DNA from: Angelvirus px29 | Lineage: Duplodnaviria; Heunggongvirae; Uroviricota; Caudoviricetes; Straboviridae | Virus record (IMG/VR): IMGVR_UViG_2700988902_000001 | Span: 75,520 to 139,519 of that record | Strand: one strand, 5' to 3' | DNA length: 64,000 bases | Shown: in pieces, positions 1 through 64,000 of the stretch | Position numbering within the stretch: the stretch's first letter is position 1 | Layout: each line of letters starts with the position of its first letter | Position numbers and translations under genes: made by a program | The notes under the pieces: generated by a model | Seen by the model: only the letters and a program-made list of their open reading frames with translations | Told to the model about the DNA's origin: nothing | Databases searched by the model: none

Positions 1-1392
1 ATCAACGATAGCGATTCTACGTTCATCTGGTGCGTTCTCAAGACGAATGGCAAGAGTGATAATCATGTCTTGTGTCATGCCATAACTATGAGCTTCAACT
101 TTGCTGCCGAGTTTGTCGTTGAACAGTTCACGAAGAATATCATCAGCACTAAAGCCAAACAGCCAAGATTTATTATCAACTTTGCTACCGGCAATCCCAT
201 AGATCACGGTAAACATTTCGATTGTACCGTTAAATGGATCTGCGATGCCATACAATCCGTATTTCTTGTAAAGATTTTCAAATTCAGCGCGATTCTTAAT
301 GAAGAACGTTTCATCGTTCAGATGATAGGTACCGACATCAGACTGAATATTATCAATTGAAGACGAATGCAACTTAAACTGACGGCAGTACGACGCGAGT
401 TTGTTTGTCACTTCGGCAAACTGAGTTGTATATCGATCATAGATCTCTTTCTGTGCGGGATCATCAAGATCAAATTCAAAAGCAGTTGGGCTAAAGTCAT
501 CTCCCATGATGTATTCATTCGGATCAAAATCATTCATACCAGAAATACCTTGACCTTTCTGATTGATGTGTTGTTCTACGATTGAAATAACAGCATCAGC
601 AAATCCAGCATCGTGATTATAGGTCAGATACGCGGGTTTGACTGGTTCAGGCGCAACAACGGGAACCGGTTCAGGTGCGTCTGTGGCATCTTCTACGCTA
701 TCGACAGTATCAACGCTAGTGTCAACTTGAGAAATCGCAGCATCAGCGTCCTGAGCGTTACCAGCAGCAGTGCCAGTGGTCATGGTATCCATGTTCTTGA
801 AACGAATACGCTTGCTAACGTCCCAATATTCCATGCTGATTTCTTCGTGTTTGGTGCGTTGACGACGCATTTCTTTAGAAGCATCAATCATACTGATTGC
901 GCCGTTCTTGAATTTCAGTAGAACGTCACGCAGTTTTGGATCTGCTTTCAACAAAGCGGTATTCTTGATATTAGCAACCCAAGCGCGAACAATATCATCA
1001 TCGATAGTGTTAATAACACCGGACTTACACAGTACCAGAAAACGAGTCATTTCGTTTACTTTAGCTGTACTGATAAACATTTGCTTGTCATTCATCAGTT
1101 TGATGATCAGCGAAATGTTGTGGTTCTTGTCCTCGATATTACCAAGACGAAGTTGACCGTCGGTTTTGAAATAACGCTGAATGAATTTCAGAGTGGTTTG
1201 ATCGTTCAGTTGACGAGCAGCGTTAAAGCTCCCGAGAATACCCAAGAAGTTGAATGTAAAGGCATTGATGATAGCAGTTTCATCATTGATGAATGCCAAT
1301 TTAGTGTCTTTATCATACAAGGTATTTTCAGTCAAGAAGCGATCATAACCTTGTTCTTCTTGACGTTCGAATAATTGTTTAGTTGTTAACAT
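1..1392 (-). CDS. Large late protein, 3' end outside the window; putative Alt/VIP2-like ADP-ribosyltransferase (N-terminal part)
   Basis: Open frame from ATG 1392 (MLTTKQLFERQEEQGYDRF...INAFTFNFLGILG...) to the window edge; GAGG RBS; CTAAATA late-promoter-like motif ~1422-1428. The N-terminus resembles, from memory, phage VIP2-like ADP-ribosyltransferases. No catalytic domain is visible in the window. Confidence 0.45.
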   Translation of the reverse strand, partial: MLTTKQLFERQEEQGYDRFLTENTLYDKDTKLAFINDETAIINAFTFNFLGILGSFNAARQLNDQTTLKFIQRYFKTDGQLRLGNIEDKNHNISLIIKLMNDKQMFISTAKVNEMTRFLVLCKSGVINTIDDDIVRAWVANIKNTALLKADPKLRDVLLKFKNGAISMIDASKEMRRQRTKHEEISMEYWDVSKRIRFKNMDTMTTGTAAGNAQDADAAISQVDTSVDTVDSVEDATDAPEPVPVVAPEPVKPAYLTYNHDAGFADAVISIVEQHINQKGQGISGMNDFDPNEYIMGDDFSPTAFEFDLDDPAQKEIYDRYTTQFAEVTNKLASYCRQFKLHSSSIDNIQSDVGTYHLNDETFFIKNRAEFENLYKKYGLYGIADPFNGTIEMFTVIYGIAGSKVDNKSWLFGFSADDILRELFNDKLGSKVEAHSYGMTQDMIITLAIRLENAPDERRIAIVD

Positions 1393-1422
1393 TTTGTCCC
1401 TCTTAATGAACTGATTTATTAT

Positions 1423-1569
1423 ATTTAGTGCGTTCGCACTGCGGCGTAAGCCGCTAAACTAACGAGAAGAAGAGAAGATAAAGTTCCTTATATACCTTTA
1501 ATGAAGATCTATCTTCTCTTCTTTAATGATATCAACGAGTTAGCTACGCAGTCGCTGGCGCGACTTTCT
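1423..1569. repeat. Palindromic intergenic element, copy 1 of 3
   Basis: Shares a 54-nt and a 28-nt identical block with 30553-30721 and is near-identical to the reverse complement of 59952-60110. Confidence 0.92.
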
Positions 1570-2500
1570 TGGTTTGTTCATTATTTATGCTATTTACAAC
1601 GTTTTTGCTGAATTTTTCGACAATACTATCGATCAGATCTTGACGCTTGATATTGTCAATCAACCACGAATCAAACTCTTGACTGTTACCGCTAATCGAG
1701 CTATAAGCACCGATCATAGATCCATAAATGCTCGCAACGGTATCGCTATCTAGTCCCATATTCGCGATGCAGTAGATCCCATATTCTTTGTGTTCGAACA
1801 TCAAGAACGTGCGCCACGCGATTGTCAACGAGTCTTTGACATAGCCAGTAGGCAGACATTCGTTTTGATCAAAGAAGTGTCCAAACTCGTTTTCGAGTTG
1901 TTCCTTTTTGACGCCAGCTAGAATACGATGCATGATCTTCACATACAGTAAAGAATATTCAACGCAAATTTCTACCGGGTGTGTGAACTCAGTCATTTCT
2001 CGGACAATGCGTTCCACGCTGGCTGGATCGCGACCAAACGTTGCCAATGCAACTGGGTACATACGCATAAGCGCACCATTACCAGCGCCTTTGGCAGCGT
2101 CACAGATGGGTTTACCGTACAGTGCGTTAAATGTAGATGCGCCGATGTCAAAGCATTCCATATTGGATGCGAATGAACCATGCTCTACCCAAGCTCGCAT
2201 TTGTCGCATGATTTGCGGAATATCAAACTCGCCGTTTTTGAAGCAATTCATAGTGATCAACGCGCAAGTGGTATCATCGGTAAAATAACCGTAGTCATGA
2301 CCCCAGACATCCCTTTTAGTCTGCAACAGCTCAAGAGTCACTTTTCTGAGTTTCTTTTTTCCTTTAGTGCCAAAATTGAATTCGTTGAATGATCCGACAC
2401 AATCCCCAATGATTGCCGCTTGTGTAGTCATTCGAATTTGTTCTGCAAAGTAATTCACGTAATCTCCAAAATAAAAGGGTCTATCAATCGATAGACTCAT
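1544..2500 (-). CDS. ADP-ribosylglycohydrolase (DraG/ARH family)
   Basis: Motifs GDCVG, FTDDT, CFDIG, GNGALMR, T..TH, DSDTVASIYG; likely start MSLSIDRPF at 2500. Confidence 0.88.
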   Translation of the reverse strand: MSLSIDRPFYFGDYVNYFAEQIRMTTQAAIIGDCVGSFNEFNFGTKGKKKLRKVTLELLQTKRDVWGHDYGYFTDDTTCALITMNCFKNGEFDIPQIMRQMRAWVEHGSFASNMECFDIGASTFNALYGKPICDAAKGAGNGALMRMYPVALATFGRDPASVERIVREMTEFTHPVEICVEYSLLYVKIMHRILAGVKKEQLENEFGHFFDQNECLPTGYVKDSLTIAWRTFLMFEHKEYGIYCIANMGLDSDTVASIYGSMIGAYSSISGNSQEFDSWLIDNIKRQDLIDSIVEKFSKNVVNSINNEQTKKVAPATA

Positions 2501-2525
2501 ATTGTACTTCAACTTTCTATGTAAA

Positions 2526-3143
2526 TCAACGACGATGTGGAATAATTGATTCCAGATAGTTATTGACGTAAACAACATCACCGGCAACACGTTGCAAATT
2601 GCAATCTTCTTGCTCGGACTTGACAGAGTGAAACATTACTTGATCTTTTTCGTTTCCCGGTCGAGCGATTTTGAGCAGAATGAATTCCTGAGTCATAGGA
2701 TCGATAATCGGTTCGCCACCCATTTTCAGAACTTCCAGCTTGGAACCACCGTGACGATACAGATCGATAACATCACCCTCGGAAATTGCACGACCGGAAA
2801 TAAGACCCGGATTCATTACTTTGCGTACTTTGTGAGCGTAGAAACCACCACGCTTGACCCAACCAAGTGTGCTAACATCGATGCTTTCGTTTGTGATGCC
2901 AAAGCTAACTTTGTTAACTCGGGTAATCAGCGCGTTGCCGTTCACGATACGCATAGAAACACGTTCGTCGCCCGCTTCCATGTTGTATACTGGCTCAACG
3001 TTATTACCAGTGCGCTCGATGTTCAACAGAACATAAGAACGATTTTGAATCTCGATTGTATCACCCGGTTGACCATCAATCAGACGAACATAGTTAATTT
3101 CGATTTGCGGCAGTGCAACTTGGTGTTTCAGATAATAAGCCAT
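2526..3143 (-). CDS. Hypothetical protein (205 aa)
   Basis: ORF with AGGA RBS, co-oriented with its neighbours. Confidence 0.75.
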   Translation of the reverse strand: MAYYLKHQVALPQIEINYVRLIDGQPGDTIEIQNRSYVLLNIERTGNNVEPVYNMEAGDERVSMRIVNGNALITRVNKVSFGITNESIDVSTLGWVKRGGFYAHKVRKVMNPGLISGRAISEGDVIDLYRHGGSKLEVLKMGGEPIIDPMTQEFILLKIARPGNEKDQVMFHSVKSEQEDCNLQRVAGDVVYVNNYLESIIPHRR

Positions 3144-3152
3144 GATATTTCC

Positions 3153-3350
3153 TTAGTGTGTGATTTCGTTAATACGAGTTTCGTAAACTTTGATTTTACT
3201 GCGGAACAGATCGATGTTCTCGGCGTGTTCCATGATAACAGCTTGTGACAGTGCGCGTTGTGCGAATGCATGAGATTCGATCAAAACATCTTTCTCGGAT
3301 GCGAATCTACGTTTGGCGCGTTTTGCTTTCAGTTCAGCGGTAGTCATCAT
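3153..3350 (-). CDS. Hypothetical early protein
   Basis: GAGG RBS, downstream of a sigma70-like promoter. Confidence 0.7.
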   Translation of the reverse strand: MMTTAELKAKRAKRRFASEKDVLIESHAFAQRALSQAVIMEHAENIDLFRSKIKVYETRINEITH

Positions 3351-3368
3351 GATTTGTTCCTCAGTTTG

Positions 3369-3409
3369 TTTCGATGTAGCTATCTTAACAGAACTGAATT
3401 TGATGTCAA
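3369..3409 (-). promoter_or_regulatory. Early sigma70-type promoter with conserved leader
   Basis: TTGACA...TAAGAT followed by AGCTACATCGAAA on the minus strand. Confidence 0.7.
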
Positions 3410-3687
3410 GCGACTTTAGGAATTATTCTCACATAAATCTGAAAATATCCTTTCGCGTGACGTTCGCGATTGAAACTTTCTACAAAATCTTCGCTGTTGG
3501 CACAGCTCAACTCTGGACAAAGCTTGTCAAACAACCAATAAGTGTCGCTCTTGAAATTCGCGAACTCCTGTGATTCTGCTATCTTTTTGGATTTGGGATA
3601 GTAGTTGTTCAGAACGTTAAGCAGATACAACAATCGATTATGTAATACTGGGTGTTCAATGTAGTGTCTCGTTTCATATGCTTTCAT
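3406..3687 (-). CDS. Hypothetical protein
   Basis: ORF with GGAG RBS. Confidence 0.65.
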   Translation of the reverse strand: MKAYETRHYIEHPVLHNRLLYLLNVLNNYYPKSKKIAESQEFANFKSDTYWLFDKLCPELSCANSEDFVESFNRERHAKGYFQIYVRIIPKVA

Positions 3688-3696
3688 CTTATCTCC

Positions 3697-3717
3697 AAAA
3701 AGGGCCCGAAGGCCCTT
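3697..3717 (-). terminator. Rho-independent terminator
   Basis: AGGGCC-TTCG-GGCCCT followed by a T run. Confidence 0.8.
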
Positions 3718-3725
3718 AATCGTGA

Positions 3726-4271
3726 TTACAACAGTTCATCGATTGGTTCATCGATATAACCGATACCGTGTGCTTCCAATGCGCCGAGATCGTTCTTACG
3801 AATCAGAATGGTTTTGTTCTTGTCATCGCTAAGAACAACAGCGTCCTCTGTGATCAGAAGAACTTTGCAGTTTCCATTTCGACTGGTAACTCCATCACCA
3901 ATAGCAAGAGTCGGACCAACACCAATTCGATATGCGTCTTTTACGCAGAACAAACCACTGCTATTTGGCTTGCGGCTCATTCCAAGCGATTTGACGTTAT
4001 GACGGCTGATTTTGTAAACACCATTGGTAAGATCAAACCGAATCACTTCGACGTCATAAGCGCCGTACAAACGGAACTGCATTTCCATTTTACCGTCTTC
4101 GGAAACAGTTCGATAGATAGTGGAATAAGCATCACTACCAGAACCGATACCAAAACGAGCGAACGGTTTAAACATAATACCGTTAGTTTCGTCTTTGTAC
4201 GGCTTTTCCATTTTGTTGATCTCTACCAGTTCGGTAGGAACGTCTTTGATGTTCGAAATACGATAAAACAT
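3726..4271 (-). CDS. Hypothetical protein
   Basis: ORF in a tightly packed operon. Confidence 0.7.
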   Translation of the reverse strand: MFYRISNIKDVPTELVEINKMEKPYKDETNGIMFKPFARFGIGSGSDAYSTIYRTVSEDGKMEMQFRLYGAYDVEVIRFDLTNGVYKISRHNVKSLGMSRKPNSSGLFCVKDAYRIGVGPTLAIGDGVTSRNGNCKVLLITEDAVVLSDDKNKTILIRKNDLGALEAHGIGYIDEPIDELL

Positions 4272-4274
4272 TTC

Positions 4275-4658
4275 TTATCCTTTTGTTTTGTAGTAACCAG
4301 ATTTGACTCGTTCACGATAAGCTCGACGTTGCTCCAGAGTCAAATCATCTTTCATCAGTGTTACCAGCTTATATGGTTTCGGCATTTCTGTCAACTTCAA
4401 ATACCGATTTTCTTCTGGCGCCCCCGGACGTTTCTCAGATTCATAGAGGTAAGCTTTACCAAGAATCTCACAACCTTCCGAATGAAGCTCTTTTGAATAA
4501 AGAAACTCAATCGGAGGAGAACACAATCCAGTGACATCGCGATCTTCTGCTTGATCTCGCAGTTTGTCAAACTCTTCTTTGCTTACTTCCACATAATCGT
4601 GTGTTACTTCTCCGATGTCGCAATATTCGTCGTGATCTCGAATTCGTTCTATTCTCAT
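4275..4658 (-). CDS. Hypothetical protein
   Basis: ORF coupled to its neighbours. Confidence 0.7.
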   Translation of the reverse strand: MRIERIRDHDEYCDIGEVTHDYVEVSKEEFDKLRDQAEDRDVTGLCSPPIEFLYSKELHSEGCEILGKAYLYESEKRPGAPEENRYLKLTEMPKPYKLVTLMKDDLTLEQRRAYRERVKSGYYKTKG

Positions 4659-5023
4659 TAGCTATTCACCCAGCAAGAGGAGTTATCGGTAATAAAAACT
4701 TTGGTTTTATAAAACCATTTGATTGCCATATCTTTAGATTTGAATCGTTTCAGATAACTGGTGTTATCGGTTCCCTTGAAATACAGAACGGTATTGTGCC
4801 CGCTGTCAATGAATTTTTGCTCTTTTTCTTCTTCCTCAGAAACAGGCCATTTTGAACGTTCGTTGAGCAAATGACAAGCGGCGAAGGTCCGTTCGCCAAC
4901 TTTCATGCCCCAATAATCGTCTTTCTGAATTTCTATGAATCCCAAAAACGTATAGCCTGTTATTCCACTCGACATATAGTTAATGAGATTCATTTTTGGA
5001 TCATCAAGGCGCTTATGAATCAT
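4658..5023 (-). CDS. Hypothetical protein
   Basis: ORF with overlapping start/stop. Confidence 0.7.
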   Translation of the reverse strand: MIHKRLDDPKMNLINYMSSGITGYTFLGFIEIQKDDYWGMKVGERTFAACHLLNERSKWPVSEEEEKEQKFIDSGHNTVLYFKGTDNTSYLKRFKSKDMAIKWFYKTKVFITDNSSCWVNS

Positions 5024-5661
5024 GCTTTGAAACCGTAGTATTTGAAATCGACGTACTTGCCGATATAGTTACCAGTCAATTCTTGATAGATAACGGTTTG
5101 TGTTTCTCGATGTTGCAACATCGGACTCGCCTTAGTTACATCAATTGAAACTACATCAATGTTATCAAAACACGGAGGAGTTTTACCGTCTTTCGACTTG
5201 ACTTCACGATCTTTCCAGATCTCGGTAACAGTCGGACGAGTTACTCCTTTAATCTTACGAATTACTTGAATCGTGAAAATAACATCGATTTCGTGAACAA
5301 CTTCAATTCGTTTCAGATAAGAACGAAGTTGCTCCAAACGAGCTTCTGTGCCATTGAAATCAGCATAACCGGAGAAGTCCAGTACCATTACATCGATTTT
5401 ACGCTGACTGCCAAGCTCTACCGCAGCTTTGTGAACTGCATCCTGTATAGATGTCATAGTAGATCCGTCAACCTCACCAACAGCGATCTCGCCAGTGCCA
5501 AAGTCAGTTTCGATATCAGCCATTTTCTCAATCAGGCTTTCTTGAGTTTCTTCGTTGTTCAGAAAAACAACATGACGTCCTTTCTTTGCTTCTTCGATTG
5601 CGATTTCAATTGCTTTGGTAGTTTTACCGCCATTAGCACTTGCTTTGATTACTTTAATCAT
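5020..5661 (-). CDS. RecA/DnaB-like P-loop ATPase (single domain)
   Basis: Walker A-like ANGGKT, then HVVFLNNEET, and Walker B-like VMVLD. Confidence 0.6.
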   Translation of the reverse strand: MIKVIKASANGGKTTKAIEIAIEEAKKGRHVVFLNNEETQESLIEKMADIETDFGTGEIAVGEVDGSTMTSIQDAVHKAAVELGSQRKIDVMVLDFSGYADFNGTEARLEQLRSYLKRIEVVHEIDVIFTIQVIRKIKGVTRPTVTEIWKDREVKSKDGKTPPCFDNIDVVSIDVTKASPMLQHRETQTVIYQELTGNYIGKYVDFKYYGFKA

Positions 5662-5923
5662 TTACTTCCTCGTGATATTCTTCTAACCAGTAGTTGTCTG
5701 AGTCTTTGTTTCGACGTTTCAAATCCGCTTGAATACAGTCGATAACGTCTTGATGATTTCGCATTTTGTCGGCATGTGGCTCGACTGCGGAATCTATAGT
5801 GAATTTTATCTCACCGATTTGAACAATGCAACTCATAAAATCGCGACGTTTTACCCAAACGGTGACATCGTACTTCTTGAGTTTCGGTTTGCGCTTGAAG
5901 TAGTTAAGTAGATTCATGAGCAA
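5654..5923 (-). CDS. Hypothetical protein
   Basis: ORF in operon. Confidence 0.6.
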   Translation of the reverse strand: MLMNLLNYFKRKPKLKKYDVTVWVKRRDFMSCIVQIGEIKFTIDSAVEPHADKMRNHQDVIDCIQADLKRRNKDSDNYWLEEYHEEVND

Positions 5924-5933
5924 AAAGCGGGAA

Positions 5934-6191
5934 TTACTTCCCGCTCTCCAGTGCTTTTACTCGAACCGCCAGTTTATCGGCAAGACGACGAGTGTTTGCG
6001 AGTTCGATTACCAGAATCGCGCCGATCATCAAGCCACTGATTCTAAACTCGCCGGTATTTGAAAATACCAGATACGTTGCCAGCAGTTCCAACGCGATGA
6101 ACAAAGAACAGGTCAACATGACAATCCCGTACCAAACGTTATCCATGCTGAAATTCCATTTGCCATCTACTTTCATTCGTGTGTCAATCAT
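5934..6191 (-). CDS. Small membrane protein
   Basis: Two hydrophobic segments. Confidence 0.65.
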   Translation of the reverse strand: MIDTRMKVDGKWNFSMDNVWYGIVMLTCSLFIALELLATYLVFSNTGEFRISGLMIGAILVIELANTRRLADKLAVRVKALESGK

Positions 6192-6200
6192 TTATTTTCC

Positions 6201-6392
6201 TTAGCTCATTACTAATATGAATGGACAGTTTACACAAACAGCGTACCAAAGCGCGCCACTTGCTGCCACTGGGATAAGAGTACCGATATCAATCTTGCCG
6301 CTCAATGCTAGTTGAGCGTATGCACCAAACGCGGTAGCGAAAGATACAACAACAGCAATGACAACAAGAACAATCCAACCGAATAGAATCAT
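6201..6392 (-). CDS. Small membrane protein
   Basis: Two hydrophobic segments. Confidence 0.6.
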   Translation of the reverse strand: MILFGWIVLVVIAVVVSFATAFGAYAQLALSGKIDIGTLIPVAASGALWYAVCVNCPFILVMS

Positions 6393-6616
6393 ACGGTAAG
6401 ATCTCGATGAATCTGAGATAATGCAGTCAGTTCGTTGTCATCTTTGCATTCAAACGCAGCATCTTCAATCAGTCGCATGATGATATCATGATGTTTAATC
6501 ATGTTCATCATAACGCGACGCGCATTTTTAAAATCATTGTCGCTCATTGACTTGGGTTTACCTTGAATCCGAAGTCCATTGCGAGCATTTTCTGGTAACA
6601 TTTCATTAAGAAACAT
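6389..6616 (-). CDS. Hypothetical protein
   Basis: ORF with overlapping ends. Confidence 0.6.
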   Translation of the reverse strand: MFLNEMLPENARNGLRIQGKPKSMSDNDFKNARRVMMNMIKHHDIIMRLIEDAAFECKDDNELTALSQIHRDLTV

Positions 6617-7172
6617 ATTTTACTCCTAACTTTTCAGCGATAGTTTTCAGTCGTTCTTCTCGATCAAGACGAGTCTCAATCACCATTCGAGTATAGAACG
6701 AGTTGGCAGCAATTTCAACTAATTTCTTCGTTGCTTCTTCAACATCAGATTTCAACACCGCTTGAGAAACGGAAGTTGTTACCATTCCGTTGACGATGTT
6801 AACATTCTTCATGTTTTCTGACGGGATACGAACCGGACTATTTTGTGCGCTGGTACCGCGAGAATCAGCAGTAACTCGAATGTGTACCCAATCACAGTTA
6901 CTTTCGTTCGGTACGTCAACGTCAATCAGCACGGTATCATCCGTTTGTAGAGACGAGAGAAATGCTAACGGTACTCGACCCAGATAACGCCCGTCAAACT
7001 TACCATCAAGATCGAAGAAGCAAACGTGGTAAACCGATTGACCTTCTACTACTTGAGAGATCGCGTAAACGTTCTTTGGATTGCCTGACCCCGTGATAAT
7101 ATCACGATAACGGAACGTGACACCGTGTTCTTTCAGCATTTCGGCAATGCTATCGGTTGCTTTAGTGTTCAT
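6606..7172 (-). CDS. Hypothetical protein
   Basis: Likely start MNTKATDS at 7172 after a GGAG RBS. Confidence 0.7.
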   Translation of the reverse strand: MNTKATDSIAEMLKEHGVTFRYRDIITGSGNPKNVYAISQVVEGQSVYHVCFFDLDGKFDGRYLGRVPLAFLSSLQTDDTVLIDVDVPNESNCDWVHIRVTADSRGTSAQNSPVRIPSENMKNVNIVNGMVTTSVSQAVLKSDVEEATKKLVEIAANSFYTRMVIETRLDREERLKTIAEKLGVKYVS

Positions 7173-7557
7173 TTTGTTTCTCCAATTGTTCAATAAGTCC
7201 ATTATATAGTGATTTGGCTTCGAGTTCAACAAAATCAGGCAAATCGAGTAAATCGAAACATAGACAACGACCGTAATCCCAACCGAGATTATAAGCGATT
7301 GACTGCCATTTTGCTTTACTACCGAACGGTCGTTTTTCGTTTTTCAGAAACTCGATCATAGTAACAGGAACAAAGCTTTCATCTTGATCGGAGAAATCCG
7401 AATAATACCCTTTCAGAATCATCATGAGTCGGTCTAGTTCGAATGCTCTGGGCATACGACGATTCATGATCTGTGACCAATAAGTCACACGAAGAAGGCC
7501 AACGGCCTTCTTGTACTCTTGATCCATTTGTTTAACGAGTTTTTGATTTTTCATCAT
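7162..7557 (-). CDS. Hypothetical protein
   Basis: ORF in operon. Confidence 0.65.
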   Translation of the reverse strand: MMKNQKLVKQMDQEYKKAVGLLRVTYWSQIMNRRMPRAFELDRLMMILKGYYSDFSDQDESFVPVTMIEFLKNEKRPFGSKAKWQSIAYNLGWDYGRCLCFDLLDLPDFVELEAKSLYNGLIEQLEKQNEH

Positions 7558-7808
7558 TCCGCCTTCATATCAGTTTCGTATTTCTCGATCATCTGCATGG
7601 TGATCCACTCAGGCTTGGTTTCAAAGCTTTCGAACAGTGCTTTCATGCTTTCGATTTGTTCATCAACACTACCAGCCCACAGACGAGATTCAGAACGATT
7701 GCCGTATCCCAGAAAGAACTCACAATCGGATTTCATACGACTCAGCAGCATGTATTTGAATTCGTGGTCTGCCGGGCGAGTTGCGATAACTTCTTGAATA
7801 TAGGTCAT
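7554..7808 (-). CDS. Hypothetical early protein
   Basis: GAGG RBS, follows a promoter at 7832-7873. Confidence 0.7.
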   Translation of the reverse strand: MTYIQEVIATRPADHEFKYMLLSRMKSDCEFFLGYGNRSESRLWAGSVDEQIESMKALFESFETKPEWITMQMIEKYETDMKAE

Positions 7809-7831
7809 GATGTTTTCCTCAGAGTGTTTCG

Positions 7832-7873
7832 TTTCGATGTAGCTATATTCTCATATCACGATATCAACGTCAA
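7832..7873 (-). promoter_or_regulatory. Early promoter with conserved leader
   Basis: TTGACG -35 and the same AGCTACATCGAAA leader as at 3369. Confidence 0.6.
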
Positions 7874-7884
7874 GCACTAAAAAC

Positions 7885-7908
7885 AAAAAAGCCACCCGAA
7901 GGTGGCTT
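7885..7908 (-). terminator. Rho-independent terminator
   Basis: GCCACC-TTCG-GGTGGC followed by T6. Confidence 0.85.
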
Positions 7909-7925
7909 AAATTTATCTTAACTGA

Positions 7926-8204
7926 TCACTCACTATCCCAAGAACGTTTTACGTTACGTCCATCACGACGAGGGTGAGATTTGTCTTTTACCGGTTTTTC
8001 GATGTGTTCACGTTCGTCCATGATAGACTTGATCAGATCGTAATACTCGGCCAGATTGTGAGCGCGTTCCATATCCGCATCAGAACAGTCTTGATTGTCT
8101 GCATGATATTGTGCAGCAGCGCGAGACTTCAACACGGTTTTACGCAGTGCATTCAGACGTTCGGTGGTCAGATTGCGGAGTTTTTTCTCAGTCAGAAATT
8201 CCAT
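7926..8204 (-). CDS. Hypothetical protein
   Basis: AGGA RBS, strong codon bias. Confidence 0.7.
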   Translation of the reverse strand: MEFLTEKKLRNLTTERLNALRKTVLKSRAAAQYHADNQDCSDADMERAHNLAEYYDLIKSIMDEREHIEKPVKDKSHPRRDGRNVKRSWDSE

Positions 8205-8254
8205 CTTTGTTTCCTACAGGTGGTTTTTAATACACTATCACGAATGACAGATTT

Positions 8255-8374
8255 TGGCGGGGAAGACGGGACTCGAACCCGCGACCAATAGTTTAATTTG
8301 CGTTGGCTTGCTGTAAAGAATCTTCTCAGATTCCGCTTTTTGCGTCTACTGCTCTACCACTGAGCTACTTCCCC
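8255..8374 (-). ncRNA. tRNA-like RNA with an expanded anticodon loop containing hairpin+TTTACAGCAA
   Basis: Acceptor GGGGAAG/CTTCCCC-G-CCA, canonical D and T arms, about 55 nt in place of the anticodon loop. Confidence 0.8.
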
Positions 8375-8390
8375 AAATTTTCACAACACT

Positions 8391-8509
8391 ATGCTGGCGG
8401 TGCCGGATTCGAACCGAGCGTTACAGGCTTAACAGGCGAGTATTTATTGCGGAAAACATTCTCGTCAGAATGAATTTTACAGTGTCCTACCACTAGACGA
8501 ACCGCCAGC
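8391..8509 (-). ncRNA. tRNA-Glu-like RNA with the anticodon arm replaced by hairpin+TTTTCCGCAA
   Basis: D region TTCGTCTAGTGG(..)TAGGACACTG resembles tRNA-Glu at 19375; T-loop TTCGAAT; terminal stem GCTGGCGG/CCGCCAGC. Confidence 0.75.
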
Positions 8510-8519
8510 ATAATGTTGT

Positions 8520-8648
8520 TTGTTGTCGCGATGTTGGATTCGAACCAACGACGTTTCTCGATGTGCCCACACTATAACGGATTCGAACCGTACTCGATAC
8601 TTCTTTGCGATCAAAGGTGTTCTCCCACTGAACTAATCGCGACAACAA
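8520..8648 (-). ncRNA. tRNA-like RNA with two T-arms
   Basis: 13-bp terminal stem, D-arm, hairpins ACGG-TTCGAAT-CCGT and GTTGG-TTCGAAT-CCAAC. Confidence 0.7.
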
Positions 8649-8662
8649 AACTATCTTAACAC

Positions 8663-9139
8663 TTATTTCTTAGAAGGTAAACCCTTTTCGTTGAAATTTT
8701 TCACTGCCAGCTTGAATTTCAAACGAACACACGGCTCACGATTCGGATTCATTTTCATGATCTTGGCGTTACCGCGATGAATCAAAGCGTAAACATCTTC
8801 GATCTGATTACGTGCGACTAGCTCCGCGAATTCCTCACTGTATCGGATCTGAGTAGTGAAGTCAATGAACTCTTCACCAGAAATCAGATCTACACATTTA
8901 GTCACGGCACCATCGTACATGTAATCCGTGTTAACAACGACGCGAACATTACCAGAACCATCAAACGAGATCATGGGAATACCAAGAGGACGTTTGTATG
9001 AAAGCATGATCAAACGATCTTTCTCTTTCTGTTCTTCGTACTCTTTGCGCTTCTGTTCGATCCCAGCCCACTTGCCTTCTTCTACGATTGCGGTATAAGT
9101 ATTCGGGAACAACAGTTTTGCCAAAGCTTTCATACTCAT
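8663..9139 (-). CDS. Hypothetical protein
   Basis: GAGG RBS; promoter TTGACA..TATAAT at 9165-9194. Confidence 0.75.
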   Translation of the reverse strand: MSMKALAKLLFPNTYTAIVEEGKWAGIEQKRKEYEEQKEKDRLIMLSYKRPLGIPMISFDGSGNVRVVVNTDYMYDGAVTKCVDLISGEEFIDFTTQIRYSEEFAELVARNQIEDVYALIHRGNAKIMKMNPNREPCVRLKFKLAVKNFNEKGLPSKK

Positions 9140-9236
9140 AATAACTTCCTCTTAGTTGATGTCCCCATTATAGAGACATCGATTTAGTTGTCAAGCGATA
9201 AAACAGGCAGCAATCAAAATTTTACAAAAAATATGT

Positions 9237-9331
9237 AGCGCCTGATCTTGGTGTAATCCGATTTTGCCATTACACTTAGCATAATCGATGATCCAGTGAC
9301 TTACAAGCTCTGCCAAACTCAGCCAGACGCT
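9237..9331 (-). ncRNA. Candidate structured RNA with a tRNA-like 5' domain
   Basis: Terminal stem AGCGTCTG/CAGGCGCT, D-arm-like GCTGAGTTTGGCAGAGC, hairpin GTGTAAT/ATTACAC. Confidence 0.45.
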
Positions 9332-9485
9332 CTTGGTTGCAATGTAAACAACGAGCGCATGAGTAAGTTAGCCAGTAAAGCCAATGCACTCCATAGAGCG
9401 GTGAGTTGATAGGATTCTTTCCTCTTGCAATGCTATCAGTTTGCAAGACGTAATCGGCCGACCGATTATCAGCAGATAGAGCATT

Positions 9486-9689
9486 TCAAACATTTGACAT
9501 CACCAAGAAAACATGATAACCGTTCTGTTTGATCTGTCTTATGTGGAAATTGTATCCACGTTTCAACAACTCAACATGATCATGCTGACTAATGAAATCA
9601 TGTCGATCTTGTGGATCTGTACTCACTTCATCATAGCCGATGTAATCAATGGTTCTGAGAATTCGAGTCAGATTTTCAGACGCCATCAT
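9486..9689 (-). CDS. Hypothetical protein
   Basis: ORF in operon. Confidence 0.55.
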   Translation of the reverse strand: MMASENLTRILRTIDYIGYDEVSTDPQDRHDFISQHDHVELLKRGYNFHIRQIKQNGYHVFLVMSNV

Positions 9690-9963
9690 GTTCGATTTTC
9701 TCTTTCAGCTCTGTTTTACAGTTTGCCAAATGATGATCGATAACACGATCATCGGTAAACAGTTTCAGATTCAAACTGGTACGATAGTGATCACCTTCGC
9801 CTTTGTGCGAGTGAAACCAGAACTCCACGTTGCCAGCATCATCAATGATAGCATCATTTGATTCCCAGTTGGAATCACCGTTCACTTTGATTTCATTCGC
9901 GTGTTCGACAATAGCTTGTTTGAAAGTCTTGATGTTATAGACCAACTCGTTTACGTTTCGCAT
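9676..9963 (-). CDS. Hypothetical protein
   Basis: ORF in operon. Confidence 0.65.
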   Translation of the reverse strand: MRNVNELVYNIKTFKQAIVEHANEIKVNGDSNWESNDAIIDDAGNVEFWFHSHKGEGDHYRTSLNLKLFTDDRVIDHHLANCKTELKEKIEHDGV

Positions 9964-9971
9964 TTTAATCC

Positions 9972-10385
9972 TTACATTGGAGTTGAAATTTGACCGAATT
10001 CGGCTTGCAGTCGCTTGTATTGTTCTAAGCGTTGTTGCTTCTGATTAGCTTCCCACGCTTCTTTCTTGACTCGATATTCTTCGTCTCGTTGTTTGATATG
10101 CTGGAATGAACGAGCAATCTCGGATTCGATATCTTCCAGAACATCATCAATTTCCCGATCATCAACATTTACGTCAATGCTACAAACGTGGAAGTCGTCG
10201 TCCCAGCCAGTCTCATACGTGACGCTAATCGTCATATCTTCGAGATCCATGTTAACATTCAAATATTTGCCTGTCAACTTACGAATGTTATCTTTATCAT
10301 GGAACTGAGAAACTTTTGCGTTCCAATCAATCCGCAGTTCCTCGACTTTCGTCACGATACGTTTGCAATCTTCACTTTTGAACAT
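9972..10385 (-). CDS. Hypothetical protein, paralog of 10387-10773
   Basis: Shared DC...W, DID.I.D and C-terminal Y..L..EFG pattern. Confidence 0.7.
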   Translation of the reverse strand: MFKSEDCKRIVTKVEELRIDWNAKVSQFHDKDNIRKLTGKYLNVNMDLEDMTISVTYETGWDDDFHVCSIDVNVDDREIDDVLEDIESEIARSFQHIKQRDEEYRVKKEAWEANQKQQRLEQYKRLQAEFGQISTPM

Positions 10386-10386
10386 G

Positions 10387-10773
10387 TTATTCTCCGAATT
10401 TCTCTTTCAGTTTAAGATAGGTTTCGCGTTCTTGTTGCTCTCTTTGAGCAATTTGATTTAGTCTATCTTGCTCTTTTTTCTTGCGTTCGTCAAGCTTTGC
10501 TTTCAATCGATCCCCGAACTTAGAATTCAGATCGTTGATAATGGTATCGATGTCTTTCGTTCCGATGTCAGTTTCAACGCAGAACACGGCGCCATCTTCC
10601 CACCACATATGATCAAATGCCACGTGGACATCCAAATAAGAGAATCGGATATCAATTGTGGTAGTTCTCACTTTGAGATAAGTTTCAACGGTAGCAATAT
10701 CTTGATTCCATTTGAATCGTGCGCTATCTGCCCACCGTTTTAATTTTTCGCAATCATTTTTGTTTATGAACAT
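10387..10773 (-). CDS. Hypothetical protein, paralog of 9972-10385
   Basis: GGAG RBS; early promoter at 10790-10820. Confidence 0.7.
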   Translation of the reverse strand: MFINKNDCEKLKRWADSARFKWNQDIATVETYLKVRTTTIDIRFSYLDVHVAFDHMWWEDGAVFCVETDIGTKDIDTIINDLNSKFGDRLKAKLDERKKKEQDRLNQIAQREQQERETYLKLKEKFGE

Positions 10774-10820
10774 ATTGTTCTCCTTTTATGTATTCTCTCA
10801 GATCACGAAAATAATGTCAA

Positions 10821-10846
10821 TAAAAAAGCCACCCGAAGGTGGCTTA
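10821..10846 (-). terminator. Rho-independent terminator
   Basis: Identical to the terminator at 7885. Confidence 0.85.
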
Positions 10847-10849
10847 ATT

Positions 10850-12292
10850 TTAGAAATCAATACCGACGTATCGGTCGCTCATGATCTTGTCAAGCATGAT
10901 TTGCATCGGGTTAAACTCTTTTGCACTCAGGATTGTCTCCATGATTGCAGGACTAAAACCAGATACCAACGCAGTGCCTTGATCGTCTTTGGTCACCGGA
11001 TTGTTAGTCGGGCGCGGGCAAAGATTCCAGAACACAAGTTTCGGCATTTCGTAACCAGCATCGCGGTAAGTCTGACGAATCACCTCAAAGTTGGTACGTT
11101 CGCGGTCACGCATACGATAGTATCCGCTATAACCGCCGTCTGCAACGTTGAATTCCATGTCAGACAATACAACCATCATAGACGGCATATCAGACTGCGG
11201 AACTCGATGTTTCACGGCACGATCAAGAATGATCTTGAATGCACCAGCGAAGTTGGTAGAACCACCCCACGGAGCGCGTCCCAGATGATTCACCATGCTT
11301 TGCAGATCGTCGCCTTTCGCTTTGATGTTGTAGAACTGAGGATTATCATCGAAGGTAATCACTTCGTTCTTGAACACACCACCAGAGCGTTCACCGATAT
11401 ACAGACCCAGAGAGATCGCGATATCCATAGCAGACAGACCAGCGACGGCAGTCGGGGTGCTCATAGAGCCAGAAACGTCAACCATTGCGATTACGTTTTC
11501 AGTAGAGCCAGCCATCCAGTCGCGTTGTGCTTTCCATTGTGCATCAGCAGCAACAGAAGAACCGGTACGCAATGATTTGATCATGTCATACGGGTACACA
11601 GCACCAGCGTTGATCTTAGCTTCGCCCTTTTTCAGAGACTCAAGATAAGCAACATAACGCTCATTCGCATTTTTCAGGAATGCTTTCTGATATCGGGCAG
11701 ATGCAACAGACGGCAGTTTACCGAAATCAATTCCATCCCACTGACGAGCACACATTTTTTGTTCAACGGTGTTCGACATACGGACGATTGTCTGACGATA
11801 CTCTTTAGCAGTCATACGCATAGCTTTGGCCAGAATACCAGCTTCTTTGCCTTTGCGAGGAGCCCACTTAGCAGCAAGACCGTTCTGTTTGATCAGAATC
11901 GCGTCCACCATGATAGCGACCGCAGCATCTTCGATTGGAGTACCAATCATTGAAACAACGTCCTTATAACGACCGATTTCCGGTGTGTTCATCAGAACGA
12001 CGGTAGCGTCAACTTGATGGCGATGTGCCAGCAGTTTCAGCAGACGAATGAACTGTTCACGCTCACCAGCACCACCGCGAATATCGCGAGCCCATTGCAG
12101 AATACGAACTGCCCAATCCGGAGATTCGGTGTAAGCTTCCACAAACATGGAACTCAGATCTTTACCGCGAGCGGAACCGATTTGAGAAAACAGATTCAGA
12201 CACTTATCACCAGTGGTATAGTTAGTAACTGCACCGTTCGCGGTACGTGCCAGTGCTTGCGCTTGAGTCATTGCATTCATAAAATTAGACAA
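10850..12292 (-). CDS. DUF2828-type protein with a C-terminal vWA domain (TROVE/Ro60-like architecture)
   Basis: N-terminal T.NGA, ARDIRGGAGER and KW.PR motifs; vWA MIDAS DVSGSM, GGSTNF, LSDMEF, LVFWNL, VSGFSP. Confidence 0.8.
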   Translation of the reverse strand: MSNFMNAMTQAQALARTANGAVTNYTTGDKCLNLFSQIGSARGKDLSSMFVEAYTESPDWAVRILQWARDIRGGAGEREQFIRLLKLLAHRHQVDATVVLMNTPEIGRYKDVVSMIGTPIEDAAVAIMVDAILIKQNGLAAKWAPRKGKEAGILAKAMRMTAKEYRQTIVRMSNTVEQKMCARQWDGIDFGKLPSVASARYQKAFLKNANERYVAYLESLKKGEAKINAGAVYPYDMIKSLRTGSSVAADAQWKAQRDWMAGSTENVIAMVDVSGSMSTPTAVAGLSAMDIAISLGLYIGERSGGVFKNEVITFDDNPQFYNIKAKGDDLQSMVNHLGRAPWGGSTNFAGAFKIILDRAVKHRVPQSDMPSMMVVLSDMEFNVADGGYSGYYRMRDRERTNFEVIRQTYRDAGYEMPKLVFWNLCPRPTNNPVTKDDQGTALVSGFSPAIMETILSAKEFNPMQIMLDKIMSDRYVGIDF

Positions 12293-12327
12293 AGAAATTA
12301 CCTCTTTCAGGTTTGTTTAAAATAGTC

Positions 12328-12906
12328 TCATTCGTGAGACAGTTTTTCTTTCCAACACTTGCGACAGAACGAAATATATCGTTGTTCAGCCCCAATGCAA
12401 ATTTGTTCACCACGTTTAATAACTCGACCATCGTCGTCAATGCGAGCTACCATACATGACTTTCTTCCACAGTCACAGATCCCGGATAACTGTCTGATTT
12501 CATCAGCGATTGCTAAAAGAGTTCTTGAACCCTCAAACAAATTACCAAGAAAGTCAGTTCTTAGTCCGTAACACATAACAGGGACATCGAGCTTATCGAC
12601 TACATCAGACAGTTGCCAGATCTGAGTTTCAGTTAGAAACTGTGCTTCGTCAATAAGTACACAATCAATTTTCTGTAGTTTACTCTCTTTCTCAATCAAA
12701 GTAAACATATTTTCGTTGTGATGCACACAACGACATTCGCGATTGATCCCGATTCGAGAACCGATTGTTCCCTCAGTTCTGGTATCAAAAGCAGGTTTAA
12801 ACAACAGTACGTTTTGACCGCGCTCGTTGTAGTTGTATGCAACTTGTAACAGTTGTGTACTCTTACCAACATTCATCGCGGCATGTGTAAAAAACAGCTT
12901 TGCCAT
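12328..12906 (-). CDS. tk: Thymidine kinase
   Basis: AMNVGKST, IDEAQF, YGLRTDF, C.CG and CRKC zinc motifs. Confidence 0.95.
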   Translation of the reverse strand: MAKLFFTHAAMNVGKSTQLLQVAYNYNERGQNVLLFKPAFDTRTEGTIGSRIGINRECRCVHHNENMFTLIEKESKLQKIDCVLIDEAQFLTETQIWQLSDVVDKLDVPVMCYGLRTDFLGNLFEGSRTLLAIADEIRQLSGICDCGRKSCMVARIDDDGRVIKRGEQICIGAEQRYISFCRKCWKEKLSHE

Positions 12907-12956
12907 TAGTTCCTCGTTTTCTGTTACTATAGCTCGCCTTCCGTGGCAAGTAAACA

Positions 12957-13283
12957 TCAGTAACAATATTTCGCTAAAAAGTTAGCTTGGTATTTGTCGT
13001 CCTTGATGTAGTATTTGATTCCATTCGAATAAACGGCTTTCAGCAACACAACGGTTTCTTGTTTGAACTCAGGCACAATCGTACAGCTACCGGTTTCTAT
13101 AGTATACACTTGAATGCCGTTGTAATCAAACTCAACGCGAGCTTCTTGATAGAACTTGCCTCTCCACTCTTGTGGCTTATATCGCGCTGCTTGTGCCGTC
13201 ACTTCTCGAACCACGATTGGCTTTTCTGGTTCGCCGCACCCAGATAACAGCGCGACGAACACAAGAAACAGAACACGGATCAT
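12957..13283 (-). CDS. Putative lipoprotein
   Basis: Signal peptide with lipobox LSGC. Confidence 0.65.
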   Translation of the reverse strand: MIRVLFLVFVALLSGCGEPEKPIVVREVTAQAARYKPQEWRGKFYQEARVEFDYNGIQVYTIETGSCTIVPEFKQETVVLLKAVYSNGIKYYIKDDKYQANFLAKYCY

Positions 13284-13292
13284 AGAATTCCC

Positions 13293-13718
13293 TTACAGAA
13301 CAGGCACCACGGTGATAGCGGAACTAGCGTTGTCGCCATCCATTTTCTTGGTGTAACTTACGTAAACCATGTTCATATGCTCTTTGTCATAAACACGGTC
13401 GATTACCATGTTTTTGAAGAACCAGCTTTTCTTCTGTGAGAAGATGTTTTTGCGAGAAGTCAGTTCAACGCCAGATTCGAACGGTGCGGTCACACACTGC
13501 ATGGCAACATCAGTCTGGTCTTCGATGCTCATAGAGCGAGACGGCAGGTTGACGTAACAAGTAATGTTCGGATAGTCCGGGTCGCTGAATACTTCTACAC
13601 TCAGAGTATCTTTGAAGATCAGACCGGAGGTTTCTACTTCATACAGAGTATCAGCTTTAACGGCACCAACAGCCAGCATGGCACACACGAACATCACGTT
13701 TTGAATAATCTTTTTCAT
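13293..13718 (-). CDS. CreA-family exported protein
   Basis: Signal peptide; DP..NITCYV, EDQTD.AMQC, FK..I.RVYD, VYVSY pattern of CreA. Confidence 0.7.
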   Translation of the reverse strand: MKKIIQNVMFVCAMLAVGAVKADTLYEVETSGLIFKDTLSVEVFSDPDYPNITCYVNLPSRSMSIEDQTDVAMQCVTAPFESGVELTSRKNIFSQKKSWFFKNMVIDRVYDKEHMNMVYVSYTKKMDGDNASSAITVVPVL

Positions 13719-13921
13719 TTCATTTCCTTAGCAATAAGTTTGCAGCCAGAAACCAGATAGGTTTCATTTTTGTATTTGAATGAGATATAGTTTTGCGTAA
13801 AGGACAAATCATCCACAATTATGTCTTTTACAACTTCACCGACTTTATCGACTGCTGGCAGACGATAGAACATAGACTCGGTATTGAAATACTCTTTATA
13901 CAGCGAAATTACATGCTTCAT
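13715..13921 (-). CDS. Hypothetical protein
   Basis: ORF in operon. Confidence 0.55.
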   Translation of the reverse strand: MKHVISLYKEYFNTESMFYRLPAVDKVGEVVKDIIVDDLSFTQNYISFKYKNETYLVSGCKLIAKEMK

Positions 13922-14162
13922 TATTGATTCCTCATTACAGAACACACAGCGTTGGTAACATAATACAATTTATTGTTGTATCTGAATACTCATCCAATAT
14001 CAATTCGATCCATAATATCGGATTGAAGATTGTTGATCAACGTGCCATCCGGTGTTTTCACATACACACCGGTTTGGAACCAGCAAGTAATAACACCTTC
14101 ATATGATGCGAACACAGAGCTATTAAACAACATCAGAGCGACAAACGCAAGAACTTTTTTCA

Positions 14163-14441
14163 TCATTCGCCCTGTACGTCCATAAACAGATTATCAGCGC
14201 CGTAGAACTTGATAAAGCGTTGGCCAACGATTGTATACATTGTGCCATACTCGGACATGATGCTACCACAGTCGTGATACATGTCTTTCACGAAAACGAA
14301 TGGACGAACGCCAAAGACGTTTTCAAACAGTTGTTCGGCATCATCGTTGCGATTGTAGATCTTACCAAGACAATCAACGATGCGAATCCCGATCAGATTC
14401 ATTGTCAACAGTTCTTCCATATTCTTTACAAAAACTTTCAT
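14163..14441 (-). CDS. Hypothetical protein
   Basis: GAGG RBS. Confidence 0.6.
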   Translation of the reverse strand: MKVFVKNMEELLTMNLIGIRIVDCLGKIYNRNDDAEQLFENVFGVRPFVFVKDMYHDCGSIMSEYGTMYTIVGQRFIKFYGADNLFMDVQGE

Positions 14442-14668
14442 TTCGATTCCTCGTTTTCAGTTCGAATAATACTATCATAGCCATAATCGTGGCTGAATGC
14501 AATCACTTTTTGTTTGCGGTGAATGTGGTAGTAAAGTTCTAGACCACGATCCCGCTTATACAGTTCACATTCATTCGCGAATGATACCGTGATTGTGTCA
14601 AACTGAGCTAGTTCCTCAAGAGTAAAATCCCAGAACTCTTTTGCCGAGTTAAACGTCATGTTGCGCAT
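14438..14668 (-). CDS. Hypothetical protein
   Basis: GAGG RBS. Confidence 0.6.
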   Translation of the reverse strand: MRNMTFNSAKEFWDFTLEELAQFDTITVSFANECELYKRDRGLELYYHIHRKQKVIAFSHDYGYDSIIRTENEESK

Positions 14669-14670
14669 AA

Positions 14671-15159
14671 TTAACCTCGTTTGTTGATATCTACGTTAAA
14701 GAAACCATTCAGAACGAAATAGTGGTCTTTCTTGACTACCAGTGTTGAATCTTCGTAACCAAAGATCATGCACTCACCGAACATTGGTTTCCACTCCTGT
14801 TCAAGTTGACGACTGCGCTCGTATACACAATCGGACGTTTCGATCTCGGTAACGCTATCATCAATTTCAGCATACACAAGATCGTCTAGTGTGTCAACAC
14901 AAGTTTTATCAAAAAACACATCGATATCGGACGCTTTATCAACGGTAGTGTAACCACGTTCGGTAATGATATACAGTTCTGGAGATTTACCTTTGTTGAT
15001 ATACACGCCAGATTTATAGCCGAAACGATCTAAGATATACTGTGAGATCTTGCGGCTGTATGTGCATTTCAAAAGTGTATCACGAAGATCATCAATAATT
15101 GCAACATGGTAACCTTCATTGAGTTCAAACGGAAACAGAAAATCGTGAATTGTAGCCAT
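14671..15159 (-). CDS. Hypothetical protein
   Basis: GAGG RBS; early promoter at 15185-15225. Confidence 0.7.
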   Translation of the reverse strand: MATIHDFLFPFELNEGYHVAIIDDLRDTLLKCTYSRKISQYILDRFGYKSGVYINKGKSPELYIITERGYTTVDKASDIDVFFDKTCVDTLDDLVYAEIDDSVTEIETSDCVYERSRQLEQEWKPMFGECMIFGYEDSTLVVKKDHYFVLNGFFNVDINKRG

Positions 15160-15239
15160 AATGTATTCCTCAAGTGATTCGTTGTTTCGATAGAGCTATC
15201 TTATCAGAACAGCGGGACAATGCAAGGAATTTTTCCAAT

Positions 15240-15261
15240 AAAAAACCCGCCGAAGCGGGTT
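15240..15261 (-). terminator. Rho-independent terminator
   Basis: ACCCGC-TTCG-GCGGGT followed by a T run. Confidence 0.8.
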
Positions 15262-15265
15262 CTGT

Positions 15266-15646
15266 TTACCATTGTACGATCCAGCGGAAGGTACACGTTC
15301 TTTGTTTTCTGTCGTCAATGATGTCAGCACAATCGGAATTTTCCAAAGTGATAGCTTTAAGTTGATCTCTCACTTTAGCGCGACTCAGATTGGCATACTC
15401 TCGGCAGCTCTTGTTTGAGTAATTGCCGGTTTTGCAAACTTCGCAGTCGTATCCACGGACGATCTGATTTTTCTCACGATCATATTCTTCATAAACGTTC
15501 ATATTGATACGTTCTTGCTGAATGTGATAACGCCAGAAATCGTACTTACCAATTCGGTAATATGCGTTACAGTTCGCTTTCCAGAAGTTGTGGCCGATCA
15601 GATACTTGACTTCATTCTTGTTCTTAACTCGGGTAGTTCTTGCCAT
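15266..15646 (-). CDS. Hypothetical protein
   Basis: GGAG RBS. Confidence 0.7.
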   Translation of the reverse strand: MARTTRVKNKNEVKYLIGHNFWKANCNAYYRIGKYDFWRYHIQQERINMNVYEEYDREKNQIVRGYDCEVCKTGNYSNKSCREYANLSRAKVRDQLKAITLENSDCADIIDDRKQRTCTFRWIVQW

Positions 15647-15729
15647 TTTGGATCTCCATTGTTAGTTAAAACAATGAAAAAACTGTCCCTTGTGTGAAAA
15701 CTTATGTCTAATCATATATTCCTTATAGA

Positions 15730-15809
15730 GGCGTCAGAAGGCGGGACTCGAACCCGCACCCCACTGGGTTTCTGCCCAGTAGCTCTTCCAATTGAGACTT
15801 ACAACTAAC
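15730..15809 (-). pseudogene. Degenerate tRNA (pseudo-tRNA)
   Basis: Intact T-arm GCGGG-TTCGAGT-CCCGC, 6-nt anticodon loop CAGAAA, mismatched acceptor stem. Confidence 0.55.
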
Positions 15810-15821
15810 ACCTATTATTTA

Positions 15822-16091
15822 TTAGATCTCTTCGGCAGCGTCTGCCACCATTTCTGCTAACTTCTCTTCGTTGTCACTAACAATCAAACAACGAGCTTCG
15901 TTGATCTCACGGCGATATGGATCCAAATCACCATAGCAGTATTCAGCACCACTTTTCATGATGTCGCGAATTTCATCCGCACAATCTTCCAGATAATCTT
16001 CGTCCACGATATCTTTTCTGGCGAGAAATGCCACGATTTGCCAGCGTTGATGAACAACTTTCTTTTTGTAGCCTTCAATCATCAGAATCAT
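15822..16091 (-). CDS. Hypothetical protein
   Basis: Likely start MILMIEG at 16091. Confidence 0.6.
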   Translation of the reverse strand: MILMIEGYKKKVVHQRWQIVAFLARKDIVDEDYLEDCADEIRDIMKSGAEYCYGDLDPYRREINEARCLIVSDNEEKLAEMVADAAEEI

Positions 16092-16386
16092 GTTCGTATT
16101 TCCAGTTTGCTTTGTGCAAAGCCTTGTGCATTTTAAAGTTGAAATCGTCTTTCTGTCTAGCCAGTTCTCGATTGAATGCGAACTCACTAGCACAGGCAAT
16201 CAACATCTTTTTGTCTTCTACCGCGTTAAACGGAGATTGTGCAACAAAGACAACTTTGTTTTGTTGATGCATTTCGTTGATATAACGACAAACCCGCTCG
16301 CCGTTGTCAAACAGTCGAGATAGATAGAGTCGTTGAAACTGAGATAATCGGACTTTCTTGTCCTTGTCAACGTCGATATAATGCAT
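16075..16386 (-). CDS. Hypothetical protein
   Basis: GAGG RBS. Confidence 0.6.
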   Translation of the reverse strand: MHYIDVDKDKKVRLSQFQRLYLSRLFDNGERVCRYINEMHQQNKVVFVAQSPFNAVEDKKMLIACASEFAFNRELARQKDDFNFKMHKALHKANWKYEHDSDD

Positions 16387-16406
16387 AGCATCACCTCAAA
16401 TGAATT

Positions 16407-17173
16407 TAGTGGCCCCGGTGGGAATCGAACCCACAACGAGCGGTTATTCTTTTAAGAACTCGATTATGGATTTTCCATTCTCCAATTCTTTAATTTGTGA
16501 ACTTTTAAGGACGATAAGGTTTTTAACGGACTTCCACTTACAACGATCTCGTTCACGCTCATAACCTTTAACCTCTATGTAAAGATCCATAGACGGTAGA
16601 TAAAAGTCCGGAAAATATAGATGTTCTCCGTTTTCCCAGCTATAAACGAAAGGAGTAATCTCGTTAGTGTATTCTATGTTAGCAGAACTTAGGCATTTTG
16701 CAACCAATAGTTCCCATTTCCCTTTAAATGTTTGTCCTTCAAACGCATACATCTTAACGCGACCAGATACGTTGTTTTGCTGTAAGAATCTGGGTTGTTT
16801 TTAACAACTTCCTTCATGACTTTCGAAAATTTAATTCTTTGTTCGTCCGTCCAAATGGTCTCATTCATACTCTTTGCGGCATCGGATAACTTTTTCTAGT
16901 CTCTTCCGAAATGACAGGTTTATCCAAACCAAGTCTGGTCGCTTTTGTGTATTGGTTTGTGCCTTTACATCCGAGTTTCGATGGAACGTGAAACTTTATT
17001 TTATTTTGGATTTTTGGAACAACGAACTTCGTGTTGTCTAAGTGAATTTTGTATTCTTACAGATTTTGTCGCAGTATGCGCAGTTCATTAGATTATCTCC
17101 TAGATTGTGTTATATCACTATTTATCTAAGAGATTGTGTGAGCCGCTTGCTTGAACCCTCTAGCTACGGGGCC
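16407..17173 (-). tRNA. tRNA-Ile2(CAT) interrupted in the anticodon (5' half 17139-17173, 3' half 16407-16446)
   Basis: Joined halves give GGCCCCG..AGCGG-CTCA|TAA-CCGCT..GTGGG-TTCGATT-CCCAC-CGGGGCC-A, resembling bacterial tRNA-Ile2. Confidence 0.8.
16444..17088 (-). mobile_element. PD-(D/E)XK-type homing-endonuclease-like gene (frameshifted) inserted in tRNA-Ile2
   Basis: CxxC/HxxxC N-terminus, SEETRKKLS repeat, YFPDFYLP..D.YIEVKG core; own ATAAATA promoter and AGGAG RBS; four single-base shifts in A-runs. Confidence 0.75.
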
Positions 17174-17213
17174 TTGTTTATAGGAACCATTATTACATAG
17201 TCCCTATTTGTTG

Positions 17214-17606
17214 TCAACCTTTAAGATTCAGTTTGTATCGAATAGAACTCATGAAACTCATGATGTCTTCCAACAGATTTACCAGATCGAAATGACGTTT
17301 GGTTTCCAGATACTCATGCACCATAGTACACTCTTGTAGGAAATTGTCAATCAACATTTCAACTTCAACTTCCGCATGTGACACAGAAAATGTCTGAGCA
17401 TAACCGCGAGCAATAGAAGCCTCAGCAAACGCATCTACCAACTCAGGTAAGCTTGTGTAATATTCGTTTAGTGCCATATGTCTGCTATAGACGGTCGTCA
17501 CCAGATGATTGTGGTGAACGTAGGCCACGCTTTTCAACAGCTTGCAGATTAGATCACCAACGCTTGAGTTCGTATCGCCTTTGAAATCTTTAAATGAACT
17601 ACTCAT
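17214..17606 (-). CDS. Ferritin/Dps-like conserved phage protein
   Basis: H..HL.T..YSRHMALNEYY..L..LVD.FAE pattern. Confidence 0.6.
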   Translation of the reverse strand: MSSSFKDFKGDTNSSVGDLICKLLKSVAYVHHNHLVTTVYSRHMALNEYYTSLPELVDAFAEASIARGYAQTFSVSHAEVEVEMLIDNFLQECTMVHEYLETKRHFDLVNLLEDIMSFMSSIRYKLNLKG

Positions 17607-17620
17607 TGTATTCTCCTAAT

Positions 17621-17646
17621 GAAAAAGGGAGCCGAAGCTCCCTTTT
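17621..17646 (-). terminator. Rho-independent terminator
   Basis: GGGAGC-TTCG-GCTCCC followed by a T run. Confidence 0.8.
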
Positions 17647-17653
17647 ATTTATC

Positions 17654-17738
17654 TGGTGCGGATGGTCGGACTCGAACCGACATGCCCGGAGGCGCTAGAT
17701 CCTAAATCTAGTGTGACTGCCAATTTCACCACATCCGC
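17654..17738 (-). tRNA. tRNA-Leu(TAG)
   Basis: Cloverleaf, long variable arm, CCA. Confidence 0.92.
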
Positions 17739-17744
17739 ATTATT

Positions 17745-17832
17745 TGGAGGAGAAAGTGGGATTCGAACCCACGGACTCTTGCGGGCCTACGAATTAGCAA
17801 TCCGCTACGTTCGGCCTCTCTGTCATTTCTCC
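17745..17832 (-). tRNA. tRNA-Ser(GCT)
   Basis: Cloverleaf, long variable arm, CCA. Confidence 0.92.
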
Positions 17833-17942
17833 ATGTTCTTTAATGTATTCGGCAGCTCGTTTAATCTGTTCCCATTGAGAATCAGTAACACACTGACCGG
17901 ATAACACGAACGAGGCTCTTACGTTTTCCTCGATCTCTTGTT

Positions 17943-18164
17943 TTAAGCTTTGCAATAGTGAGTTCCTCTTCGAACAAAACCGCCAAAGTCTTTTTGTCCA
18001 ATGCAATGAACACCGCGACTAACTTTGATAAGTCCAAGTTTTAACAGCTTTTCAATCTGTTGATTGGTACACTTAGCATCACCTTGAGTAGTAGCGAAAC
18101 CGTATGAATCAGCTTTATCAGCGAAACGGGATGCCAGCTCAAGATCTTGTTTTGTTGCTTTCAT
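17943..18164 (-). CDS. Hypothetical protein
   Basis: ORF between tRNA genes. Confidence 0.55.
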   Translation of the reverse strand: MKATKQDLELASRFADKADSYGFATTQGDAKCTNQQIEKLLKLGLIKVSRGVHCIGQKDFGGFVRRGTHYCKA

Positions 18165-18188
18165 GATATAACTCTCTATTGTTTGATT

Positions 18189-18280
18189 TGGCGGAAGCGA
18201 TCCGATTCGAACGGATGGACGGGGTTAACCGCCGACACTTTTCAAGAGTGTTGCAATAAGCCGGACTCTGCCACGCTTCC
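18189..18280 (-). tRNA. tRNA-Ser(TGA)
   Basis: Cloverleaf, CCA. Confidence 0.9.
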
Positions 18281-18419
18281 AAATTCTTCGACACGGCTTT
18301 ATGTCGTCGTGATTCTTGATCATTACGATCTGGCTACACACGCGCATCACCTTCCCGTTTGATAATTTAACGAGCTACGGGAATCATAGCAGCTCATTTA
18401 GCCTTTAGCAAGCTAAAAA

Positions 18420-18494
18420 TGCGGGGGTAACTGGGCTCGAACCAGTGCATGACGGAATCAAAGTCCGTTGCCTTACCAACTTGGCTATACCCCT
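18420..18494 (-). tRNA. tRNA-Gln(TTG)
   Basis: Cloverleaf, loop CTTTGAT. Confidence 0.88.
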
Positions 18495-18603
18495 ATAAAC
18501 TGGGACGAATATGAACGTTTAACGTGGGTCATCGTCTTATCGTTTCGGTAACTTAATCCTACTTTGTGTAACCCCACATCATTCAACGCAACGCTGAATC
18601 AAT

Positions 18604-18681
18604 TTTGTCCGTCATATAGGATTTGAACCTATGACCCTCTGATCCCAAACCAGATGCGCTACCGGACTGCGCTAATGACGG
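18604..18681 (-). tRNA. tRNA-Pro(TGG)
   Basis: Cloverleaf, loop TTTGGGA. Confidence 0.88.
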
Positions 18682-18696
18682 AGTATTCTTTATAAT

Positions 18697-18802
18697 AGGA
18701 CGCTAAGGTAGAGAATCGAACTCTACATGAAATCAATACCGACGGGGCAATCTATATCCCGACTTTCGAGAAGCTATCTCATTGCACTTAAAAGCATTAG
18801 CG
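18697..18802 (-). ncRNA. tRNA-like RNA lacking canonical D and anticodon arms
   Basis: CGCTAA/TTAGCG terminal stem and T-arm GTAGAG-TTCGATT-CTCTAC. Confidence 0.55.
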
Positions 18803-18827
18803 ATTTCACCTTTCAAAGCGATTAAAC

Positions 18828-18904
18828 TGGTGCATCGGACTGGACTTGAACCAGTGACCAGCGGATTTTCAATCCGCCACTCTACCATACTGAGTTACCG
18901 ATGC
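18828..18904 (-). tRNA. tRNA-Phe(GAA)
   Basis: Cloverleaf, CCA. Confidence 0.92.
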
Positions 18905-18911
18905 AAAATTT

Positions 18912-18988
18912 TGGGGTGGCGGACGGGCTTCGAACCCGTGACTATCAGGATCACAACCTGAAGTTCTACCAAACTGAACTACCGCCAC
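18912..18988 (-). tRNA. tRNA-His(GTG)
   Basis: Cloverleaf, C73, CCA. Confidence 0.92.
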
Positions 18989-19069
18989 ATAAATGATCAC
19001 TCGAAAGAAATCATTTATGTAACGAGTTACATACCAGATGCTACAAACGGGGCATCTGGATCCCTCTTA

Positions 19070-19154
19070 TGGTGCTCGGCACAAGATTCGAACTTGCGAT
19101 GCCTTTCGGTCTGGATTACAAAACCAGTGCATTCAACCACTCTGCCAACCGAGC
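19070..19154 (-). tRNA. tRNA with TGT (Thr) anticodon on a long-variable-arm body
   Basis: Loop TTTGTAA, variable arm ACCGAAAGGCATC, CCA. Confidence 0.7.
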
Positions 19155-19163
19155 GTTTTAAAT

Positions 19164-19255
19164 TGGTGGATGCGGTAGGATTCGAACCTACAACGTTTAC
19201 CCTGTGGGGCCAGATTTACAGTCTGGTGCAATACCACCGTCATTGCAGCACATCC
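19164..19255 (-). tRNA. tRNA-Tyr(GTA)
   Basis: Cloverleaf, loop CTGTAAA, CCA. Confidence 0.9.
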
Positions 19256-19278
19256 ATTATTCTTTATTTAGTACGCTA

Positions 19279-19354
19279 AGAAGCGAGTACCTGATTCGAA
19301 CAGGTGATCTCTGGGATATGAGCCCAGCGAGGACGGCCTCTCCTCCAACTCGCA
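19279..19354 (-). tRNA. Initiator tRNA-fMet(CAT)
   Basis: GGG/CCC anticodon stem, loop CTCATAT. Confidence 0.82.
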
Positions 19355-19374
19355 TCTTAGCGCACTAATCAATT

Positions 19375-19450
19375 TGGTTCTCCGTATGGAATTCGAATCC
19401 ATGTTACCGCCGTGAAAGGGCAGTGTCCTAGTCCACTAGACGAACGGAGA
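19375..19450 (-). tRNA. tRNA-Glu(TTC)
   Basis: Cloverleaf, CCA. Confidence 0.9.
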
Positions 19451-19454
19451 TCTG

Positions 19455-19694
19455 TCAGTAAGCGAAACTAAACAATCGTCTTTGTTTTGCTTTTAAGTCT
19501 TCTTCGACAACAGAGACATTATCGCATGTTTCCGCAGTAGAGTAAACATCTTTTTGTTTTTCTTTTTCAGCGGCTTCCGCTGCTTTCTTTCTAGCAAGTG
19601 GGCCAACGTTTTTCCACAAAGGCGCGTTGTACCATGCTGCACTACATTGATTGCCAGAGCCACGATTGGCGCGAGCGTCTAAATCATTACTCAT
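19455..19694 (-). CDS. Hypothetical protein
   Basis: GGAG RBS before MSNDLD; late promoter upstream. Confidence 0.55.
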   Translation of the reverse strand: MSNDLDARANRGSGNQCSAAWYNAPLWKNVGPLARKKAAEAAEKEKQKDVYSTAETCDNVSVVEEDLKAKQRRLFSFAY

Positions 19695-19738
19695 TATAAA
19701 CTCCTTTAATAGCAAGTCTATTTAGTACCAAATTTAAA

Positions 19739-19854
19739 TGCACTGTCTAGATCCCCGCAGGTGGTTCCCACCTACTAGCCTTTGTTCGCACAAGCTTGCG
19801 GCTCTTAGCTACATACGAGGGCTTATCTCGTCACATTTAGGTTAGGGCAATGCA
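19739..19854 (-). ncRNA. Candidate structured stable RNA (~116 nt)
   Basis: Ends pair (TGCATTG/CAGTGCA); internal hairpins ACGAG/CTCGT and AGGTGG/CCACCT. Confidence 0.45.
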
Positions 19855-19862
19855 CTTAAATT

Positions 19863-19936
19863 TGGTGGAGACGACGGGATTTCCGCCCGTATCTCAGATC
19901 CCAGTGACCTGCGATTATGAAGTTATCTACGTCCCC
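19863..19936 (-). ncRNA. tmRNA-TLD-like / Ala-accepting minimal RNA
   Basis: GGGGACG/CGTCTCC-A-CCA with G3:U70, no D stem, short closed helix, T-arm ACGGG/CCCGT. Confidence 0.6.
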
Positions 19937-19983
19937 GAGAAGGCTTAAACGTAACGAGTCAGAGGTTTAAGCGCGATTGAATT

Positions 19984-20058
19984 TGGTGGTGCATAGTAGA
20001 TTTGAACTACTGACCGACGGCGTATGAAACCGCAGCTCTACCACTGAGCTAATGCACC
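19984..20058 (-). tRNA. tRNA-Met(CAT), elongator type
   Basis: Cloverleaf, loop TTCATAC, CCA. Confidence 0.85.
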
Positions 20059-20250
20059 AGACGGTATCAAGAGTCGATACCGAGGCAATAATATTGATTG
20101 AACTTATACTACCGCTATATAGGCCGCAGTATAAGAAGCGCGTTGGTGTCAATAGTAACGTTTAAGTTATTCGCCACACACAACAATCACCGCTTTTTAT
20201 AGCCTATCGCCACGCAATAAGTATATAGCCTATTGCTTGACTCGACTATT

Positions 20251-20326
20251 TGGTCCGCCGTGGTGGGTATGATCCACCAACCTATCGGTTAAAAGCCGAT
20301 TGCTCTACCAGTTGAGCTAACGGCGG
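20251..20326 (-). tRNA. tRNA-Lys(TTT)
   Basis: Cloverleaf with variant T-loop ATCATAC, CCA. Confidence 0.85.
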
Positions 20327-20332
20327 TTTGTT

Positions 20333-20405
20333 CTCAGGGGCGGTAGGAGTCGAACCCACCTCAACGGATTTGGAATCCGCCGCATAACCGATTTGCTACG
20401 CCCCT
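20333..20405 (-). tRNA. tRNA-Trp(CCA)
   Basis: Cloverleaf, loop TTCCAAA. Confidence 0.88.
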
Positions 20406-20410
20406 ATATT

Positions 20411-20590
20411 CTTACCAGCTATCAAAATCCGTAATAGGAACGCTCTTTGCTCCATCTTTGACAGCTTTAGCACTAACTACAGTACCGATTGAGCCGCTTT
20501 GATATTCAACATCAATCAAGTTCGTTTCGTGCATCTGCATGAGTTCCATCATACGCTGAATCTCAAGCTTTGTAAACCTTACTTTATTCA
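20411..20590 (-). CDS. Hypothetical protein (MNKVRFTKLEIQ..., 59 aa)
   Basis: Read manually; AGGTG RBS. Confidence 0.55.
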
Positions 20591-20598
20591 TTTTTCAC

Positions 20599-20808
20599 CT
20601 ACAGAATAGGAGCTTCGATTGTGACATCAAGAACGGAATAATACGTGCCGTAATCCGAACTTTTATCGTTGTAATGTGCGCGAACTTTACAATCGGCATC
20701 ATCCACATCTTCCGCTTCTACCAACTTAATGGTATCGAATGACTTAGATGATCCCATGTATTCGCTTTTCATATAACGTATCTTAGCAAGAAACAACATC
20801 GGTGTCAA
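20599..20808 (-). CDS. Hypothetical protein
   Basis: ORF in operon. Confidence 0.5.
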   Translation of the reverse strand: MTPMLFLAKIRYMKSEYMGSSKSFDTIKLVEAEDVDDADCKVRAHYNDKSSDYGTYYSVLDVTIEAPIL

Positions 20809-21205
20809 CCCTTAGCGTATAGATTTTCGAAGTATGTTCAGACATAGGCTGAACACCGCAAATTTCATCAGCAATCAGCTTTGGAGCGAGTCTAGGACTA
20901 ACAGAAAGTCTATTGAAGATCACTTGATTTCCTTTATCCCAATACTGTTGTCTTTTAATCGCCGAAATCTGCTTAGACTTGATTTCCGTCTCTTCTGCTT
21001 TCAGAAGTTCGAATTCCAAATCATCGCTATAGACAACACCATACGCGATTACGCTATCAAAGTCAATAGGACATTCAGGCGTTTCTGTATATCTAATGAT
21101 CTGCCTCAGTGTTCGAACATCATCTTGAAACCAACCGCAGTTGATAAAGCAGTGTCCAACACAATCGCCGTTCTTCATGAACAGCGCCCAACTAGGTGCG
21201 CTCAT
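20783..21205 (-). CDS. Hypothetical protein
   Basis: ORF in the tRNA cluster. Confidence 0.65.
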   Translation of the reverse strand: MSAPSWALFMKNGDCVGHCFINCGWFQDDVRTLRQIIRYTETPECPIDFDSVIAYGVVYSDDLEFELLKAEETEIKSKQISAIKRQQYWDKGNQVIFNRLSVSPRLAPKLIADEICGVQPMSEHTSKIYTLRVDTDVVSC

Positions 21206-21221
21206 AACTTATTTCTCAATT

Positions 21222-21296
21222 TGGAGCACAGGATCTGGATCGAACAGACGATAAAGTGATTTGCAATCACTTGCCTTACCTCTTGGCTACCTGCGC
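21222..21296 (-). tRNA. tRNA-Cys(GCA)
   Basis: Cloverleaf, U73, CCA. Confidence 0.9.
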
Positions 21297-21305
21297 ATGT
21301 TAAAT

Positions 21306-21379
21306 TGGAGCCTCATTCGGGAATCGAACCCGACACTACGACTTGGAAGGACGGTATGTGACCACTACACCAATGAGGC
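21306..21379 (-). tRNA. tRNA-Gly(TCC)
   Basis: Cloverleaf, U73, CCA. Confidence 0.9.
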
Positions 21380-21446
21380 ACTTCGAGTAGTCGAGCCGAC
21401 TTATCCGTATTCTTTCAACGGTGAGCTGATAGCTACTCTAAAAATT

Positions 21447-21522
21447 TGTGGAGGTTAAGGGGCTCGAACCCTTGACCTACTGGTTGCAAACCAGTCGCTC
21501 GTTCCAACTGAGCTAAACCCCC
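21447..21522 (-). tRNA. tRNA-Ala(TGC)
   Basis: Cloverleaf, G3:U70. Confidence 0.9.
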
Positions 21523-21591
21523 AAATTCTAATAGATACTCGCAAGTATACATTAGAATAGGCACTTTATGCAAGTACCTACGCAAGTCTTC

Positions 21592-21736
21592 GGATTCACA
21601 TACGGGAGTGGTGACTAACCCACGTTACTTTTACCTGCTGTTCCCTCTCAGCCGCACATCCAACTACCGAAGTAAAGGAGTGCTATCTTTTAATAGTAGA
21701 TTTGAAGTTTTGTATTGGTTGCAGAAGTGAATCCAT
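21592..21736 (-). ncRNA. Stem-CWGCAA small RNA (copy C)
   Basis: GGATTCAC-TTCTGCAACC ... GTGAATCC terminal stem. Confidence 0.6.
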
Positions 21737-21797
21737 GCATTTTCAAAGAACATTGAACTACTGTCGGGTAAGTTCATTTTTCCTACTAGGTAGAAAC

Positions 21798-21874
21798 TGG
21801 CAGTGACGACGGGGCTCGAACCCGCGCTCTCCGACGTGACAGGCCGGAATTTTAACCAACTAAACTACGTCACT
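21798..21874 (-). tRNA. tRNA-Asp(GTC)
   Basis: Cloverleaf, G73, CCA. Confidence 0.92.
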
Positions 21875-21880
21875 AGAAAC

Positions 21881-21955
21881 TGGTAGCCATGGGCAGGATT
21901 GAACTGCCGACCCCACCCTTATCAGGGGTGTGCTCTACCACTGAGCTACATGGCT
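21881..21955 (-). tRNA. tRNA-Ile(GAT)
   Basis: Cloverleaf, CCA. Confidence 0.92.
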
Positions 21956-21962
21956 ATAAACT

Positions 21963-22069
21963 GGAAGACTTTTAACTGCCACCTGGACTCTTGTGCTAGA
22001 GAGTTGAGGAATCGAACCTCACTGTTTTCTTGTTAATAGAAAAATTCGAATGGTTTGCTGAAATCTTCC
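21963..22069 (-). ncRNA. Stem-CAGCAA small RNA containing a tRNA T-arm (copy D)
   Basis: GGAAGATTT-CAGCAAACC ... GAGG-TTCGATT-CCTC ... AAAGTCTTCC. Confidence 0.68.
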
Positions 22070-22089
22070 GTAGCACGGTAAATTGTTAT

Positions 22090-22173
22090 TTGCGGAGACG
22101 GCTGGACTCGAACCAGCATAGAGTTAACCTCACGGATTAACAGTCCGTCGCTCAACCTTTGAGCCACGTCTCC
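22090..22173 (-). tRNA. tRNA-Asn(GTT) with an extended variable arm
   Basis: Loop CTGTTAA, G73, variable arm GAG-GTTAA-CTC. Confidence 0.85.
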
Positions 22174-22192
22174 CAAATAACAACTTGCAAAT

Positions 22193-22268
22193 AAGAAACA
22201 GAGTGAACTTTATAGGCTATTTCAAAATAATGGCTTTTTAAGTTGGTTGCTGAAATCACTCTTTATCT
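22193..22268 (-). ncRNA. Stem-CAGCAA small RNA (copy E)
   Basis: AGAGTGATTT-CAGCAACC ... TCACTCT; starts just after the promoter TTTACA..TATAGT. Confidence 0.65.
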
Positions 22269-22274
22269 TTGTTT

Positions 22275-22303
22275 ACTATACACTACTATTTAGTGATTGT
22301 AAA
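22275..22303 (-). promoter_or_regulatory. T4-type early promoter with a nested late motif
   Basis: TTTACA-17-TATAGT containing CTAAATA. Confidence 0.7.
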
Positions 22304-22332
22304 ACAAAGACTTCTTAAATCTTTACTCTAAC

Positions 22333-22387
22333 AGGCTCACTTTTGTTTTTCATCCGCAGAAAAGTTTTGATTGCTGAATGGAGCCTT
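22333..22387 (-). ncRNA. Stem-CAGCAA small RNA (copy F)
   Basis: AGGCTCCATT-CAGCAATC ... GTGAGCCT; starts just after the promoter GTTTACA..TACAAT. Confidence 0.65.
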
Positions 22388-22393
22388 ATAAAG

Positions 22394-22423
22394 ATTGTAT
22401 CACGGTTTATCAACGCTGTAAAC
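22394..22423 (-). promoter_or_regulatory. T4-type early promoter
   Basis: GTTTACA-17-TACAAT. Confidence 0.75.
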
Positions 22424-22460
22424 TATCTTTTATTTATGCTCTACTTTAAGAGCATGTGAT

Positions 22461-22491
22461 AATGATAGCACAGTGTTTTAATAGAGTAAAC
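22461..22491 (-). promoter_or_regulatory. T4-type early promoter
   Basis: GTTTACT-17-TATCAT. Confidence 0.65.
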
Positions 22492-22524
22492 AATCTTTTT
22501 CTCGATATCCCCACATTGTTTCAT

Positions 22525-22745
22525 GCTACTGCCGGTTGAGTCCGAAGACCGAATAAGGGTTCACTTCCACGTTAGGTTTACGGCATACCGAGAAAAAGAC
22601 AGTCCGCATCACAGTGTTAGCGCAAGGGGTTCCACTGTCACTAAGTTATTTAGTGTCTACTGTCAACCAGCTAGGTGGGCGCTGGTCCCGTCCATACGAG
22701 CATGATGCCACCAATACATGCTCGGAAAGATCTTACGGTTTCTCG
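22525..22745 (-). ncRNA. Candidate structured ncRNA (~220 nt)
   Basis: GC-richer intergenic tract with several hairpins (e.g. GAGCATG/CATGCTC) and no convincing ORF. Confidence 0.35.
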
Positions 22746-22758
22746 AATCTCGAAATCT

Positions 22759-22983
22759 TTACTTGTCGTAATAATATGGCTTGCATTGACCTTCGAACTT
22801 GGTTTGACCACCGAAGAATCCAACGCGATTCTCGCCATATGTATCTTGTGCATTTTCTTCCGCGACTTTCAGCGCGGCTCTGCACTCTGCTTCGGTGTCG
22901 AACTTCTCAATTGCATGACTATGTGAGCCATAATTGGTACCAAAGTTAACGAACAACGAAGTAATCAACAAGAACTTAATCAT
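22759..22983 (-). CDS. Small exported/membrane protein
   Basis: Hydrophobic N-terminus; late promoter CTAAATA at ~22994. Confidence 0.6.
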   Translation of the reverse strand: MIKFLLITSLFVNFGTNYGSHSHAIEKFDTEAECRAALKVAEENAQDTYGENRVGFFGGQTKFEGQCKPYYYDK

Positions 22984-23010
22984 ACTACACCTTTATTTAG
23001 TAGTAAACAT

Positions 23011-23160
23011 TTAACGAGTTTCGCAGGAATACACTTCTTTCACGCGAGTTACAGAACGTTTGGTAACGTTAATGGAGCTACCCTGATACCAGCGAGACTC
23101 AGAGTCCAACACTTTATCAACAATCGCCTCAGACTTAGGCAGAATCGCGGCAGTTTTCAT
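23011..23160 (-). CDS. Hypothetical protein (MKTAAILPK..., 49 aa)
   Basis: Read manually; coupled to the upstream stop; strong codon bias. Confidence 0.5.
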   Translation of the reverse strand: MKTAAILPKSEAIVDKVLDSESRWYQGSSINVTKRSVTRVKEVYSCETR

Positions 23161-23483
23161 TCTTCAATCTCCACAACTCGATTTGTTTTTACAAGATGAT
23201 CCCACAGCTTTTGATAAGGGATTGAATAATCTTCCTTTTCGTTGCAGCAAGAACAACCTTGTTCATAGTAAACGGTGATCCAGTTCATGTCAAGCTTGTA
23301 TCCGTATCCGTAGAAGTGACGACTGCCATGATTTGGTTTGCCCAGCTCATAATTTACGACCTCTTCCAATGCGGTATCAATACCGTCGGAGTCGATAAAG
23401 TCTTCCGGTGCGTCTTGCTTACGCAAAGCGTCCATAAAGTCAAACAGATTATCAATTTTCATTTTCATTTCCTCATTAGCCAT
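23157..23483 (-). CDS. Hypothetical protein
   Basis: ORF. Confidence 0.65.
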   Translation of the reverse strand: MANEEMKMKIDNLFDFMDALRKQDAPEDFIDSDGIDTALEEVVNYELGKPNHGSRHFYGYGYKLDMNWITVYYEQGCSCCNEKEDYSIPYQKLWDHLVKTNRVVEIEE

Positions 23484-23558
23484 AGTAATACGTTATCGCA
23501 TTAATATGGCGGCTCTTTCGAGCCACCTCTTAGAAATCAGGTCATTCGTCTTTCACGA

Positions 23559-24662
23559 TTAGACCTCCTTGAACTCCACGATATTTGAAATCTCGTTGAA
23601 CTCACCGTATTTCCTCATTGACGGAACAAGATTACCGTTCTCGTCATGAATCAGATCCGGGTTTTCTTTCCACTTATTAGCTGATACGTATTCTGACACA
23701 GCATCCGCATTCAAGTCAACAACTAATTTCGGATGAATTTTCAGCGGGTATTCGCGAGACTGATCATTCTCAGCACCAGCTACCACGATTCGAGTCATCA
23801 GATCGGCGTGATAAAGATGATCATTGTCCTGACTGCCGTATTGCTGCGGGTTAAACTCGATGTTAAGTTCACACAACATGCTAACAAACTTACGAAGTCC
23901 GATATGCAGCTCTGCATTAGCGGCAGTGAATTTAATAACACGATTTGTCAAATTGTTTTTAGAGTAAGGACCCATTCCAATGTTGATAACACTATCGTAT
24001 TCCCAAGAGAAACCCATACTGAGATATTCATTACACAGATCATTTGTCAGTTCAGCACGAATGATTTCAGGCGCTTTCTCGATTTCTTCCATTCTCAACT
24101 GTAATTCTTCTTTAGTCAAGCGTTTTTTATCTGGATCTCGAATTTCAAGCTTGGCGAAGACTTCACGAATCTTTTTGTGAGACTCGATAGCGTAATCTTT
24201 GTTCCAAGATTGTTCCAATGTGCGGTCGTACTCCGCTACCATCAGATCATAGACTTTGCGCTTGATTACCATGAACATGACTGGCGATTTCTTTGAACCC
24301 ATAAACGAGGAAGCCGGTTGAATAAACAATTGTTCCCCGTGCATTAAGTCCTGATAAATCAGCTTGTTCGGATCAAACAGATCATCAATGTTGATCTTGC
24401 GATCTTCGTCACAAACGATATGCGTCTTTACCATGTCTTGAAACGCTTGATATGCGTCGTTGTCTTCGATATCGAAGTTGCCATAGTCATCATAAGTCGC
24501 ATACAGTGGAAGATGCATGGCAAGCTGGTATCGATCCCAGTTATAGCAACCCGGAGCGGCTGGAATTGTTTCGCCGTGACAGACAAGCGCGAGTAAAACA
24601 ACCGGCTCACCACAAGTCACGATATGACGACTGACACCACAAATAGTATTGAAAGAACCCAC
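23559..24662 (-). CDS. Conserved hypothetical phage protein (367 aa)
   Basis: GTG start with RBS; N-terminal GSFN..C and YDDYG motifs. Confidence 0.75.
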   Translation of the reverse strand: MGSFNTICGVSRHIVTCGEPVVLLALVCHGETIPAAPGCYNWDRYQLAMHLPLYATYDDYGNFDIEDNDAYQAFQDMVKTHIVCDEDRKINIDDLFDPNKLIYQDLMHGEQLFIQPASSFMGSKKSPVMFMVIKRKVYDLMVAEYDRTLEQSWNKDYAIESHKKIREVFAKLEIRDPDKKRLTKEELQLRMEEIEKAPEIIRAELTNDLCNEYLSMGFSWEYDSVINIGMGPYSKNNLTNRVIKFTAANAELHIGLRKFVSMLCELNIEFNPQQYGSQDNDHLYHADLMTRIVVAGAENDQSREYPLKIHPKLVVDLNADAVSEYVSANKWKENPDLIHDENGNLVPSMRKYGEFNEISNIVEFKEV

Positions 24663-24686
24663 GATATTTTCCCTTTGATAAGTTAC

Positions 24687-24710
24687 AAAAAAGCCCCAGT
24701 TAAGGGGCTT
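24687..24710 (-). terminator. Rho-independent terminator
   Basis: GCCCC hairpin followed by a T run. Confidence 0.75.
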
Positions 24711-24718
24711 CCAAATTG

Positions 24719-25108
24719 TTAAGCAATAGCTTCCAGAACAGCGTCGATGGATTCTTCAATCATCAGACGGGTCGGACGCTCGAACTCAGCGACGCGAATA
24801 CTCAGCATAACTTCGCCTTGCACGTTTTCATGCAGACCGACGATCTTTTCGGCATTCACAACGAACTTGGCGACACCGCGACTTTCGACCGGAGTAACAA
24901 CAGTTCGTTTGATAAAGCAGTCTTTCAGCTTGAGTGCCAGATCTTCGAACTTCTCGGCAACTTGATAAACAGTCGGCAGTTGACCTTCAACTTTAACAGT
25001 GATCAGAGTCTGACCGCCGTGAGTTTTAACCAGACCAACTACTTTTTCGGAGTTGACTACGAAACGAGTGATGTTACCAGCAACCGGAGATACGATAAAA
25101 CGAGACAT
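24719..25108 (-). CDS. Tandem two-repeat protein, FlbD-like
   Basis: Two ~62-aa repeats (FVVN.EK.VGL ... V.E). Confidence 0.6.
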   Translation of the reverse strand: MSRFIVSPVAGNITRFVVNSEKVVGLVKTHGGQTLITVKVEGQLPTVYQVAEKFEDLALKLKDCFIKRTVVTPVESRGVAKFVVNAEKIVGLHENVQGEVMLSIRVAEFERPTRLMIEESIDAVLEAIA

Positions 25109-25117
25109 TATAATTCC

Positions 25118-25354
25118 TTAAACAGTTATAGAAAATACGTGTTGGCCATTCTGAATGATTCCAACGTTGTTGTCAACGAAAACTTTAAAATTCATTTCCT
25201 TTGACATTTCGATGTGAGCGTTCGCAGCTTCTAGCGCGACTACACTCGGGTATTCATGTCTTTCACCAGCGAAGATACAGATGCCGTTTAGACCGTAAAC
25301 ACGTCCACTAAAGCTTCCGTCTTCATCTTGGTCTAGTATACAGATCAATTTCAA
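25118..25354 (-). CDS. Hypothetical protein
   Basis: Probable TTG start (LKLICILD) downstream of tRNA-Leu; start uncertain. Confidence 0.45.
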   Translation of the reverse strand: MKLICILDQDEDGSFSGRVYGLNGICIFAGERHEYPSVVALEAANAHIEMSKEMNFKVFVDNNVGIIQNGQHVFSITV

Positions 25355-25375
25355 CGTGTCAATCTCTTTTTTGTT

Positions 25376-25460
25376 TGGTGCGGATAGTGGGACTCGAACC
25401 CACACGCCCGAAGACTTGGGATTTTAAATCCCCTGCGGCTACCGATTACGCCATATCCGC
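25376..25460 (-). tRNA. tRNA-Leu(TAA)
   Basis: Cloverleaf, CCA. Confidence 0.92.
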
Positions 25461-25466
25461 GAAATT

Positions 25467-25550
25467 CGTGGGAGATACCGGACTCGAACCGGTACGTCAG
25501 AAGACGGTAGATTTTGAATCCACTGCGGCTACCAATTACACCAATCTCCC
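25467..25550 (-). tRNA. tRNA-Leu(CAA)
   Basis: Cloverleaf, loop TTCAAAA. Confidence 0.88.
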
Positions 25551-25639
25551 AAAATAATGCGCGTCCGGAACTCTCTTGTATAAAATTGGACTTTATGAGT
25601 GTCAGTTCCGACGCGACTTTTTCTGTTGTGTAAAACACA

Positions 25640-25742
25640 TTGTCGAGGCGACTGGATTCGAACCAGCGACCGAGTGCTTCTTATGTGCTCTCGTAAAAGT
25701 TCATAAGAAGGCACTTGCTCTATCCGTCTGAGCTACGCCCCG
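25640..25742 (-). tRNA. tRNA-Arg(TCT) with a 26-nt insertion (25680-25705) after U36
   Basis: Removing the insert gives AGTGC-CTTCTAA-GCACT; Arg-type D-loop GGATA. Confidence 0.8.
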
Positions 25743-25767
25743 GCAATGTGTTCTTGAATGACTGGAA

Positions 25768-26265
25768 TCAAGGACTCCAGTCAAAATTTAAATCTTCTGT
25801 ATACTCTTCAAGTATACGCAAGTTGTAATCGATTGTAAACGACTTTGGCAAAACAAAATCAGGGCCAACATCATAACTAGCGGTAATGTGTGGATGATAA
25901 TCAGGATAATCATGAGTTGCCCCATGTTTCTCTCTGATCTCTTTGTGTCTAGCGCCAAACCAAGGGTCTGTGAGCTTTAGCACAAGAGCACGTTTGCCGC
26001 TTTGTGTTTCGAAGATATCAGGAATCATGACACCTTGCAACGTTTTTTCCATAGTACCATACGCTTTGAAATCAGGCAAGTATTTTCTGGAGTAAACCAA
26101 CGTGGTGTGCATCTTATCATAGGGTACCAGATTAGGGATACCCATTTCGCGACATCTTCTAACAATAGCCATAGCAGTGCGAGGCTTGTAACGAACTGCT
26201 ACATAAGTGCCTCGCGTTTCTTTTTGCTCCGTCGTCTCAGTGAATTCTGAAAACGACAGCATCAT
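25768..26265 (-). CDS. 57B: gp57B 2H phosphoesterase (Acb1 anti-CBASS homolog)
   Basis: Two HxT motifs (MHTTL, HITA); T4 synteny 57B-57A-1-3. Confidence 0.85.
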   Translation of the reverse strand: MMLSFSEFTETTEQKETRGTYVAVRYKPRTAMAIVRRCREMGIPNLVPYDKMHTTLVYSRKYLPDFKAYGTMEKTLQGVMIPDIFETQSGKRALVLKLTDPWFGARHKEIREKHGATHDYPDYHPHITASYDVGPDFVLPKSFTIDYNLRILEEYTEDLNFDWSP

Positions 26266-26266
26266 A

Positions 26267-26500
26267 TTACTCGCTTACCAGCTCGCCGTCAACTGCTTTC
26301 GGAGCTTTCAGCTCTGCAATCTTAGCCAGATATGCTTCCGGTTGAGTTGCAGCTTCGCCTTCCAGTCCCAGCTCTTTAGCCAGTTGAGCGAAGAAACCTT
26401 GATAAAACTCAGATTCTTGAGTGCGAGCTTCTTGAGCATCAAACAGACGAACTTTCAGACTGTTCAGTTGTGCTTGCAGTTGTTGAACTTGTTCTTGCAT
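26267..26500 (-). CDS. 57A: Tail-fibre assembly chaperone
   Basis: LKVRLFDAQE coiled coil; synteny. Confidence 0.85.
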   Translation of the reverse strand: MQEQVQQLQAQLNSLKVRLFDAQEARTQESEFYQGFFAQLAKELGLEGEAATQPEAYLAKIAELKAPKAVDGELVSE

Positions 26501-27153
26501 TTCAATTCCTTATATGTAGTTAAGACTTTCTCACAAAATGACGTCAAATCGGCATCATTGTGAATGATTGGTTCATGTTCTAACGGATCTAATCCCCGTT
26601 CTGTAATGTGATTATCACACAGTTTTGTGTCGCGATAAACAAACATCATACTCCCGTTATTGCGTATGAACTCAATTTCATGAGTCTGACGAACATCAGG
26701 AATAATTATATCTTTATTTAGTGACTCTTTCATTAGCGGTATAAGCCAGTAATTAGTCTTGACTTGTACCATGATATCGGTGCCTAGAGTCTGCATCATC
26801 TGACGAATGGTCCAAGGCTCGTTATAATCGAGTTTCTCCGCGATCTCACAAGCTTTATACCAGTCTTCGATTTCCATTCTGTTATATGACAGATGCAAAT
26901 ATCTGAGACAATCAAGCATCATACCGAAATCAATAGTAAACAAATCAGTGTCTCGATTGACATTAGTTTTTCCATCGAAATCATCGAATGTAAGACCGAT
27001 TGTTCTACCGATGCCAAAATTCAATGCGAGCTTAATAGGAAACGCCAGAGAATAAATCTCTGCATTGCCACCAATATCAACTTCGTAATTTCTAACAAAA
27101 CGAGCGGCAGTATCTTTGCCGCTCCGTTTCTTACCGTGTATTCCAAGAAGCAT
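26464..27153 (-). CDS. 1: dNMP kinase
   Basis: GKKRSGKDT, LAFPIK, RQMMQTLGTD, PDVRQTHE, HITE. Confidence 0.92.
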   Translation of the reverse strand: MLLGIHGKKRSGKDTAARFVRNYEVDIGGNAEIYSLAFPIKLALNFGIGRTIGLTFDDFDGKTNVNRDTDLFTIDFGMMLDCLRYLHLSYNRMEIEDWYKACEIAEKLDYNEPWTIRQMMQTLGTDIMVQVKTNYWLIPLMKESLNKDIIIPDVRQTHEIEFIRNNGSMMFVYRDTKLCDNHITERGLDPLEHEPIIHNDADLTSFCEKVLTTYKELKCKNKFNNCKHN

Positions 27154-27161
27154 TATAAGCC

Positions 27162-27731
27162 TTATGCGTGAGAATAAAATGGGTGTAATTTAGGTGCACT
27201 GCCGTTTGAGCCAGCGATGTACGGTCTAATTTCAATCCCGTCTTTCTCAATCACAAACGACTTATACATAAATGTTACAGGCAACACAATAGGACTATTA
27301 CTCTCGTCCGTATAAGTAAATTCAACTTCACCCAAATTAGAGGGCCAAGCATCAATAAACTTGAACGTTAGTACGATCTTTTTCTTTGAGTTGTCTAAAA
27401 CGTGCAACAACAGAGTTCGAGGAACTGTTCCATCAATCTGTGCTGTGCTGTTCATCTTTGCATAGTCTACTACAGAAAGCATCCATTTGTAAACTTCCAC
27501 ATATGCGGATAGATTCTCGTCCATGAGCACTCTAATATTCAGCGGCTCAAAGTCAACGGCAGTTCCGGGTATTTTACCGACTGTCATTGGGTTAACTGGA
27601 ATTTCGATTGGGTTGATATTAATGCCGGGGATCGCGACCCCCTGCACTGCCATTTCAAACGCAATGGTACCACCAGAGTCTGGAATATCCAATCTAAAGT
27701 TCGTTACATGAGCTGGGTTACTGTGAATCAT
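27162..27731 (-). CDS. 3: Tail tube terminator / tail completion protein
   Basis: NFRLDIP, IPG, F.PL.IR.L.DENL..Y.E.YKWM, DAWP..LG. Confidence 0.88.
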   Translation of the reverse strand: MIHSNPAHVTNFRLDIPDSGGTIAFEMAVQGVAIPGININPIEIPVNPMTVGKIPGTAVDFEPLNIRVLMDENLSAYVEVYKWMLSVVDYAKMNSTAQIDGTVPRTLLLHVLDNSKKKIVLTFKFIDAWPSNLGEVEFTYTDESNSPIVLPVTFMYKSFVIEKDGIEIRPYIAGSNGSAPKLHPFYSHA

Positions 27732-29584
27732 CTATTTTGTACTCCATGTGGTGTTGAGTTGGAATATGGGTGATCTGACTGGAACCCAAATCCGCTGGTA
27801 TAGACGCTGGTATTATTGTTGCTCACATTACTGACCATTGCCATTCTTGCTTGAGTTGCGGCAGCTTCTCTCTGACGGTCGCGCTCTTTCTTTTCAGTCT
27901 CAGCGCGTTTCAGATTTTCGCCACTCTGTTCTACAGAAGCACTTTCTGGTGCCATGCCACTTTGAATATTAGCAACCGGAGATAATTTCTCTTTAATAGC
28001 CGATCCAGCATCTTCTACCATTTCGGTGACTTTGCCACCAGATACATAATCCGCGATGTCATACAGATCACTAAGCAATAATGCCGTACCAACGAATGGG
28101 ATAAATCTAGCAGCGACAGAACCGACAACTTTAGCAGCTCCTTTTAATGCAGCTTTCCCGCCGAGTCTCTCCATAATACCTTTTGTTCCAGCGGCAGCGG
28201 CTTTTGACCCAGCTTTACCTTCTACAGTCTCCGCAGCTTCGCCAAGAGCTTTACCCGGTTTCATTTCTGGTGCATTTGGCTTTCCGGGTTCAACTGTCTT
28301 CGGTTTCCCATCAGCGTCAATTTCAACATTAGGCTTTGGTTTCCCTTTTGCATCAGTCTTTGTTTTACCATCGGCATCAACATCGGGTTTCGGTTTTGGT
28401 TTTCCATTCTTATCAACGTCTGGAGTTTTTCCCATTTTCTTTTTGAAATCTGGGAATACTTTGTCGAACATACCAGCCAATGCTGTTTTCATCGCACCAG
28501 CAAATTTAGCAGCTAAACCACCAAGAGTCGTAATCAATAATCCAAATCGAGAGAATAGACCAGTTCCCAACATAGAAAGACTACCCAACAAACCGCTGAA
28601 CATTTTCATAATACCACCGATCAAGATCATTTTACCAAGATCTTTCAACACAGTGATTAACGATTTATGACGTTTGTCGTTCTCGCCACGTTCTTGTCTG
28701 TTTTCGTTTCTCTCTTGTTTCTGTTCTTTAGCCTCGGTATTAGCTTGTTCATCTTGAGTTCGTTCTTGACCAGATGTACCACGTTCTTCGTGAAACTTAC
28801 TGATCTCTTTCTGCTTGTCTCGTTGAAAGCTACTCTCTTTATATTTCTCAATAAGCTTACTTCCACCAGTCTTGACCATTTTACCAGTCGCGCCAGCGGC
28901 ACCGAGTACAGCACCTTTAGCCATGCCATATCCGGGAATATCTTTGAACACAGCACTTTCAACACCAGACACCATTGTACCAATCGCGTTGCTAACTGTG
29001 CTCATTGCACCTTTGGCAATATATTGAATTCCGGCGATTCCGGCGTCGCGAACTTCACGAACAATGAAATTCATCTTGGCATCTTTGTCTTTCTTGTCGC
29101 TAACTCGTTTGTCGTCCCGTTCTTTTCTGGACGTCATACCGCGCTCTTTGAGATACTTCGCTAGTGCTGCATCAACATCATCAGCGGGCTTGGCAGGCGA
29201 CGGCTCAGGCGCTGTATCTGGCGATGTCGGTTGACTTTCACCACTAGCAACTTGTTCCGAATATCTAACAATCGGAGATTGTTTACTGATCTTATTTTCT
29301 AACTCTGTTCTACGCTGTAATGCCTTTTGATAATCGTCCTCTATTGCCGCGCTATTGCGTTGAGAATAAGCTACCGTATCAATATACTCGGTAGCTCGTT
29401 CTGTTGCTTTGGTCTTATCTGTAATTGACTTGACCAACTTGTCTTCCGCTTTAGCAACATCGAGACTCGAATCGGTAGTCATATCGAATGCCGTTTCTAA
29501 GTCTCTTGCTTGTTTTCTGGTATCATCAAGCTGAACAGCGAGCTTCAAACTAGAGTCTTCTAAGATTTCATTTGATTCTTTCAT
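27728..29584 (-). CDS. 29: Baseplate hub / tape-measure protein
   Basis: Coiled-coil and low-complexity protein, RFIPFVG, C-terminal VSNNNT; follows 26-51. Confidence 0.65.
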   Translation of the reverse strand: MKESNEILEDSSLKLAVQLDDTRKQARDLETAFDMTTDSSLDVAKAEDKLVKSITDKTKATERATEYIDTVAYSQRNSAAIEDDYQKALQRRTELENKISKQSPIVRYSEQVASGESQPTSPDTAPEPSPAKPADDVDAALAKYLKERGMTSRKERDDKRVSDKKDKDAKMNFIVREVRDAGIAGIQYIAKGAMSTVSNAIGTMVSGVESAVFKDIPGYGMAKGAVLGAAGATGKMVKTGGSKLIEKYKESSFQRDKQKEISKFHEERGTSGQERTQDEQANTEAKEQKQERNENRQERGENDKRHKSLITVLKDLGKMILIGGIMKMFSGLLGSLSMLGTGLFSRFGLLITTLGGLAAKFAGAMKTALAGMFDKVFPDFKKKMGKTPDVDKNGKPKPKPDVDADGKTKTDAKGKPKPNVEIDADGKPKTVEPGKPNAPEMKPGKALGEAAETVEGKAGSKAAAAGTKGIMERLGGKAALKGAAKVVGSVAARFIPFVGTALLLSDLYDIADYVSGGKVTEMVEDAGSAIKEKLSPVANIQSGMAPESASVEQSGENLKRAETEKKERDRQREAAATQARMAMVSNVSNNNTSVYTSGFGFQSDHPYSNSTPHGVQNR

Positions 29585-29754
29585 GACTCACTAGCCTCCT
29601 TAGCTCGTTTATTTCTGTCATTAACGAATAGAGTACGATAAATGGCACGTTCAAAAGGAGTTGTTAATTCCAACTCGTCAATTGCCCATCCCTCTTTATG
29701 CATTTCGAAATTTACGGTGAATAGATCGTAAATCGAATCATTAACGAGGGTCAA
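29581..29754 (-). CDS. 51: Baseplate hub assembly catalyst (gp51-like)
   Basis: Read manually (TTG start; LELTTPFERAIY); overlaps the stop of 26 and the start of 29. Confidence 0.7.
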   Translation of the reverse strand: MTLVNDSIYDLFTVNFEMHKEGWAIDELELTTPFERAIYRTLFVNDRNKRAKEASES

Positions 29755-30527
29755 TCGAAAAAATCAGACAATCCTCGCAATGTATACGCCTCTGAATGAC
29801 CGCAGTGTGGACATTTAACAGCAACATCAAGAGTCGTCTGTGGAATATCGTTTACAAACTTAGCCATTTTTTCATAGCCGTTCGCATCAATATAATCCAG
29901 CAATTCGATCAACTCATTCGGCTGAATATCTTCTCCGACTTTCATAATCTCGCCGTTCATGTGAACTTCTTCGACACAGCGCATTGTGATATCAAATAGA
30001 TCTGACTCTTTTTCTACGTTAAAGAATTCAGATTCATATACGGTTGGATAGCGCATCTTGACATTAATCTTGTCACTCAGTTTAATCATGCTCTCTGGAA
30101 CTCTTGACAACTTAGCGCGAGCCAAGTTAGCGTTGACTTTAATCGGCGTTGAGCACTGACGTTGCGCAACGTGATCTCCATGCATAACCGGATTACCTTC
30201 GTCGTCAAGTTCGTCAACCATGTTCTGACAGATAAACGACACAGGAACCACTGAGGTGCCCTTAGACAGCTTCCATACTGTCAAGTATAACGTCTCTATG
30301 TCAAAGATCGGCAACGTCTCTACGTCGATACCAGCATTATCTACAATGCAATTTTTCAATACCTGCATCATTGCGTCTTCCATAGAAGATTCGCTCTCAT
30401 TAGCCAACATCATAATTTTGTACTCTTTCATTAAGAAAGCACGTACTTTCATTTTTTTACCATTAGACAGCTTGACAGATGATTGTTGAACTGCTTCCAA
30501 TAGCATATCTTTAGTGAACTTAGCCAT
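29751..30527 (-). CDS. 26: Baseplate hub subunit
   Basis: RAFLMKEYK, FDIE.LYL..W.LSKG, KMRYPT, C.HCG..L.GL.DFF. Confidence 0.9.
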   Translation of the reverse strand: MAKFTKDMLLEAVQQSSVKLSNGKKMKVRAFLMKEYKIMMLANESESSMEDAMMQVLKNCIVDNAGIDVETLPIFDIETLYLTVWKLSKGTSVVPVSFICQNMVDELDDEGNPVMHGDHVAQRQCSTPIKVNANLARAKLSRVPESMIKLSDKINVKMRYPTVYESEFFNVEKESDLFDITMRCVEEVHMNGEIMKVGEDIQPNELIELLDYIDANGYEKMAKFVNDIPQTTLDVAVKCPHCGHSEAYTLRGLSDFFD

Positions 30528-30552
30528 TCATAACTCCTTCGTTTTGTAAACT

Positions 30553-30721
30553 TATTTAGATAAATCGTGTCGATAGACTGCGAGCGTAGCGAGCTAAATG
30601 TTAAAAGAAGAGAAGATAAAGTTCCTTATATACCTTTAATGAAGATCTATCTTCTCTTCACCTTTAATTTCAATAGGTTAGCTACGCAGTCGCTGGCGCG
30701 ACTTCCTAGAGAAGTATACTA
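30553..30721. repeat. Palindromic intergenic element, copy 2 of 3
   Basis: See copy 1; abuts the late promoter of gene 26. Confidence 0.92.
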
Positions 30722-30741
30722 TTTGTACCGTTGTCAACTGA

Positions 30742-31731
30742 TTATGCGTTTTTGATCCCACGAATCATGCCTTTAGCACGATTATAGAAGGACTCAACAC
30801 TATTGACCAGATTATCTTTACCAGCATGTGCTGCTTGTGTCATGGTACTGACCGTGAACTCTACTTCAAAGGTAGCGATTTGATTATTATTCTCATAATC
30901 AAGCTGAACATCGCCAACATGAACTGGGAAACATCCATCGCTATGAACAACCGATGTCATTACACCTCGTCTGTTCAATGTCACAATATCGATATCTCTC
31001 GCATAGTTGCTATAAAACCCGAATGTCCCGTTCTTCGGATTATGAATAGAGTTCATCCAAGTTAAGAACCAAATACGCTCTGCATAATCGGACGAACAAT
31101 AGAAAGTCATTCTGATGTTATCGACTGATCTGTTTCTTACTTCGGTAAATGGCTTGCGTTCGTTATAATTGACTTGCGTATCGAAATTCGTTCCCGGCAA
31201 GTTGACTGATTTTACCATCAACGCTAAATCTCGGTTGACATCATAATCAGAACCCAAGAAACCATCTAACAACTCACCAGCTCCCGGAATCATTCTAACT
31301 AAAGTTGGGTCAATCGCCCCCATAATATTCTTGATCTTCGGACTAAGCAGTTTCTTGCCCTGATTCATTGCGATATCTTGAATTCGATGCCACTGAAAAC
31401 TCGTTCCACCAAAGAAACCACCAGTTGACTTGTTGATTGCGTCACCAACGCCACCAATCACATCACCAAGAGGTCCAAGATGATTTAGAATACCATCAGA
31501 CGCTGCTACACTTCGGAAGTCACCAAAGCGCACCAGAAACGTGTTTGCGCGAGCCAGATCTTTATTCTCAATCACTCGCATGAAGCGAGCAAAGTCCGGC
31601 GTTGAATTTGGATCGTCTGCTAATCTATCAGCAATGTAATCAATGCCATCTGACATCGCTTTACTCGCTAATCCCGGAATCTTACCGGGAATCTCTTTAA
31701 TATAACCTGCGGCTGTATCTAATAAGCCCAT
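30742..31731 (-). CDS. 54: Baseplate tail-tube initiator
   Basis: ARAN.F.V.F, SVNLPG, W...I.NP..G, LDYENNNQIATFEVEF. Confidence 0.85.
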   Translation of the reverse strand: MGLLDTAAGYIKEIPGKIPGLASKAMSDGIDYIADRLADDPNSTPDFARFMRVIENKDLARANTFLVRFGDFRSVAASDGILNHLGPLGDVIGGVGDAINKSTGGFFGGTSFQWHRIQDIAMNQGKKLLSPKIKNIMGAIDPTLVRMIPGAGELLDGFLGSDYDVNRDLALMVKSVNLPGTNFDTQVNYNERKPFTEVRNRSVDNIRMTFYCSSDYAERIWFLTWMNSIHNPKNGTFGFYSNYARDIDIVTLNRRGVMTSVVHSDGCFPVHVGDVQLDYENNNQIATFEVEFTVSTMTQAAHAGKDNLVNSVESFYNRAKGMIRGIKNA

Positions 31732-31746
31732 TATGATTCTCCTAAT

Positions 31747-31770
31747 AAAAAGGCGGCATATGCCGCCCTT
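31747..31770 (-). terminator. Rho-independent terminator
   Basis: GGCGGCA/TGCCGCC hairpin followed by a T run. Confidence 0.7.
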
Positions 31771-31777
31771 GTGTAAA

Positions 31778-32776
31778 TTAATAACCCTTCCAAACTTTCT
31801 GCGCACCAAACGATTTGCTCTGGGGTCCAGAAACAAATTTTTGTGATGGTAAGTAGATAACATTTACCCAGTCTTGTGGCTTGATCTCAATCATGCCACC
31901 TTTAATTCTCTGAGGAATATATGCCTTGATCATATGCTCTGCTCCGCGCATCGATTTAACCTTGTCCCAGTTAATCTTTAGTGCGGTCTTGTTGGTAATG
32001 CGATCTGTGCTTGCGTATTTCAACAACTCTTCCAGAAAGTCTTTACGTGCTTTCGGCGGAATATAGTGCAAGTTCAAACCCATCATCAGTCCCGGATATC
32101 TCAGACTCGGGCCAAGATATACAATCAAAGGATATACGTCCCAATATGGGAGTGTGTCTTTATGCTTTGCATCATAGATATAGGTATATAGTTTTCCAAT
32201 CGTTGGTTTGTTCGGTTTAAATCCACGAACGTTTTTCTTGATAACATCACTAAACCATTCGTTGGACTTTTTCTCATTCTTCTGAACAGAGTCCCGAGTT
32301 CTTGATTTAACTTGAGCGTTGAAATCTTGTTTCAACAAATCATATTTCTGCTTCGCAGTCAACTTGGATTTATTTTTCATCGAGTCTTCCAGATTCTTCT
32401 TGATGATAATATCATCCCTGAATTTTCTGAATGCTCTACTCATTGTCTCTTGATTGAGTTTCTTTTCTGCTGCGAATTTCGCAGGAGTCATTCCCTTTTC
32501 TTTCGCTCTCAGATAAGCAACTCCCAACTCTACCCATTGAGCTTTATTTTTGTTCGGGTTAATCGCGCTATAATATTCCTTGATGTCGTCTTTATATCGA
32601 CGCATAGCGCGACCAAACGTTTCATATTTCAGTCCGTTGTCGTCTGCGAACTTCTTGACTGTTAAGCTTGGTGTCTTTTTCTTAGCATCGAGGAACTTCA
32701 CGCCGATCGCCACCCACGAAGAACGATTTCGTTTTTCTGCTGGCGTTTCTGGAATTTCAATCTCTTCAAATATCAT
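31778..32776 (-). CDS. 2: DNA end protector
   Basis: G.LY.Y.YDAKHK.TLPYWD.YPL, GLNLHY. Confidence 0.92.
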   Translation of the reverse strand: MIFEEIEIPETPAEKRNRSSWVAIGVKFLDAKKKTPSLTVKKFADDNGLKYETFGRAMRRYKDDIKEYYSAINPNKNKAQWVELGVAYLRAKEKGMTPAKFAAEKKLNQETMSRAFRKFRDDIIIKKNLEDSMKNKSKLTAKQKYDLLKQDFNAQVKSRTRDSVQKNEKKSNEWFSDVIKKNVRGFKPNKPTIGKLYTYIYDAKHKDTLPYWDVYPLIVYLGPSLRYPGLMMGLNLHYIPPKARKDFLEELLKYASTDRITNKTALKINWDKVKSMRGAEHMIKAYIPQRIKGGMIEIKPQDWVNVIYLPSQKFVSGPQSKSFGAQKVWKGY

Positions 32777-33236
32777 CCTTCACTCCTTTAAATCCCATTC
32801 TCTTTAGAACATCTTCGGTTATGATATTAAATTTCCAACCCTTTTTCTGACACACATCGATTGTCGCTTTCCATTTCGATGTATTCACACCCCAAGTATA
32901 AACTTGATCCGCGAATCGTTTCTTTGCTGCTGCTGTATTTCGTGATGGTATAGCAGGCGGACGAGTCTCTGCGGCTGGCTTGACTTCCCAGAGTGAAATG
33001 TTACCGTCTTTCCAACAGATAGTCATATCAATAAAATATCTTCTTTTCTTTCCATCTGATTCTGAGAAATAAGGTATTACTGTGATCTCACTTCCCCACC
33101 ATTTAACTTCTGTGTTTCTATCAAGCATTTTCATGATAAAAAGCTCCCAGCTACTTCTGTATGTGATTTTGGAGTAATCACCTCTGTATTTTTCTTTATT
33201 TTCGGGTACAAATTTACCCTTATATGCTTGTGACAT
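32766..33236 (-). CDS. 4: Head completion nuclease
   Basis: YKGK, YRSSWE, RRYF.D, EVKP. Confidence 0.95.
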   Translation of the reverse strand: MSQAYKGKFVPENKEKYRGDYSKITYRSSWELFIMKMLDRNTEVKWWGSEITVIPYFSESDGKKRRYFIDMTICWKDGNISLWEVKPAAETRPPAIPSRNTAAAKKRFADQVYTWGVNTSKWKATIDVCQKKGWKFNIITEDVLKRMGFKGVKDDI

Positions 33237-33254
33237 AATTAACCTCTTTATATG

Positions 33255-33268
33255 TATTTAGCTAAATA
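33255..33268. promoter_or_regulatory. Back-to-back late promoters (perfect palindrome TATTTAGCTAAATA)
   Basis: CTAAATA on both strands between the divergent genes 4 and 48. Confidence 0.75.
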
Positions 33269-33290
33269 ATCATAAAAGGAGTCGTTAATA

Positions 33291-34364
33291 ATGGCACAGA
33301 AAATCACCATGCTCAATAATGGCGTGAAGACGATCTCGGATGCTGCTGGTAAATTCATCGGCAACTTTCTGAGTTCACCCGCCGGCGATGCTGGCATTCA
33401 AGCTCTACAATATCCATTGGCCATGAAAGGCGAAATAGAGCGACACAAAAACTATCTATGTTTCTATTGCGTCGAAGCAATGGGACAAGGACTATCAAAC
33501 GCTGATATTCAAAAACGAAGTCTGAACAGCGTTACTGGTAAGTTCAACGAAAAGACATTAGCAGTCATTCAAATGTATATGCCGAACTTAAACCAAAACG
33601 TCAGTCACGAATATAGCGATAATGACGGCGGTTTCTTGCAAGATATGGCAATGAATTATGCTGGTTCTGCCGGCTCTGGTGTTATCGAGGGCGCGAAAGA
33701 TCTTGGCAACGCATTCATGACAACCGCAATGCAACAAATCAGTGTTAATATTGGTAAAGCATCACAACAATACAACTCACAGATCTCCGGCAAAGTTCTT
33801 GGGAATCGCTCTGCTAATATGTATAAAAATACATCACTTAGAACTCAGACATTCTTGTATAACTTTCGACCAAAAAACGTTGCTGAACTCAAAGAAGTTG
33901 GACAAATTATTCGTGCGTTCTTAATCTATAGTTCGCCGTCAAATGCTGGAGTGACATCTGTCAATCAGATGCTCGATAAAATCGGCGGTGCTGCTACATC
34001 ACTGAAAACCGAAGCTGGTAATACAGGCGGTACAGAAAGTATTCAAGTTCTAAAAGTGCCACCTCTGTGGTATTTGGAAGAGCGTGTTAATAGTCAGTCT
34101 GATGTTGCCGAGATTAGATACACCCCAAAATTCGCAATGGGGCCCTGTGCGTTGTCGAATATTCGAATCACAAGCACTCCAGAACAGATTTATAACTCGT
34201 TCGCTGGTACTGCTGGTGACCCTATTGCAATCGATCTTGAACTGACATTCACAGAACTGCGCCCAGTTTTCAGAGAATATTGGGAATCGTTGACTGCCAA
34301 CTTGGGTGGACAGGACTCTGGACAATTCTTCTTTGGTTCATTTAGTGGTAAGGATAGCAAATAA
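33291..34364 (+). CDS. 48: Baseplate tail-tube cap
   Basis: YMP, R...F.Y.F.PKN..E...I..II..F, LELTFTE. Confidence 0.82.
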   Translation: MAQKITMLNNGVKTISDAAGKFIGNFLSSPAGDAGIQALQYPLAMKGEIERHKNYLCFYCVEAMGQGLSNADIQKRSLNSVTGKFNEKTLAVIQMYMPNLNQNVSHEYSDNDGGFLQDMAMNYAGSAGSGVIEGAKDLGNAFMTTAMQQISVNIGKASQQYNSQISGKVLGNRSANMYKNTSLRTQTFLYNFRPKNVAELKEVGQIIRAFLIYSSPSNAGVTSVNQMLDKIGGAATSLKTEAGNTGGTESIQVLKVPPLWYLEERVNSQSDVAEIRYTPKFAMGPCALSNIRITSTPEQIYNSFAGTAGDPIAIDLELTFTELRPVFREYWESLTANLGGQDSGQFFFGSFSGKDSK

Positions 34365-34930
34365 TGTTGATGCAATTTTTTGACCCAATCAAATATAACG
34401 GTATACCAACAGCTAATATTTTCAAGAGCTATGGCAAATATTTTAACGAAGTGGCAGGTAGCTTTGTGTTGCGCAAGTATTTCGTTTCTGGTGACCCCAG
34501 ACCCGAGCTATTAGCGCATAATCTATATGGCGACGTAAACTATTATTGGATCTTGTTGATGCTTAATAACATCTATGACCCATTTCACGGATGGATTAAG
34601 TCTCAAGAACAGGTACACAGCTCTGCTATTCAGAAATATAAAAACATGCCTGATAAAGAAAACACAGTTCTTTATCACGTAGATGCAAATGGTAAGGTTT
34701 ATTGGAGACTGACTGAATTCCCAGTCGGTTCTAAAAACTGGTATGACATCGGAGACACAGCACATCGCTTTATCCAGCACACTGGAGCATTAGCACCCGT
34801 TAGTGCTATTGAGCACGAACTAAACGAGAATGAGAACAAGCGTAATATTCTCATTCTGAGTCCGAGCGATCTGCAAACGTTTCTCGATATGTTGACCAGA
34901 CGAATGGAGAAAGTACGTCGTGGCAGTTGA
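34364..34930 (+). CDS. 53: Baseplate wedge subunit
   Basis: RPE.LA..LYG...YYWI.L..NNI.DP. Confidence 0.92.
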   Translation: MLMQFFDPIKYNGIPTANIFKSYGKYFNEVAGSFVLRKYFVSGDPRPELLAHNLYGDVNYYWILLMLNNIYDPFHGWIKSQEQVHSSAIQKYKNMPDKENTVLYHVDANGKVYWRLTEFPVGSKNWYDIGDTAHRFIQHTGALAPVSAIEHELNENENKRNILILSPSDLQTFLDMLTRRMEKVRRGS

Positions 34931-36146
34931 AAGAGTTAGTGCCAGTTCCTTAGAGAACTTCACAATCGAGCGTATTCTTATTATGCAAGGCGACACTGGC
35001 TATGAAGCCAGTGAAGCTTTCTACTCGTTGGAAATAAACGAGGGAATGACAAAAGGATTCATGACTGGCGTTCTTACAATCAAGAACGATATGGACTTTT
35101 TGGATAGTGCAATGAACCCACGTGGCGATGAATACATCGAACTAAGTTTTTATCACAAATATCCGGGTGGAAGTCCCGGCAAAAAGTTCACCAAGTTGTT
35201 TCGTATTAACTCTTATAAAGAGTTGACAGATGCAAACACGATGAATCGTGGGTTAATTGAGTTTCATTTTGAGAGTGCTGGATCGGTAGAGAATGATTTT
35301 GTTCGAGTGTCTAAGTCTTATTCAAGTGTTGGTACTCATATTATCGTGGCTGATATGCTGAAATTGCTTGGATATAGAGAAGATCAGATCAAGGTTGAGC
35401 AAACGCTTTATAACAAAGACATCGTGATCCCAAATATTACACCAGTTGAGGTGATTTCGCATTTGGTTGATAACTCTCAGTCTGGAGAGTCCACAAGTAA
35501 AGGCGATAGTAATTTCTATTTCTTTGAAAATAGAGACGCTGTTAACTTTGTTAGTGGGTCAAGTCTTGTTAATACCGATCCCGTTGCGAGTTATGTTTAT
35601 AGCATGACAAGCGATCAAAATTTTAATGGCAAAGTCATTAAGTTTGTTCGTGATCGCGGATATAACTTGAGAGATCAAGCCAGAAGTGGTGCATTTGGAT
35701 TAACTGTTATTTCGAATAGTCTTGTTGACAAGAGTTATAAAGTCACACCTCTTGAGGTCGAGAGTGTGAAAGATGTTTATAAAACTCTCAACACCGACAA
35801 ATGGTACGGTGGTACTATCGGGAACAATCGTAAAGCTTGTGTAGTAATGAGCTGTGAAGATCAGATGTATCAATTCTTGAACATGGGATCAAATGGTAAC
35901 AGTCTTGGTATTCAACGTGTAAATAGAGCAAACTTAAACGCTAAACGCGCATTCGCTCGCATTGGCGGAAATACAGATATCACAAGTGGTAATGTCATTG
36001 ACTTGAAAGTTCCAAGTATGGGTGGGAATAATAACATGAGAGACACAGGCAAATGGCTGGTGTTTTCCATTCGTCATATCATGACAAGAGAAAGATATAC
36101 AATGGACCTGGAATTATTGAGTGATTCTGACATTAGGAGAACATAA
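34920..36146 (+). CDS. 27: Baseplate hub subunit
   Basis: I.EG, FYFFEN, G...I..G..I.L, DTGKWLV..IRH; position before gene 5. Confidence 0.75.
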   Translation: MAVERVSASSLENFTIERILIMQGDTGYEASEAFYSLEINEGMTKGFMTGVLTIKNDMDFLDSAMNPRGDEYIELSFYHKYPGGSPGKKFTKLFRINSYKELTDANTMNRGLIEFHFESAGSVENDFVRVSKSYSSVGTHIIVADMLKLLGYREDQIKVEQTLYNKDIVIPNITPVEVISHLVDNSQSGESTSKGDSNFYFFENRDAVNFVSGSSLVNTDPVASYVYSMTSDQNFNGKVIKFVRDRGYNLRDQARSGAFGLTVISNSLVDKSYKVTPLEVESVKDVYKTLNTDKWYGGTIGNNRKACVVMSCEDQMYQFLNMGSNGNSLGIQRVNRANLNAKRAFARIGGNTDITSGNVIDLKVPSMGGNNNMRDTGKWLVFSIRHIMTRERYTMDLELLSDSDIRRT

Positions 36147-37960
36147 TGTTTTACGGATTAAATTATAAATGGTTTGAGGGTGTGGTCGAAGATCGTTTCG
36201 ACCCACTTGATCTCGGTCGCGTTCGCGTTCGTGTAATGGGAATTCATAGCGATCAAAAAGCAAAAAATGACGTAGATGGTATTCCAACTGATGAACTGTT
36301 GTGGATGCATCCGATGATGCCTATTACATCTGCTTCGATGTCTGGCATTGGTCAGAGTCCAACTGGATTAGTAGAGGGTTCACACGTTGTCGGATATTTC
36401 AGAGATAAGTTCTGTCAAGATGGCGTTATTATCGGATCTCTGCCTGGGATTTACAAAAATAAACCGGATTCTAGTAAAGGATTCAGCGACCCGAATGGTC
36501 AATACCCTCGATATGTTGGCAACGATGTCAATATTCTAGCGGGTGGTGGTCAAGCTGGTTCTGGCGGCACCGGCAGTGGTGCCATGGTTGGTGAGGATGG
36601 GACGCCACTGTCTGTATACACTCAGAACGAAAACGCTGGTATCGCGATTAAGCCAGACGATACGCCGGTTGGTGATTATGTCGCTGATGATGATCCCAAT
36701 TTCACAATCGAGGAAATGTTAGTTCAAGATGAAGGTGTTCGGAATAAATGGTATCTTGACTCAGAAGGCTACCCAACTATCGGTATCGGACATTTGATTA
36801 TTCATCAGAATACAAGCAATCTTGTAACCATCAACTCTATTCTGAGTGCTCAACTTGGACGAGTTGTTACTGGTGGGACTATTACAAAAGAAGAAATAAG
36901 CAAGTTATTTGCGCAAGACTTGAATAAAGTTCGAGCTGATATTATGCGATTCACTTCCATCGCTCAAGTCTATATGAAAGCCAATAGATCTCGTCAGATG
37001 GCAATTGAGAACATGTGCTTCCAAATGGGTGCGGGTGGTCTTGCTAAGTTCAAGAACACATTAGCAGCAATGGCAAGAGAAGATTGGCCAGCCGCTTATT
37101 CTGGATTGCGAGATTCACTATGGGCTAGACAAACCCCCGGTCGTTCTGCGAGAGTCGCAAAGATCATTCTTACTGGCAACCTAGAGTCGTATGGCGTGAT
37201 GGTACCAGATGCAGCACCCAAGCTATCAAAGCGAAGTAAAGAAGATGCCAGCGGGTCAACCGCGAGCTTTAAAGCTGTAGATGTTGGTGATGATCCAGAA
37301 AACCCGCCAGTAGAAGCTAAATCGAGAATTATGTTTGAGGAACCAAAGTCGAGTTATGGTGCTCAATATCCGTACAATCACGTTTATGAGTCTGAGAGTG
37401 GACATATTCAAGAGTTTGACGATACTCCCGGCAAAGAGCGTTATCACAGAAAACACCCAACTGGGACTTTTGAAGAAATTCGACCAGATGGCTCAAGATT
37501 AATCAAGATCGTTGGCGAAGATTATTTGATCGTCAAGAACGGTAGAAACGTGAATGTCAAGGGTAATCTGAAAGTTGTTATCGAGGGTAATGCTGAACTG
37601 TATTACATGGGTAATGTGACACAGACTGTTGATGGGAATATGACTCAGTTGATTAGAGGAAACGTGACAGAAACAATTGACGGAAACGTGTTTCAAACTG
37701 TTCATGGTAACGTCGATGAATCTATTGATGGAAACGTTAACCAGTTAATCAAAGGGAACGTCGGTCAATCTATTGACGGTAATGTGACTCAGCGAATCAA
37801 AGGGAATCAGACTGCTAACGTTGATGGCGATTATAAACTCTCTGTTAAGGGAAACTATGATGTCGCTGCAACTGGTAATGCCAAAATGAAAGGAGCCAAC
37901 GCTACTATGGAAGCACAAGGCACCGCTCAAATTAGTGGCGCAACAATTAACATGAACTAA
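36146..37960 (+). CDS. 5: Baseplate hub/needle with lysozyme
   Basis: OB-fold DPL.LGRVRVR, T4-lysozyme DEG..YLDSEGYPTIGIGH, beta-helix V.GN repeats. Confidence 0.97.
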   Translation: MFYGLNYKWFEGVVEDRFDPLDLGRVRVRVMGIHSDQKAKNDVDGIPTDELLWMHPMMPITSASMSGIGQSPTGLVEGSHVVGYFRDKFCQDGVIIGSLPGIYKNKPDSSKGFSDPNGQYPRYVGNDVNILAGGGQAGSGGTGSGAMVGEDGTPLSVYTQNENAGIAIKPDDTPVGDYVADDDPNFTIEEMLVQDEGVRNKWYLDSEGYPTIGIGHLIIHQNTSNLVTINSILSAQLGRVVTGGTITKEEISKLFAQDLNKVRADIMRFTSIAQVYMKANRSRQMAIENMCFQMGAGGLAKFKNTLAAMAREDWPAAYSGLRDSLWARQTPGRSARVAKIILTGNLESYGVMVPDAAPKLSKRSKEDASGSTASFKAVDVGDDPENPPVEAKSRIMFEEPKSSYGAQYPYNHVYESESGHIQEFDDTPGKERYHRKHPTGTFEEIRPDGSRLIKIVGEDYLIVKNGRNVNVKGNLKVVIEGNAELYYMGNVTQTVDGNMTQLIRGNVTETIDGNVFQTVHGNVDESIDGNVNQLIKGNVGQSIDGNVTQRIKGNQTANVDGDYKLSVKGNYDVAATGNAKMKGANATMEAQGTAQISGATINMN

Positions 37961-37969
37961 GAGGAAATA

Positions 37970-38521
37970 ATGGCTACAATAACACCGCCGGTTGGTGGTT
38001 GGGATCAATATGCCAACATCTATGAGTTCTATGAAGGAGCGGGCGCTTTGCCCGTTTCTCATGAATTTGAATTTGGAGTCAGTTTAGACCCCGGAGAATC
38101 AATAGCGTCTAAATCTGTTCAAATATCAATCCCAATCGAAACATATGGAGGCTCTCGCCTCGGAACGAAAGTGGTATCTAAGTTTGTTGATTATTTCGAA
38201 AGAAATGGTGCTGTTATGACACTTAAATATCGAGACAGAAAAACCTTAGAAATAAAGACTGTCAACGGTTTCAATAATCTTCCGGCTGATGCGTCGTCGT
38301 GTGACGTTATTGAGTTCAACCCACCGGGAGAATTGACTGCTCAAATTGTATACACACCAACAGCAACAATAAGAAAGATTGATTTACTGAATCCCGCATT
38401 ACCTCCAACCGTGTATATCGTAACTGCGAAATACACTCAAACGCTCCATGGAACATATCAGGGGTGGGCCAATAAACTCGTTGATTACATAAATAAGAGT
38501 GGACCATTTCCGAGGATTTAA
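37970..38521 (+). CDS. 5.1: gp5.1-like protein
   Basis: Position; C-terminal GWANKL..YI. Confidence 0.65.
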   Translation: MATITPPVGGWDQYANIYEFYEGAGALPVSHEFEFGVSLDPGESIASKSVQISIPIETYGGSRLGTKVVSKFVDYFERNGAVMTLKYRDRKTLEIKTVNGFNNLPADASSCDVIEFNPPGELTAQIVYTPTATIRKIDLLNPALPPTVYIVTAKYTQTLHGTYQGWANKLVDYINKSGPFPRI

Positions 38522-38523
38522 AT

Positions 38524-38817
38524 ATGGCAGGCATAGTATTAAACATGGCCCCTACAATTGGACCGGGGCCATGGAAACCATCTAAAGTTGTTGGCACAAG
38601 CTCTACGGTATTCGCAGAGGGTCAACAAATCGTAGTCAAACAAGACGATCAAGTAATAAAACACGAAAGACCAGACGGACCTGATTGGAAACAAGGCAAA
38701 GTTATTGCGAGAACTTCCAAAGTTTTTATTGAGGGAAAACCAATAGCACAAATTGGAGACATATGTACCGATGGTGAAATATTGGTAAAGTCTGCCAATA
38801 GCGTATTTGCATCATAA
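38524..38817 (+). CDS. 5.4: PAAR-type spike tip protein
   Basis: PAAR-like VF.EG..I..GD motifs. Confidence 0.8.
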   Translation: MAGIVLNMAPTIGPGPWKPSKVVGTSSTVFAEGQQIVVKQDDQVIKHERPDGPDWKQGKVIARTSKVFIEGKPIAQIGDICTDGEILVKSANSVFAS

Positions 38818-38827
38818 GGAGGAAATC

Positions 38828-39250
38828 ATGAGTGCATTTGGAAATAGACTGCGAATGTTGGCAGTCGAATCGAAACAATATTATTCTGATATCGACGCTA
38901 TGATGGGTCGAGATTTTCGAGACAACGATATCGTTAATATTACAAACGTCTCTGCTGTTCAGCAATCAATGGCAGGGATTATTGGAACAAGACGAGGTGA
39001 ACGTCCATTTGATCCAAACTTTGGATGTGATATTCATAACTCTCTGTTCGAGAACATGAACGAAGCGGCAGCAACCGCGATTGAGCGTTCAATCTATGAT
39101 GCTATTGGCAACTATGAGCCGAGAGTTAGAATGAAAAACGTATCGGTTGTTCCAATTTATGATCGTAACGAATATGTCGTTACTCTTTATTACCGGTTGA
39201 TCACCGACTTAAACTATTTGTATGAATTAAAAATGGGAGTTACCGGCTGA
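38828..39250 (+). CDS. 25: Baseplate wedge subunit
   Basis: YSDID, GERPFDP.FG, YEPRV. Confidence 0.93.
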   Translation: MSAFGNRLRMLAVESKQYYSDIDAMMGRDFRDNDIVNITNVSAVQQSMAGIIGTRRGERPFDPNFGCDIHNSLFENMNEAAATAIERSIYDAIGNYEPRVRMKNVSVVPIYDRNEYVVTLYYRLITDLNYLYELKMGVTG

Positions 39251-41205
39251 TGGCTAATAGAATTAATGCGGTAGATTTACCGAAGGATTTTACTGGCGCC
39301 TCGTTTGAGCAAATTAAATCAAAGCTTATTAAGTGGCTACAGAATCAAGACGAATTTAAAGATTATAACTTTGCTGGTAGTAGAATGTCTGTATTGACAG
39401 ATCTGTTGACTTATGCGACTCTGTATATTCAACAATTCGGCAATGCTGCTGTTTTTGAAAGTTTCTTGCGACTTGCTCAATTGCGCTCGTCTGTTGTTCA
39501 ACACGTTCAAGATCAAGGCTATTTGCCATCAACTGCCAGTGCAAGCGGAACGACTGTTCGATTTACTGGTTATCACAGCCCGATGAAGAGTAGTCCTATT
39601 TCAATCACGATTCCACGTGGGACTAAATTTACTGGGTCCATCGAGAACGTAGATTTCTATGATTACGTTACTTGGGACGATGTTCAAGTTATTCGCGGAA
39701 TCAATAACAGATACATTACCGATTTAGCTCTGAAACAAGGTCGAATCATTCGTCAAGAAATGATTTATCAGAAAGATAGCATCATTGAGATTAACGATAA
39801 GAGCATTGATCGAAACTATGTTCGTGTTTATATCGACGGCGCTCTTTGGACTGACTGGACAACCAAGCCTCTTGTTAATACTGGCGGCACAAGCACTGTA
39901 TTTTATCAACGCGAGACAATCGACGGATACACAGAGATTTTCTTCGGGGAAGGCGAAAAGACAGTTAAAGCAAATGGACAACTGGCGTCTAGTTTCGTTG
40001 GCGGGCTGAAACCATCTGTTGGTTCCACAATCGTTCTTGAGTATTTGAGCACAGACGGCAAATCCGCTAACGGTTGTCGTAATTTTGCATACGTTGATAC
40101 CATCGAGAATATCGTTGTTGAGCGTATCGAAGAAAACCCAACTTCTACTCTCGGAAAAGACGACCCAAATTATACTGGTGCTGCCGGCGGTGGTGAAGAA
40201 GAAGACATCGAACGTCTTCGCGAACTGGGTCCAATTATGCGTGAAACTCAGCGTCGTGCTGTTACTCGTTCTGACTATGAAGCATTCGTGAACTATCGTT
40301 TTGGTAATATCGTGCAAGCTGTTCAATGCTATACAGACTCAGAAAAGCCAGGGTATGCATTCATTGCGATTAAGCCAAGAGACGGATTATATCTGACGAC
40401 CGTTCAGAAAGAAGATATTCAAAACTTCTTGCGCGAATACAACGTCGCTACTATTACTCCGGTTGTTCATAGTCCGAATTATCTGTATGTCAAGTCAAAC
40501 GTCAAAGTAACTTACGCGATGAATAACTTGAGTCAGACAGAAGAATGGTTACAGGGTAAAGTGTTGGACGCTATTGATCGTTATTACATCGAAGAAGTTG
40601 AAATTTTCAACAATGGTTTCTATACATCCAAATTGAATGGTCGTATTGATGATTCTGATATTTCTATTTTGGGTACAACTACTAATGTTGGACTTGTTCG
40701 TGAGATTGAGAACTTCTATTCCGCCCCGATGATTGGTATTAAATACTTGAATAAGATCAACGAAGGTTCTGTATACGGCTCGGATATTAAATACACACCA
40801 AGAGTTGGAACAAGCTATTCTATTCATTACGTCGGCACAAAGAAGAACAAGGTCGCGTTTAATGGAAAAGTAAATGAGAATGCCGGTTTGATGTTGATTG
40901 GTCCTTTTGCTGCTGGCGATGTGACTGGATTAACAGCGTATGCCGGGACCGACTTTGACAAAAAGATTATTGACGGTAGAAATCTTTATTACGTGGTTGG
41001 AGAAGTTGACTATGTAGCAGATGAAATCAGTTTTAACTTGAGCGTTCTTAATCAGAACATCGACAAGTTTAGCGCGGCTTACATCGAATTACACGCAACA
41101 CCAACCGAGGATAATATCTATACGTCCGACGGTACAATGATTGTGTTTGAGAATAACCTCAGACCACAATATACAAACATCCAGATGGAGGCGGTAGTTC
41201 GCTAA
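39250..41205 (+). CDS. 6: Baseplate wedge subunit
   Basis: DY.F.GS, A.LRSSVV, GG.E.E.I, RAVT..DY. Confidence 0.95.
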   Translation: MANRINAVDLPKDFTGASFEQIKSKLIKWLQNQDEFKDYNFAGSRMSVLTDLLTYATLYIQQFGNAAVFESFLRLAQLRSSVVQHVQDQGYLPSTASASGTTVRFTGYHSPMKSSPISITIPRGTKFTGSIENVDFYDYVTWDDVQVIRGINNRYITDLALKQGRIIRQEMIYQKDSIIEINDKSIDRNYVRVYIDGALWTDWTTKPLVNTGGTSTVFYQRETIDGYTEIFFGEGEKTVKANGQLASSFVGGLKPSVGSTIVLEYLSTDGKSANGCRNFAYVDTIENIVVERIEENPTSTLGKDDPNYTGAAGGGEEEDIERLRELGPIMRETQRRAVTRSDYEAFVNYRFGNIVQAVQCYTDSEKPGYAFIAIKPRDGLYLTTVQKEDIQNFLREYNVATITPVVHSPNYLYVKSNVKVTYAMNNLSQTEEWLQGKVLDAIDRYYIEEVEIFNNGFYTSKLNGRIDDSDISILGTTTNVGLVREIENFYSAPMIGIKYLNKINEGSVYGSDIKYTPRVGTSYSIHYVGTKKNKVAFNGKVNENAGLMLIGPFAAGDVTGLTAYAGTDFDKKIIDGRNLYYVVGEVDYVADEISFNLSVLNQNIDKFSAAYIELHATPTEDNIYTSDGTMIVFENNLRPQYTNIQMEAVVR

Positions 41206-44200
41206 TGATTAAAGCACCCACTATTACCAGCTTGAGAGTGTTCAAGCTTGGTGCAAACTTCTTGCACTTAAAATGGGATGATGTGGGTTCTAACTTCTTT
41301 TATATCGTGGAATACGCTATCGACAATAACGATGGTGTATATTCATGGACTCAGCGAGGGGTCACACCAGACCCCGAGTGGTTTGAAGATAGAATCCTTG
41401 CCCCGAATACAAAATACATTTTCAGAATCTCGACTACATTTAAAGGATTCGATCCATCAGATTGGGTTTATTCTGAATCTCTTGAGACATTCGACACAAA
41501 CGCTTATTCTATCAGCACAATGTCACAGCTTATTCCGAATAACGTTTTCGTTAAAAACAAACTGACTGATAATAAATCTTATGTGAATTTCAACAAGGAC
41601 CCGATTTATGCAACTCTGATGAATGAGAACTTTGTTTATGACCCGGGTATTGCAAACATCACAAACATTGAAAACTATGTCGCCGCTGATGAAGAATCGC
41701 ATCTTGTTCAGGACACAGTTGAGAAAGTTTGTGTTAGCGTTGATCGCACTTACTTGGGATATAAGGATGATGTTCTTTATACATTCGAGCGTTATCAGAA
41801 TATGGCCAAAGTATCAAATGATGGTGGTCAAAACTGGTGGTATTATCAAGCTCTGACTGGTCGCATCGGCTATCCTATTGCAAGAACAATCATGTATCAG
41901 AACTCGAATAGTAGTTTCTTGTTGGGATATGATGATGTCTTTTATGGTCGTCAATCAGATGAAATTCGCTTTAGTAGCAACACACATTATTGGTCTGACG
42001 ATCAAATCACGTTTGTGCGTATGGACGTGGATGCCAGTATCCCCTTTAAGACTTTGGTGTTCGGTCGATACACCTCATACCCAGACATCATCCGACGCAA
42101 GGTAGAGGCTCAGGCAGCGTCTAATCAATGGATATATGCAGTTGCAGAAGATAATTTCAAACGCATTCTGGTTAAAAACGCACCGATCGGAACTGACGGG
42201 GCTGGTAACACCGTAAGAATGTGGGACACAACTGATTATCATATCACTGGCAATCCTCTTTGTGTAACGAAAAAGCTTGACGTATTCAAAGACAAATGCT
42301 ATGCGCTTGTGACTGGTAAAGTTGCGACAATGGAAACGGATCGTCGTAATCCCAATAATGTTCTACCCGCTACAGAGGCTGGTATTTATCGCTTTGATGA
42401 AGTTTATATTCCGGAGGTTTTCAAACTCGGAAATATTAACACCGGTGGTTATACTGCTGGAATCGACTTTGATAAAATGATCGTTACTTTTGCTGGCGGT
42501 TCACATGCTGGTAAAGTCAACACATCTTGGGAAAATAGAGTGTTTCGTGGTAAGAACGGTGTTCAAATGACTGTAGTACGTACTATTAGCAGCAAGAACA
42601 AAGACGCCTTTATTTTTGATGCGGATTTGAAAGATGCTGATGGTAACTTAGTTCAATCCAAAGTGAATGCATTTAAAGCTGCATTTGCTAACCCCAACGA
42701 GTTTAGTCTTATTATGGAAAACGGAGCCATTGTTGCGCCGGGTATCCCAAATGGCGGTTCTTGGGTTAAAGTATTTGGAAAAACAGAAAAAGAACGTCAA
42801 AGTATCGAACACAAATTCAGTAACATGAGCACAGACGGAGAAAGAGTGTTTGTTAGCTCTGCTGCATACGAGTTTGATGAAACTGTTATTGATGAAGATC
42901 TCCCACAGAAATATCCAGATGACGTCAGTTCTGCCGTGAAATATAGTTCCGAATATCCTTATCTGTCATATAAGAGACATCACTTTTATGTGTGGAAATC
43001 AGAAGATGGAGAGACATACGAACGTAGACCACAGACTTATTACAACGAAGCGAACTTTAGCTGGATGGCTACACATGGTCAACGCTGCTGGATCTCACAT
43101 GATAATAAAGCTGTTGTTATTAACCCGAGAAAGTCGCACACATATAGACTTGATCCAGAATTCAAGATAAACAAAGAAGTCTGGGATAAAGGGAATGTTA
43201 AGTTCTATCTTGAGAACGTGAAATTTGCTGGGTTCACGCAATACTGTAACGGTATCATGATTCACAAGGGATTTGATCGCGAACGTAATGCCGGAGGCGA
43301 AATCGTAGCTTATTACGAGTATCCATATCGTGTTCGAGATAATGCTGCCATTGTCTGGCGTCCAGAGTTGGTTATGATGGAAGCAAGTCTTCAAGATCAA
43401 ATTAGAGAGTTGCCACCCGTCGTTGAAGACGACACTGGTTTAGTTGACCCCGATCTGAGTCACTTTATTCGCATCATGGGTCCAGAGGCGTATTTTGATG
43501 ATGAATCAAACTTCACTAAGTTTGGCGAATATTATTTGAAATATATCTCAGAAGGTACTGATACTTATTACAATAGATTGCTCAATCTGATCAAGAACAA
43601 GTATCCAAGAGAAAGCGATAACTTTGAATATTTGTGGTCGGAAATCAGACGTAGAAACATCTATCTGGATCAAGAGAAACGCGACGCTGTTATTAGATTC
43701 TTTGAGTCTAAAGCCGCAAACTTCTATAGCTCAAAGGGTACAGAAGCGAGTTATAAATTCTTGTTTAAGTTGCTGTATGATGCTGATGTTGAAATTGAGG
43801 TTGAAAGCTCGGTAGGCATCGATTATGACATCGTGGTTAAGTCTGCTAACGTCGATCAAGATCTCGTCGGTAGAACCATTTATACAAAGACTGGTCGCGC
43901 TAACGTGACTTATATCGAGCGTATCTATGACAACGGATTGCTTCGCTGGAAAATCACATTGCATAACTTGATTGGTAAGTATGTTGAAGGTCAGATTATT
44001 AAGTCCGAATCAACTGCATTTGAGGGTGAAATTGTTCGTGGCGTTAAAGGCAAAGAACTTGCTTATTCTGACATCGACTATATCAACCGCAATCGCTCAT
44101 ACTATGTAATGAAAATTCGTTCCGAGTTGAACACCGCCAGATATCGCGATGATATTCTTCGTTTTGTTCACCCAGTCGGTTTTGGATTTATCGGAATTGC

Positions 44201-44696
44201 GATGCTAACTGTTTTCATTAACGGCGGTATTAGTATGGTTCCACAGCAAACAATGATCGAGATAAATAAAACATACAGATGGGATTCCGGTCTTCCAAGT
44301 GTTACTCCGAAACTGAAAACGAGTGTTAACCCAGATTCTCCATTAACCGATCCAGATCCTTTGTTTGACGCAAAGACTGGCGAATTAATTGAAGTCTCTG
44401 TTCCACAAACAGCATTCAACATCACAACTTGGCAAAACGCCAAAGGTGAAAATGGCGTTGCTTATGGCGGACGCAATTATGATGCAAACGAAACTAACGT
44501 GACTTGGAACAACAAAGTTTATAAGCCATCAGAACGTCGTTTAGAATGGAGCCCGTTATTCAGCGACTTTAGCACACGTTTTAGTGATTATCGTAGATTA
44601 GTCGAACAACGACTTAAAGATGATATGAAAGATCCGCGTGATGTTAGTCATTTGGTAACACTGAAAGAACCGTCACAAACAAGAATTGGAGAATAA
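41205..44696 (+). CDS. 7: Baseplate wedge initiator
   Basis: W.DVG.NF.Y, SKGT..SYKFLFKLLY, FVHPVGFGF. Confidence 0.93.
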   Translation: MIKAPTITSLRVFKLGANFLHLKWDDVGSNFFYIVEYAIDNNDGVYSWTQRGVTPDPEWFEDRILAPNTKYIFRISTTFKGFDPSDWVYSESLETFDTNAYSISTMSQLIPNNVFVKNKLTDNKSYVNFNKDPIYATLMNENFVYDPGIANITNIENYVAADEESHLVQDTVEKVCVSVDRTYLGYKDDVLYTFERYQNMAKVSNDGGQNWWYYQALTGRIGYPIARTIMYQNSNSSFLLGYDDVFYGRQSDEIRFSSNTHYWSDDQITFVRMDVDASIPFKTLVFGRYTSYPDIIRRKVEAQAASNQWIYAVAEDNFKRILVKNAPIGTDGAGNTVRMWDTTDYHITGNPLCVTKKLDVFKDKCYALVTGKVATMETDRRNPNNVLPATEAGIYRFDEVYIPEVFKLGNINTGGYTAGIDFDKMIVTFAGGSHAGKVNTSWENRVFRGKNGVQMTVVRTISSKNKDAFIFDADLKDADGNLVQSKVNAFKAAFANPNEFSLIMENGAIVAPGIPNGGSWVKVFGKTEKERQSIEHKFSNMSTDGERVFVSSAAYEFDETVIDEDLPQKYPDDVSSAVKYSSEYPYLSYKRHHFYVWKSEDGETYERRPQTYYNEANFSWMATHGQRCWISHDNKAVVINPRKSHTYRLDPEFKINKEVWDKGNVKFYLENVKFAGFTQYCNGIMIHKGFDRERNAGGEIVAYYEYPYRVRDNAAIVWRPELVMMEASLQDQIRELPPVVEDDTGLVDPDLSHFIRIMGPEAYFDDESNFTKFGEYYLKYISEGTDTYYNRLLNLIKNKYPRESDNFEYLWSEIRRRNIYLDQEKRDAVIRFFESKAANFYSSKGTEASYKFLFKLLYDADVEIEVESSVGIDYDIVVKSANVDQDLVGRTIYTKTGRANVTYIERIYDNGLLRWKITLHNLIGKYVEGQIIKSESTAFEGEIVRGVKGKELAYSDIDYINRNRSYYVMKIRSELNTARYRDDILRFVHPVGFGFIGIAMLTVFINGGISMVPQQTMIEINKTYRWDSGLPSVTPKLKTSVNPDSPLTDPDPLFDAKTGELIEVSVPQTAFNITTWQNAKGENGVAYGGRNYDANETNVTWNNKVYKPSERRLEWSPLFSDFSTRFSDYRRLVEQRLKDDMKDPRDVSHLVTLKEPSQTRIGE

Positions 44697-44698
44697 AA

Positions 44699-45685
44699 GT
44701 GTCCTCTATTATCTATCGCTCGATAGTAACAAATAAGTTCAGAACCGAAAACCTTCTGAACTTTTACAACTCGATTGGTGATGGTGCAGACGAACATACG
44801 ATTTACGCAACATTTGGCCGCCCAGATAAATGGGCGGACAATGAAACGGATTCTAAGTTTGCTCCGCCATATCCAGATGATTCAATCGAAGGTATTGCCG
44901 ACGTTTGGTCAAGAATGCTTGGTGCTGTTAAAATTCAACAAGAGCTATTACGACCTGTCGTTCCTCGCGACGATTGGGGTGATCAGCGTTTCGCAGACCC
45001 GTTTATTCATCACATCGGTGATATTGTAGTAACCAATAGTGCCCCTTATAACAGAACTGAGATTGGTTCTGGTTGGATGGTATATCGTTGCGTTGACGTC
45101 CCCAACGTCGGACAATGTAGTATCAAAACAATTGTTGAGAAGGGAGAATGTATGAAAATCGGTGGTATTTGGACACCGAGTCGCGAATCTCTTTTGCCAG
45201 TCGGTAAGAGTGATGGCGTTGATATGAAAGATGGCTACATTTGGGAATATCTTTATATGATCCCGTCGGATGTTGCAATTAACGAATGTACGAATGAGCA
45301 CATCGTTGTTCCAACTCCACAAGAACTCGTAACTAATCCAACTCGCTGGGGATATCAGCACGTATTGAAATGGTACCCTGCCAAATACGATGTTATTTTT
45401 AGAATGAAATGTCATACTTTGCGATTTAGAGCATACATTGACAGTATCTATTTTAAAGAAGCGTCTATGGTTGGTAACAAGGGGTTCAGACAATTGAGTG
45501 TTATTTTGGACCCAGTTTTGTTGAAAGATAATCCAGCGACCGCTGATGTTAAAGCAAAGGCAGCTAATTATCTACCTACTCAACTTGAGAGACATTCGGG
45601 AGAAATGATTTACATGGAAAATAGACAGCCTATTATTCGTTCGAGAGATCAAACCGAAGAATTTAACTTAGTGTTTGAGTTTTAA
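44699..45685 (+). CDS. 8: Baseplate wedge subunit
   Basis: IYR.IVT.KFRTENLLNF, DGY.WEYLY.IP. Confidence 0.95.
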   Translation: MSSIIYRSIVTNKFRTENLLNFYNSIGDGADEHTIYATFGRPDKWADNETDSKFAPPYPDDSIEGIADVWSRMLGAVKIQQELLRPVVPRDDWGDQRFADPFIHHIGDIVVTNSAPYNRTEIGSGWMVYRCVDVPNVGQCSIKTIVEKGECMKIGGIWTPSRESLLPVGKSDGVDMKDGYIWEYLYMIPSDVAINECTNEHIVVPTPQELVTNPTRWGYQHVLKWYPAKYDVIFRMKCHTLRFRAYIDSIYFKEASMVGNKGFRQLSVILDPVLLKDNPATADVKAKAANYLPTQLERHSGEMIYMENRQPIIRSRDQTEEFNLVFEF

Positions 45686-45688
45686 TCA

Positions 45689-45710
45689 AGCCACCTTCGG
45701 GTGGCTTTTT
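45689..45710 (+). terminator. Rho-independent terminator
   Basis: GCCACC-TTCG-GGTGGC followed by T5. Confidence 0.85.
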
Positions 45711-45722
45711 CGTAAGCAATCT

Positions 45723-45730
45723 ACTAAATA
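45723..45730 (+). promoter_or_regulatory. Late promoter
   Basis: ACTAAATA upstream of gene 9. Confidence 0.7.
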
Positions 45731-45757
45731 AAGTATAGAAACACAGGAGAATATATA

Positions 45758-46684
45758 ATGCAACTTACAAAATTGTTGATCGATACCGGCGAAGAAGGTG
45801 TTGAAGGTACTGGCGACACTCTATATCAGGGTGGTACTTCGCTAAATCGAAACTTGAACAGTATGTATAACGTATTTGGCGATTACAGACAATTCAAGTC
45901 TGATGCCGGACAAGGAAATCAGATAATGACGCTTCATGCCGGCGGATATTATCAAAAACACTCTCGCGCATATTATGCTGGAGCAGAACAGCCGAGTGGA
46001 AACCCAGTTGAATTTGGATCACTACACGATCTGTCTGTTATTCGTGATGGTGCTGGCGATCTAGTGGTAACTCTGCCAGCTGGTAATGCTCATGCTGGGG
46101 AATATGTTCACTTTATTAATACCGACGGTTCTGTTGGAGTTGGTACTGGTAAAGAAGTTATTATTCGTGTGAGTGGATCTGGTGACAGTATCGGGACTCT
46201 CGGAACACAGATGAAAATTCAGAAATCGTATTTCTCGATTCGATTCTGGGTTGATAAATCAAACCCAACCGGCTCGCACTGGAGCTATAAAGTTGAGAGT
46301 TTGTTTGGTGATGAGTCTGTGCCATATAACTCAACGATCCCGAATATCGGTACTGGTGTAACTAAAGACATCCCGTTATTCAACAAATTTCAATATAATG
46401 CAGTTAAGCACATGGTATTTGTTACCGAGCGTGGTACCAATATTCAACAAGAGGCAAGTGAAGTTCTTGTACTCGTAAATAACAGCAACACAAACGACAA
46501 TAACGTTTATATGACCGAATACGCAAGAATTAGAACAAAATCAACGGCTAACTCCAAAGATGATTTGCTATACGAGGCAGATTACAAAATCGTTAGCGGC
46601 GTGGTTCGTATGTATGTTAAAAACATCGGTTCAACTGCGATTGACGTGACCGTCAAGGCGATTGAATCAATTGGAGGACAATAA
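45758..46684 (+). CDS. 9: Baseplate wedge tail-fibre connector
   Basis: GTGD.LY.GG..LN, HA.GYYQKHS. Confidence 0.92.
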   Translation: MQLTKLLIDTGEEGVEGTGDTLYQGGTSLNRNLNSMYNVFGDYRQFKSDAGQGNQIMTLHAGGYYQKHSRAYYAGAEQPSGNPVEFGSLHDLSVIRDGAGDLVVTLPAGNAHAGEYVHFINTDGSVGVGTGKEVIIRVSGSGDSIGTLGTQMKIQKSYFSIRFWVDKSNPTGSHWSYKVESLFGDESVPYNSTIPNIGTGVTKDIPLFNKFQYNAVKHMVFVTERGTNIQQEASEVLVLVNNSNTNDNNVYMTEYARIRTKSTANSKDDLLYEADYKIVSGVVRMYVKNIGSTAIDVTVKAIESIGGQ

Positions 46685-48837
46685 TGAGTAAGCAGTTAAT
46701 TATTCTTGGTAATGCTGTTGATGATGGTACCGGCGATTATATGCGTCGCGGTGGTCAAAAGATCAACGGAAACTTTACTGAGTTATACGACGAACTGGGC
46801 GACGGAACATCGCCTCATGCCGCTGGTGCATGGAAACGTTATTCCACAGTAGGAACACCACTCACAGTTGTATTTGGTAAAGCATACACAATCGATACAA
46901 CTGGCGGTCAGATTACAGTAAATCTTCCAGCTGGTAAGCCATCTGATTACGGCAAAGTTATTCGTCTTCGCGATGTCAATGGTTCGTGGGCAACTAACCC
47001 AGTTAGTCTTGTTCCGGGTGGCACTGATACTGTAAAAGGTTCAACAAAGAAACATAAGCTTTGGAAAAACTATCTCGACGCCGAGCTGGTATATTGCAGT
47101 CCCGGTAAATGGGAATATGCTGATAATAAGCGTGTGAACGGAATTAGCACCGCTAACGGTGCTACCGTTTCTCGTAAAGAAATTATCGCAACTGCTGGTC
47201 AAACTGACTTCGTGAACATTTTCGAAACCAGTTATAATCCAGGCGCTGTTGAAGTATATCGTCGCGGTAACTTGCTATATTACGGGGATCGTATAAACGA
47301 AAACACCGACTATGGTTCAATGACAGCAAAAACACCAACTGTTAGTAACGTAATTATTACTGGTGGTGTTAAAGGAAATATTGCTGGGTATTCAACTGGT
47401 GTTGTTGGTACTATTAACGCAACATCAAACAAAGTCGAAGGTCTTATTATCGTTGATTTCAAAGCTGAAATCGCAACTAATACCGTGCTGTTGCAATTCT
47501 CTGGTGGTGTTAAGCCTATGGATGCAAACGTGATTTACGTCGAAAATGGAACTGGGTCTTGGTTCTTGCAATATGATTCAAGTCGCACCGCTTATACCGT
47601 TGTTGCTGCCGATCTAACAACCAAGCTTAAAGGAACTGGTAGTCAAACTTATAAAGTCTCTGTCTACAAGCTTAATACACTCGATGGATATTCTATTCGT
47701 CTGAATGATCCTTGTGAAGCTGGAGACGTCGTTACTATCGTTACTTTCTTGGATGGTATTGCGTCATATCGTAGTTCTTATCAACGTTATACTCTGAGAG
47801 TATATGACGAAAAGATGACTACCGAAGATATTACTACCGTTCCCGGTCAGCGTTGGGTTGGTGATTTGAGTAAGAAATCTCGTTTCAGTTTGAACGACTT
47901 TGATTTGCTTGAAAACGAAACTTATAATCCATTCAGCATGGAGATCATTTTGAATGGTCGTGCGCTAACCAGAGCTGGCGAGGGCGATTTGCCTGCTTTC
48001 GTGTGTGAAGGTGCGAGTGCTAACGATGAAACCTCTTGTATCGCTTTAGGTGGTGCTTGGGTGCCGTCTGGTGGTGACTTCTCTACTGTTACCGATCTGA
48101 ATGATAGATATCGTGAATTTGTGATTAACCAAGATTTGAATCACAAAGACATTATTACCATTCGTTGGTACAATAACGACATCGGGACAACTCTTGATTG
48201 GGATGGAGACGGCGGTATTCAAGAAAAATCAGATGCCAGATATCTTGTGTCAGAAAACAAGTTCAATCGCTCTAATAAAATCATGTATACCGATGTAAAT
48301 GATCCAAGTGCATCAACTGCTGTTCCAAATCCGGAATTAGAAGAATCAATTAGATTTACTAGCGTCGATAGTCTTCTGGAATCTGTATACCCAGTAGGCT
48401 CAATTTACATCAATGCAAATAACCCAAATAACCCAAGAAGCTATATGGGATTTGGAGAATGGAGACGTTTTGGTCAGGGTAAAGTTCCAGTTTCTTGGAA
48501 CGAAGATAATCCTAACGACCCCAACTTCGGTTTGAACGTAAACGATAAAGACGTAAATGGCAACCCAAGACATTCTGCCGGTAATACTGGTGGATCAACA
48601 TCAAACACACTCGGTATCACTAATATTCCACCTATTAGCTCAAGCGAAAAGGCACTTATTGTTGATCCTGCTGGTGATGTTTTGGTTGGTGGATGTCAAT
48701 TTGATCCAGACGACGAGGGTCCTGGATTTAAGCGTTACAGAGAAGATTTGGTTAAAGCGCGTCCGAGTGAGATCGCGTTGCCAGTTAATAACCTGCAACC
48801 GTTTATTACGGTTCATATGTGGATAAGGGTTCTATAA
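46684..48837 (+). CDS. 10: Baseplate wedge subunit and tail pin
   Basis: DDGTGDY.R.GG.KIN.NF, YPVG.IY, NNLQPFITV..W.RV. Confidence 0.95.
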   Translation: MSKQLIILGNAVDDGTGDYMRRGGQKINGNFTELYDELGDGTSPHAAGAWKRYSTVGTPLTVVFGKAYTIDTTGGQITVNLPAGKPSDYGKVIRLRDVNGSWATNPVSLVPGGTDTVKGSTKKHKLWKNYLDAELVYCSPGKWEYADNKRVNGISTANGATVSRKEIIATAGQTDFVNIFETSYNPGAVEVYRRGNLLYYGDRINENTDYGSMTAKTPTVSNVIITGGVKGNIAGYSTGVVGTINATSNKVEGLIIVDFKAEIATNTVLLQFSGGVKPMDANVIYVENGTGSWFLQYDSSRTAYTVVAADLTTKLKGTGSQTYKVSVYKLNTLDGYSIRLNDPCEAGDVVTIVTFLDGIASYRSSYQRYTLRVYDEKMTTEDITTVPGQRWVGDLSKKSRFSLNDFDLLENETYNPFSMEIILNGRALTRAGEGDLPAFVCEGASANDETSCIALGGAWVPSGGDFSTVTDLNDRYREFVINQDLNHKDIITIRWYNNDIGTTLDWDGDGGIQEKSDARYLVSENKFNRSNKIMYTDVNDPSASTAVPNPELEESIRFTSVDSLLESVYPVGSIYINANNPNNPRSYMGFGEWRRFGQGKVPVSWNEDNPNDPNFGLNVNDKDVNGNPRHSAGNTGGSTSNTLGITNIPPISSSEKALIVDPAGDVLVGGCQFDPDDEGPGFKRYREDLVKARPSEIALPVNNLQPFITVHMWIRVL

Positions 48838-48839
48838 AA

Positions 48840-49814
48840 ATGATCAACATTTATCAACAACCCGCTTCGATTACATTTGCACAAGGTTCAAGATTTACAT
48901 TTTCTATCGGTGCAAACACAGATATCGATGATGGTTACGTTACTTATCGCTGGGAGTGGACTGCTCCCGGCACATCAAACTGGGCTGCTATTCAGCATCC
49001 CAGTGCCACTCTAATGAGTGTTATTGTTATCCCGTCTATGGCTAACGTATATGGTACAAATGACTTTCGTTGTGTTGTTACAGAATACGATGCTCTTGGG
49101 GTAAAGAAAACTGAATTGATTTCTGCCATCGCAAAAGGCATTAAGTTCGACGGAAGAACCACAGTAGCTAAAACCAAAACGAGTGATGCCGTTCTGATTC
49201 GTTCTAGATTGAGTCGTCATTCTGAGTTTGAAATGCATCCGTCACTCGATAACACTTTCTTGAGTGATAATATTGGTCTTGCTACATTGCAAGACTCCGA
49301 AGATAATATTACGCATCCGAACGTTCAATCTGCGATTGTTGATCTTGCTGATGGTATGACTATGCCGATTGGCGCGGTTATTATCGAAAGAAAGAATAAC
49401 GATCCGAGCGGAAAAGCACAGCAAACAGTATTGCAGTTTGACGGAATCGTTGCTTCTCCTGTCGGTGGAACAGATGCGATCATTAGTGCTTTTGGTCGTA
49501 GAATTAAAATCGCTGATAAATCAATTGCTGCTCAAGTAAAAGATCAAGTTTTGACTATTCTTGCTGATTATGAGAATGCCGGTTTATATGTTAAGAACGT
49601 TATTTCTGCTTCTGCGACTTCTATTTCATTTGAACATAGAGATCACAAGTCGCATGTTCCTCCTGCGTGGACGCAATGCGGGATTACAATGACCGGTCTT
49701 GTTGCGTCGCCAGCATCAAAGGGATATGGACAATGGCAGAAGTTCGCAGAAACAAATATCACTGGTTTAGACGCCGCCGTTTCTAAACTGTATTACTGGG
49801 AGAGAATTTCGTGA
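48840..49814 (+). CDS. 11: Baseplate wedge subunit / short-fibre link (with N-terminal Ig-like extension)
   Basis: SRLSRHSEF, TMPIG.VI, Y.WERIS; position. Confidence 0.85.
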   Translation: MINIYQQPASITFAQGSRFTFSIGANTDIDDGYVTYRWEWTAPGTSNWAAIQHPSATLMSVIVIPSMANVYGTNDFRCVVTEYDALGVKKTELISAIAKGIKFDGRTTVAKTKTSDAVLIRSRLSRHSEFEMHPSLDNTFLSDNIGLATLQDSEDNITHPNVQSAIVDLADGMTMPIGAVIIERKNNDPSGKAQQTVLQFDGIVASPVGGTDAIISAFGRRIKIADKSIAAQVKDQVLTILADYENAGLYVKNVISASATSISFEHRDHKSHVPPAWTQCGITMTGLVASPASKGYGQWQKFAETNITGLDAAVSKLYYWERIS

Positions 49815-51121
49815 GAACTAATAATATCACACAACACATTAGCTCTAAAGCGGGGTCGGTTGTATTCGACCCCACTAAAGCTGCCGCATTCGATAACACA
49901 ATTACCGATTTGCAAAAACTCGGAGAAAAGATTGACGCTCATGCCACAAAAGCATTGCCAAATGCAACAGAAACCGCAAGTGGTATTGCTGAATTGGCTA
50001 CCGTCGATGAAGTTCTTTTGGGAAATGACAAAACAAAAATCGTTACTCCATTTGCTTTGAATCAGAAATGGATTCGTCCAAATGCGAGCGATACAATATA
50101 CGGTCTTGTTCGATATAATACCGTAGCAGAGCGAGAAGAAGCGGCTGCTAAGGTTGACGTCACTGTTAACACAACAACTCTATGGGACGTTGTGCGCAAC
50201 AAGGCCACGTCCTCTGAGTCTAAGCGTGGGTCTGTTAGTCTTTCTACTTTGGTCGCTGCCAAAGCAGGCGTAGACGACACCACAGCGATGACACCAGCTA
50301 AAGTCAAAGCAGCAATTGACACATTCGCAGTAACTAGCGTTTCTGGAGCTACCGAGAGTGTTACCGGAACAGTTAAAAACTCGTCGGCTCTTATTACCAA
50401 CGCCGCATTGCACAATGGGTATGCTGTTACTCCAAAAGGATTTATTGAGACAAGAGCCGCACAGAATCGCGTTGGTACCGTTAGAATGGCAACACAAGCT
50501 GAATCTAATGCTCGAACTGCGACCGACGTAGCTCTTGCGCCAGCGACGCTCCCAATCGCTTCTGACACACAATATGGTATCACAGCACTATTGCACAACG
50601 CGCAATCGGGTGTAACAAATAAAGCACTGAGCGCACATGGCGCAACTCTGTTTATTAACAGAAATGGCGACACAATGGCCGGCGATCTTGTTGTTAGAAA
50701 TATCTATACCGCAAATGGACAAAATGGTCGTGGTGATTCTCTAACCAGAAAGGATTATGTTGACGGGTTAATCAACTCAAGATCACCAAATGGGCACGAA
50801 CATGGAACTCCTAGAGAGACTTGGACGCATTTATGGGCAGGGCCACTCGATAGAGGTAACTTTGCAATCAATCAGCCGTGGTGGAATTTTGACGCACTCG
50901 TTATCGAAGGCTCTCGCGACGGAGGACACGTTTTCTTTACTCGCGAAATCAGTCGTTATCAAATTGAGCGTATGCAAGCCGCATATCCAAACTGGGATTT
51001 GGTAGCAAACGAGGCTTATTATTGGTACGGTAAGTTTGGTGGCGATGGTAAAACCTTCTATGTAACAACAGAAAACTGCTATTTGTGGAACATATTCGGG
51101 GTGAATAAATATTTCAGCTAA
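49811..51121 (+). CDS. 12: Short tail fibre
   Basis: H.S..A.SV.FDP, repeated A...G...LAT..E and VTP..L motifs. Confidence 0.9.
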   Translation: MRTNNITQHISSKAGSVVFDPTKAAAFDNTITDLQKLGEKIDAHATKALPNATETASGIAELATVDEVLLGNDKTKIVTPFALNQKWIRPNASDTIYGLVRYNTVAEREEAAAKVDVTVNTTTLWDVVRNKATSSESKRGSVSLSTLVAAKAGVDDTTAMTPAKVKAAIDTFAVTSVSGATESVTGTVKNSSALITNAALHNGYAVTPKGFIETRAAQNRVGTVRMATQAESNARTATDVALAPATLPIASDTQYGITALLHNAQSGVTNKALSAHGATLFINRNGDTMAGDLVVRNIYTANGQNGRGDSLTRKDYVDGLINSRSPNGHEHGTPRETWTHLWAGPLDRGNFAINQPWWNFDALVIEGSRDGGHVFFTREISRYQIERMQAAYPNWDLVANEAYYWYGKFGGDGKTFYVTTENCYLWNIFGVNKYFS

Positions 51122-51163
51122 TTACTAAATAACAGTATTAGCAAATAACTTTAAGGGTGAATA

Positions 51164-54100
51164 ATGGCTATCGAAAAACCTACTCAGTCAGTTTTACCGT
51201 ATGTTGACGGTGTTCCCGCCGTTGGACAAACAAGAATCGACTGGATTCAAAACGGTGAATATACCGACGGTGCTGTTAGTGCCACCGACAATGGTGGCGC
51301 CCTTAACCGAGCTTCGGTTAAGGTACAAAAAAACGTCGAAAAAATTAACGTTGAGTTGAATAAATCAAAAGACTCTCTGGGAAAAACCATTGATTTGGTT
51401 GAAGCTCATGATCGCATTATCAATGCACAAGGCGATGGTACCAATCTATATGATCGCGTTACCGCCGTTGAAAACATCAATAAGACTCAACAAGATCGAT
51501 TGACAAAGATTGAGCAAGATGAAATTACTCATGTTGCCGGTCACGAAGCAATCAACAAGCGTATTACTGAAACTGTCGATCCACAGATCGTTAATATCAA
51601 GAAAATGCTTGGTAACTACAAAGGGTTTAATCAAGACGGAGATCCAGATGTAAATGCACCAGGTCTTGGTGTAAAAGGACAAGTTGAGCGCAACTGGGAA
51701 AACGTAGTAAAACACGAAAATCGTTTGTCAAGTCTTGAGCAATATTGGCAAGGGGATACTCCAGATATTCTTATTCGTAACACAAGAGATCTGCGAGCTG
51801 AAATTGGTCCAAGCGCAGAAAAAACCGATAAGACAATTTATCAAAGAGTGAAGACTGCCGAAGATCATGTTGGCGGTGCAAATAAACATCTTGGCGATCT
51901 GGATATTGCTACTGGCAAAATTGATTTCCCAATCAAATATGTTACTCAGAGCGGTACCGAAGTGACTGTTAATAACATCTGGGAATATACCAAAGTTGTT
52001 CGTGGTGATGTCGGTGCCAATCAGAACATTCTGAATCAAACTGTTAATGACGTAACAGCAAATAAAGCCGATATCAAGAAATTGAAAGACGACGGTGTTA
52101 CTCTTGACTCTCGTCTGGATAACATGGAAACAATTGTTGGACTTCAACCGACTGACGGTATGCGCGGTGATATCAAAGCTCTTGATCTACGTGAGACAAA
52201 CAACACAACTCGTCTAGAAGGTTTGGTTAAAACTGTTACTGATACGCTGAACTTGGAAACAACTCCGGCAGTTCGAGATTTACAAGAAGATGCCGCAAAG
52301 TTGAAACCAGATGTATATGGAACAAACGTCGAAGCTGATCCAGCAGTTACAAAACTTGGCATTAAATCAACTAACAAATCGATGTATGAAGAAATGTATA
52401 TCCCGTTTAAAACCGGTAGTGGATTTATTCTTGATACAGACGATCAAAACGTCGATGCCGCATTCGTTCGTCGCTATGTTGATAATAAATGGATCTGGAA
52501 AAACTTATTCTCTGATGACTTGGTAATCGGGTCAAACAGAGGACTTCGTAGTTTTGACGGTCAACGCGCAGTTTCATTCAGTCTTCGTTTGGATAAACCG
52601 CCAGTTACTGTTCTTGGTCAAGAAAATACCGACGTAGAGATTCGCGGCAAAGTCAATAATGAAATTGACGTTGCTGGACTGAAATACGGAACAAAAACGG
52701 TAGCTAAGTTCGGTGACGCTCAGGATACATTTGGTAAAGGTGTTCCTGTTAAATTCCTTATCGATGATGCCGCATCATTGACAGTTGATTACGCCGGAAA
52801 AACTGGTACAGTTGTTCACTCTCTGAATATCAAAGATTTCGTTTCTGATATCGATCCTCGCGTTGGTTTCAGATTGAATCGTGATAAGAAAATCATGGGA
52901 GAAACCGCTGTAGGTGATATCAACATCATTGGTTCTTCTTTCATTGATAAGACCGTTCGAATCTCACAAGACGGCGCGGTTACATCAATCGACGGCGAAG
53001 TTAATAAGATTCGTCTTGCTATTGATGCGAAATATACCGGTTATACTTTCGGTAATATTCTCGTAAATCAAATCGGTGCGACTCGTTATTCAGCTAACGA
53101 TTATGTCGAGGTTGGTGATACCAAAACCAGAACCGCACTGAGAACAAACGGCGATGATCTGAAATCAATTAAAGTTGTTAGCGGGACATCAAACACACTA
53201 TATACCGTGTGGCACGATGGTCTGGATGCACCAAAAGACGATGCTATGTATGCGCGTAAGAATGGTGTTTGGACTGCGTTCAACGTCGGTGGTGCGGGTG
53301 GTGGTTTAGCAGATGATGCACCTAACAATGGACTTCCTCATGTTCGTGTATCAACCAACGGCAACGCTACTTGGGAAGCATTGGGATCGAAAGACATCGC
53401 AATGAGTTCAAACATGGGTATCAAATTCAATACAACAGATCATGGTCTGGTTTATGCATTGAATCCTATGTCAACTGGTGCTATCGCAATTGGTTACGAC
53501 AACAGCAAATCTCCTATTATTTTCAAAGGTCGTTTGCAGACAATGACACTCGGTAACGAACAAGCATTGACTGGTTTGACTACATCAGACGAAGCTAGAA
53601 CAATCGTTAAAGTTGACTTCGAAAATGATATTGTTCTTGGTGACGAAAACACTGCCGTTTATTTTGGACGTCAGCCATTCGTTGATTTCAACGCGAAGTC
53701 TTATCGAGTATGGCACGACGGTATTGATGCGCCGAGTGACGGCGAATATTACGCAAGACGTCAAGGGAACTGGCAGAAAGTGTTTAATGGCGTGGACCCA
53801 GATAGCGACGTAAATACTAAAAAGGCATTTAAATCCAATGACATCAACGTTGGTAGTGCTGAGTTAGTAGGCGTCGATTATATTGTTCATGTCGGACAAT
53901 CAAATCAATACACCAAAATTGAAGGTAAGGTTCTTGATTTTAAACTGGCACAACCAGTTCAGAACGGACAAACCGCGATTACTGGTATGTTGAAAGGTGC
54001 CGAAGTAAACGTCATTGCAATCAAAGATAACGTCGCTGGTAACAGTCATGTTGTTTTGGGTGATGCAACAACCGAAGTTCGTATTAACTGCGTCGATGCA

Positions 54101-54271
54101 TATGTTAACGGGAACAAAGTTGTTACTTCTGCGTTTGATGTTCCTAAGAATGGAACAAGATACTCACGTAGAAATGGCGCTTGGGTACAGAGTTATTACT
54201 ATGGTGACTTTGCTACTAATGCTCCAGCTAACCCGATTGAAGGTGATGTATTCTTTGAGTTTGTAAACTAA
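51164..54271 (+). CDS. wac: Fibritin (whisker), extended, with multiple foldon-like motifs
   Basis: LPYVDGVP..GQTRI.WI.NGE, GALNRA...VQKN, coiled coil, repeated DAP.DG..Y.R..G.W. Confidence 0.88.
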   Translation: MAIEKPTQSVLPYVDGVPAVGQTRIDWIQNGEYTDGAVSATDNGGALNRASVKVQKNVEKINVELNKSKDSLGKTIDLVEAHDRIINAQGDGTNLYDRVTAVENINKTQQDRLTKIEQDEITHVAGHEAINKRITETVDPQIVNIKKMLGNYKGFNQDGDPDVNAPGLGVKGQVERNWENVVKHENRLSSLEQYWQGDTPDILIRNTRDLRAEIGPSAEKTDKTIYQRVKTAEDHVGGANKHLGDLDIATGKIDFPIKYVTQSGTEVTVNNIWEYTKVVRGDVGANQNILNQTVNDVTANKADIKKLKDDGVTLDSRLDNMETIVGLQPTDGMRGDIKALDLRETNNTTRLEGLVKTVTDTLNLETTPAVRDLQEDAAKLKPDVYGTNVEADPAVTKLGIKSTNKSMYEEMYIPFKTGSGFILDTDDQNVDAAFVRRYVDNKWIWKNLFSDDLVIGSNRGLRSFDGQRAVSFSLRLDKPPVTVLGQENTDVEIRGKVNNEIDVAGLKYGTKTVAKFGDAQDTFGKGVPVKFLIDDAASLTVDYAGKTGTVVHSLNIKDFVSDIDPRVGFRLNRDKKIMGETAVGDINIIGSSFIDKTVRISQDGAVTSIDGEVNKIRLAIDAKYTGYTFGNILVNQIGATRYSANDYVEVGDTKTRTALRTNGDDLKSIKVVSGTSNTLYTVWHDGLDAPKDDAMYARKNGVWTAFNVGGAGGGLADDAPNNGLPHVRVSTNGNATWEALGSKDIAMSSNMGIKFNTTDHGLVYALNPMSTGAIAIGYDNSKSPIIFKGRLQTMTLGNEQALTGLTTSDEARTIVKVDFENDIVLGDENTAVYFGRQPFVDFNAKSYRVWHDGIDAPSDGEYYARRQGNWQKVFNGVDPDSDVNTKKAFKSNDINVGSAELVGVDYIVHVGQSNQYTKIEGKVLDFKLAQPVQNGQTAITGMLKGAEVNVIAIKDNVAGNSHVVLGDATTEVRINCVDAYVNGNKVVTSAFDVPKNGTRYSRRNGAWVQSYYYGDFATNAPANPIEGDVFFEFVN

Positions 54272-54280
54272 GGAACAAAC

Positions 54281-55905
54281 ATGCCAATTAGAGTTGCTGA
54301 TCAAAATGGGGAGCTGCACTATGCAGCTCCCAAACTTTACAACGGGTATTGGAGAAGCGCGATAGCTTGGGTTTATTCTCAAGGTGCGTGGCGTATTCTC
54401 AAGGTGCGTGGCGTCGAACATATGACCCGAAAGACGAAAACCTTCTTATCAATAGTCGATTCTTGAACGGAACCGATTATTTCACATACGCCGATGGCAG
54501 AGTCATTGGATTTACCCCGCCGGGTTGGAGCGCTTATTCTAACGCTTCTCAAGTTGGTGGAAACGCTTATGCTTATTATTCAAATAGAGAAGATGAATAT
54601 AGCAGAGCGTATACATTCAAAGCCGCAAATGGTCGTATGTTCTTTCAAACCAGAATTTATCTGAAAGCTGGCGAGACATACAACGCAAGTGCATGGGTTC
54701 ATTCTATTAATCTACAAGTTGGTAGAAAGTCATTTGACATTTACGTTGATGGTGTTCCTTCTAATAAGCAATCGGATTATATTCAAGTCACAAAAGCGTT
54801 TCCGACTGTCCCTGAGTTGGTCGCAAATACCAGAGTACAGAGCACATTCAAAGCATTGAAAGATTGTTTGGTGCAGTTTAATATTGGTGTCGGCGTTGAT
54901 TATAATGATAGCGGTGAGATTCAAGTTAGCCAGCCTATGGTAACTAAGTCTGGTGTAATGCTTGCTTATCAGCCAACTCCGGTCGATGCTAACTATAACG
55001 CGATCATCTTGAAAGATTCCTATATGAAACTGAATAAGACTTTGCCACCAATTGCCGGTACAAATCATATCGAATCGAGTATTCAGCTAATGGATACGGT
55101 ATCAGATCGAGTTATGATTATTGGTTACAACAACGATATCTCTACATCTGGTATCGGCGTTGACATCAAGAAAAACACTCTGTTTGTGATGGCAGAAAAC
55201 GTCATTACTCATGAGACACCGATTTTAAAAACAATTCCGATCAATCAAGTTTTTGGTGCTGGTATTTGGTATGATGTTTCTGGTTCTTATATCAAGAACG
55301 TCAGACTTCATGCAAACGGAGAATTGATTGCAAAGATAAGTGATACAACTTCTGTTGCTGCTGCTACTAATTTCGTGTTCGGTAGTAAGCAGTATCCTGT
55401 TAAAGGAGTCATTGTTGAGCAGTTCGGGATGTTCGTCAACAACAGAAATCACATTTTCAATATCGAGGAAGGGACTGGAAATATTTCTAGCGAAACTCCT
55501 TCACCAGATGCGTTGACGGTTGATTTCGGGTCTGACGATACGAAATACGAATGGCTCGGCGCGCTATTGCCGAAGATTACAACTCAGCCAGCACAAGAAT
55601 ATACCGGCGGTGCCGGTATGCAGGTTAAACTAACATCCGCTGGTAGTGGTTACGACGCGATAGAGTGGAGAACTCAATATGGGCCTATCGAGAACTCGAA
55701 TACGAATAATATCGTTGTAGCAGTCAATGACACATACGATTATAGTCTCGTATACAATGCAGTTTATAAAAATCGATTTGGTTCAGTTAGTACAATAAAA
55801 ACAAAAATCTCCGCATTCCCTACTCCTAAAAAGCTACTACAAACGGAGAAAGGAAATCAGTTGGGTACAGAGGACGAAAAACTAATCGAAACTCAAAGCC
55901 CCTAA
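54281..55905 (+). pseudogene. Putative fibre/collar accessory protein, frameshifted by a 20-bp tandem duplication
   Basis: TATTCTCAAGGTGCGTGGCG twice (54374-54413); deleting one copy fuses ORFs 54281 and 54349 into 534 aa. Confidence 0.75.
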
Positions 55906-55914
55906 GGAGGCTGT

Positions 55915-56520
55915 ATGCCTACAATAAAAATATCTGATCTGCCGAAGACAGACGAATTTACCGGAAATGAGTTCGGCCAAGTGATACAAAACGGCGAAAA
56001 TAGAAAAGCTGTGCTGTTGTTTGCCGACTCAAATAATAAGTTCGTCATACCAAAGGGTTATACTGTTCATGCAGAGAATAACGATCATCTTGATAACGTT
56101 CTTGAGATCGCACCAGATGGAAAATCATTCTTTTTGGGACCAAAATCTGATATGCCTATTATTCAAGCCGATGTTTCTGGTATGGTAGTGAAAAACATTA
56201 CTGTGCCTAATGACACCGGCTATTATGGGATGTCAACTGAGGGACAAAGAAAGAAACTAATTTCTATCGGAAGCGATAATAGAGTAATGCTTGGTGACGA
56301 AAAATCATCTTTGGTATTCACACAAGGGTCCAATCATGAAATTAGTGTTCGTCGTGAATCTCTGCCTGGAAAAGGTGACTGGTCAGACTATCGTTTGATT
56401 GATACCGGTGTTTTTAAAGATTATTTCGAGTTGCACATAGATTCTGTTTATACATCAGGTACTACAGAACCAAATGACGACGACGGATATCCAGACGGAC
56501 ATCTTTACATCAAATATTAA
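55915..56520 (+). CDS. Putative fibre-associated virion protein
   Basis: AGGAGG RBS; KISDLP N-terminus; GT.EP...G..DG.LY.KY C-terminus. Confidence 0.7.
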   Translation: MPTIKISDLPKTDEFTGNEFGQVIQNGENRKAVLLFADSNNKFVIPKGYTVHAENNDHLDNVLEIAPDGKSFFLGPKSDMPIIQADVSGMVVKNITVPNDTGYYGMSTEGQRKKLISIGSDNRVMLGDEKSSLVFTQGSNHEISVRRESLPGKGDWSDYRLIDTGVFKDYFELHIDSVYTSGTTEPNDDDGYPDGHLYIKY

Positions 56521-56559
56521 TAACGGCGGGGAAACCCGCCGATTTGGAGGGCGACAAAC

Positions 56560-56709
56560 TTGTTCATCAAGATAAATAACAAACAGACACCTTGCGAGGT
56601 TCGTCTTAAAGTAAATAGGGCTTATAAGCAAGGAATAGCTTATATCAAGATAAATGGGAAGTATCAGCCGGTTAGCTCCGCTAACACGGATATAAAAATC
56701 AAACCATAA
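56560..56709 (+). CDS. Small hypothetical protein (49 aa)
   Basis: GGAGG RBS with TTG start; repeated IKING motif. Confidence 0.45.
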   Translation: MFIKINNKQTPCEVRLKVNRAYKQGIAYIKINGKYQPVSSANTDIKIKP

Positions 56710-56719
56710 GGATTTAAAA

Positions 56720-56917
56720 ATGCAAGCAATTATTTTGTTCATGCTTAAAAGAATCGGGACCGAAGTTTTGATGCAAATGTTGAAACAGTTGGTGAAAATT
56801 CTGGAAAAACGTATTGACAACAACTTCGGTTCAGAGGACGTTGATGCAATCGAGAAACGTGTTGACGTCGCAAAAGATCCTTTTGCTGCACCAATTTCAC
56901 ACCCCGGTAAAGAGTAA
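56720..56917 (+). CDS. Hypothetical protein
   Basis: AGGA RBS. Confidence 0.6.
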   Translation: MQAIILFMLKRIGTEVLMQMLKQLVKILEKRIDNNFGSEDVDAIEKRVDVAKDPFAAPISHPGKE

Positions 56918-56931
56918 GGAGAGACACCAAG

Positions 56932-57855
56932 ATGATGTCAAATAACTTTGTTAGAAATCCAAGAGAGTTGAAAGATCTTATTCTGCGTCGTCTTGGTGCG
57001 CCTGTTATTCAAGTTGAAGTAACCGAGGATCAGATTTATGATTGCATCGGTCGCGCACTTGAACTATATAAAGAATATCACTATGATGGCTTGAATAAAG
57101 CTTACATCACGGTTAAACTAACAGCAGAACAAGCAGCAACTGGATATATTGATGTATCTGCTTATCCTATTTTCGCTATTACCAAGATCATTCGTCAAAA
57201 GTCTATGCTTTGGGGTGGACTCGGTGGTGGCGCAACTTTGAACTTTTTCACCGACTTTCTAACTACCTTAGGCGGTGGACCACAAGGGATTAGTTATCAT
57301 GGCCCATTCGGGGCTCTTGGTAATATTGGGTTCTTTGCACAGTTTCAAAGTTATCAAAACTTGATGATGGACCAGCTTGACCCGCTGCCTGACTACTGGC
57401 TAGACCCAGTTAATGGGATTGTTCAGATCACTGGTAAGAATTTCATGGAGAACGATTTAATCATCATGGAAGTTCATGTTCAGAACTTTGTCGAGATTGA
57501 ACGTTCTGTTCGTGGTATTGCGGGTGCTGGAATCGTCGCTGGCGGTTCAACAACTGCGAACGATAAAGACAAATGGCTTAACCCATACGCTAGAATGCCG
57601 GCAAACGTCGCAGGGCAGGCTAGGAGCGAGTTCCCAGATCAGGGCGTATACAACATCAGATGGACTAAGGACTACGCCACAACTCTTACCAAAGAGATTT
57701 GGGGAGAGATATTGGCTAAACATCAAGGGATGCAATTGCCGGGTGGTGTTACTGTTGATGGCACCAGACTGATCGAAGAAGCAAGACAAGAAAAAGAAGT
57801 ATTGAGACAGGAGCTTATGCTTTTGGAAGAGCCACTTGGCGTATATATGGGTTAA
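56932..57855 (+). CDS. 13: Neck protein
   Basis: LKD.ILRRLGAP.I.VEVT.DQI.DCI.RAL, QLPGGVT.DG. Confidence 0.95.
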   Translation: MMSNNFVRNPRELKDLILRRLGAPVIQVEVTEDQIYDCIGRALELYKEYHYDGLNKAYITVKLTAEQAATGYIDVSAYPIFAITKIIRQKSMLWGGLGGGATLNFFTDFLTTLGGGPQGISYHGPFGALGNIGFFAQFQSYQNLMMDQLDPLPDYWLDPVNGIVQITGKNFMENDLIIMEVHVQNFVEIERSVRGIAGAGIVAGGSTTANDKDKWLNPYARMPANVAGQARSEFPDQGVYNIRWTKDYATTLTKEIWGEILAKHQGMQLPGGVTVDGTRLIEEARQEKEVLRQELMLLEEPLGVYMG

Positions 57856-57859
57856 TCAA

Positions 57860-58543
57860 ATGAATCATTATTTGTATGAAATAAAAAACGTAATAAACAA
57901 CATGATCTATGTGGGCATTCGCACTTGCAAGTGCCCAATAGAAAATGACCCGTATATGGGTAGTGGTGTCAGAATAAAATATGCTATTTCAAAATATGGC
58001 ATAGAAAACTTTGAGAAGCGTGTTATTGCGACATATGACACACGAAATGATCTGGAGTGTGCAGAACGAGAATATGTTAACTTGAAGTTCGTTCTAAGAG
58101 AAGATACTTATAATATCGCCGTTGGAGGAAAGGGTGGTGATATGTGGTCCGGGCAGACCTCTTTGAAGATAAGAGAAAAACATAAACAGGCTTGTATATT
58201 GACTAATACTTCGGAAGAATTTAGAAAGAAAGTATCGGATGGAGCAAAAAGAAGATTTTCAAATGATGAACAAAGAGCGCATCTATCGAAAATGGCAAAA
58301 CTACAATTTTCCGATCCAGAAAAGAGAGCTAGATACGACGCTGAGTTGAAGAACAGAAAATTCACAGATAGTTGGATAGAGAACGTCGTGGCAGTAAAGC
58401 AGACGCCAGAATATAAACAAAAGAGATCTGAAATTGCTACAAATTGGCCAGTATTAGAGTGTCCCGTTTGTGGAAAAATGATAAAGAGTCAAGGAAATTA
58501 TACTCAACATATCAACAAACACAAACGAAACGGAGAGTTATGA
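57860..58543 (+). mobile_element. Free-standing GIY-YIG (Seg-like) homing endonuclease
   Basis: YLY.I.N..N..IY.G, Y.GSG, KYG.ENF, E...V, YN...GG.G; C-terminal C2H2 finger. Confidence 0.85.
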
Positions 58544-59334
58544 TGTTCGCTAGAAATAAAAGCATGTTCGCCCAGCTCGAAACGGGAGCTGGGTACAATA
58601 AGACTTATCAAGACAGTGTGCTTAACCCTTATGTGAATAAGCATGAATATGGTCCGACTTTATCATTGCAAGAAATGTTGGTGGCAGAATCGGTACAAAT
58701 GAATGGGGTTGAGGTTTATTATATTCGTCGTGAATTTGTGAACTTTGATCGAATATTTGGCGAAGATATGCAGTCCAAATTTAAGAAAGCTTATAAAGTT
58801 GCTATGTATCTCGAAAGTTTCGATGAATATAGTGGGCAGCGAGATTTCTTTTCCAAGTTTGGTATGCAAGTAAATGATGAGGTTAGCTTTACAGTTAGCC
58901 CTATGTTGTTTGAGCATCAAACAGATGGACAGCGAGCTAAAGAAGGTGACTTGATTTATTTCCCACTGAATAACAGCTTGTTTGAAGTTACATGGGTTGA
59001 GCCGATATCGCCTATGGTCAAGCGTGAACGTTTGGCAAAATATCGTATCACAGCACAGAAATTCATTTATAGCGGCGAAGAGATCAAACCAGAGTTTGAC
59101 CCTAATCGTTATATTCTTGGCGATGATGATCCATTAGCACAGATCAAGGCTCTTGATCATAGAGTTGATGTTAGTCTTGACGAATTTGCCGAAGACGATG
59201 CATTCAACGAAGAGTCCGAGACTTTTGTTGAGGAGTTCGAAAACATTATCGGAACAGGTTCTCCGATTGCAACACATCAGAAACCGGACGCGAATGACGC
59301 ATCCGATCCCTTTGATGATATGGAGTCGTTTTAA
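58540..59334 (+). CDS. 14: Neck protein
   Basis: LVAES.QM.G.E.YY..R, FFSKFG.QV.DE, EGDLIYFP.N.SLFE. Confidence 0.95.
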   Translation: MMFARNKSMFAQLETGAGYNKTYQDSVLNPYVNKHEYGPTLSLQEMLVAESVQMNGVEVYYIRREFVNFDRIFGEDMQSKFKKAYKVAMYLESFDEYSGQRDFFSKFGMQVNDEVSFTVSPMLFEHQTDGQRAKEGDLIYFPLNNSLFEVTWVEPISPMVKRERLAKYRITAQKFIYSGEEIKPEFDPNRYILGDDDPLAQIKALDHRVDVSLDEFAEDDAFNEESETFVEEFENIIGTGSPIATHQKPDANDASDPFDDMESF

Positions 59335-59335
59335 A

Positions 59336-59950
59336 TCAGAGCCCTGCGGGGCTCTTTTCGTATGAGCTACAAATTTCGCATCTGGTATTACTCTTGATGC
59401 GAGTCAACGATAGATCAAAAGAGCCATGTTGTTTGCAAGTCACTTGGTATTGTGTGCTGTTACCAGCCCAGCCAGAAACTTGTTTGACTGCATAGCCGTT
59501 TGATTTAGCATAATCGGAAACGATCTTAACTGCAAGATGCTTCGGCTTTTTCTTTTCGATGCCGATACAGACATCACATTTTGGTTGATCGAACATCACT
59601 TTACCAACTTTTGTAAATGTAGTGTGACCGTGCTCGCACTGCAAAGCTATCTGACTCTCGCGGTGCCACTCCTCCTTAATCGAAGGCGCTGTAAATAGTG
59701 TGAACTTAGTCTTGCTCAAGTTTTGCATCACAAGCTTCTGGCGCTGTTTGTCGTTGAAGTGATACTTGCGATCACACCAGCAACGCATACGACTGATATC
59801 TTGGAACTTAGCGGGAAATACTGGCAGACCCAGACCTTTTCGCTTAGTGCATTTATCACAGACACAAGCATACACCTTGTTACCACTGGTGTCAATACCA
59901 TAAATGTCAATAATAGTGAATTGTCTAATTTTAGTACCGATTCTGTTCAT
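59336..59950 (-). CDS. Multi-zinc-ribbon protein, possibly derived from a homing-endonuclease DNA-binding region
   Basis: Repeated C..C / C..HG...C..C modules; no nuclease motif recognised. Confidence 0.65.
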   Translation of the reverse strand: MNRIGTKIRQFTIIDIYGIDTSGNKVYACVCDKCTKRKGLGLPVFPAKFQDISRMRCWCDRKYHFNDKQRQKLVMQNLSKTKFTLFTAPSIKEEWHRESQIALQCEHGHTTFTKVGKVMFDQPKCDVCIGIEKKKPKHLAVKIVSDYAKSNGYAVKQVSGWAGNSTQYQVTCKQHGSFDLSLTRIKSNTRCEICSSYEKSPAGL

Positions 59951-59951
59951 A

Positions 59952-60110
59952 TAGTATACTCACCTAGAAAGTCGCGTCAGCGACTGCGTAGCTAACCTAT
60001 TGTAATTAAAGGAGAAGAGAAGATAGATCTTCATTAAAGATATATAAGAGAATTTATCTTCTCTTCTTCTCACGATTGAGCGGCTTTGCCGCAGTGCTAA
60101 AGCACTAAAT
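59952..60110. repeat. Palindromic intergenic element, copy 3 of 3 (inverted)
   Basis: Reverse complement matches copies 1 and 2; abuts the ACTAAATA late promoter of gene 15. Confidence 0.92.
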
Positions 60111-60132
60111 AACGATAAAGAGGAGTCTAACA

Positions 60133-60953
60133 ATGTTTGGATATTTTTACAACAGCGTATCAAGAAGATACATCGTCTTGATGGGACAGCTATTCAACGG
60201 CGTTCAAGTCGCTCGCGAACGAGACGGGAAAGTTTCTTATCAGAAAGTACCCATCACCTATGCTAGTAAAGAGCGGTTCGCAATGAAACTCAATAGCATT
60301 AACAGCAACATCGATGAACATGGAATTGCAAGAATCGAAACGATTCTACCGAGAATGAATCTACAAATGCTTGACATGGTATACAATCCTATGTTCAAGA
60401 CTGGAGTCAATGTTCGCTCTCAGTCGCTTGGTGCTGGAACCGTATCTCGTAATAACCCGGTACCATACAAGTATCTTTTTGAGTTGTCAATCGCTACTCG
60501 CTTTGAAGATGACATGTTTCAGATTGTTGAGCAAATATTGCCATACTTTCAACCAAACTTTACCACAAAAATAACTGAGTTGCACGACTCGTTGACACCC
60601 GTTGATCGTGATATTCAGATCACTATTCAAGGCGTTTCTATTTCGGAAGAATTGGAGGGGCCAGCAACCGAGAGACGTCGAATTCAATGGGATATTACAT
60701 TTGAACTTGATGGCTGGTTGTATCCGCCGGTAAATAACTTGAAAGGCGAAATCAAGACAATCTATCTCGATTTCTTCTCTAATAAGACTGAGTTGAAAAC
60801 TGGCGAAGATAATTTCGAGTCTGTTGACTTTGAAGTTGATCCTCGCACGGCGACTAAAGAAAATTGGGATGGTAAATATAAAGAGACAATGAGCGAGAAT
60901 ATTCCTATTCCAACCGCTCCGGATGGACCGGGACCAAGAGGATTAAAACACAC

Positions 60954-60957
<4 letters not shown>
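60133..60957 (+). CDS. 15: Tail sheath stabiliser / completion protein
   Basis: MFGYFYN...RRY.V..G.LF, KVP..YA.KE, EQILP.FQP.F. Confidence 0.95.

Positions 60958-64000
<3,043 letters not shown>

Follow-up and report, generated by a model that had tools for sequence, protein, structure and literature searches.

In the common view, a homing endonuclease can settle in an essential or useful gene only under the cover of an intron or an intein. One exception is known, mobE in nrdA, where the two pieces of the interrupted protein reassemble and the insertion is thereby tolerated. A tRNA gene that is split within its anticodon by a nuclease gene raises the question of how such an insert came to be there with nothing hiding it, and of what became of the tRNA. 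This arrangement is found on the minus strand of a 64,000-nt stretch (hereafter the window) of the genome of Aeromonas phage PX29, a phage described as a close relative of Aeh1 (PMC2993671). An earlier note, made from the letters of the window alone, had read it as a tRNA-Ile2(CAU) gene interrupted by a ribozyme-free endonuclease cassette. Here we report the anatomy of the locus, the nuclease family to which the insert belongs, and the occupied and empty alleles found in related phages.

A tRNA-Ile2(CAU) gene interrupted within its anticodon

The tRNA gene is present as two halves that flank the insert, downstream from a candidate promoter:

17217-17189, minus strand: putative early promoter of the sigma-70 type (TTGACA, 17 nt, TG-n-AATAAT), lying 16 nt ahead of where the tRNA begins
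17173-17139, minus strand: tRNA 5' half, comprising the acceptor 5' strand, D arm, anticodon-stem 5' strand and loop bases C32-U33-C34-(A35); it ends in CTCA and aligns with the intact gene of Aeh1
17138-16447, minus strand: insert of 692 nt, read as a homing-endonuclease cassette without a ribozyme; absent from Aeh1, Ah1 and phiAS5, with no Rfam intron match
16446-16407, minus strand: tRNA 3' half, starting TAACCGCT and comprising U36-A37-A38, the anticodon-stem 3' strand, a 4-nt variable loop, the T arm and the acceptor 3' strand; A73 is at 16410, followed by CTA to 16407

The halves lie exactly 692 nt apart, with the coordinates and sequence that had been claimed. The junction between tRNA and insert is ambiguous by one base and reads CTC/ATAA or CTCA/TAA, that is, after C34 or after A35 (the slash marks the junction). 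When joined, the halves fold into a clean 73-nt cloverleaf, called tRNA(cat) by ARAGORN, with a 7-nt anticodon loop (CTCATAA). The split gene itself was not called by ARAGORN with default settings; in intron mode it was found with the 692-nt insert and named tRNA-Val(cac), because the junction was set one base further 3'. The T arm of the 3' half (GTGGG-TTCGATT-CCCAC) was also detected by Infernal with Rfam. No pair of the acceptor, anticodon or T stem has been lost from the halves, and the sole defect is pair 13:22 (A·A).

The assignment to the Ile2 type, also proposed earlier, is supported by the acceptor stem and by the uninterrupted tRNA(CAU) found at the same place in Aeh1, Ah1 and phiAS5. 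In the joined molecule, GGCCCCG pairs with CGGGGCC, and the pairs C4:G69 and C5:G68 are present together with A73. These two acceptor pairs are said, in work of Ikeuchi from 2005, to distinguish Ile2 from Met in E. coli. A group of phage tRNA-Ile(CAU) has been described (PMC1524935). The whole PX29 genome (222,006 bp) carries 23 tRNA genes, all located inside the window, and no second Ile2-type tRNA was found among these 23, as the note had read for the window; the other two CAT tRNAs are fMet-like (1:72 mismatch, GGG/CCC anticodon stem) and elongator-Met-like. In the long frames of the genome, ATA occurs 5.5 times per thousand codons and accounts for 8.1% of those that specify Ile. The putative promoter scores 11/12 with an extended -10 element, and its block is conserved in Aeh1, Ah1 and phiAS5. 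Judged from the consensus alone, it probably acts as an early promoter.

The insert contains a short leader and a single nuclease frame

The GC content of the insert is 36%, compared with 42% for the window. The insert contains only a 50-nt leader (17138-17089) and a single nuclease frame, with no 3' untranslated sequence:

17134-17095, minus strand: predicted leader hairpin, with arms AUCUCUUAGAU (17134-17124) and AUCUAGGAGAU (17105-17095), the 3' arm containing the AGGAG ribosome-binding site
17088-16444, minus strand: homing-endonuclease frame with a CCHC zinc finger, NUMOD3-like motifs and a T7-endonuclease-I-like nuclease domain, broken by four ±1 shifts
16776-16447, minus strand: last open piece of this frame (P0002, 110 aa), holding the nuclease domain WE...PDF...EVKG; it matches phrog_15137, annotated as endonuclease (7e-30), and PF05367 (1.7e-4)

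The leader holds ATAAATA (17125-17119), which agrees with the eight-base T4 late-promoter consensus at seven positions, and AGGAG (17101-17097), with the ATG at 17088-17086. ATAAATA straddles the boundary between the 5' arm and the loop of the predicted hairpin. The 70-nt stretch containing the hairpin (17076-17145) has a folding energy of -13.9 kcal/mol (z -3.0). The stop codon of the nuclease frame, TAA at 16446-16444, is the tRNA's own U36-A37-A38. The leader length, its two motifs and the shared stop codon had all been noted before, and their positions were confirmed on the sequence.

No known ribozyme or other intron signature

A cryptic group I fold had been named as a finding that would overturn the ribozyme-free reading. 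An Infernal search with all Rfam 15 families over positions 16200-17400 gave no match to an intron family at E<=10, and six related loci gave none at E<=0.1. The insert ends in A and not in G, and the last base of the 5' exon is C or A and not U, whichever junction is chosen; group I chemistry is thus unavailable, because the bases at the exon/insert boundaries are the wrong ones. The insert of Acinetobacter phage AM101, described below, likewise lacks group I ends and finishes in A or T. As for group II introns, which begin with GUGYG, end in AY and have a domain V, the insert starts with CACAA or ACACA, and there was no Rfam match. Only 50 nt of the insert lie outside the reading frame. No bulge-helix-bulge or other conserved junction structure was seen on inspection by eye, and the insert sits at tRNA position 34/35 or 35/36, while the canonical protein-spliced position is 37/38.

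A separate candidate for splicing in the window was rejected. The 26-nt insert in the tRNA-Arg(TCT) at 25640-25742 looks like the conserved, extended anticodon helix of a tRNA-like RNA.

The nuclease belongs to a T7-endonuclease-I-type family

The earlier assignment of the insert to PD-(D/E)XK nucleases was upheld at the family level. The P0002 piece is 63-67% identical to homologues from Acinetobacter and E. coli phages, and its match to PF05367 reaches 21.7 bits, under the cut-off of 29.1. Full-length relatives have about 200-230 aa. In an alignment of 49 sequences, the invariant elements are G-R, W-E, Y, Y-x-P-D-F and E-x-K-G, together with a K further on; at least 90% of the rows retain the C, C, H and C of the zinc finger, which the window frame has too. 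Matches to NUMOD3 and C2H2 domains were weak. The profile built from the 49 sequences matched T7 endonuclease I (PDB 1M0D) with an E value of 8e-6, and the alignment pairs up the catalytic residues E, PD and ExK. For one member, an AlphaFold model (pLDDT 87.6) had as its best PDB match in Foldseek the catalytic domain of I-Bth0305I (3R3P, E 2.9e-3, probability 1.0), followed by Bax1, T7 endonuclease I (27% identity) and VRR-NUC. In a tree of the nuclease domain, the window sequence groups with those of phages IME13, AM101 and IME341 with a support of 98/93. These four are all T4-type phages, each with a different local arrangement.

In PX29, the nuclease frame is interrupted by four frameshifts (three base losses and one gain), all located in A-runs of four or five (17047-50, 17004-07, 16891-95 and 16775-78). 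The broken frame contains no in-frame stop, and every family-invariant or near-invariant residue that was read off is still present. Some or all of the shifts could be sequence errors, since they all fall in A-runs and the conserved residues are kept; the damage therefore has one of two origins, recent decay of the gene or homopolymer errors left uncorrected in the deposited genome. Were all four shifts base-calling errors, the gene would be intact in the real phage and the insert would be a live homing element. This is unlikely, in our estimate. It is weakened by the frequency of shifted runs, 4 of 18 A/T runs of at least 4 bases in the nuclease gene against 0 of 1,074 in 75 open frames of at least 300 aa, a comparison biased because those 75 control frames were chosen for being open. 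Natural frameshifts also prefer homopolymers. Open reading frames of at least 80 aa cover 91% of the genome (both strands, overlaps counted).

No paralogue of the nuclease was found elsewhere in the PX29 genome. A search of viral contigs with the exact-junction pattern gave no close relative with the same insertion, a search of metagenome contigs with a pattern spanning the frameshifts gave no match, and a protein search of metagenome contigs gave identities of at most 60%. Among public sequencing runs, no RNA run was listed, and the best run contained 0.46 of the sampled words.

Occupied and empty alleles in related phages

The comparison with uninterrupted alleles that the earlier note had called for was carried out. 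In Aeh1, Ah1 and phiAS5, the nearest public relatives, the intact tRNA(CAU) gene lies behind the same promoter block and has the same genes on either side, and the Aeh1 record annotates it as similar to tRNA-Ile. The split tRNA of PX29 is 88% identical to that of Aeh1. We had considered this identity as a gauge of relaxed constraint on the halves and set it aside as uninformative, given that identities between the two phages vary from 67% to 100% for their remaining tRNAs.

A second case was found in Acinetobacter phage AM101, where the gene of an intact 209-aa homologue, orf148, interrupts another tRNA(CAU) at an identical point of the anticodon and likewise takes its stop codon, TAA, from the tRNA. 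The corresponding intact tRNA of phage AB-Navy1 equals the two AM101 halves joined exactly, and the flanks are 99% identical. Within Lazarusvirus, seven distinct records (six named phages) contain the gene, in contrast to more than 25 near-identical records without it. On these sequence comparisons, such a precise pattern of presence and absence is the signature of a homing element, and the note's proposal that the insert is one was thereby supported. No other CAT tRNA is present in the annotated tRNA cluster of AM101. Since AM101 is a cultured phage, cultured phages evidently live with the split gene.

The nuclease family is tied to CAT-type tRNA genes

We surveyed the genomic environment of the family in 80 of 260 related stretches from IMG/VR, together with 5 GenBank records. 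These 85 loci (numbered with an L below) were reduced to 65 non-redundant ones. In 35 of the 65, a tRNA gene (CAT in 31, TAT in 4) begins between -95 and +45 nt from the nuclease stop codon. The preference for these anticodons is marked among abutting tRNAs (CAT or TAT in 35/40, versus 63/298 for all tRNAs in the surveyed loci), and CAT and TAT tRNAs can both serve AUA. The stop codon is the T8-A9-G10 of the abutting tRNA in 10 loci; elsewhere it is U36-A37-A38 or a D-arm TAG. Some loci left blank by ARAGORN proved to contain such genes as well: five have unusual CAT tRNA-like sequences (L009, L020, L028, L033, L051) and five have an intact tRNA(CAT) just upstream (L010, L013, L019, L025, L031). 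IME341 is a comparable case in which the tRNA is tRNA-Arg(UCU).

A tRNA 5' piece ending in ...GGTTAGAGCA-N5-ACTC, at C34, directly precedes the leader in about half of the loci, and sometimes the whole 5' half is there. In L030 and L059, the order is the old 5' half, the leader and nuclease gene, a complete tRNA(CAT), and a truncated 3' end of the old tRNA; in many other loci, merely a partial old 5' piece is left. The window shows the barest arrangement, in which the insert has no intact tRNA next to it. The truncated old tRNA beside an intact one in these two loci and the partial 5' pieces elsewhere lead us to read the split tRNA-Ile2 of PX29 as inactivated, and the L030/L059 arrangement argues against routine splicing of the family's inserts, with which it is hard to reconcile. 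An apparent intermediate class, in which L048 and L062 would have rebuilt the anticodon arm alone, was ruled out, as both have a complete tRNA downstream.

The leaders of relatives resemble that of the window. Hairpins were predicted in those of L004, L005, L008, L030, L059 and L062, and the hairpin covers the AGGAG/GGAG site in five of eight folded leaders (window, L005, L059, L062, L085). ATAAATA-like motifs were seen by eye in L004, L005, L030 and L059, and CTAAATA in L062. In L059 and L062, the strand pairing with the Shine-Dalgarno sequence is made of CUC from the tRNA 5' piece and one further C.

A homing cassette that probably inactivated a dispensable tRNA

We favor, with a probability of roughly 0.7, the reading that an intron-less homing cassette inserted into tRNA-Ile2(CAU) and inactivated a dispensable tRNA. 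Its starting points are the anatomy of the locus, the lack of a match to known ribozyme families, the homology of the nuclease, the polymorphism between occupied and empty alleles, and the association with tRNA genes seen across the family. A free-standing homing-endonuclease cassette would have entered the tRNA DNA between C34/A35 and U36. The likely target, in tRNA genes of the AUA/AUG type, is the conserved stretch that runs from the D arm into the anticodon loop, GGTTAGAGCA-N5-CTC/ATAA; the enzyme would cut the anticodon loop of genomes that lack the cassette, which would then be copied in during repair of the break. The cassette would carry just its own expression signals and borrow its stop codon from U36-A37-A38. 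In read-through transcripts from the tRNA, the leader hairpin may hide the ribosome-binding site, with the late-promoter-like ATAAATA at the start of its loop. Because nothing would remove the insert from the RNA, the tRNA would be inactivated and its halves would be relics, probably still transcribed from the early promoter. Such a loss may be tolerated: ATA makes up just 8% of Ile codons, and the host presumably supplies tRNA-Ile2. The nuclease gene of PX29 would since have been inactivated in turn by its four frameshifts.

The fate of the halves is where other readings have to be weighed. If the insert were a protein-dependent tRNA intron, an unknown endoribonuclease would cut both junctions and phage repair enzymes (kinase/phosphatase and Rnl1) would seal the ends into a working tRNA-Ile2. 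T4 Rnl1 seals breaks in tRNA anticodon loops, and rejoining of this repair type is chemically conceivable because PX29 encodes an Rnl1-type RNA ligase. The halves are intact under a conserved early promoter, and AM101-type phages keep their split gene with no other CAT tRNA in the cluster. However, no bacterial or phage endonuclease is known to cut these two junctions, which have neither a visible bulge-helix-bulge nor the position 37/38, and PF08645 (PNK3P), a model that may miss the T4-type enzyme, has no match in the genome. The intact tRNA that adjoins the gene in most relatives, and the decay of the old tRNA in L030 and L059, would moreover be needless if the insert were spliced out. We consider it improbable that the split tRNA is still made; if it were, PX29 would be a virus of bacteria with a tRNA intron that proteins splice and that a ribozyme-free homing endonuclease carries. 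It is more doubtful still that the halves work unjoined, either annealed as a nicked tRNA-like molecule or as separate small RNAs, for example to decoy anticodon nucleases or defence proteins that bind tRNA. They are complementary and intact, and there are other tRNA-derived RNAs nearby that lack normal anticodon loops, among them 25640-25742, which is conserved in Aeh1 with compensatory changes. Against this, a break inside the anticodon should abolish decoding and anticodon-loop recognition, as established tRNA biology has it, and the 692-nt insert would still need trimming; the old 3' half is truncated in L030, and in many loci the 5' half is incomplete.

A cryptic or novel self-splicing RNA that overlaps the reading frame has the smallest chance of all, and a very slight one. 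Some group I introns do have frames overlapping their core helices, and the introns of Azoarcus tRNA-Ile and Synechocystis tRNA-fMet lie near the same position. Yet neither the window nor the six relatives gave an Rfam match, the 3' G and the U before the 5' junction are missing, and 50 nt outside the frame is all the insert has; furthermore, the window and AM101 inserts are alike at the protein level, and no common RNA structure was seen beyond the leader hairpin. The evidence thus favors dead halves, as inactivation by an intron-less cassette implies, and does not settle the matter. That both halves are perfect despite four frameshifts in the nuclease gene could mean that the event was recent, or that selection still acts on the halves.

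On the favored reading, this nuclease family enters tRNA genes with nothing hiding it, and two outcomes can be distinguished. The tRNA may simply be sacrificed, as in the PX29 window and AM101, or an intact tRNA may stand directly beside the gene (35/65 loci), both of them lying inside the old split tRNA in L030 and L059. If the intact tRNA travels with the gene, insertion would be harmless without any splicing. Should this be confirmed, it would account for part of the patchwork of phage tRNA clusters and for the tRNA fragments and "pseudo-tRNAs" of phage annotations, and the family would be a source of enzymes aimed at a conserved tRNA-gene sequence. Were the halves rejoined instead, the locus would bear on protein-based tRNA splicing in bacteria or their viruses.

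Comparison with known systems

In the literature, we found no description of a ribozyme-free endonuclease cassette in the anticodon of a T4-type phage tRNA, nor of a tie between a T7-endonuclease-I-type family and CAU tRNAs. The present analysis adds the nuclease family, a clean pair of occupied and empty alleles in cultured phages, and a survey of relatives with a neighbouring intact tRNA. A close precedent reportedly comes from Friedrich et al. in 2007, namely mobE inside nrdA of Aeromonas phage Aeh1, an intron-less homing endonuclease that splits its host gene. Like the PX29 insert, it is a free-standing endonuclease gene within a functional gene of a close relative phage, with no intron or intein. 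In contrast, the split NrdA protein reassembles and stays active, whereas the PX29 tRNA is broken in its anticodon with no known reassembly, and mobE is an HNH enzyme whereas the PX29 nuclease is of the T7-endonuclease-I type. A review of mobile DNA in T4-type phages lists T4 mobE only (PMC2988022).

T4 SegB is also free-standing and located in the tRNA cluster of a T4-type phage, with a conserved tRNA motif in its site; it targets a T-loop motif and spreads itself together with neighbouring tRNA genes (PMC2330249). SegB is a GIY-YIG enzyme that recognizes a T-psi-C stem-loop motif and lies between tRNA genes, while the PX29 family is of the PD-(D/E)XK type, is tied to the CAU-type anticodon loop, and sits inside the tRNA gene in the window and AM101. 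Group I introns occupy tRNA anticodon loops in Azoarcus tRNA-Ile(CAU) (PMC13168695) and in Synechocystis tRNA-fMet, the latter with the PD-(D/E)XK enzyme I-Ssp6803I (PMC3984707). They share with the PX29 insert the kind of tRNA and nearly the same site, and in Synechocystis also the nuclease type, but they self-splice, whereas the PX29 insert lacks a ribozyme core, a terminal G and a U at -1. T7 endonuclease I (1M0D) has a homologous nuclease domain but is a junction resolvase without the zinc-finger or NUMOD3 module. I-Bth0305I (3R3P), the closest structure, differs from the PX29 nuclease in its location, a group I intron within a recA-like gene.

For expression, the closest parallel is with T4 endonuclease genes of the I-TevI type, which, according to Gott et al. 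in 1988, are reportedly controlled by a hairpin over the ribosome-binding site and a late promoter. This control has been reviewed (PMC2988022). The PX29 leader likewise appears, from sequence and folding, to combine a Shine-Dalgarno hairpin with ATAAATA within a gene with heavy early transcription. Unlike in I-TevI-type genes, the anti-Shine-Dalgarno CUCC in several relatives of the PX29 nuclease is partly supplied by the tRNA's C32-U33-C34. Finally, Lak megaphages contain "enigmatic" tRNA introns that matched no ribozyme family (PMC6784885). These inserts also interrupt the anticodon loop, and that report did not connect them with any endonuclease gene. PX29 differs from them in the host phage, and the present survey finds an intact tRNA beside the gene in most relatives.

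tRNAs and tRNA-like sequences next to nuclease homologues

The features concerned, with coordinates counted within each locus (L), are as follows.

L004:1042-1116 and L090:243-317, tRNA with anticodon CTA, Lazarusvirus phages
L007:1140-1170 (Vibrio phage Kuja) and L008:1120-1150 (Escherichia phage PhaxI), unannotated 24-30-nt fragments directly 5' of the nuclease gene
L005:1195-1891, homologous nuclease frame, phage IME341
L069, nuclease homologue overlapping at its 3' end with a tRNA(CAT) on the opposite strand, 224-kb IMG/VR contig
L020, L028, L033, L051 and L009, unusual tRNA(CAT)-like sequences directly 3' of the nuclease stop codon

In these Lazarusvirus phages, the CTA tRNA, which is of the amber-suppressor type and annotated as tRNA-Pyl or tRNA-TERM, adjoins the split or intact tRNA(CAT) on its immediate upstream side. 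The Kuja fragment is an exact match to what we take to be the 5'-terminal 24 nt of E. coli tRNA-Ile2, which the PhaxI fragment matches at 23 of 24 positions; in Kuja, the annotated coding sequence begins 5' of the fragment and runs through it.

A complete tRNA-Arg(TCT) overlaps the end of the IME341 nuclease frame, which covers all of the tRNA's 5' half and takes its stop codon from U36-A37-A38. The tRNA fragment 5' of its leader ends in CTTCTC, which suggests that this subgroup has switched to another tRNA. The opposite-strand overlap of L069 was not seen among the other loci.

Acceptor, anticodon arm and T arm are all normal in the five unusual tRNA(CAT)-like sequences. The place of the D arm is taken by TATCGG/TATCGC only, and the variable region holds a segment of about 20 nt (GAAAsCGTAAtTGGTcrCAt). 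Covariation was found among these loci (CGG/CCG versus CGC/GCG). ARAGORN called none of the five, and the L028 sequence barely exceeds the threshold of the Rfam tRNA model.

A tRNA-Arg(TCT)-like RNA in the window

Window 25640-25742, minus strand, tRNA-Arg(TCT)-like element; counterpart in Aeromonas phage Aeh1 at L089:10405-10509

On a tRNA-Arg(TCT)-like body, this element carries a helix extension of 8-9 bp and an inner loop (CTTT..ACGAGAG) in place of the anticodon loop. The extension shows compensatory changes between the window (TTATG/CATAA) and Aeh1 (TCCTGT/ACAGA). The element looks like a conserved small RNA derived from a tRNA rather than like an intron-bearing tRNA.

A second endonuclease gene in AM101

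L100:7737-8464, orf142, the second gene annotated "homing endonuclease" in Acinetobacter phage AM101

Because a tblastn search with the nuclease domain of the window as query gave no match to orf142, this gene probably belongs to another family. The coding sequence shares 10 nt with the 5' end of a tRNA-Trp, and the layout, with an open reading frame ending inside a tRNA, is that of the window's nuclease.

What the first reader, a model, noticed from the sequence alone, without database searches (positions are those of the whole stretch)
21592..22387. Family of phage small RNAs: terminal stem followed by TT(T)C(A/T)GCAA
Four intergenic minus-strand units share one design: 5' stem strand, then TT(T)CWGCAA, a variable middle, and the complementary 3' strand, usually after an A-rich run. 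C is GGATTCAC/GTGAATCC (21592-21736), D is GGAAGATTT/AAAGTCTTCC (21963-22069), E is AGAGTGA/TCACTCT (22193-22268) and F is AGGCTC/GAGCCT (22333-22387). The stem sequences all differ while pairing and the motif are kept, which is the signature of a structured RNA family. E and F each start just downstream of their own early promoter. D carries a full tRNA T-arm (GAGG-TTCGATT-CCTC). Stem plus protein-binding motif plus optional tRNA-like module parallels bacterial Y RNAs (established), but this motif is not the Ro60 site I know. Inference: an undescribed Y-RNA-like family that tethers or titrates one protein.
Basis: partly seen in the sequence, partly recalled or inferred. Interest (0 to 1): 0.88.

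Follow-up and report, generated by a model that had tools for sequence, protein, structure and literature searches.

The report
Phage Y-like RNAs with CAGCAA handle
Four small folded RNAs hidden among the tRNA genes of a T4-like Aeromonas phage share one conserved "handle"; the same RNA family sits beside a Ro60-shaped protein gene in very different phages, so they are probably that protein's undescribed partner RNAs, and the handle looks strikingly like the unexplained "Class I" RNAs of social amoebae.

Summary
Units C, D, E and F lie at the stated coordinates on the minus strand of the tRNA operon of a T4-like Aeromonas phage. Each has a closing helix followed at once by TTCWGCAA. Four motif copies in 800 nt compare with about 0.08 expected. 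The helices covary in five related phages.

The family reaches far beyond this phage. A covariance model built from E and F, then widened, finds the same handle in Felix-O1-like, Klebsiella, Vibrio, Campylobacter, Listeria, Bacillus and mycobacterial phages. There its best hits lie beside, and on the strand of, a DUF2828 gene. Six tRNA-rich phages without DUF2828 have no hit.

This phage's own DUF2828 protein (window 10850-12292) is predicted to fold as a full-length Ro60 ring plus vWA domain.

The best reading is Y-RNA-like partners of a Ro60 paralogue. Binding itself is untested. Rfam has no family for these RNAs. Its closest model is Dictyostelium Class I RNA (below threshold), which shares the AAG start, 6-bp stem, UUACAGCAA motif and CUGU end.

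This scan has already noted the same RNA-protein pairing on other DNA (at least 256 genomes). I found no published description. One preprint only guesses that some tRNA genes beside such a gene are Y RNAs.

The parts
22333..22387 (-). Unit F, 55 nt. It reads AAG, then 6-bp closing helix (AGGCTC 22386-22381 with GAGCCT 22338-22333), CA, UUCAGCAA (22378-22371), a 5-bp hairpin with 7-nt loop UGCGGAU, and AAAAGU. The tail is GUU, so the 3' end reads CUGU. It begins about 7 nt after the -10 box, so its 5' end is probably the transcript start.
   Evidence: R1 69.6 bits, R2 65.2 bits; RF01414 18.1 bits. Hairpin covaries UUUUC/GAAAA to UUUCU/AGAAA in phiWae14 and phiAS5.
22197..22265 (-). Unit E, core 22200-22262. 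It reads AAG, then closing helix AGAGTGA/TCACTCT, U, UUCAGCAA (22254-22247), CCAAC, an A/U-rich hairpin, UAAAGU, the 3' strand, and a GUU tail. It lies a few nt downstream of its own promoter's expected start.
   Evidence: Two compensatory pairs separate this phage (AGAGTGA/TCACTCT) from all five relatives (GGAATGA/TCATTCC). R1 75.4 bits, R2 72.5 bits.
21963..22070 (-). Unit D, 108 nt, between tRNA-Asn and tRNA-Ile. It has the same handle: GGAAGA/TCTTCC, UUUCAGCAA at 22063-22055, AAAAG before the 3' strand, and tail AGU. Its insert holds a UUUUCU/AGAAAA hairpin, a canonical T-arm (22005-22021) and a further 5-bp hairpin. It ends 7 nt before tRNA-Ile.
   Evidence: Closing helix has 2 compensatory pairs. 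The T-stem has one compensatory pair and one change to G-U; the last hairpin has one compensatory pair but three broken pairs in phiAS5.
21592..21734 (-). Unit C, 143 nt, between tRNA-Asp and tRNA-Ala. It has an 8-bp closing helix GGATTCAC/GTGAATCC, the variant motif UUCUGCAA (21726-21719), then CCAA and four internal hairpins. It is a divergent or doubtful member: no AAG start, no AAAAG run, no CUGU end.
   Evidence: The stem is invariant in 4 phages. One internal hairpin covaries (U-A to C-G). Models R1 and R2 score it only weakly (12-13 bits).
22394..22422 (-). Early-type sigma-70 promoter in front of F (TTTACA, 17 nt, TACAAT with TG).
   Evidence: conserved in relatives
22275..22303 (-). 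Early-type sigma-70 promoter in front of E (TTTACA, 17 nt, TATAGT).
   Evidence: conserved in relatives
10850..12292 (-). DUF2828 + DUF7788/vWA gene (480 aa, MIDAS DxSxS invariant). It is a predicted Ro60-like ring protein and the proposed protein partner. It lies on the same strand as the RNAs, about 9.3 kb from unit C.
8255..8509 (-). Two tRNA-shaped bodies (8374-8255 and 8509-8391). Each carries the same handle in circularly permuted form at the anticodon position: A-run, a hairpin closed by a tetraloop, then UUUACAGCAA or UUUUCCGCAA.

Best explanation
C, D, E and F are paralogous small non-coding RNAs of a widespread phage family. I read them as the Y-RNA-like partners of the phage's Ro60-like DUF2828 protein.

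**Shown here**
- They lie in the early-transcribed tRNA operon. F and E sit at the 5' ends of transcripts from two tandem promoters. D and C sit between tRNAs.
- They share a handle: start AAG; a 6-9 bp closing helix whose second pair is an invariant G-C; then single-stranded UU(U/A)CAGCAA(Y)CAA on the 5' side and AAAAG(U) on the 3' side; tail (C)UGU or AGU.
- The handle is conserved from Aeromonas to Listeria and mycobacterial phages, while the helix sequence drifts by compensatory change.
- The family co-occurs and co-localises with DUF2828 genes.
- The DUF2828 protein is predicted to have the Ro60 ring plus vWA fold.

**Inferred**
- The units are released by the tRNA-processing enzymes (RNase P at the next tRNA, RNase E, 3' trimming).
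- The handle is the docking site of the ring protein, as the terminal helix of a Y RNA is for Ro60.
- The variable inserts are the working ends. They include a hairpin with a 7-nt loop, a T-arm, or a whole tRNA body in copies A and B. They would present tRNA-like parts to enzymes, or gate the ring.

**Speculative**
- The particle serves counter-defence or RNA quality control during infection.
For: 1. Family and structure. On the alignment of 12 units from three lineages, 100% of cells pair, 5 of 6 pairs have compensatory changes, and one G-C pair is invariant.
2. Cross-lineage detection. R1 was built from Aeromonas phages only, yet it finds Sf14 and IMG/VR contig L031 units at E 3e-4 to 2e-2.
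3. Co-localisation, same strand. The distance given is from the DUF2828 gene.
   - Sf14: 335 nt downstream.
   - KP2025: 116 nt downstream.
   - P100: 193 nt upstream.
   - PC14: 19 nt upstream.
   - Tsamsa: 90 nt upstream.
   - Wilder: 38 nt downstream.
   - L031: its DUF2828 homologue lies at the head of the array.
   - ValKK3 and this phage: about 9 kb away.

4. Presence and absence.
   - All eight DUF2828-bearing genomes tested (this phage, ValKK3, KP2025, P100, PC14, Tsamsa, Sf14, Wilder) carry the RNA; Wilder only with filters off, at 19.5 bits, E 0.1.
   - Contig L031 also carries both the gene and the RNAs.
   - Aeh1 has strong RNA hits, but its DUF2828 gene was not located here.
   - None of six DUF2828-free, tRNA-rich phages has a hit below E 0.4. 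The absence of PF11443 was tested for five of them, not for T4.

5. Protein fold. The model has pLDDT 88.5. The top 13 PDB hits are all Ro60/TROVE structures, aligned over the full length (E 3e-9 to 6e-6, TM 0.37-0.62). The top Swiss-Prot hits are Ro60 of Deinococcus, mouse, human, frog and worm.
6. Operator-like case. In ValKK3 a weakly scoring handle (14 bits, E 1.5), read by eye, encloses the Shine-Dalgarno sequence and AUG of the DUF2828 gene itself. That arrangement is expected if the protein binds the handle.
7. Precedent. Canonical Ro60 genes in bacteria and phages have Y RNAs within 4 kb on the same strand (PMC4201824). phiLo Ro60 binds two upstream Y-like RNAs (PMC12135203).
Against: - No binding data and no clear evidence of discrete transcripts. 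The only RNA-library evidence is one 231-nt metatranscriptome contig over 22271-22501, which could be DNA carry-over.
- In this phage the gene and the RNAs are about 9 kb apart, in different transcription units.
- DUF2828 genes and these RNAs both favour tRNA clusters. Part of the co-localisation could therefore be indirect, although the DUF2828-free controls argue against that.
- Bas63 gp130 is described as Ro60-like and directly upstream of the tRNA genes, as the DUF2828 genes of other Felix-O1-like phages are; I did not check its sequence. It counters the Ppl defence when expressed alone from a plasmid or from T7, which lacks such RNAs (10.1101/2024.10.10.617714). The RNAs are therefore not needed for that activity.
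- The handle has none of the sequence features of known Ro60 sites.
- Unit C fits the handle poorly.
Confidence: 0.65

Rival explanations
1. The RNAs are a real trans-acting family, but their handle is read by some other factor. Candidates are a host or phage tRNA-processing or modification enzyme, or an RRM-type protein like the Dictyostelium Class I binder Rnp1A/CIBP. On this reading the DUF2828 protein is only a frequent neighbour in an RNA-metabolism gene neighbourhood.
For: - In Dictyostelium the one protein shown to bind a Class I RNA directly is an RRM protein (PMC7919456).
- gp130 works without phage RNAs in T7.
- In this phage and in ValKK3 the strong RNA copies are about 9 kb from the gene.
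Against: - The presence and absence of the RNA track DUF2828, not tRNA clusters.
- In five lineages the RNAs directly abut the gene on its strand.
- In ValKK3 the handle wraps the gene's own start site.
Confidence: 0.15
2. The units are cis-acting parts of the tRNA operon and are not stable RNAs with a job of their own. They would be leader and spacer structures that guide processing, protect 5' ends, or insulate neighbouring tRNAs while they fold.
For: - All four lie inside one tRNA transcription unit. F and E are 5' leaders, and D ends 7 nt before tRNA-Ile.
- T4 makes spacer-derived stable RNAs C and D whose role is still unknown.
Against: - In Listeria P100 three units stand in tandem behind their own promoter, with no tRNA on that strand.
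- A sequence motif conserved from proteobacterial to actinobacterial phages is not what a generic processing spacer needs.
- tRNA operons of six other phages do without it.
Confidence: 0.12
3. The units are decayed tRNA genes (pseudo-tRNAs) whose resemblance to one another is inherited junk.
For: - D has a T-arm.
- The Sf14 long unit scores 30 bits on the tRNA model.
- tRNAscan-SE predicted three pseudo-tRNAs in Aeh1 (PMC1524935).
Against: - E and F have no tRNA parts at all.
- The helices are kept by compensatory change.
- The handle is conserved across phage families that share no other DNA similarity in these spacers.
Confidence: 0.03

Closest known systems
Ro60 (Rsr/TROVE) with Y RNAs: bacterial and phage YrlA/YrlB (Rfam RF02553; Chen et al. 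2014, PMC4201824) and Thermus phage phiLo Ro60 with Yrl1/Yrl2 (PMC12135203)
   Same: - A ring-plus-vWA protein of the Ro60 fold.
- Small RNAs encoded next to it on the same strand.
- RNAs closed by a helix of their 5' and 3' ends, with a conserved site beside it.
- Several paralogous RNAs per genome.
- Some RNAs carry tRNA-like modules: a T-arm in D, and a T-arm followed by a hairpin and a D-arm-like loop in the Sf14 long unit.
   Different: - The protein is Pfam DUF2828/DUF7788, not TROVE. It has about 13-18% identity to Ro60 and no significant sequence hit.
- The RNA site is UU(U/A)CAGCAA plus AAAAG, not the CGAA-type motif.
- RF02553 does not hit any unit.
- Most units are only 55-70 nt, with no tRNA-like domain.
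- Binding has not been shown.
Dictyostelid Class I RNAs (Rfam RF01414; Kjellin et al. 2021, PMC7919456)
   Same: - About 60 nt long.
- Start AAG with an invariant G that pairs with the C of a 3' CUGU end.
- A 6-bp terminal stem kept by compensatory changes.
- A conserved motif directly after the 5' strand. The Rfam consensus is CCUUACAGCAA; the phages have UUUACAGCAA or UUUCAGCAA.
- An A-run before the 3' strand, and a variable middle.
- Many paralogues, often in clusters.
- RF01414 aligns full-length to three Sf14 units (21-23 bits) and to F (18 bits).
   Different: - All scores are below the gathering threshold (41.5 bits).
- The hosts are amoebae, with their own DUSE promoter.
- The family is reported as unique to Dictyostelia.
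- The only shown direct binder is an RRM protein.
- Whether dictyostelids encode DUF2828 proteins could not be checked here, so homology versus convergence stays open.
T4 RNA C and RNA D (species 1 and 2 stable RNAs in the T4 tRNA cluster)
   Same: Small non-tRNA RNAs encoded inside the tRNA operon of a T4-type phage. RNA C has a T-arm and paired ends. Function unknown.
   Different: They have no CAGCAA motif, and no R1 or R2 hit below E 1 anywhere in T4. T4 was not returned as a DUF2828 match here; this was not tested directly.
Bas63 gp130, a Ro60-like counter of the Ppl defence (PhageMaP preprint 10.1101/2024.10.10.617714)
   Same: It is a Felix-O1-type gene directly upstream of the tRNA array, with structural similarity to Ro60. 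The authors guess that some neighbouring 'tRNA' genes are Y RNAs.
   Different: No RNA family, motif or structure is described there. The protein acts without phage RNAs in T7. I inferred that gp130 corresponds to the DUF2828 family from the preprint's description alone; I did not align them.

Membership tests
Y RNA / YrlA (RF02553) | Encoded close to a Ro60 gene, on the same strand | tested here: inconclusive
   The RNAs are on the same strand as a Ro60-fold paralogue (DUF2828). They are about 9 kb away in this phage and 19-335 nt away in six other lineages. The protein is not a TROVE-family Ro60 by sequence.
Y RNA / YrlA (RF02553) | Terminal helix carrying the conserved Ro60 site (GNCGAAN0-1G in YrlA; CGAA in phiLo Yrl) | tested here: not met
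   The terminal helix is present. The conserved site is UU(U/A)CAGCAA plus AAAAG. UCGAA occurs in D of this phage and Ah1 only, and is lost in Aeh1 and phiAS5.
Y RNA / YrlA (RF02553) | tRNA-like domain (T-arm and D-arm mimic) | tested here: inconclusive
   D has a canonical T-arm. E and F have none, and C has none recognisable.
Y RNA / YrlA (RF02553) | Match to the Rfam covariance model | tested here: not met
   RF02553 hits only pairs of adjacent tRNAs at 22-33 bits (gathering score 69). It hits none of the units.
Y RNA / YrlA (RF02553) | Physical binding to the Ro60-type protein | not testable with these tools
   The complex predictor offered takes proteins only. This needs a gel shift, RIP or CLIP.
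Dictyostelium Class I RNA (RF01414) | Short (6 bp) stem joining the 5' and 3' ends, kept by compensatory changes | tested here: met
   100% paired, 4-5 of 6 pairs compensatory
Dictyostelium Class I RNA (RF01414) | 11-nt motif next to the 5' strand with U3, C6, C9, A10 and A11 nearly invariant | tested here: met
   E and D have 5 of 5; F and C have 4 of 5. Sf14, P100, KP2025, PC14 and Tsamsa units carry U(U/A)ACAGCAA or AUACAGCAA.
Dictyostelium Class I RNA (RF01414) | Start AAG and end CUGU, with the G pairing that C | tested here: met
   Met in E and F, and in most units of other phages, where the G-C pair is invariant. D ends CCAGU. C does not conform.
Dictyostelium Class I RNA (RF01414) | Score at or above Rfam's gathering threshold (41.5 bits) | tested here: not met
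   F scores 18.1 bits; Sf14 units score 21.2-23.4 bits.
Dictyostelium Class I RNA (RF01414) | DUSE promoter about 60 nt upstream; dictyostelid host | tested here: not met
   Bacterial sigma-70-type promoters or tRNA-operon context instead, in a phage genome.
Ro60 / TROVE protein family (for the DUF2828 partner) | HEAT-like helical ring followed by a vWA domain with MIDAS | tested here: met
   Predicted model with pLDDT 88.5. Full-length Foldseek matches to 1yvr, 2i91, 9kop, 9l5y and 2nvo. DxSxS is invariant in 54 homologues. This rests on a prediction, not a solved structure.
Ro60 / TROVE protein family (for the DUF2828 partner) | Match to Pfam TROVE (PF05731) or significant sequence similarity to Ro60 | tested here: not met
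   Pfam gives DUF2828, DUF7788 and VWA_2 only. The best PDB sequence hit to a TROVE protein has E 0.84.

The most novel reading that the evidence does not exclude
The phage CAGCAA-handle RNAs and the dictyostelid Class I RNAs would be one ancient RNA family, whose conserved handle is the docking site of DUF2828-type Ro60 paralogues. These proteins occur in phages, giant viruses and many eukaryotes. If so, Class I RNAs would not be an amoeba invention tied to multicellularity. They would be the Y RNAs of a second, so far unrecognised branch of Ro-type ribonucleoproteins, shared or exchanged between viruses and eukaryotes.
Probability: 0.2. Interest if true: 0.92.

Novelty: new variant of a known kind. 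Interest (0 to 1): 0.8.

Why it matters
Several open questions would become testable.

- **DUF2828.** It is one of the commoner unexplained phage proteins: 689 phage records and more than 7000 protein clusters in the searches here. Apart from one preprint that links a Felix-O1-type Ro60-like protein to escape from the Ppl defence, it has no known mechanism. A defined RNA partner with a recognisable handle gives a direct experimental handle on it.
- **Ro60/Y-RNA biology.** The Ro60/Y-RNA principle would extend to a second protein family with a different RNA code.
- **Unannotated spacers and mis-called tRNAs.** It would explain unannotated "spacers", "pseudo-tRNAs" and odd "tRNAs" in the tRNA clusters of many therapeutic and model phages (Felix O1, P100, KVP40-like).
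- **T4-type cluster RNAs.** It bears on the 50-year-old puzzle of non-tRNA stable RNAs in T4-type tRNA clusters.
- **Class I RNAs.** If the likeness to Class I RNAs reflects homology, it offers the first mechanistic lead for an abundant orphan RNA class of Dictyostelium.

Tried and rejected
- **Window taken for a T5-like phage.** This was my first guess and it was wrong. The window is a T4-like Aeromonas phage, 93% identical to Ah1.
- **Homology to T4 RNA C/D.** T4's RNAs have no motif and no model hit.
- **Other readings of the motif.** I considered a K-turn (box C/D-like), loop E, a boxA (NusB/E) site, a MotA box on the other strand, a CsrA site in the hairpin loop, and an RNA anti-CRISPR repeat. 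None fits the conserved positions. These were judged by eye and from memory only.
- **RNA evidence from public runs.**
  - Only assembled contigs were available.
  - Most depth over the region comes from other organisms' tRNAs.
  - One 231-nt metatranscriptome contig covers 22271-22501.
  - No conclusion on expression or ends is possible.
- **Single-sequence structure prediction of the DUF2828 protein.** It failed (pLDDT 35.6). The MSA-based run was used instead.
- **Exact-word scans of IMG/VR for F- and E-type words.** Most returns were chance matches. Only L031 proved to be a family-bearing contig.
- **MAFFT alignment of units from three lineages.** It mis-registered the 3' strands, so the model-guided alignment A4 was used.
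- **Models R1 and R2 on long units.** They miss or under-score units with long inserts (C, D) and the permuted copies A and B, so copy counts from them are lower bounds.
- **Does Dictyostelium encode DUF2828? Is the Class I pull-down protein DDB_G0281243 one?** I could not determine either. AFDB cluster hits came without organism names, and the paper search returned nothing.
Full report
**Where the window comes from.** The window belongs to a T4-like Aeromonas phage. The region is 93% identical to phage Ah1 and 85-87% identical to Aeh1 and avDM12. Earlier notes of this scan name the genome PX29; I did not check that. The finding lies in a minus-strand tRNA operon. ARAGORN finds 23 tRNA genes in the window, and the four units lie around tRNA-Asn, Ile, Asp and Ala.

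**The observation.**
- Each has a 5' strand, then TTCWGCAA after 0-2 nt, a variable middle, and the complementary 3' strand.
- The motif occurs 47 times on both strands of the 222-kb genome. Four copies on one strand within 800 nt compare with about 0.08 expected.
- A 6-bp complement alone proves little. About 30% of the other motif copies in the genome (11 of 43) can also find one within 160 nt.

**Covariation.** The homologous units of Ah1, avDM12, Aeh1, phiWae14 and phiAS5 keep the motif while the helices change in a compensatory way.
- F changes C-G to G-C.
- E differs from all relatives at two pairs.
- D changes G-C to A-U in Aeh1 and G-C to C-G in phiAS5.
- On the E+F alignment every cell pairs, and 4 of 6 pairs show double changes. 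Sliding the register drops pairing to 25-49%.
- Inner hairpins covary too: F's UUUUC/GAAAA becomes UUUCU/AGAAA. D's T-stem has one compensatory pair and one change to G-U; its last hairpin has one compensatory pair but three broken pairs in phiAS5. One hairpin of C also covaries.

**E and F are paralogues.** MAFFT aligns them end to end.

- Promoters of the T4 early type precede F and E.
- D has a canonical 5-bp, 7-nt T-arm at 22005-22021.
- C is the odd one. Its motif is UUCUGCAA, it has no AAG, AAAAG or CUGU, and its stem does not vary among the four phages that have it.

**What is already known nearby.**
- Rfam gives only tRNAs at threshold. The YrlA model hits nothing but adjacent tRNA pairs.
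- T4 has two stable RNAs of unknown role in its tRNA cluster, RNA C and RNA D. They lack the motif and are not found by my models.

**The family is much wider.**
- Model R1, built from E and F of the Aeromonas phages alone, found a unit in IMG/VR contig L031. That contig was fetched by a word scan.
- L031 is a Felix-O1-like phage with 22 tRNAs. It has four units with new helices (AGAGCAC/GTGCTCT, AGAGCAGT/ACTGCTCT, AGGACAC/GTGTCCT, AGAAG/CTTCT). One of them carries a T-arm.
- Shigella phage Sf14 has four more, with the motif variant U(U/A)ACAGCAA. One of these also carries a T-arm, followed by a hairpin and a D-arm-like loop.
- With filters off, R1 reaches these units at E 3e-4 to 2e-2.
- The model-guided alignment of 12 units from three lineages is 100% paired. 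It has 5 of 6 compensatory pairs and one invariant G-C. It gave model R2.

**The protein link.**
- In Sf14 the gene just upstream of the array is annotated as a DUF2828 RNA-binding protein.
- The window encodes a DUF2828 + DUF7788/vWA protein at 10850-12292, on the same strand.
- tblastn finds this protein in 689 phage records of many families. In mycobacteriophages it is annotated "Ro-like RNA binding protein".
- With an alignment of 54 homologues the protein folds with pLDDT 88.5.
- The model's best 13 PDB matches are all Ro60/TROVE structures, aligned over the full length: frog Ro, Deinococcus Rsr, human Ro60 and Thermus phage phiLo Ro60. E runs from 3e-9 to 6e-6 and TM from 0.37 to 0.62.
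- The best Swiss-Prot models are Ro60 of five species.
- By sequence the protein is not a TROVE family member.

**Co-occurrence test.** R2 was run over whole genomes.

| Phage | Best R2 hits relative to the DUF2828 gene (same strand) |
|---|---|
| Klebsiella KP2025 | 116 nt downstream |
| Listeria P100 | 193 nt upstream; three tandem units behind their own promoter |
| Campylobacter PC14 | 19 nt upstream |
| Bacillus Tsamsa | 90 nt upstream |
| Sf14 | 335 nt downstream |
| Mycobacteriophage Wilder | 38 nt downstream (filters off only; 19.5 bits, E 0.1) |
| Vibrio ValKK3 | about 9 kb upstream |
| This phage | about 9 kb away |

- Aeh1 has strong hits at the homologues of E and F; its DUF2828 gene was not located here.
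- L031 also encodes a DUF2828 homologue at the head of its array.
- The units read by eye have the same design throughout. P100 has AGGAAUC-UAACAGCAA...GAUUCCUGU. Wilder has GGACGC-UAACAGCAA...GCGUCCAGUA, with the same UGCGGAU hairpin loop as unit F.
- Six tRNA-rich phages used as DUF2828-free controls (T4, T5, Aeromonas AP1, avDM6 and 65.2, Serratia 4S) have no hit below E 0.4. PF11443 was searched for and not found in five of them; it was not searched in T4.
- In ValKK3, a further weakly scoring handle (14 bits, E 1.5), read by eye, encloses the Shine-Dalgarno sequence and start codon of the DUF2828 gene itself. It looks like a translational operator.

**Likeness to Dictyostelium Class I RNAs.**
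- On the Sf14 and window regions the only non-tRNA Rfam model that aligns full-length, on the right strand, to several units is RF01414, Dictyostelium Class I RNA. It scores 23.4, 22.7 and 21.2 bits on Sf14 units and 18.1 bits on F. The gathering score is 41.5.
- The published description (PMC7919456) lists these features: about 60 nt; start AAG; a 6-bp terminal stem with many compensatory changes; an 11-nt motif beside the 5' strand with U3, C6, C9, A10 and A11 nearly invariant; and end CUGU, whose C pairs with the invariant 5' G.
- E and F meet every one of these sequence features, and so do most units in the other phages.
- The family is reported as unique to Dictyostelia, and its function is unknown. 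One RRM protein binds it directly. One further pull-down protein, DDB_G0281243, is uncharacterised.
- No paper in the library links Class I RNAs to Ro60.
- I could not find out whether dictyostelids have DUF2828 proteins. Homology and convergence both remain open.

**What is published on the protein.**
- Canonical Ro60 genes of bacteria and some phages have YrlA-type Y RNAs within 4 kb on the same strand (PMC4201824).
- phiLo Ro60 binds two upstream Y-like RNAs (PMC12135203).
- A 2024 preprint shows that Bas63 gp130 counters the Ppl defence. gp130 is a Ro60-like protein directly upstream of that phage's tRNA genes. It also counters Ppl when moved alone into T7. The authors guess that some of the neighbouring tRNA genes may be Y RNAs (10.1101/2024.10.10.617714).
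- None of these papers describes the CAGCAA handle.
- The preprint's T7 result argues that the RNAs are not required for that activity.

**Most likely mechanism.**
- Shown here: an early-transcribed operon with F and E as 5' leaders and D and C as inter-tRNA units; a conserved, covarying handle; association with a Ro60-fold gene across distant phages.
- Inferred: the units are cut out by the tRNA-processing machinery (D ends 7 nt before tRNA-Ile). The handle docks the ring protein. The variable inserts present tRNA-like parts or gate the ring. These inserts are a 7-nt-loop hairpin, a T-arm, or, in the two permuted copies at 8255-8509, a whole tRNA body.
- Speculative: the role is counter-defence or RNA surveillance.
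- I put about 0.65 on the partner-RNA reading, 0.15 on another binder, 0.12 on purely cis-acting operon elements, and 0.03 on dead tRNAs.

**Expression.** Public runs gave only contigs. One metatranscriptome contig covers 22271-22501, and most other depth comes from foreign tRNAs. Nothing can be concluded.

**Standing within this scan.** Earlier notes show that the same RNA-protein pairing has been reported on other DNA many times: 341 notes in at least 256 genomes. Those are not independent evidence. Two earlier notes gave me leads that I then checked: the permuted copies A and B, and the PhageMaP preprint.

**Verdict.** It is a new variant of a known kind (a Ro-type ribonucleoprotein with a different protein family and a different RNA code), with an open and potentially far-reaching link to Class I RNAs.

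Noticed in passing
window 8524-8642 (-): ARAGORN calls tRNA-Ala(cgc) at 8568-8642. The matching 3' acceptor strand (TCGCGAC) lies about 40 nt further on, after a second T-arm. The RNA therefore looks like a tRNA body with an inserted extra T-arm module.
   Followed up: no
window 22440-22760 (-): About 300 nt of non-coding, GC-richer sequence lies between a 74-aa ORF and the first tRNA-operon promoter. BLAST matches from phiWae14 and phiAS5 (about 76% identity) extend across this stretch, and it is full of potential hairpins. No Rfam match.
   Followed up: no
window 19867-19935 (-): tRNA-like element with a 7-bp acceptor-type helix, a T-arm-like hairpin and a 3' CCA. Neither ARAGORN nor the Rfam tRNA model calls it.
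   Followed up: no
window 18700-18830 (-): Spacer between tRNA-Phe and tRNA-Pro with a stand-alone T-arm (GTAGAGTTCGATTCTCTAC) but no CAGCAA motif.
   Followed up: no
window 25643-25742 (-): The Rfam tRNA model matches a 100-nt stretch at 52 bits that ARAGORN misses. This suggests a tRNA with an insert.
   Followed up: no
window 25768-26265 (-): Homologue of the anti-CBASS nuclease Acb1 (Pfam PF23474, E 9e-36). It sits just upstream of the tRNA region, at the place of T4 57B.
   Followed up: partly
L040 7534-7604 (Mycobacterium phage Wilder): The gene annotated tRNA-Asn right after the Ro-like gene contains CCUACAGCAA where a D-arm should be. It is probably a handle-bearing tRNA mimic rather than a tRNA.
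   Followed up: partly
L038 7680-7960 (Klebsiella phage KP2025): Two further T-arm-bearing elements with UUUUCAGCAA in the D-arm position lie between the clear units and the next tRNAs.
   Followed up: no
L039 8780-12564 (Listeria phage P100): The DUF2828 gene is followed within a few kb by genes annotated as a tRNA splicing ligase, a tRNA amidotransferase and an RNA ligase. In Wilder a band-7-like gene precedes the Ro-like gene. Both are RNA-repair-type neighbourhoods.
   Followed up: no

What the first reader, a model, noticed from the sequence alone, without database searches (positions are those of the whole stretch)
25640..25742. tRNA-Arg(TCT) with a 26-nt intron-like insert after U36
Deleting TATGAACTTTTACGAGAGCACATAAG (25705-25680) restores an exact 5-bp stem and 7-nt loop CTTCTAA. 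The insert pairs back over the anticodon (CTTCTTATG/CATAAGAAG), hiding it as eukaryotic pre-tRNA introns do. It follows U36 and ends in G, matching the site and boundaries of bacterial group I introns in tRNA-Arg(CCU) and tRNA-Ile(CAU), but it is far too short to self-splice. This is the only Arg tRNA in the window. It may be a group I remnant, an enzymatically spliced mini-intron or a nuclease-resistant decoy.
Basis: partly seen in the sequence, partly recalled or inferred. Interest (0 to 1): 0.75.

Follow-up and report, generated by a model that had tools for sequence, protein, structure and literature searches.

The report
RNase III-shaped mini-intron in arginine tRNA
The only arginine tRNA gene of this Aeromonas phage is split right after its anticodon by a 26-base hairpin shaped like the piece that the bacterial enzyme RNase III cuts out of RNA; the same kind of insert also interrupts what looks like the only copy of this tRNA gene on some bacterial chromosomes, which points to an undescribed, still untested way of splicing tRNAs.

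Summary
Removing 25705-25680 gives a canonical tRNA-Arg(UCU) whose exons match the intronless orthologue of Aeromonas phage phiAS5 at 67 of 73 positions. It is the genome's only Arg tRNA.

The insert belongs to a family: 40 distinct 24-32-nt inserts after U36 of Arg(UCU), plus Thr, Lys, Ile and Gly cases. Most form a covarying 10-11-bp hairpin whose last two bases pair with anticodon bases 35-36. The junctions are thus staggered by 2 nt with 3' overhangs, the RNase III geometry. The window insert matches 14 of 16 positions of the published RNase III consensus at these junctions (null P about 1.5e-4), including the U-G/U-A distal box.

It is not a group I remnant or a BHB intron. Best model (about 0.65, inferred): host RNase III excises it and phage Rnl1 (or Rnl2) seals the 3'-OH/5'-P ends. 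The same inserts interrupt the syntenic, apparently single-copy chromosomal Arg(UCU) gene in Treponema MAGs, which argues for real splicing. No spliced RNA was seen; the available data could not show it.

The scan noted this class before on other DNA (e1-5431218, e1-2137074); the chromosomal cases appear new.

The parts
25706..25742 (-). 5' exon of tRNA-Arg(UCU), positions 1-36; Arg identity elements A20 and C35; anticodon UCU at 25708-25706
   Evidence: 67/73 exon identity to the intronless phiAS5 gene
25680..25705 (-). 26-nt hairpin intron: 10-bp stem with a 2x2 internal loop (25705-25696 with 25691-25682), UACG tetraloop (25695-25692), terminal AG (25681-25680) pairing with U36 and C35
25690..25697 (-). 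RNase III distal-box-like pairs: U-G at stem position 9 (25697/25690) and U-A at position 10 (25696/25691)
   Evidence: U-G in 19/22 and U-A in 18/22 aligned members while positions 1-8 covary freely; box defined in PMC1540722
25702..25705 (-). RNase III proximal-box-like strand: U-A, A-U, U-A, G-C pairs at positions 1-4 from the 5' junction
   Evidence: matches the pb4-pb1 preferences of PMC1540722; consensus score
25643..25679 (-). 3' exon, A37 to discriminator A73; CCA not encoded
25768..26265 (-). upstream gene gp57B = Acb1 anti-CBASS 2H phosphodiesterase, labelled 'RNA ligase' in RefSeq/PHROG; context only, not the ligase
   Evidence: Pfam PF23474 E=9e-36
25811..25839 (-). sigma-70-like promoter match about 70 nt upstream of the tRNA (consensus match only, function untested)

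Best explanation
The insert is a true intron of a small hairpin class, removed by general cell and phage enzymes rather than by a ribozyme or a splicing endonuclease. SHOWN: the pre-tRNA folds so that the anticodon stem, the anticodon loop and the insert form one long helix, and the two exon-intron junctions lie on opposite strands two base pairs apart with 3' overhangs, 10-11 bp from the hairpin loop. INFERRED step 1: host RNase III binds the proximal and distal boxes in the insert and cuts both strands, releasing a 26-nt hairpin and leaving exons held together by the anticodon stem, with 3'-OH on U36 and 5'-phosphate on A37. INFERRED step 2: the phage's ATP-dependent RNA ligase seals U36-A37. 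Rnl1, specialised for breaks in stem-loop loops, is the likelier enzyme; Rnl2 is the alternative. Host CCA-adding and modifying enzymes finish tRNA-Arg(UCU), which reads AGA (19% of this phage's Arg codons). INFERRED, weaker: such inserts persist because these enzymes make them nearly neutral, and may spread because they break the target of tRNA-gene-specific homing nucleases.
For: (1) Intronless orthologue at the same locus with nearly identical exons. (2) Family of 40 distinct Arg(UCU) inserts of 24-32 nt, all ending in AG; 33/33 among loci from scans that did not require AG. (3) The terminal dinucleotide is the complement of bases 35-36 in Thr, Lys, Ile and one Gly case. (4) Stem covariation: 87.7% of cells paired, 9 of 10 pairs with compensatory changes, slid controls 44-51%. 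(5) The window matches 14/16 defined positions of the Krinke-Wulff consensus (as quoted in PMC5141509) at the junctions; slid registers score 3-9; pair-shuffled null P=1.5e-4; 16 cluster representatives average 9.25 against a null of 6.1 (maximum 8.4 in 3000); eukaryote-type 37/38 introns score 5.0. (6) The U-G/U-A distal box is kept at positions 9/10 and position 3 is the best paired (39/40), as in E. coli substrates; the two central pairs are formed and include a C-G. (7) The genome encodes Rnl1 (TIGR02308, 615 bits) and Rnl2 (TIGR02307) but no RtcB, EndA or RNase III; all eight near-complete carrier phages searched have both ligase families. (8) In Treponema MAGs G027, G054 and G152 the interrupted gene lies at the locus (V-ATPase K and/or RelA-TPR neighbours) where relatives keep their one intronless Arg(UCU) gene; no intronless copy was found in these assemblies, and AGA is a quarter of local Arg codons. 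All three encode RNase III and a PF09414 ligase (Rnl5-like where typed, G027). A Chitinophagaceae MAG (G028) is similar. (9) The 43-nt Treponema inserts keep the first 11 bp and expand only beyond them.
Against: The window stem is 10 bp plus tetraloop, and that length cost the E. coli minimal substrate 50-fold in reactivity. 18/40 members have C-G next to the scissile bond, a 7-fold catalytic antideterminant in E. coli. Some members score poorly (5-7/16; L420 4/16), and for three Thr members the consensus scores higher two pairs inward. Three of four Gly(GCC) inserts do not pair with C35-C36. The exon side of the helix has only 2 bp, a bulge and 5 bp before the tRNA junction. Rnl1 and Rnl2 are also in intronless phiAS5, and the PF09414 ligase is in about 16 of 36 close Treponema relatives, so co-occurrence is permissive, not diagnostic. 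The MAGs are incomplete and family members are not independent.
Confidence: 0.65

Rival explanations
1. It is a spliced intron, but another nuclease makes the cuts (an unrecognised phage or host dsRNA or tRNA endonuclease, possibly leaving cyclic-phosphate ends healed by a phage kinase-phosphatase before Rnl1 ligation).
For: All the evidence for splicing holds. Several members fit the E. coli RNase III rules poorly. T4-like phages have a general anticodon-repair route (PMC4408790).
Against: The 2-nt 3' stagger, the 10-11-bp helix and the U-G/U-A box at 9/10 are RNase III features. No EndA in five carriers. No nuclease family recurs beside most inserts.
Confidence: 0.13
2. It is not spliced. 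The RNA is a masked-anticodon tRNA mimic (a decoy or RNase III sponge), or it is cut by RNase III and left in two pieces like an rRNA intervening sequence; in the phage the gene is dispensable because the host supplies tRNA-Arg(UCU).
For: Only unspliced sequence was seen. C-G at the cut-adjacent pair can uncouple RNase III binding from cleavage. This genome has other tRNA mimics and a nuclease-split tRNA gene. IVS excision fragments rRNA (PMC8708148).
Against: Removal restores an exact 7-nt loop in five isotypes. Chromosomal, syntenic, apparently single-copy genes for the only tRNA able to read AGA carry the insert in several Treponema lineages. A tRNA nicked in the anticodon loop should not decode (inference).
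Confidence: 0.15
3. It is a degenerate group I intron or a neutral palindromic DNA scar that has inactivated the gene.
For: The insertion site after nucleotide 36 and the terminal G agree with bacterial tRNA group I introns (site from my own knowledge; terminal G in PMC3984707). The insert is roughly palindromic with the anticodon. Nucleases of one family sit beside or inside tRNA genes here.
Against: No core and no group I match in Rfam; U36 pairs with A; the terminal base is C, A or U in other isotypes. Narrow length, compensatory changes and intact exons show selection.
Confidence: 0.07

Closest known systems
E. coli RNase III substrates: T7 R1.1, the uR1.1 minimal substrate and its 28-nt product RNA 6 (PMC1540722); in vivo rules (PMC6212723)
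   Same: Hairpin of about 11 bp plus tetraloop, 2-nt 3' overhang, U-A/U-G distal box, A-U-rich proximal box with G-C at position 4, paired central positions with one C-G. The 28-nt family members have the size and shape of RNA 6.
   Different: Here the cut sites coincide with tRNA exon boundaries and the flanks must be rejoined; the window stem is one pair shorter than the minimal optimum; cleavage is untested.
Intervening sequences (IVS) of bacterial 23S rRNA (Burgin 1990, as reviewed in PMC8708148)
   Same: A sporadically present stem inserted in a structural RNA and excised by RNase III.
   Different: IVS are 100-200 nt and leave the rRNA fragmented; this insert is 26 nt, lies in an anticodon loop and is useful only if religated.
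Archaeal and eukaryal protein-spliced tRNA introns (EndA/TSEN plus RtcB or Trl1)
   Same: A short intron in the anticodon loop removed by cut and ligation; the intron pairs with the anticodon loop.
   Different: Site 36/37 rather than 37/38; continuous helix with a 2-nt stagger instead of bulge-helix-bulge; no EndA gene; predicted 3'-OH/5'-P ends rather than cyclic phosphate/5'-OH.
Bacterial tRNA group I introns (tRNA-Ile CAU, tRNA-Arg CCU; PMC3984707)
   Same: Insertion after nucleotide 36; the Arg members end in G.
   Different: No catalytic core, no U-G splice-site pair, terminal G not kept across isotypes.
'Enigmatic' tRNA introns of Lak megaphages (PMC6784885)
   Same: Non-self-splicing inserts in phage tRNA anticodon loops, with intronless alleles in relatives; mechanism unknown.
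   Different: The Lak Tyr intron shown is 93 nt, and the Thr intron is described as tRNA-like; neither is described as a short hairpin with this geometry.
T4 anticodon repair by Pnkp and Rnl1 (Amitsur 1987, cited in PMC4408790)
   Same: A phage ligase seals a break in a tRNA anticodon loop.
   Different: There the break is damage by a defence nuclease and needs end healing; here it would be programmed and directly ligatable.

Membership tests
Group I intron | P3-P9 catalytic core with G-binding site | tested here: not met
   26 nt, single hairpin; no Rfam group I match in the window
Group I intron | U-G wobble at the 5' splice site in P1 | tested here: not met
   U36 pairs with A, probability 1.0
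Group I intron | Invariant terminal G | tested here: not met
   G in Arg members, but C, A or U in Thr, Lys, Ile and most Gly members
Archaeal/eukaryal BHB tRNA intron | Bulge-helix-bulge motif, canonical site 37/38 | tested here: not met
   continuous helix across both junctions, site 36/37
Archaeal/eukaryal BHB tRNA intron | EndA/TSEN splicing endonuclease available | tested here: not met
   PF01974 not found in 5 carrier genomes; rings in the 4 archaeal controls
RNase III double-cleavage substrate | Cut sites on opposite strands offset by 2 nt with 3' overhangs, central pairs formed | tested here: met
   C35-G and U36-A lie between the junctions; 40/40 Arg inserts end in AG
RNase III double-cleavage substrate | Distal box U-A/U-G at positions 10/9 | tested here: met
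   present in the window; 19/22 and 18/22 in the alignment
RNase III double-cleavage substrate | Proximal box: G-C at 4, A-U or U-A at 1-3 | tested here: met
   window meets all four; the family only partly (C-G at position 1 in 18/40)
RNase III double-cleavage substrate | Helix of at least 11 bp between cut and loop | tested here: inconclusive
   window has 10 positions with a 2x2 internal loop plus UACG; Aeh1/Ah1 and many others have 11
RNase III double-cleavage substrate | Actual cleavage by RNase III at the predicted bonds | not testable with these tools
   needs an in vitro assay or 5'-P end mapping
tRNA intron (any class) | Removal restores a canonical tRNA, and intronless orthologues exist | tested here: met
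tRNA intron (any class) | Spliced product exists in vivo | tested here: inconclusive
   only assembled contigs were available; no joint seen
rRNA intervening sequence (IVS) | Located in rRNA and left unligated after excision | tested here: not met
   lies in a tRNA anticodon loop; ligation state untested

The most novel reading that the evidence does not exclude
Bacteria and their phages have a third route of tRNA splicing besides self-splicing and EndA-type splicing: a minimal hairpin intron that encodes an RNase III site is cut out by host RNase III and the exons are sealed by an ATP-dependent RNA ligase (Rnl1/Rnl2 in phages, Rnl5-like in some bacteria). On some bacterial chromosomes it interrupts the essential tRNA-Arg(UCU), which would give these ligases a physiological substrate.
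Probability: 0.6. Interest if true: 0.92.

Novelty: categorically new. Interest (0 to 1): 0.82.

Why it matters
Bacterial tRNA introns are thought to be self-splicing, and RNase III excision of inserts (rRNA IVS) is thought to end in fragments. A cut-and-ligate pathway built from RNase III and an Rnl-family ligase would be a new class of intron. It would offer a mechanism for part of the 'enigmatic' phage tRNA introns and a candidate natural substrate for Rnl5-type ligases, whose substrates are unknown (PMC4408790). It would also correct annotation: Aeh1's gene is filed as tRNA-Glu and the others are unannotated. It is directly testable with cultured phages (Aeh1, Ah1 and phiWae14 with the insert, phiAS5 without) and commercial RNase III and T4 Rnl1/Rnl2. 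The rating 'categorically new' is conditional on the inferred splicing step; every enzyme involved is known.

Tried and rejected
RNA evidence: the run search gave only Logan contigs, mostly wastewater libraries that are probably DNA. Laying four runs showed the unspliced form and no joint; contigs cannot show a mature modified tRNA, so this counts neither way.

Adjacent 'RNA ligase' (gp57B): rejected; it is Acb1.

Phage-encoded RNase III, RtcB, EndA: not found in this genome. RtcB was found in one of five carriers searched.

ARAGORN intron mode gave wrong isotypes and was not used. The Aeh1 annotation as tRNA-Glu(UUC) is rejected, because the hairpin loops differ among relatives and are not anticodon loops.

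The after-35 register (Arg UCG) is rejected by the intronless orthologue; it would also need a blunt cut.

A dedicated neighbouring processing gene: none recurs among 71 flanking ORFs; one HNH family matched 5 of them.

A long, nuclease-bearing version of this intron: none in viral contigs with 35-65-nt inserts. By inspection, the ends of the nuclease cassette in the window's split Ile/Met(CAU)-type tRNA gene show no such hairpin (the repeat search failed).

Scan 43 required a terminal AG and scan 44 required the distal box, so those hits were not used to test those features. The literature searches found no description of this class; the library lacks most subscription papers.

Full report
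OBSERVATION. The minus strand at 25742-25643 holds a complete tRNA body, with a 26-nt insert at 25705-25680 between U36 and A37. ARAGORN skips it; Rfam scores it 52 bits as tRNA. Deleting the insert gives a cloverleaf called tRNA-Arg(tct), with Arg identity bases A20, C35 and A73 and no encoded CCA. It is the only Arg tRNA among the 23 standard tRNA genes of the 222-kb genome. AGA makes up 19% of the phage's Arg codons. In the precursor, U33, U34, C35 and U36 pair with A38, A37 and the insert's last two bases with probability 0.98-1.0.

CONTEXT. The window is from a T4-like Aeromonas phage close to Aeh1, Ah1, avDM12-TAAL, phiAS5 and phiWae14. The gene follows gp57B, which RefSeq labels 'RNA ligase' but which is the anti-CBASS enzyme Acb1. 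At the orthologous locus phiAS5 has an uninterrupted Arg(UCU) gene that matches the window exons at 67/73. Aeh1, Ah1 and avDM12-TAAL have related 28-nt inserts, and phiWae14 has a different 26-nt hairpin, all between U36 and A37. Aeh1's gene is annotated tRNA-Glu; the others are unannotated.

FAMILY. Pattern scans of viral, metagenome and genome collections gave 40 distinct Arg(UCU) inserts that do not start with A. They are 24-32 nt long and all end in AG, including 33 of 33 from loci found by scans that left the end free. The 29 inserts that start with A are ordinary 37/38 introns; they have varied ends and no such pairing, and served as control. Isotype-free scans and one distal-box-biased scan added Thr(UGU), Lys(UUU), Ile(UAU) and Gly(GCC) cases. 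Their last two bases are AC, AA, AT and, in one of four Gly cases, GG, the complement of anticodon bases 35-36. In 22 aligned members the 10-bp stem is 87.7% paired, with compensatory changes at 9 of 10 pairs, against 44-51% for slid partners. The shape is under selection; the sequence mostly is not.

MECHANISM: THE CUT. The pairing puts the two junctions on opposite strands, two pairs apart, with 3' overhangs, 10-11 bp from the loop. This is how RNase III cuts (PMC6212723). The window insert matches 14 of the 16 defined positions of the Krinke-Wulff consensus (quoted in PMC5141509) when the junctions are taken as cut sites. Sliding them by 1-3 pairs gives 3-9, and shuffling the stem pairs reaches 14 with P=1.5e-4. 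Sixteen cluster representatives average 9.25 against a null of 6.1 (maximum 8.4); the 37/38 introns average 5.0. The distal box of PMC1540722 (U-A and U-G at 10 and 9) is the most conserved part: U-G 19/22, U-A 18/22. Position 3, the dsRBD contact, is the best paired (39/40). No RNase III gene was found in any of 32 virus records searched, so the enzyme would be the host's. That Aeromonas RNase III follows E. coli rules is inference.

MECHANISM: THE SEAL. RNase III leaves 5'-phosphate ends and 3'-OH ends (own knowledge), the substrate of ATP-dependent ligases. Rnl1 seals breaks in stem-loop loops; Rnl2 and Rnl5 seal duplex nicks (PMC4408790). This genome has Rnl1 (C1:189621-190247) and Rnl2 (C1:154909-155490) and lacks RtcB and EndA. 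Every near-complete carrier phage has both families, but so does intronless phiAS5, so the ligases permit the insert rather than mark it.

CHROMOSOMAL CASES. The strongest argument that the insert is really removed comes from bacteria. In Treponema MAGs the interrupted gene lies among V-ATPase, RelA-TPR and flagellar genes, at the locus where relatives keep a single intronless Arg(UCU) gene, in six cases with the same letters on both sides of the insert. Three of 218 family genomes (G027, G054, G152) carry inserts of 28 or 43 nt, and further metagenome contigs (L382, L401) show other lineages. The G027 contig also appears in G152, probably by misbinning, so these are not fully independent. No intronless copy was found in these assemblies, and AGA is 32 of 140 Arg codons next to the gene. 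The 43-nt versions keep the first 11 bp with the U-G/U-A box and grow only beyond it. All three genomes have RNase III and a PF09414 ligase, typed as Rnl5-like in G027 though below the family cut-off. In seven genomes of this group, three of them intronless, the ligase lies within about 2 kb of rnc, which may be a single inherited arrangement. A Chitinophagaceae MAG (G028) shows the same pattern with Rnl1-like and Rnl5 ligases, though its insert fits the consensus poorly. The MAGs are incomplete, so single copy is likely, not proven.

WEAK POINTS. No RNA-level evidence exists: only contigs could be laid, and they show the unspliced form. The window stem is one pair short of the E. coli optimum, which cost 50-fold in the minimal substrate, although here the exon side adds further helix. 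Nearly half of the members have a C-G pair next to the cut, a 7-fold antideterminant. Some members score low, and three Thr members score higher two pairs inward.

ORIGIN. phiWae14 has a nuclease gene directly after its interrupted tRNA. It is homologous to the nuclease that splits another tRNA gene in this window (39% over 61 aa, E=1e-11) and to one about 2 kb from a Thr member. An insert in the conserved anticodon arm could therefore shield the gene from tRNA-targeting homing nucleases. Only a minority of members have a nuclease neighbour, so this is a lead, prompted in part by note e1-5402558.

COMPARISON AND VERDICT. The element works like a protein-spliced tRNA intron but fails the defining tests of group I and BHB introns. 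It passes the sequence and geometry tests of an RNase III substrate. Searches of the held literature found phage tRNA introns only as unexplained (PMC6784885) and no RNase III-plus-ligase splicing. I recorded the RNase III reading before consulting the scan's notes. Earlier agents reached a similar reading on other genomes, which is not independent evidence; the chromosomal cases were not in the notes I could retrieve. Probabilities: RNase III plus ligase 0.65, spliced by another nuclease 0.13, unspliced or cut-only 0.15, remnant or scar 0.07. Interest 0.82.

Noticed in passing
window 8255-8374 (-): Second tRNA-like RNA with a roughly 45-nt A-rich/hairpin/ACAGCAA insert in the anticodon arm; conserved in Aeh1 (annotated tRNA-Val), Ah1, phiAS5, LAh_6 (L010) and a 735-kb phage (L009, where an intact Arg UCU loop follows the insert).
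   Followed up: partly
window 16407-17173 (-): tRNA gene with a CAU-type loop split by a roughly 690-nt nuclease cassette whose stop codon overlaps the 3' exon; the nuclease is homologous to the one beside phiWae14's tRNA-Arg. No RNase III-type hairpin seen at its ends.
   Followed up: partly
L005:1636-2376 (-), phage phiWae14: 246-aa endonuclease gene (PHROG 15137) inserted just after the interrupted tRNA-Arg, flanked by a short direct repeat of the downstream spacer; the tRNA exons there are strongly diverged, as if tRNA and nuclease moved together.
   Followed up: partly
L473:463-1488 (+) and 2065-2685 (-); also G033, G037, G041, G044, G045, G048: PF09414 (Rnl5-like) RNA ligase gene within about 2 kb of rnc (RNase III) in seven termite-gut Treponema MAGs.
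   Followed up: partly
L478:4315-4434 (G028:C2:298314-298433): 120-nt tRNA-like RNA with a long structured insert in the anticodon arm, 3.4 kb from an Rnl1-like ligase gene, in a Chitinophagaceae MAG.
   Followed up: no
L475:1039-2022 and downstream (G028:C7:76673-77660): Rnl5 ligase (TIGR02306 above cut-off) directly followed by an array of six tRNA genes.
   Followed up: no
L012, L014, L024, L027, L030, L041, L049, L053, L059: Viral tRNAs with a UCU anticodon loop and a long class II-type variable arm, unusual for Arg.
   Followed up: no
L194:9290-9390 and L299:6510-6610: Hairpin inserts that fit best after position 35 (Thr UGU; Arg CCU) rather than 36; L194 has a relative of the phiWae14 nuclease about 2 kb away.
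   Followed up: partly
window 25760-25782 (-): Hairpin overlapping the acb1 stop codon, conserved in all five relatives just upstream of the tRNA-Arg gene; possibly a processing or termination signal.
   Followed up: no
G000:C1:60869-60890 and 149538-149561 (outside the window): Two perfect palindromic hairpins that also match both arms of the RNase III consensus; candidate processing sites or terminators.
   Followed up: no
window 8520-8648 (-): ARAGORN's 'tRNA-Ala(cgc)' call is a tRNA-like RNA with two T-arm motifs, below Rfam's cut-off (22 bits).
   Followed up: no
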